Shown here: piece by piece, positions 1-11,910 of the stretch
Layout: each line of letters begins with the position of its first letter
How positions within the stretch are numbered: the first letter of the stretch is position 1
Source of the DNA: Methanomicrobiales archaeon
GTDB taxonomy: Archaea; Halobacteriota; Methanomicrobia; Methanomicrobiales; Methanospirillaceae
DNA length: 11,910 nt
Direction of reading: 5' to 3'
NCBI GenBank assembly: GCA_037137755.1
Contig: JBAXJR010000058.1
Span: forward strand, 1 to 11,910
Notes under the pieces: generated by a model
What the model was told of the DNA's origin: nothing
The model's input: only the letters and a program-made list of their open reading frames with translations
Databases searched by the model: none
Translations under genes and position numbers: made by a program

Positions 1-1938
1 GATGATACCGTACTCTTTTATGAAGGCTCAGTCATCGACATTACCGAGCGCAAGCAGGCCGAAGAAGCATTGCGGGAGAGCGAGGAGAAATACCGCAACC
101 TCTCAATCCTGATGCGCCTGATGTGCGACAATGTGCCGGATATGATCTGGGCAAAAGATCTTGAAAAGCGCTACATCTATGTGAACAGGGCCATCTGCAG
201 TGGTCTGCTCAACGCCATTGATACCGATGAACCGGTTGGAAAGCTGGATATGTTCTTTGCAGAGAGGGAGCGGACATGTCATGCGGATGATCCGGACTGG
301 CATACCTTTGGCGAGATTTGCCGGGACACCGACCAGATCACTATGGATGCCGGCACCCCACAGCAGTTCGATGAGTACGGGAATGTGCAGGGAAAATTCC
401 TCTTTTTAGATGTACGCAAAGCCCCGTTCATTGACGAACAGGGAACAATGATCGGAACGGTAGGCTCAGCCCGGGACATCACTGAGCGGAAGCGGGCGGA
501 GGAGGCGCTACGGGAGAGCGAGGAACTATTACGAGATATCATTGAGAAAAATCCACTGTCAATCCAGATTGTGGACAGGGAGGGGTTCACGCTCAAGGTA
601 AACCCGGCATTCATTCGGCTTTTCGGTTCTGTTCCACCGCCGGATTTCTCGATTATTACGGATATTGTAAAGAGTCACCCTGAACTAGAGAACCACATCT
701 CACGGGTAAAAAACGGGGAACCGGTTAATCTGCCCGATATGAGCTTCAACCCGCACGATATCTATCCGGAACTGCCGGATGTCCCAACCAGGGTGCGGGC
801 AATCATTTTTCCCTTGAATGACAGGCATGGAAAACCACAACGTTTTATTTTCATGCATGACGACATCACCGAACAGCGGCGGGCTGAAGATGCACTGCGG
901 GAGAGCGAGAAGCTTTTGAGCGAGGTCTTTGACAATGCGAACGATGCGGTATTCCTGCTTGAAAGAACCCAAGAGGGTCCCGGTACATACCTTCTTGTGA
1001 ATGATAAAGCTGTCCGGATGCTGGGATATTCAAGAGATGAGCTCCTGGAGATGTCCCCCCGGGATATCGTACCAAGTGATATTGCGAAAAAAATCATGCC
1101 GGATGTCATAAAAAAACTGCTCAAAGACGGGCATGCTACCTTTGAGTCTGCACACCGGCGAAAAGACGGGTGTATCTACCCGATTGAGGTCAGCACCCAT
1201 ACATTCCGGTACAAAGGAAAGGATGTGGATCTCTCCCTTGTCCGCGATATCACCGAACGAAAGCGGGCGGAGGAAGCGATCCTCCAGGCAAACAAGAAAC
1301 TAAATCTTCTCTCGGGTATTACCCGGCATGACATCAACAACCAGCTCCTTGTGCTGAACGGATTCCTGAAATTATTACAAAATAAAGCAACAGACCCGGC
1401 ATATGAAGGCTTTTTCACCCGCATTACGAAGGCAAGTTCGCAGATTTCATCCATGATCCTGTTTACCAAGGAATACGAAGAGATCGGCGTGAAGGCTCCA
1501 ATATGGCAGGACTGCCGCAATCTCGTGGATAATGCGGCAAAGCAGACCCCGCTCGGACAGGTCATGGTGAAAAACGATCTCCCCACCGGTGCGGAAGTTT
1601 TGGCCGACACGCTGATAGTCAAGGTCTTTTATAACCTGATGGACAATGCGGTGAGGTATGGTGGGAAGATCAGGACAATTAGGTTCTCTGCTCTGGAATC
1701 CGGTGATGACCATGTCATCGTGTGCGAGGACGATGGCGAGGGTGTCGTTATTGAAGAGAAAGAGAAGATCTTCGAGCGGGGTTTCGGGAAGAACACCGGG
1801 CTCGGGTTGTTCCTTTCCCGCGAGATCCTCGATATTACCGGCATCACTATTCGTGAAACCAGTGAGCCGGGCAAGGGAGCACGGTTCGAGATAGTGGTGC
1901 CGAAGGGTATGTGGCGTATTGTGGGGAATGGAGAATGA
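1..1938 (+). CDS. Multi-PAS sensor histidine kinase (5'-partial; at least 3 complete PAS/PAC plus the tail of a fourth, HisKA, HATPase_c)
   Basis: Frame is open from base 1 (DDTVLFYEGSVIDITERKQAEEALRESEEKY), so the TTG at 70 is not the true start. Repeated DITERKRAEEALRESE PAS-PAC linkers, H-box ITRHDINNQL (~1318-1347), N-box NLMDNAVRYG, G1 EDDGEG, F/G2 IFERGFGKNTGLGL. Confidence 0.95.
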   Translation, partial: DDTVLFYEGSVIDITERKQAEEALRESEEKYRNLSILMRLMCDNVPDMIWAKDLEKRYIYVNRAICSGLLNAIDTDEPVGKLDMFFAERERTCHADDPDWHTFGEICRDTDQITMDAGTPQQFDEYGNVQGKFLFLDVRKAPFIDEQGTMIGTVGSARDITERKRAEEALRESEELLRDIIEKNPLSIQIVDREGFTLKVNPAFIRLFGSVPPPDFSIITDIVKSHPELENHISRVKNGEPVNLPDMSFNPHDIYPELPDVPTRVRAIIFPLNDRHGKPQRFIFMHDDITEQRRAEDALRESEKLLSEVFDNANDAVFLLERTQEGPGTYLLVNDKAVRMLGYSRDELLEMSPRDIVPSDIAKKIMPDVIKKLLKDGHATFESAHRRKDGCIYPIEVSTHTFRYKGKDVDLSLVRDITERKRAEEAILQANKKLNLLSGITRHDINNQLLVLNGFLKLLQNKATDPAYEGFFTRITKASSQISSMILFTKEYEEIGVKAPIWQDCRNLVDNAAKQTPLGQVMVKNDLPTGAEVLADTLIVKVFYNLMDNAVRYGGKIRTIRFSALESGDDHVIVCEDDGEGVVIEEKEKIFERGFGKNTGLGLFLSREILDITGITIRETSEPGKGARFEIVVPKGMWRIVGNGE

Positions 1939-4900
1939 TTTCCGAAATAATCCGGGTTCTCTACGTTGATGATGAGCTCTCTCTCCTTGACCTTGGCAAA
2001 ACATTCCTGGAGAGAGGAGGCGTTTTCTCCGTTGAGACCTGCTCTTCTGTAAATGATGCCCGGGAACGGCTCAGGAACCAGGATTATGATCTGATCCTCT
2101 CCGATTACCAGATGCCGGAAACTGACGGCCTCGAGTTCCTCAAGGAGCTCAGGGCATCGGATAACCGGACCCCGTTCATAATCTTCACGGGCCGGGGGAG
2201 GGAAGAGGTTGTGATCGAGGCGCTCAACAGCGGTGCAGACTTCTACCTGCAGAAGGGGGGCGATCCCAAATCCCAGTTCACCGAGCTGGCAAACAAGATC
2301 CGGTATGCAGTATCACGCCGGCAGGCAGAGGAGTCTCTTGCCATGAGCGAGGAGAAGTTCCGGGGCATCTTTGATACCGTCAATGACGCGATCCATATCC
2401 ATGCAATTGCCCCGGACGGAAAGCCAGGACAATTCATAGAGGTCAATGAAGTTGCATGCCGGATGCTGCAGTACACCCGGAAAGATCTGCTTGCACTCGG
2501 GCCCCTGGATATGGTAGCAGGCAGCCACAGCCGGCCCCTGGATACTATTCTCGGTGAATTATCAACTACCGGACACACGATCTTCGAGACAGAACACCGG
2601 AGAAAAGACGGGACAGTTGTTCCTGTCGAGATCAACACCCATGTTGTCACCCTCCAGGGAAAACGGGTGATGGTCTCTGTGGTCAGGGACATCAGCGGAC
2701 GGAGGAAGGCCGAAGCAGCATTGCAGGAAAGCGAGGGACGGTTCCGGACGCTTTCCAATGCGGCCATGGAAGGGATCATGATCCACGACCGGGGTGTCAT
2801 TAAGGACTGCAATTCCCGGTTTGCTTCCCTGTTTGGTTATACCCCTCAGGAGATCATCGATCGCAACGGGTTTGAATTCATGATGACGGCAGAATCCCGT
2901 GAAGCCATAACCCGGTGGAGACGGAGTGGTGGAGAAGGTACTATCGATATCACCGGAATCAGGAAAGACGGGACTACGTTCTTTGGCGAGACCGCTTCTG
3001 CCAAACTCCTCTGGATGGGAAAAGAGCACTCCATTGTCCAGATCCGGGATATCAGTGGCCGTAAGCGAGCTGAGGACGAGCTCCGTGCGGCGTATGAGCA
3101 GATCTCAGCAGCCGATGAGGAACTCCGGGACCAGTATGAGGAGCTGGCGAAAAATGAGCAGTTCATCCGCGAGAGCGAGGAAAAGTTCCGGACACTCCTG
3201 GATGCCTCAATCGATGGTATCATGCTGATCGATTTCTCGGGAAGTATCCTGGCATGGAACCCGGCTACAGAGAAGATCTTCGGGATCCCGGCAAACGAGG
3301 CCCTCGGGAGCAATATTGTTGATCTTCAGATCCGCCTGATTGTCCCGGAACACCGGAACCCGGCATATATCGAGGAGTTGCGATCCCGGTTTTCTGCCAC
3401 ATTCCCGGCACTGTTCTCGAGAACATCCCCCCTGTTTCTTGAAGTGGAGGTCATGAATGCGCGTGGACAGCGGATGATCGTCCAACAGGCACTCTACCCG
3501 ATCCAGACCTCTCGCGGTAAACGCATTGGGTGCATTTCGAGAGATGTTACCCAGCAGCGCTCCGCAGAAAAGAGCCTCAGGGAGAGTGAGAATAAATTCA
3601 GGACGCTGTTTGAGAATTCTGGCGATGCAATTATGTTCATCGACCGCGAGGTCGTTCTTGACTGCAACACGAGAACCGAAGTGATTTTTGGAAAAACCCG
3701 GGCACAGATTATCGGGATGTCCCCGGGCGGATTATCCCCGGATTTCCAGCCGGATGGACAATCTTCAGCAGAAACAGCGCTGGAAAAAATGACCGCCGCA
3801 TTCCTGGGAGAGCCTCAGTTCTTCGACTGGGTCCATGTCCGTACCGATGGTTCGCTCTTTGATGCGGAGGTGACCCTGAACCGGGTGGAGGTGGGGGGTA
3901 AATACTACCTCCAGGCGATTGTCCGGGACATAACCGATCGCAAGAAGATGGAGACGGCACTCCGCGAAAGTGAAGAACATTACCGCTCGGTCGTAAACAA
4001 CCAGAGCGACATGATCGCAAGGTTTACCCCGGATGGGATTATCCAGTTTGTCAACGAGTCATACCGTGCGTACTTCACATCCTCTCTCGATGTCAGTGAG
4101 ATCGTGGGGAAGAGCATCCGAAATCTCATGCAGATCAAGAACTATCCTGAGGTGGCGGCATTCCTTGGTTCGCTCACGCCGGAAAATCCCGTCCGCGAGG
4201 CTGAACGCCAGTTTACCGGCAGTGACGGGGAATCTTACTGGCAGACCTGGTCGGTCCGGGCCATCTTCGGTCCGGACCTGAAGGTGACCGAATACCAGGT
4301 TGTCGGCCGGGATATAACGGAACGGAAACGTGCGGAAGAAGCACTTGTTACTGAAAAACAGTTCTCGGATGCGGTCATGGACAGCATTCCGGGTACGTTC
4401 TTTGTTCTTGACGACCAGGGCAATTTTGTCAGGACCAACAAAAATCAGGAGAAACTCATAGGGTATACAGCAGAGGAGATGGTGGGAACAAGTGGGTTTG
4501 CCACCATTGCTGAAGTGGACCGGGATCGCTTAGTTGCCAGGATGCACGAAATCCTGGAGACGGGATATGGCACTGATACTGCACTGGTGATTACCCGTGA
4601 CGGTAGAACGTTCCCGATGCTGCTTACGGCCGTTTCTACCATGATCGGAGGGAAGCGGTATATCATTGGTACCGGTATCGACATTTCCGAGCTAAAAACT
4701 GCCGAGAAGGAACTCCAGGAGAGCGAGGAGCGGTTCCGGGCTCTTTCCGATGCTGCACTCGAAGGGATCATGATCCACAACAAGGGCGTCATCGTAGACT
4801 GCAACCCGCGGTTTGCTGAAATGTTTGGCTATACCCCCGGAGAGATTATTGGCCGTAACGGGTTCGAGTTCATGCTGACTCCGGAATCCCGCGATGCGAT

Positions 4901-6554
4901 ATTCCGCTGGGGAAAGAGCGGGTTTTTGGGTTCAATCGACATCACTGCCATCAGAAAAGACGGGACTCGGTTTTCCGGTGAGACCTCGGCAGCCATGATC
5001 GCCTGGAAGGGAAAATCTCACAATATCGTCCACATGCGGGATATCACCGACCGCAAACGGGTTGAGGAGATGCTTCGCCAGAACGAGAAACAGATCCGGG
5101 AGATCTTTGGTTGGGTAAATGATGGAATCCAGATCCATGATATTGAACCGGATGGGAAACCTGGGAAGTTTATCGAAGTAAACGAAGTTGCCTGCCGAAT
5201 GCTGCAATATACCCGCGAAGAACTGCTGGAGATAGGGCCCCTTGATATTTCCACCGAATATCACAGCAGACCACTTAATGATATCCTCATGGAATTATCC
5301 ACGTACGGCCACTCGATCTTCGAAACCGAACACAGGAGGAAAGACGGGATACTTGTTCCGGTTGAGGTCAATACCCACGTGGTAAGTCTGCTGGGAAAAA
5401 AGGTGATGGTTGGCGTGGTCCGGGATATTACCGGGCGTAAACAGGCTGAAGAAGCACTGCGGGAAAGCGAGGAGCGATATCGTTCGTTGTATGTTGACAA
5501 CAGGGATGCAATCATGATATTGTCGCCTGATAGTGGATTTCTGACGGGTAACCCTGCAACGATCCAGTTGTTCGGATGTCGGGACGAGCAGGACTTTAAG
5601 GTTCGTACACCAGTGTCGTTGTCTCCTGAGTACCAGCCGGACGGAATTCTATCCAGAGACAAGTCCCAGGAAATGATGAGCCTTGCCCTGGAGAAGGGCT
5701 CTCACTTCTTTGAGTGGACACATCGCAGGATTGACGGGAGAGATTTTCCGGCCACGGTCCTGTTATCGCGGCTTGAGAGCGGGAGCACTTGTCTTCTCCA
5801 GGCAACAATCCGGGATATTAGCGAGCGGAAAGAACTCGAAAATGAGATGAAGTACCATGAGCAGGAACTTATGCAATTTTCAATGTCACTCGCTACAGCA
5901 AATAAGAAATTAGCCCTCCTATCAGGGATCACACGGCATGATATTCTTAACCAGCTTACCGTGCTGATAGGGTATCTTGAACTATTGGAAATAAAACAAC
6001 CAGACCCTGCGTTCAGTTCATATTTTAACAAGATCACCACCGCTGCTGAACGGATACAAGCGATGATCAAGTTTACTAAAACATATGAGGGTATCGGTGT
6101 CAATGCTCCTATCTGGCAGAATTCCCGGACATTAGTGGACACAGCCGCAAAAGATGTGGCCTTAGGCGAAATCAGGCTGGTCAATGATCTCCCTTCTGAT
6201 ATGACGGTATTTGCGGACCAGTTGATTGTCAAAGTATTTTTCAACCTGATGGACAACGCTGTACGGCACGGCGAGAAGATTACGACCATCCGGTTCTCTG
6301 TTGAAGAATCTGGTGATGAACATATCATTCTCTACGAGGATGACGGTGTGGGTATCCCGGCTGATGAAAAAGAGAAGATCTTCGAGCGTGGGTTTGGAAA
6401 GAACACCGGTCTCGGGTTATTCCTGTCCCGCGAGATCCTTGCTATCACCGGCATTACAATCAAAGAGATTGGCGAGCCTGGGGAAGGGGCAAGGTTCGAG
6501 ATGACGGTGCCGAAAGGAATGTGGCGGATGAACCCGGGTTCTGATCAAAGATAG
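1935..6554 (+). CDS. Hybrid sensor kinase: N-terminal receiver, 9 PAS/PAC domains, HisKA, HATPase_c
   Basis: REC motifs VLYVDDE, LILSDYQMP (Asp codon 2103-2105), FTGRG, YLQKG; nine PAS modules each ending in D(I/V)(T/S); H-box ITRHDILNQL; NLMDNAVRHG, EDDGVG, FERGFGKNTGLGL. Start moved from 1911 to ATG 1935 because it forms an ATGA overlap with the upstream stop (1936-1938). Confidence 0.95.
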   Translation: MISEIIRVLYVDDELSLLDLGKTFLERGGVFSVETCSSVNDARERLRNQDYDLILSDYQMPETDGLEFLKELRASDNRTPFIIFTGRGREEVVIEALNSGADFYLQKGGDPKSQFTELANKIRYAVSRRQAEESLAMSEEKFRGIFDTVNDAIHIHAIAPDGKPGQFIEVNEVACRMLQYTRKDLLALGPLDMVAGSHSRPLDTILGELSTTGHTIFETEHRRKDGTVVPVEINTHVVTLQGKRVMVSVVRDISGRRKAEAALQESEGRFRTLSNAAMEGIMIHDRGVIKDCNSRFASLFGYTPQEIIDRNGFEFMMTAESREAITRWRRSGGEGTIDITGIRKDGTTFFGETASAKLLWMGKEHSIVQIRDISGRKRAEDELRAAYEQISAADEELRDQYEELAKNEQFIRESEEKFRTLLDASIDGIMLIDFSGSILAWNPATEKIFGIPANEALGSNIVDLQIRLIVPEHRNPAYIEELRSRFSATFPALFSRTSPLFLEVEVMNARGQRMIVQQALYPIQTSRGKRIGCISRDVTQQRSAEKSLRESENKFRTLFENSGDAIMFIDREVVLDCNTRTEVIFGKTRAQIIGMSPGGLSPDFQPDGQSSAETALEKMTAAFLGEPQFFDWVHVRTDGSLFDAEVTLNRVEVGGKYYLQAIVRDITDRKKMETALRESEEHYRSVVNNQSDMIARFTPDGIIQFVNESYRAYFTSSLDVSEIVGKSIRNLMQIKNYPEVAAFLGSLTPENPVREAERQFTGSDGESYWQTWSVRAIFGPDLKVTEYQVVGRDITERKRAEEALVTEKQFSDAVMDSIPGTFFVLDDQGNFVRTNKNQEKLIGYTAEEMVGTSGFATIAEVDRDRLVARMHEILETGYGTDTALVITRDGRTFPMLLTAVSTMIGGKRYIIGTGIDISELKTAEKELQESEERFRALSDAALEGIMIHNKGVIVDCNPRFAEMFGYTPGEIIGRNGFEFMLTPESRDAIFRWGKSGFLGSIDITAIRKDGTRFSGETSAAMIAWKGKSHNIVHMRDITDRKRVEEMLRQNEKQIREIFGWVNDGIQIHDIEPDGKPGKFIEVNEVACRMLQYTREELLEIGPLDISTEYHSRPLNDILMELSTYGHSIFETEHRRKDGILVPVEVNTHVVSLLGKKVMVGVVRDITGRKQAEEALRESEERYRSLYVDNRDAIMILSPDSGFLTGNPATIQLFGCRDEQDFKVRTPVSLSPEYQPDGILSRDKSQEMMSLALEKGSHFFEWTHRRIDGRDFPATVLLSRLESGSTCLLQATIRDISERKELENEMKYHEQELMQFSMSLATANKKLALLSGITRHDILNQLTVLIGYLELLEIKQPDPAFSSYFNKITTAAERIQAMIKFTKTYEGIGVNAPIWQNSRTLVDTAAKDVALGEIRLVNDLPSDMTVFADQLIVKVFFNLMDNAVRHGEKITTIRFSVEESGDEHIILYEDDGVGIPADEKEKIFERGFGKNTGLGLFLSREILAITGITIKEIGEPGEGARFEMTVPKGMWRMNPGSDQR

Positions 6555-6792
6555 GGTGGTGATGAACAAACCCGGTGACCGTATTCATTCTCCTCCGCTC
6601 GCTCGATAACCTGCTCCTCGCACGGATAGTGTCCCGGTGTTCCTGGTAATAGTCCCTGTTTTTTTTCTGTATCGCATCAGGATGGCAATCATAGTACCGT
6701 TTGTACCGTGCACGTCGTTTTTCCAGGGATGACTTATCCCGGGAAACCACCATCGCCACAGCAAGAGTAACGGTAGATCTCCCCACCCTCAT
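6460..6792 (-). CDS. Small basic hypothetical protein with R/K/Y-rich repeats (110 aa), 3' end uncertain
   Basis: ATG at 6792 overlaps the upstream stop (ATGA, 6792-6789) and follows SD-like GAGGGTGA. KRRARYKRYYDCHPDAIQKKNRDYYQEHRDTIRARSR is a basic helical repeat of a kind common in viral nucleic-acid-binding proteins. The last 95 nt overlap the convergent kinase. Confidence 0.6.
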   Translation of the reverse strand: MRVGRSTVTLAVAMVVSRDKSSLEKRRARYKRYYDCHPDAIQKKNRDYYQEHRDTIRARSRLSSERRRMNTVTGFVHHHPIFDQNPGSSATFLSAPSSRTLPLPQARQSL

Positions 6793-6953
6793 CCCTTCAC
6801 CCTCTTCTGGTTCCGTAACCATTCAGTACGGCAGGCAAAACTATGGAAGATATGCTTGTTTTTCATCCGGGCCCGGGCTTCTGCCGGCATCAGAGTAAAT
6901 CTTTTACCACAGTTATCACAGATCAGGGCGACACGGACTCTCTGTTGAGTCAT
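6789..6953 (-). CDS. 54-aa zinc-finger protein (CxxC...FHSxxC, TRASH/MYM-like)
   Basis: MTQQRVRVALICDNCGKRFTLMPAEARARMKNKHIFHSFACRTEWLRNQKRVKG. ATG at 6953 preceded by GGGGGTGG, with ATGA overlaps at both ends; shorter than the 87-aa ORF in the track. Confidence 0.75.
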   Translation of the reverse strand: MTQQRVRVALICDNCGKRFTLMPAEARARMKNKHIFHSFACRTEWLRNQKRVKG

Positions 6954-7081
6954 GGGACCACCCCCATACGACCGGTCCCGCCACACACCGGGCATGGCTC
7001 GGGAAGTTTCCGTTTCCGGAAGGACCGGCCGGTACCACGACAGACCACGCAATCAATTTCCCGGTGATACCGATCGGTCAC
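6950..7081 (-). CDS. 43-aa protein with two CxxCxGxG motifs (DnaJ-type zinc finger); not in the ORF track
   Basis: Manual translation from GTG 7081: MTDRYHREIDCVVCRGTGRSFRKRKLPEPCPVCGGTGRMGVVP*. GTGA overlap with the rep stop (7078-7080), ATGA overlap with the next gene, SD-like GGCGGTG upstream. Confidence 0.8.
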   Translation of the reverse strand: MTDRYHREIDCVVCRGTGRSFRKRKLPEPCPVCGGTGRMGVVP

Positions 7082-10000
7082 TGGCCGGCACCGCCTTTCA
7101 CTGAGCCAGATGACCTAGCCTCCCGGTCATAACAGTCCTGGCAAAGATGTACCCCCGCTTCCTTGTCGATGAACACCGCTTTCCCGAGGTTGCACACCGA
7201 GCAGCGGCCGATATCTTTCGATATCCTCACCATCCGCCCGATGACAATAGTCCCGGGCAGGGGTGGAGCCTTAGTCTGCTCCTTCCTCCTGGCCATCTCG
7301 TAACATTTCTTACAGATCCGTATTGCCATCTTGTCCTTGCGGGCGTTGCGGGCCGGTGTTACTTTCTCAATATACTCTGCACCCCTCCGGCCACAGGCTG
7401 CACACTTGGTACGTTGTTCGGAGCAGTCGAGTGGTTTGAAATCCCGACACGAGATCACGATTGGACTTGCCTGCAGAAGGGGCAACTTGCCTGCAGTTTC
7501 CTGCATCTTTCCTGCAGTTTGCTGCAGTTGCAGGCACATGATTCGGGGATCTGGCGGGGCCGGTTCTGGTAAAGGAGATAGTTTGTCTGACTTTCGATTT
7601 GACTTGCCTGCAATTTCAGGATCATAGAGAGAGTCGTGTGTGGTATCTTGTGCATCATCGTGGGGCCCCATGCGTTCTGATTTGCAGGCAACTACTCTGT
7701 TACTTACACATAAGTGTGTGTAATTATCTTTAGTTTGAGAATCCACGGCCCAATTATCTGTTGCAATGTTGCCTGCAGTTGCAGGCAAGTCAAAATTGGC
7801 ATGAATGCATAAACATGGGTTCCCGCTTTCCATTTGAGAATCAGAGGTATCTGAATCGTTTGCGAAGTTGACGGAATTTGTTCCTGCAGAAACAGGATTG
7901 CAGGCAAGTCGGGGCCTTGTGTCAAAGCCTTCATCGCCATCATCGTTTCCATCGATCCACACACCGCCGCCCGAGCACCAGGAGTGATACAATACCTGGT
8001 CAAAGGTGTAGGCGTTTGCCCGTCTCCGCATAGAAATCCCTGAAATTTCTTCTTCGCTGACTACGGTCCTGTCAGAGAATGAAATCGACGGGCACTTTTC
8101 CAGCAGTCCCGAATAAGTCGCACCGCGACTGGCGTACCCGTGCATGACCTTATAAATGGCATGATATGACAGACCGGTTGCTTTCTGGAGCATCGATATG
8201 GTAAACTCCGACCACCCTCCTTTTTGAATGGTAATGACCATGTCGGATTCCTTCTTTGTCAGCTTTGTCGCCTGGCCCCCGGTCGTCCCATTCAATAGAC
8301 CATACAATTTCACGGCATCATCGAAATCCTCCCGGGTGGCGACGATACATGACACCCCATTGGCCTCGATCCGTTCCCGCTGCTGAAACCGGATCACGGC
8401 ATTTGACTTGATGAGGTCCAGTAACATCTCCGGGTTTCTCCGGTTATCATTCGCCTGGAATTTTATCTTGTCTGCGAACGGGATGACAACATAGAACCGC
8501 TCGGCCCCGATCAACTCCCACATAGCACGACATACCAGCACCTGCGGCCGTTCCTCTGCCCCCTGCGGCAAGACCCGGCTTTGTTGTAGTACCCTTGCGA
8601 GGACCCTGTTGTCCTGCTCTGGAGTGTCATCTATCCAGCAGGTGAGCATCCGGTTGAAGACCTGGTCATCGCCGGACCCTTCGACCTTCGCCACCCACCA
8701 GATGCACCGCTCCGGTATGGTGCATACCTGCCCCTTCCGGTCCTTGTTCACCGTCCGGTAGAGGAATGGTTTCCGGAACGATGTGGTGACACCCTTGAGG
8801 ATCTCGGACATATCTTCGGACAGGCTGGTGTCATCGAGGACGATGGCCATACCGGGCTGCAGGCCTTCCATGTAGAACAAGGCCTTGTTGGACATGGCCC
8901 CGGATATCCTGAACCGTTCCGGGACCTGCTTCAACATGGTCGTGAACGTATGACTTTTCCCTTTGCCGCTTTCGCCGGTAACTGATACGTGCAGGCCGTT
9001 GGTGTTGATGACTGACCGGCTTGCGAGCGATAGGATAAGACATTCAGCAGCGGTCTCATCGCCTTCATGGTCGAGGGCAAAGGCCTTGAGCATCCCGCCT
9101 TTCGGATCCCCGTGTTGCAGGACCGCCGTTGCTTCCCCGACGCCCTCCATCGTACTAAACGACGGGGCCGGAGGTGGCCCGCCAGGTGGCGGCCGAGGGT
9201 TGCTGCTGTTTTTTCGTTTTCCTTTCGGTTCGTAACGGTCGCGGAGTTCATCCCAGTGCTGTTTCCCGCTACCACCACACGAGGCATGGTGACACCCGGC
9301 GAAAATCCCACCGCTCACGAACTGGATTGCAAAGGCACCATCCTTGTGAGCACTGGAGAACGGGCACTCATCCAGGTTGTACAGGGTCCCTCCTTCGTAT
9401 GGTTTCTGACTGGCGACACCAAGCCCATGGTCACTGAGCCATTTCGGTAGGTCAAGGGTACGTTCAGGCTGGCCCCCGGCCCGTGGCCGGGCCGCTGCCG
9501 GTGCAGCGGGGGAGCTCGGAAGAGCGCCGGCCAGCCGTTCGAACTGCACCAGAGTTATCACCCCAGCACATTCCGGGGTGTCGATTATCCGGGCCCTGCG
9601 GTGAGGCCTGCTCCTGGTACTGTCGCCCTTCCGTGATACGGTCCCGTAAAGTTTCCAGATCCGTGCAGCATTGTGGTTCGCGGTATCGATGGTTGCTACA
9701 CCGTCAGAGAATATCGTGGATAGTGTTTCAAGACAGTGCTTCACCAGGTCCCGGGATGGATCGTCATTCGGCAGGTCAATCCGGTAGAGCAGGTGTGCAC
9801 CATTTCCTGAATCTGCCATGACCGGCATCGGCCATCCGTGGTCTTCGCTGAGAAATGTTGCAACCTTCACGGCCATGTCAAGGGCTGCCTGGTGCTCTTC
9901 ATCGGTTGAGGATACACCAGAGGGCCGGATAGGATCGATATCTACCGGGAACCACCGACGCCGGATGATGTCTGCGTCAGCCGTGGTCGCGTCCTTCTTC

Positions 10001-10239
10001 GAAAGGCGCATCTTGATCCGGTTCGCCCGCCGGGAGAGCAGGGTGGGGTTCACCTCGTTCAGGGTGACATAGATCCCCTGAACCGTGCCAATGCCATCAA
10101 GCGCTGATACTTTTGCCGCCAGCTCCTGGTGCGAGTCAAAATAACCGGAGGCCATGCCATCGTCGGTTATCACCCGCACTTCGATAACATGGTCCGGGGC
10201 AAAAAGGACCGAGGCTGATGTTGTGAGGTCATCGGTCAT
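7078..10239 (-). CDS. Replication protein: AEP-superfamily primase(-polymerase), Zn-binding domain, AAA+ (MCM-like) helicase, low-complexity linker and two C-terminal C4 zinc fingers
   Basis: AEP motifs VDID (~9934-9945), SGNGAH (9793-9810) and IDTANHNAARIWKLYGT; CPFSSAH...CHHASC Zn site; Walker A GESGKGKS (8953-8976); Walker B IVLDD; putative Arg finger FNRM; MCM-like lid RRNPEMLLDLIKSNA...ATREDFDDAVKLY; C-terminal CAAC...CKKC and CSVC...CQDC. Confidence 0.85.
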   Translation of the reverse strand: MTDDLTTSASVLFAPDHVIEVRVITDDGMASGYFDSHQELAAKVSALDGIGTVQGIYVTLNEVNPTLLSRRANRIKMRLSKKDATTADADIIRRRWFPVDIDPIRPSGVSSTDEEHQAALDMAVKVATFLSEDHGWPMPVMADSGNGAHLLYRIDLPNDDPSRDLVKHCLETLSTIFSDGVATIDTANHNAARIWKLYGTVSRKGDSTRSRPHRRARIIDTPECAGVITLVQFERLAGALPSSPAAPAAARPRAGGQPERTLDLPKWLSDHGLGVASQKPYEGGTLYNLDECPFSSAHKDGAFAIQFVSGGIFAGCHHASCGGSGKQHWDELRDRYEPKGKRKNSSNPRPPPGGPPPAPSFSTMEGVGEATAVLQHGDPKGGMLKAFALDHEGDETAAECLILSLASRSVINTNGLHVSVTGESGKGKSHTFTTMLKQVPERFRISGAMSNKALFYMEGLQPGMAIVLDDTSLSEDMSEILKGVTTSFRKPFLYRTVNKDRKGQVCTIPERCIWWVAKVEGSGDDQVFNRMLTCWIDDTPEQDNRVLARVLQQSRVLPQGAEERPQVLVCRAMWELIGAERFYVVIPFADKIKFQANDNRRNPEMLLDLIKSNAVIRFQQRERIEANGVSCIVATREDFDDAVKLYGLLNGTTGGQATKLTKKESDMVITIQKGGWSEFTISMLQKATGLSYHAIYKVMHGYASRGATYSGLLEKCPSISFSDRTVVSEEEISGISMRRRANAYTFDQVLYHSWCSGGGVWIDGNDDGDEGFDTRPRLACNPVSAGTNSVNFANDSDTSDSQMESGNPCLCIHANFDLPATAGNIATDNWAVDSQTKDNYTHLCVSNRVVACKSERMGPHDDAQDTTHDSLYDPEIAGKSNRKSDKLSPLPEPAPPDPRIMCLQLQQTAGKMQETAGKLPLLQASPIVISCRDFKPLDCSEQRTKCAACGRRGAEYIEKVTPARNARKDKMAIRICKKCYEMARRKEQTKAPPLPGTIVIGRMVRISKDIGRCSVCNLGKAVFIDKEAGVHLCQDCYDREARSSGSVKGGAGQ
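7464..7910. repeat. Dispersed direct and inverted iteron-like repeats, consensus GACTTGCCTGCA, inside the rep gene
   Basis: Exact TTGCCTGCA on + at 7467, 7487, 7604, 7769 and its reverse complement TGCAGGCAA at 7683, 7780, 7899. Degenerate copies at 7496-7505, 7507-7516, 7517-7526, 7529-7536, 7881-7888. Perfect 16-bp inverted pair at 7598-7613 and 7779-7794. Confidence 0.9.
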
Positions 10240-10426
10240 TATCCCCCGTTCCAGGCGGATCGCTTATTACGTCAGTTATGAGGAGAAAACAAAACCCTTC
10301 GTTCTTAAACCGGCGGGGATTAGCCGTGTGACAAATCTCCCCTTTACAGAATACCGTACCATTCGAATAGGAGATGTACGGGCAGATCTTCCGCGGTACC
10401 GGTGTATTCGGTATCTCACACCCCAT
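10229..10426 (-). CDS. 65-aa Cys-rich hypothetical protein (probable zinc binder)
   Basis: MGCEIPNTPVPRKICPYISYSNGTVFCKGEICHTANPRRFKNEGFCFLL...; ATG at 10426 with upstream GAGGT; 11-nt overlaps with both the nuclease stop and the rep start. Confidence 0.65.
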   Translation of the reverse strand: MGCEIPNTPVPRKICPYISYSNGTVFCKGEICHTANPRRFKNEGFCFLLITDVISDPPGTGDNDR

Positions 10427-10772
10427 GATCGCTGACCTCGCAGATCCCGCCAGGTAAAATCGAATAGAAACGCCATCCCTTGTTAAGGGTCCAGACCCAC
10501 AGCTCCACGTTTGAACCGACCGGTCTGGCCATGCGGCGCAGTGCTTCAATATCACGCCGGTATGCCTGGGCGATAAGAGCCGTCCCGTCGATGTGCGTTT
10601 TGTTCCGCTTCACCTGGACGAGGACCGGGTGGCCAGAGTCCTGCCATGCGACCAGGTCGATCGGTGAGAGTGATCCGGCATTCCGGACCACCTGGTACCC
10701 TCCGTCAACGAGGAGGTCCCGGGCGAGGTATTCTACTTCCCGCCCTTTTGTATAGGTTGTCCGGGCCGGCAT
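10416..10772 (-). CDS. Hjc-like Holliday junction resolvase / PD-(D/E)xK endonuclease (118 aa)
   Basis: YTKGREVE..A..LL..GGYQVVRNAGS.SPIDLVAW....VLVQVK follows the archaeal Hjc pattern (G..E, R.AGS, DL.A, E/QxK). ATG at 10772 follows SD-like GGGGGCTGA, 5 nt after the upstream stop. Confidence 0.8.
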   Translation of the reverse strand: MPARTTYTKGREVEYLARDLLVDGGYQVVRNAGSLSPIDLVAWQDSGHPVLVQVKRNKTHIDGTALIAQAYRRDIEALRRMARPVGSNVELWVWTLNKGWRFYSILPGGICEVSDHGV

Positions 10773-10777
10773 GGTGT

Positions 10778-11191
10778 TCAGCCCCCTGGACAACGGGAAA
10801 ATGTTGATGAGGGGATCATTGTCCCGACCTTCTTCTTTCTCATGCATGCACAGCCGTGGGTGCAGGCTTCCAGGTCGCGGTCTGAGCAATCGTATCGACC
10901 GAAACACGAAGGGCGGCAGAACACCAGCAGGGCGGTATCCAGCCGGTTGATCTCTGACTGGACCGGGGCCAGTTCGGCGTGCATCCGTTCAATATTCCTG
11001 GACCTGATCTGTTGTTCCAGGACCAGGTGGACTGACCGTGCTGCCATAAGCGCGTCTTTCTGTTCCTGGTCGCTGTCGATCACCGGCGAAAGACACTTGT
11101 CATTGCAATTGCATACATGGAATACGGCAGTGGTATTCTCGTTCTTGGTAGTTTGTGAATCGCTGCTGCCGTTACCTATTGCTTCATTCAT
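10778..11191 (-). CDS. Hypothetical protein, coiled coil flanked by Cys-rich segments (137 aa)
   Basis: ATG 11191 in ATGA overlap with the upstream stop, GAGGT SD upstream; CNCNDKC and CRPSC...C...CTHGCAC clusters around a heptad-like helix. Confidence 0.7.
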   Translation of the reverse strand: MNEAIGNGSSDSQTTKNENTTAVFHVCNCNDKCLSPVIDSDQEQKDALMAARSVHLVLEQQIRSRNIERMHAELAPVQSEINRLDTALLVFCRPSCFGRYDCSDRDLEACTHGCACMRKKKVGTMIPSSTFSRCPGG

Positions 11192-11316
11192 TTGTTGACC
11201 TCGTTGTCAGCAATAATTTTCCCGGTCTGCTCGGCCCATTTGGTGAGCCCCTCCATCCCGGTCTGTTGTTCAAAGGCAGTCCATACTGCGCGCGATGCCA
11301 TTACTTCAGTGGTCAT
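11188..11316 (-). CDS. 42-aa hypothetical protein; not in the ORF track
   Basis: Manual translation: MTTEVMASRAVWTAFEQQTGMEGLTKWAEQTGKIIADNEVNK*. It exactly fills the gap, with ATGA overlaps at both ends (11316-11313 and 11191-11188). Confidence 0.7.
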   Translation of the reverse strand: MTTEVMASRAVWTAFEQQTGMEGLTKWAEQTGKIIADNEVNK

Positions 11317-11465
11317 GTAGGCACCGCCTGGCGGAGTAAGTGTCGGAATACAGCACCGTCTTCGCTGGTGTTCAGTTTGACTTTCAATATCTCCACGCGG
11401 GCGTCATCCAGCGCGGATATCCGCAGTGACTTCCGCCCGGTTAATAATTCCCGATTCTCGGTCAT
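11313..11465 (-). CDS. 50-aa ribbon-helix-helix (CopG/Arc-like) transcriptional regulator, first gene of the operon
   Basis: MTENRELLTGRKSLRISALDDARVEILKVKLNTSEDGAVFRHLLRQAVPT: beta strand KSLRIS, helix, turn, then (S/G)xVFRxLL helix. ATG 11465 lies ~25-30 nt downstream of a TTTAAA box. Confidence 0.7.
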   Translation of the reverse strand: MTENRELLTGRKSLRISALDDARVEILKVKLNTSEDGAVFRHLLRQAVPT

Positions 11466-11603
11466 ACAAACTAATACGTGTGTTACAAATTTAAAAATTG
11501 TCATGCGTGTATCGTATTGTAACACAAATGTATTACCTGCAATTTTTGTAACGCGCAAACTTTTATGTATATATAACTATCAATCTGTGTTACGGTGTAT
11601 GAC
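11466..11603. promoter_or_regulatory. AT-rich divergent promoter/operator region
   Basis: TATA-like TTTAAA at 11490-11495 (for the minus operon) and TATATATAA at 11568-11576 (for the plus gene). Inverted repeat TGTGTTACAA 11479-11488 / TTGTAACACA 11517-11526; further half-sites TTGTAAC 11546-11552 and TGTGTTAC 11586-11593. Confidence 0.75.
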
Positions 11604-11849
11604 ATGAGTAACAACGCGGATGATACCATCCATGTCAGGCTTGGGTCGGCAGAGAAAAAACAGCTGGTCGTAAAATTTGCAAAAGAAAACGGCTACCCCG
11701 ACACGAGCGAGTTCATACGCTACCTGATAGATAACGAAATGGGGTCCCCGCAGGAGGAGACAGAAGATCCGTTTATAATAAAATTGCGGGCTTCCCTGAA
11801 GAAACCTGAAGTAAAAAAGATAATTCATGAAATATTAAAAGAGAAATAA
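11604..11849 (+). CDS. 81-aa ribbon-helix-helix transcriptional regulator with C-terminal helical extension
   Basis: TIHVRLGSAEKKQLVVKFAKENGYPDTSEFIRYLID fits the RHH pattern (I.VRL strand, A...G turn, SEFIR helix). ATG 11604 preferred over GTG 11595, ~28 nt after the TATA box. Confidence 0.8.
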   Translation: MSNNADDTIHVRLGSAEKKQLVVKFAKENGYPDTSEFIRYLIDNEMGSPQEETEDPFIIKLRASLKKPEVKKIIHEILKEK

Positions 11850-11852
11850 CCG

Positions 11853-11878
11853 TTTTTTATTCAGTTGCCAGTTTTTTT
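11853..11878 (+). terminator. Putative archaeal oligo-T terminator
   Basis: T6 (11853-11858) and T7 (11872-11878) tracts directly after the RHH stop codon. Confidence 0.45.
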
Positions 11879-11910
11879 ATGTATTCCCTGCCTTCTTCAG
11901 ACCGGAGGTA

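What the first reader, a model, noticed from the sequence alone, without database searches (positions are those of the whole stretch)
7464..7910. Candidate replication origin embedded in the coding sequence of the primase-helicase gene
Seen: seven exact copies of TTGCCTGCA (4 forward, 3 reverse) plus about five degenerate copies in ~450 bp. They fall in different reading frames and orientations (translated as AGK, LQLQ, LPA, ACN/ACK), so they are DNA-level repeats and not protein repeats. A perfect 16-bp inverted pair TTTGACTTGCCTGCAA (7598-7613 / 7779-7794) brackets an AT-rich tract (~7695-7765) and a 10-bp palindrome TGGGGCCCCA (7661-7670). The protein here is a low-complexity linker between the helicase region and the C-terminal zinc fingers. 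Known: iterons inside the initiator gene occur in lambda O. Inference: this is a dual-use coding/origin segment recognised by the protein's own C-terminal region.
Basis: partly seen in the sequence, partly recalled or inferred. Interest (0 to 1): 0.85.

Follow-up and report, generated by a model that had tools for sequence, protein, structure and literature searches.

The report
Replication origin inside a Rep gene
A cluster of short DNA repeats around an easily melted stretch, lying inside the protein-coding sequence of the replication gene of a small mobile element in a methane-producing archaeon, is very probably that element's replication origin.

Summary
TTGCCTGCA occurs 7 times exactly, plus 5 degenerate copies, on both strands, only within 7467-7907. 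It is the only such cluster in the 2.64-Mb genome.

The repeats lie in the translated linker (aa 762-932) between an HTH and four CxxC zinc-finger motifs. The gene is a 1053-aa primase-helicase Rep of a roughly 7-kb integrase-bearing element in a Methanomicrobiales genome.

Among 133 full-length homologues (96 clusters at 90% identity), 80 of 96 carry their own repeat array at the same place.
- The motif differs by lineage.
- The layout is conserved: clusters at 8-13-nt spacing, single sites about 75-87 nt apart in alternating orientation, and inverted clusters on either side.
- The least stable 50-nt duplex of the whole gene lies in the linker in 129 of 133 genes.
- Repeat columns are more conserved than the rest of the linker.
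- The frame stays open in all 70 genes tested.

Two short-linker relatives carry the same kind of array outside the gene.

An iteron-type origin is the best reading (about 0.7). Recognition by the zinc fingers is not supported; the upstream HTH is weakly favoured. This is a new archaeal variant of the phage-lambda-O type arrangement. No structure prediction could be run.

The parts
7078..10239 (-). Rep gene, 1053 aa (P0001). It has an N-terminal primase-polymerase-like region, a P-loop helicase/ATPase, an HTH, a variable linker and C-terminal zinc fingers.
   Evidence: ORF and translation. 2185 homologues at E<=0.001 among the candidates scored, carrying precomputed PF27228. Family profile against the pMTBMA4 ORF: probability 98.4% over aa 378-718. 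N-terminal 1-340 is 32-44% identical to proteins on viral contigs. Weak phrog_19 hit at aa 14-128.
7444..7956 (-). Linker-coding segment (aa 762-932), hypervariable in protein sequence. It carries the whole repeat array.
   Evidence: Bounded by the columns of W761 and D933. Paralogue matches stop at about aa 775 and resume at about 925. GC is lower than in the rest of the gene.
7467..7537 (.). Right-hand (3' in coding sense) iteron cluster. Five direct copies on + at 7467, 7487, 7497, 7508 and 7518, with 10-20-nt spacing, plus one inverted copy at 7529-7537 (-).
   Evidence: Tandem Repeats Finder gives periods of 10 and 21 at 7482-7529.
7604..7612 (+). Single iteron, exact copy.
   Evidence: It lies 79 nt from the next copy at 7683.
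7683..7691 (-). Single iteron, exact copy, in the opposite orientation.
7693..7765 (.). AT-rich tract, the candidate DNA-unwinding element. The least stable 50-nt duplex of the gene is 7693-7742.
   Evidence: dG -57.6 against a gene mean of -73.6 (sd 4.4). The same holds for 129 of 133 homologues. One search gives the GC profile.
7769..7788 (.). Palindromic iteron pair TTGCCTGCA-GT-TGCAGGCAA: + copy at 7769-7777 and - copy at 7780-7788.
   Evidence: I12. L011 has CCTGCAAC/GTTGCAGG at the homologous position.
7880..7907 (.). Left-hand (5' in coding sense) iterons: a degenerate + copy at 7880-7888 and an exact - copy at 7899-7907.
8134..8208 (-). Codes for the helix-turn-helix (aa 678-702, EFTISMLQKATGLSYHAIYKVMHGY), the favoured candidate reader of the iterons.
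   Evidence: Aligns with the HTH-like stretch of the pMTBMA4 protein. Domain order primase-helicase-HTH-Zn finger is described for arCOG07809 in PMC4158269. Residue 697 covaries with an iteron base.
7081..7443 (-). C-terminal domain (aa 933-1053) with four invariant CxxC pairs: C946/C949, C976/C979, C1013/C1016 and C1033/C1036.
   Evidence: Invariant columns in 110 sequences.
8953..8976 (-). Walker A motif GESGKGKS (aa 422-429).
   Evidence: Invariant columns. The label 'Walker A' is from recall.
10416..10907 (-). Upstream ORF of 163 aa, a PD-(D/E)xK / Holliday-junction-resolvase-like nuclease that is a conserved partner of Rep.
   Evidence: Pfam Mrr_cat 3.9e-05 and Hjc 9.6e-04. A homologue is present in 49 of 80 loci. 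An HJR endonuclease associated with arCOG07809 is described in PMC4158269.
6527..6576 (.). Probable end of the mobile element, next to the stop of the PAS histidine-kinase gene at 6554.
   Evidence: Contigs of other runs diverge at L133 11095 and 11139-11144, which correspond to these window positions. This is inferred; no att repeat of 12 nt or more was found.

Best explanation
The 7467-7907 segment is an iteron-type replication origin of a small (about 7 kb) integrase-bearing element. It is embedded in the translated linker of the element's own primase-helicase Rep gene.

Twelve copies of a 9-bp site (consensus around ACTTGCCTGCAGTT) form two oppositely oriented groups. Single sites 79-86 nt apart lie between them, around the least stable duplex of the gene (7693-7742).

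Inferred mechanism: Rep binds the sites through a sequence-reading domain, most likely the HTH encoded just upstream (aa 678-702). It assembles on both sides, melts the AT-rich tract, loads its own helicase and primes with its N-terminal primase.

The same DNA is read through as a tolerant, low-complexity tether between the HTH and the zinc fingers. Each lineage of the family has its own iteron variant, which would keep co-resident elements from cross-talking.

Shown here: a DNA-level, position-conserved, lineage-specific repeat array with a central low-stability tract inside an open frame. Inferred: Rep binding, which domain binds, and origin firing.
For: 1. The cluster is non-random and unique in the genome.

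2. Family test. The both-strand 8-mer repeat excess of the linker exceeds every same-length control window of the same gene in:
- 60 of 70 genome-derived genes;
- 50 of 63 metagenome-derived genes;
- 80 of 96 clusters after collapsing at 90% identity.

3. The motif differs by lineage (TTGCCTGCA, CCTGCAAC, TTTCAGCA, TTTACAGCA, TTTGCAGCA, CCTTCAGCA, CCTTCTGCA, ACTTCCGCA, GAGCGGAA and others) while the layout is conserved. Spacing between neighbouring sites in 52 genes peaks at 8-13 nt (79 cases at 11) and at 73-89 nt, the latter mostly in opposite orientation.

4. The least stable 50-nt window of the whole gene lies in the linker in 129 of 133 genes, although the linker is 13.4% of gene length. 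Sites are split about equally on either side.

5. Iteron columns are invariant more often than other linker columns in 4 of 4 clades: 0.80 vs 0.55, 0.86 vs 0.34, 0.83 vs 0.50 and 0.49 vs 0.17.

6. Copies use all three codon phases and both strands. The coding frame has 0 stops in 9746 linker codons, while the other five frames have 213-931 and are open in at most 7 of 70 genes.

7. Motif density is 18.06 per kb in linkers against 0.314 per kb in 853 kb of surrounding DNA. The motif was chosen on the linker, so the inside figure is biased upward.

8. Natural separation. Two short-linker paralogues in one Methanospirillum lacunae chromosome lack the in-gene array. Each has an intergenic array of GAGCGGGA sites with the same alternating layout and AT tracts, 0.45-2.3 kb downstream.

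9. The helicase-HTH module is homologous to the large ORF of plasmid pMTBMA4/pME2001, which is used whole as a replicon (PMC8609365 passages).

10. The element is small and plasmid-like: integrase, small ORFs, nuclease, Rep. No other repeat array was found in its AT-rich intergenic region.
Against: - No experiment and no read evidence. Contigs of four metagenome runs showed neither a circular junction nor an empty site.
- 16 of 96 clusters have 4 or fewer sites and 16 of 96 fail the excess test. These include two paralogues in this same genome, C10 and C54.
- The linker's AT tract is only the third most AT-rich 60-nt window of this window.
- The homologues are related, so counts across them are not independent events.
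- The site-finding seed was optimised on each linker.
- Nearest-neighbour energies were typed from recall.
- The domain that reads the sites is unresolved. Whole-segment correlations (0.41 C-terminal, 0.36 post-helicase) and tree label changes (22-24 on all four trees) do not discriminate. The R/K697 signal was picked post hoc among 234 columns: 11 independent pairs, median sign-test p 0.031.
- The primase assignment rests on weak hits.
Confidence: 0.7

Rival explanations
1. The array is a Rep-binding (or other protein-binding) control site rather than the origin. It could be an operator for autoregulation, a copy-number or incompatibility ('handcuffing') site, or a centromere-like partition site. 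Initiation would then occur elsewhere in the element.
For: Clusters of direct repeats at 10-11-nt phasing also typify partition and incompatibility sites (recalled). More AT-rich intergenic DNA exists at 11527-11870. Three loci have small extra clusters outside the gene. An orphan array without a nearby Rep gene exists in M. lacunae at G001:C1:3428588-3428927.
Against: The gene-wide stability minimum sits between oppositely oriented site groups in 129 of 133 genes. That is the anatomy of an origin rather than an operator. The intergenic AT-rich region has no repeat array. No partition ATPase was seen in the roughly 7-kb element. Iteron origins commonly serve control as well, so this rival partly overlaps the main reading.
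Confidence: 0.17
2. The iterons are an origin but are read by the C-terminal zinc-finger domain.
For: The zinc-finger domain is encoded immediately after the array. Its whole-segment identity has the highest rank correlation with motif similarity, 0.41.
Against: Adjacency alone would give that correlation. C59 and C58 share 73% of the C-terminal domain but differ in iteron, while C59 and L080 share 44% and have the same iteron. No C-terminal column matches the iteron split as well as residue 697 in the HTH. The pMTBMA4 homologue has no CxxC pairs but has a comparable array.
Confidence: 0.2
3. The repeats are a by-product of a low-complexity or repetitive protein linker, or of chance, with no function at DNA level.
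For: The linker protein is low-complexity and hypervariable.
Against: Copies lie on both strands and in all three phases. 0 of 200 shuffles reach the count. Site positions are kept while the motif changes. Iteron columns are more conserved than the rest of the linker. Equivalent arrays occur in non-coding DNA in short-linker variants.
Confidence: 0.02
4. The inverted repeats are sites for a recombinase: the integrase attachment site, or an invertible segment that switches the C-terminus.
For: A tyrosine integrase is encoded about 2 kb upstream of Rep. Long inverted pairs are present.
Against: The array is intact inside integrated copies flanked by host genes, so it is not the crossover site. 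The reverse frames of the linker are open in only 1-2 of 70 genes, so inversion would break the gene. No inversion or skip joint with adequate support was seen in four runs.
Confidence: 0.04

Closest known systems
Phage lambda ori-lambda inside gene O
   Same: Iterons plus an adjacent AT-rich tract lie within the initiator's own coding sequence. The initiator binds them to start theta replication (PMC3349717 passages).
   Different: Lambda has four 18-bp direct iterons followed by a 38-bp AT-rich tract, and O is not a helicase or primase. Here about 12 sites of 9 bp in two orientations flank the AT-rich tract, in an archaeal primase-helicase. There is no sequence relationship.
SaPI Rep / PriRep and their ori (Staphylococcus aureus pathogenicity islands)
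   Same: This is an integrated small element with a self-loading helicase, sometimes fused to a primase. It has 6-12 short iterons with an AT-rich centre and opposite orientation on either side, read by a winged helix after the ATPase domain (PMC9371898 passages).
   Different: The SaPI ori lies just downstream of the rep ORF, not inside it. Its iterons are 5-6 nt. It is bacterial, and no homology was tested or claimed. The two short-linker Methanospirillum variants have the SaPI-like downstream placement.
arCOG07809 (Mpal_2033-type) small integrated elements of Methanomicrobia (Makarova et al. 2014, PMC4158269)
   Same: The domain order is the same (primase, helicase, HTH, Zn finger), as are the associated Holliday-junction-resolvase-like endonuclease and integrase, the small size and the host order (passages).
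   Different: That paper describes the proteins and gene neighbourhoods. 'Origin of replication' occurs 0 times in its main text. I did not compare Mpal_2033 itself with P0001.
Plasmid pME2001 / pMTBMA4 of Methanothermobacter marburgensis
   Same: Its 804-aa ORF is homologous over the helicase and HTH. It is an autonomous replicon (PMC8609365 passages). It has an array of CCTGCAGAA / TTCTGCAGG sites in both orientations.
   Different: Its array is intergenic, upstream of the gene. The protein has no zinc fingers, and no N-terminal match to P0001 was found. The passages I read do not report a mapped origin.
pRN1 ORF904 (Sulfolobus), RepA_N plasmids, phage N15 RepA, phage P4 alpha
   Same: In pRN1, a prim-pol/helicase Rep has essential sequence next to its gene (abstract start in the listing). 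From recall, origins lie inside the rep gene in RepA_N plasmids and in N15 repA, and P4 alpha binds iterons through its C-terminal domain.
   Different: The pRN1 element lies downstream of the gene. The RepA_N, N15 and P4 statements are recalled, not seen here; Weaver 2009 was not held.

Membership tests
Iteron-type replication origin | Several copies of a short site clustered in a few hundred bp, beyond chance | tested here: met
   7 exact and 5 degenerate copies in 441 nt. 0 of 200 shuffles reach 7. It is the only such cluster in the genome.
Iteron-type replication origin | Adjacent AT-rich, easily melted tract | tested here: met
   The least stable 50-nt duplex of the gene is at 7693-7742, and it lies in the linker in 129 of 133 homologues. 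The energy parameters were recalled.
Iteron-type replication origin | Site sequence specific to each initiator lineage | tested here: met
   18 motif classes among 52 genes with 6 or more sites. Site positions are conserved while the motif changes.
Iteron-type replication origin | Residues of the initiator's DNA-binding domain covary with the site | tested here: inconclusive
   R/K697 against CAGCA is concordant in 76 of 88. Among 11 independent pairs, 6.3 go the same way and 0.2 the opposite way, median p 0.031; the residue was chosen post hoc. Whole-domain tests do not discriminate.
Iteron-type replication origin | The initiator binds the sites, and the segment supports replication | not testable with these tools
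   Needs EMSA or footprinting and a replication assay.
Origin embedded in the initiator's coding sequence (lambda O type) | The array lies inside an ORF that is kept open | tested here: met
   0 stops in 9746 linker codons of 70 genes. The other frames have 213-931 stops. These genes were selected as full-length ORFs; most of the 13 dropped genes end at contig ends.
Origin embedded in the initiator's coding sequence (lambda O type) | The array sits in a variable inter-domain linker | tested here: met
   It lies between W761 and D933. The region is unalignable among homologues, and order-wide matches mostly end at aa 770-780.
arCOG07809-type primase-helicase-HTH-Zn-finger Rep of small integrated elements | Four-domain order, partner HJR-like endonuclease, integrase, Methanomicrobia host | tested here: met
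   - Walker A and four CxxC pairs are invariant.
- The HTH aligns to the pMTBMA4 homologue.
- A nuclease ORF is present in 49 of 80 loci.
- An integrase is present in L133, L017 and L031.
- All named homologues are Methanomicrobiales.
The primase domain rests on weak hits.
arCOG07809-type primase-helicase-HTH-Zn-finger Rep of small integrated elements | Sequence similarity to the named type member Mpal_2033 | not tested
   The Mpal_2033 sequence was not fetched. The assignment rests on matching architecture and host order as described in PMC4158269.
SaPI-type Rep/ori | Ori immediately downstream of the rep ORF, read by a winged helix in the C-terminal domain | tested here: not met
   In this window the array is inside the ORF, with a further domain after it. 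Only the two short-linker variants have a downstream array. It works like a SaPI ori but is not a member of that family.

The most novel reading that the evidence does not exclude
The placement is adaptive rather than accidental. The HTH is encoded 60-250 codons upstream of its own binding sites. With coupled transcription and translation, nascent Rep would be delivered in cis onto the origin that the polymerase is just opening.

The HTH residue and the iteron base (R/K697 with A versus C/T) co-diversify as an incompatibility-escape module. That would let up to nine related elements share one archaeal chromosome.

The zinc-finger domain, made only after the origin has been traversed, would act as a checkpoint or tether.
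Probability: 0.15. Interest if true: 0.8.

Novelty: new variant of a known kind. Interest (0 to 1): 0.62.

Why it matters
Origins of archaeal plasmids and integrated elements are mostly unmapped. In the passages I read, pME2001, a relative used as a replicon for methanogen genetics, has no mapped origin.

This finding gives a precise, testable origin prediction for an element family found in 98 of 201 sampled genomes of the order, and in 27 of 40 genera. It supplies about 18 natural specificity variants and two natural 'array moved out of the gene' controls.

It could provide compatible replicon and origin pairs for genetic tools in Methanomicrobiales. It also offers a clean system to study how one DNA stretch satisfies coding and cis-acting constraints at once.

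Tried and rejected
- Structure prediction of Rep was asked for four times and each time answered 'being made ready'. No model, fold search or complex prediction was made.
- Pfam and NCBIfam gave nothing for Rep or its parts, apart from weak AAA and zinc-finger hints. PDB sequence searches gave nothing usable.
- The Atlas search on aa 625-770 gave only a weak MarR/IclR lead at 0.87.
- Whole-segment covariation and tree label counts did not separate the candidate reading domains. Naive mutual information was dominated by linker and multi-state columns.
- No tRNA, no att direct repeat of 12 nt or more, and no terminal overlap indicating circular contigs among the loci.
- Contigs of runs X1, X3, X6 and X7 laid on L133 gave no circular or empty-site joint. 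One weak joint, 10369 to 10435 with a side of 21, was discounted. A loose-end 30-mer matched none of the 213 loci.
- No Rfam family in the window.
- Viral contigs hold only the N-terminal primase part. The phage collection likewise.
- The scan's earlier notes held nothing for this genome.
- PF27228 is in no paper searched. Weaver 2009 is not held.
- The sigma-70 promoter scan was not run because the host is an archaeon.
Full report
**Observation.** The window is a whole 11,910-base contig (C58) of a 2.64-Mb, 106-contig genome. TTGCCTGCA occurs exactly 7 times, all between 7467 and 7907, four on + and three on -. Shuffles gave a mean of 0.10, and none of 200 reached 7. Five more copies with one or two mismatches lie in the same stretch. 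Genome-wide there are 47 copies, and no other place has three within 500 nt. The copies fall in all three codon phases.

**The gene and the element.** The repeats lie in ORF 7078-10239 (-), 1053 aa.
- Alignment of 20 and then 110 homologues shows conserved blocks at aa 1-761 and 933-1053 and an unalignable stretch between them.
- The conserved parts include a VDIDP / DSGNGAH region, a Walker A GESGKGKS, an HTH-like stretch at 678-702 and four invariant CxxC pairs.
- Curated libraries are nearly silent.
- The precomputed domain PF27228 is named after an ORF of the Methanothermobacter plasmid pMTBMA4. A profile comparison with that ORF gives 98.4% probability over aa 378-718, HTH included.
- The N-terminal 340 residues have 32-44% relatives on viral contigs.
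- Makarova et al. 2014 describe this architecture (primase, helicase, HTH, Zn finger) as arCOG07809. They place it in small integrated elements of Methanomicrobia with an HJR-like endonuclease and integrases (PMC4158269, passages).
- Here the nuclease-like ORF is at 10416-10907 and has homologues in 49 of 80 loci.
- A metagenome contig, L133, overlaps the window over 5494 nt with 4 mismatches. It extends the window and shows host genes, then a tyrosine integrase, small ORFs, the nuclease and Rep.
- Contigs of other runs diverge at positions equivalent to window 6527-6576. The element is therefore about 7 kb (inferred).
- The PAS histidine kinases at 1-6554 are host flank.

**Do homologues have their own arrays?** Yes.
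- From 80 genome loci, all named ones Methanomicrobiales, plus four copies in this genome, 83 genes were taken. Of these, 70 were full-length with both linker anchors. Most of the 13 dropped run off contig ends.
- The both-strand 8-mer repeat excess of the linker exceeded every same-length window elsewhere in the same gene in 60 of 70.
- A second set from metagenome contigs gave 50 of 63.
- The sets overlap and contain near-duplicates. Collapsed at 90% identity, 80 of 96 clusters pass. Of the 96, 53 have 7 or more sites and 16 have 4 or fewer.
- Linker GC is lower than the rest of the gene in 63 of 63. By my reading of the table it is lower in 69 of 70.
- Of the three other full-length copies in this genome, C59 has a clear array of its own (TTTCAGCA / TGCTGAAA around an AT-rich tract). 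C10 and C54 have only weak ones.

**Anatomy.** The motif changes between lineages: 18 classes among 52 genes. The layout does not. A typical order is ++++-+-+---, with a left cluster at 8-11-nt spacing, single sites at about +86, +79 and +75 nt in alternating orientation, then an inverted right cluster.
- Neighbour spacings peak at 8-13 nt (79 at 11) and at 73-89 nt.
- In the window the same 86/79/86 spacing links 7769/7780, 7683, 7604 and the 7467-7537 cluster.
- A relative at 71% protein identity has CCTGCAAC at the homologous positions.
- The least stable 50-nt duplex of the entire gene lies in the linker in 129 of 133 genes, with sites on both sides. Here it is 7693-7742 (energy parameters recalled).
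- Iteron columns are invariant more often than other linker columns in four of four clades.
- The coding frame has no stop in 9746 linker codons, while the other frames have 213-931.
- Outside the linkers the motifs are about 57 times rarer. Only three loci have small extra clusters (the motif was chosen on the linker).

**Natural controls.** Methanospirillum variants have a 40-aa acidic linker without an array.
- In the M. lacunae chromosome, one such gene is followed 2 kb downstream by a non-coding array of GAGAGCGGGA sites in both orientations with AT tracts.
- A second short-linker paralogue (70% identity) has nine such sites 450-745 nt past its stop, with about 70-75-nt spacing.
- The motif belongs to the class found inside the linkers of other Methanospirillum-type genes.
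- The array is therefore a separable DNA element.
- pMTBMA4 also has CCTGCAGAA / TTCTGCAGG sites in both orientations in its intergenic region.

**Who reads the sites?** This is unresolved.
- Whole-domain correlations and tree counts do not discriminate.
- C-terminal identity does not follow iteron type in the C58 / C59 / L080 comparison.
- One HTH residue, 697, is R with CAGCA-type sites and K otherwise in 76 of 88 genes. That is the best split among all columns of both candidate domains. Independent pairs go 6.3 to 0.2, median p 0.031. I noticed it by eye first, so it is a lead rather than a result.
- The pMTBMA4 protein has the HTH and no zinc fingers.

**Mechanism and rivals.** The best reading is an iteron origin with a central unwinding element, used by a self-loading primase-helicase. 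It is as in SaPI elements (PMC9371898 passages) but placed inside the gene as in lambda O (PMC3349717 passages).
- A control or partition site without origin function is the main rival.
- A protein-level artefact and a recombinase site are largely excluded.

**Novelty.** Origins inside initiator genes are known in bacteria and phages. The element family was described in 2014 without any mention of an origin. My searches found no description of this array. They cover open-access papers only, and I read no supplements.

**Limits.**
- There is no experiment, no structure model and no evidence of an excised circle.
- The homologues are not independent.
- Several labels (Walker A, prim-pol motifs, RepA_N, N15 and P4 precedents) are from recall.

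Noticed in passing
L213 (NC_014409.1, pMTBMA4) 4088-4227 and 3265-3470: The Methanothermobacter plasmid whose ORF is homologous to the helicase-HTH part has an intergenic array: three direct CCTGCAGAA-like sites and two inverted TTCTGCA sites. TTCTGCAGG with up to 1 mismatch gives 7 matches against 1.05 expected, and 5 of them lie within 4093-4395. Poly-A repeats at 10-nt period lie nearby. This is a candidate for the plasmid's origin, which the passages I read do not report as mapped.
   Followed up: partly
G001:C1 1889066-1889247, 1900577-1900758, 2956282-2956517, 3428588-3428927: The M. lacunae chromosome has four clusters of GAGAGCGGGA. Two lie downstream of short-linker Rep genes. One is a copy with the same internal spacing 11.5 kb from the first. 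One is an orphan with no Rep match nearby. The genome holds at least nine Rep paralogues.
   Followed up: partly
window 8149-8151 (codon of K697) and homologues: An R/K switch in the HTH tracks an A versus C/T switch in the iteron, including within close relatives: SYSSIYRTIK with TTTGCAGCA against SYSSIYKTVK with TTTGCTGCA.
   Followed up: partly
13 assemblies with two or more classified copies: Co-resident Rep copies have entirely different iteron cores in 9 of 13 assemblies. This fits avoidance of incompatibility, but no null expectation was computed, and metagenome bins can be mixtures.
   Followed up: partly
L039, linker of 801 nt: One homologue has a linker twice the usual length with a very large repeat excess (297 against a control mean of 27.6; motif CCAGGGGA). 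It may be a duplicated array.
   Followed up: no
window 7661-7670: The palindrome TGGGGCCCCA (peptide MGPH) is kept in C58, L009, L012 and L011 but not in L010. Its role is unknown.
   Followed up: no
window 11527-11870 (L133 5480-5900): This is the most AT-rich DNA of the window (0.73-0.80 over 60 nt), between the integrase gene (on L133, beyond the window's end) and the small ORFs upstream of Rep. It has no iteron array and is probably a promoter region.
   Followed up: partly
G000:C11:19627-20508: This genome also has a 304-aa ORF matching only the end of the helicase region and the zinc-finger domain of Rep (69% identity over aa 925-1053). It is a truncated or stand-alone form.
   Followed up: no
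C10 (L002), C54 (L004) and 16 of 96 clusters: Some copies have few or no recognisable sites although the ORF is intact and the linker is still AT-rich. They may be decaying origins in immobilised copies.
   Followed up: no
L026 and L145, about 260-330 nt downstream of Rep; L177, about 1.1 kb upstream: Small extra clusters of the cognate iteron (3 sites within 200 nt) lie outside the gene.
   Followed up: no
L017 9102-9647, L031 9018-9650, L069 10671-14423: In other loci Rep is followed by DNA methyltransferase genes or by a 1250-aa DUF6079 protein, so cargo varies between elements.
   Followed up: no
L133 7521-11254 (table 2): Summed contig depth over Rep is several-fold higher than over the host flank in four lake or freshwater runs. 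This is most simply explained by paralogous elements sharing conserved Rep segments, so it is not a copy-number measure.
   Followed up: no
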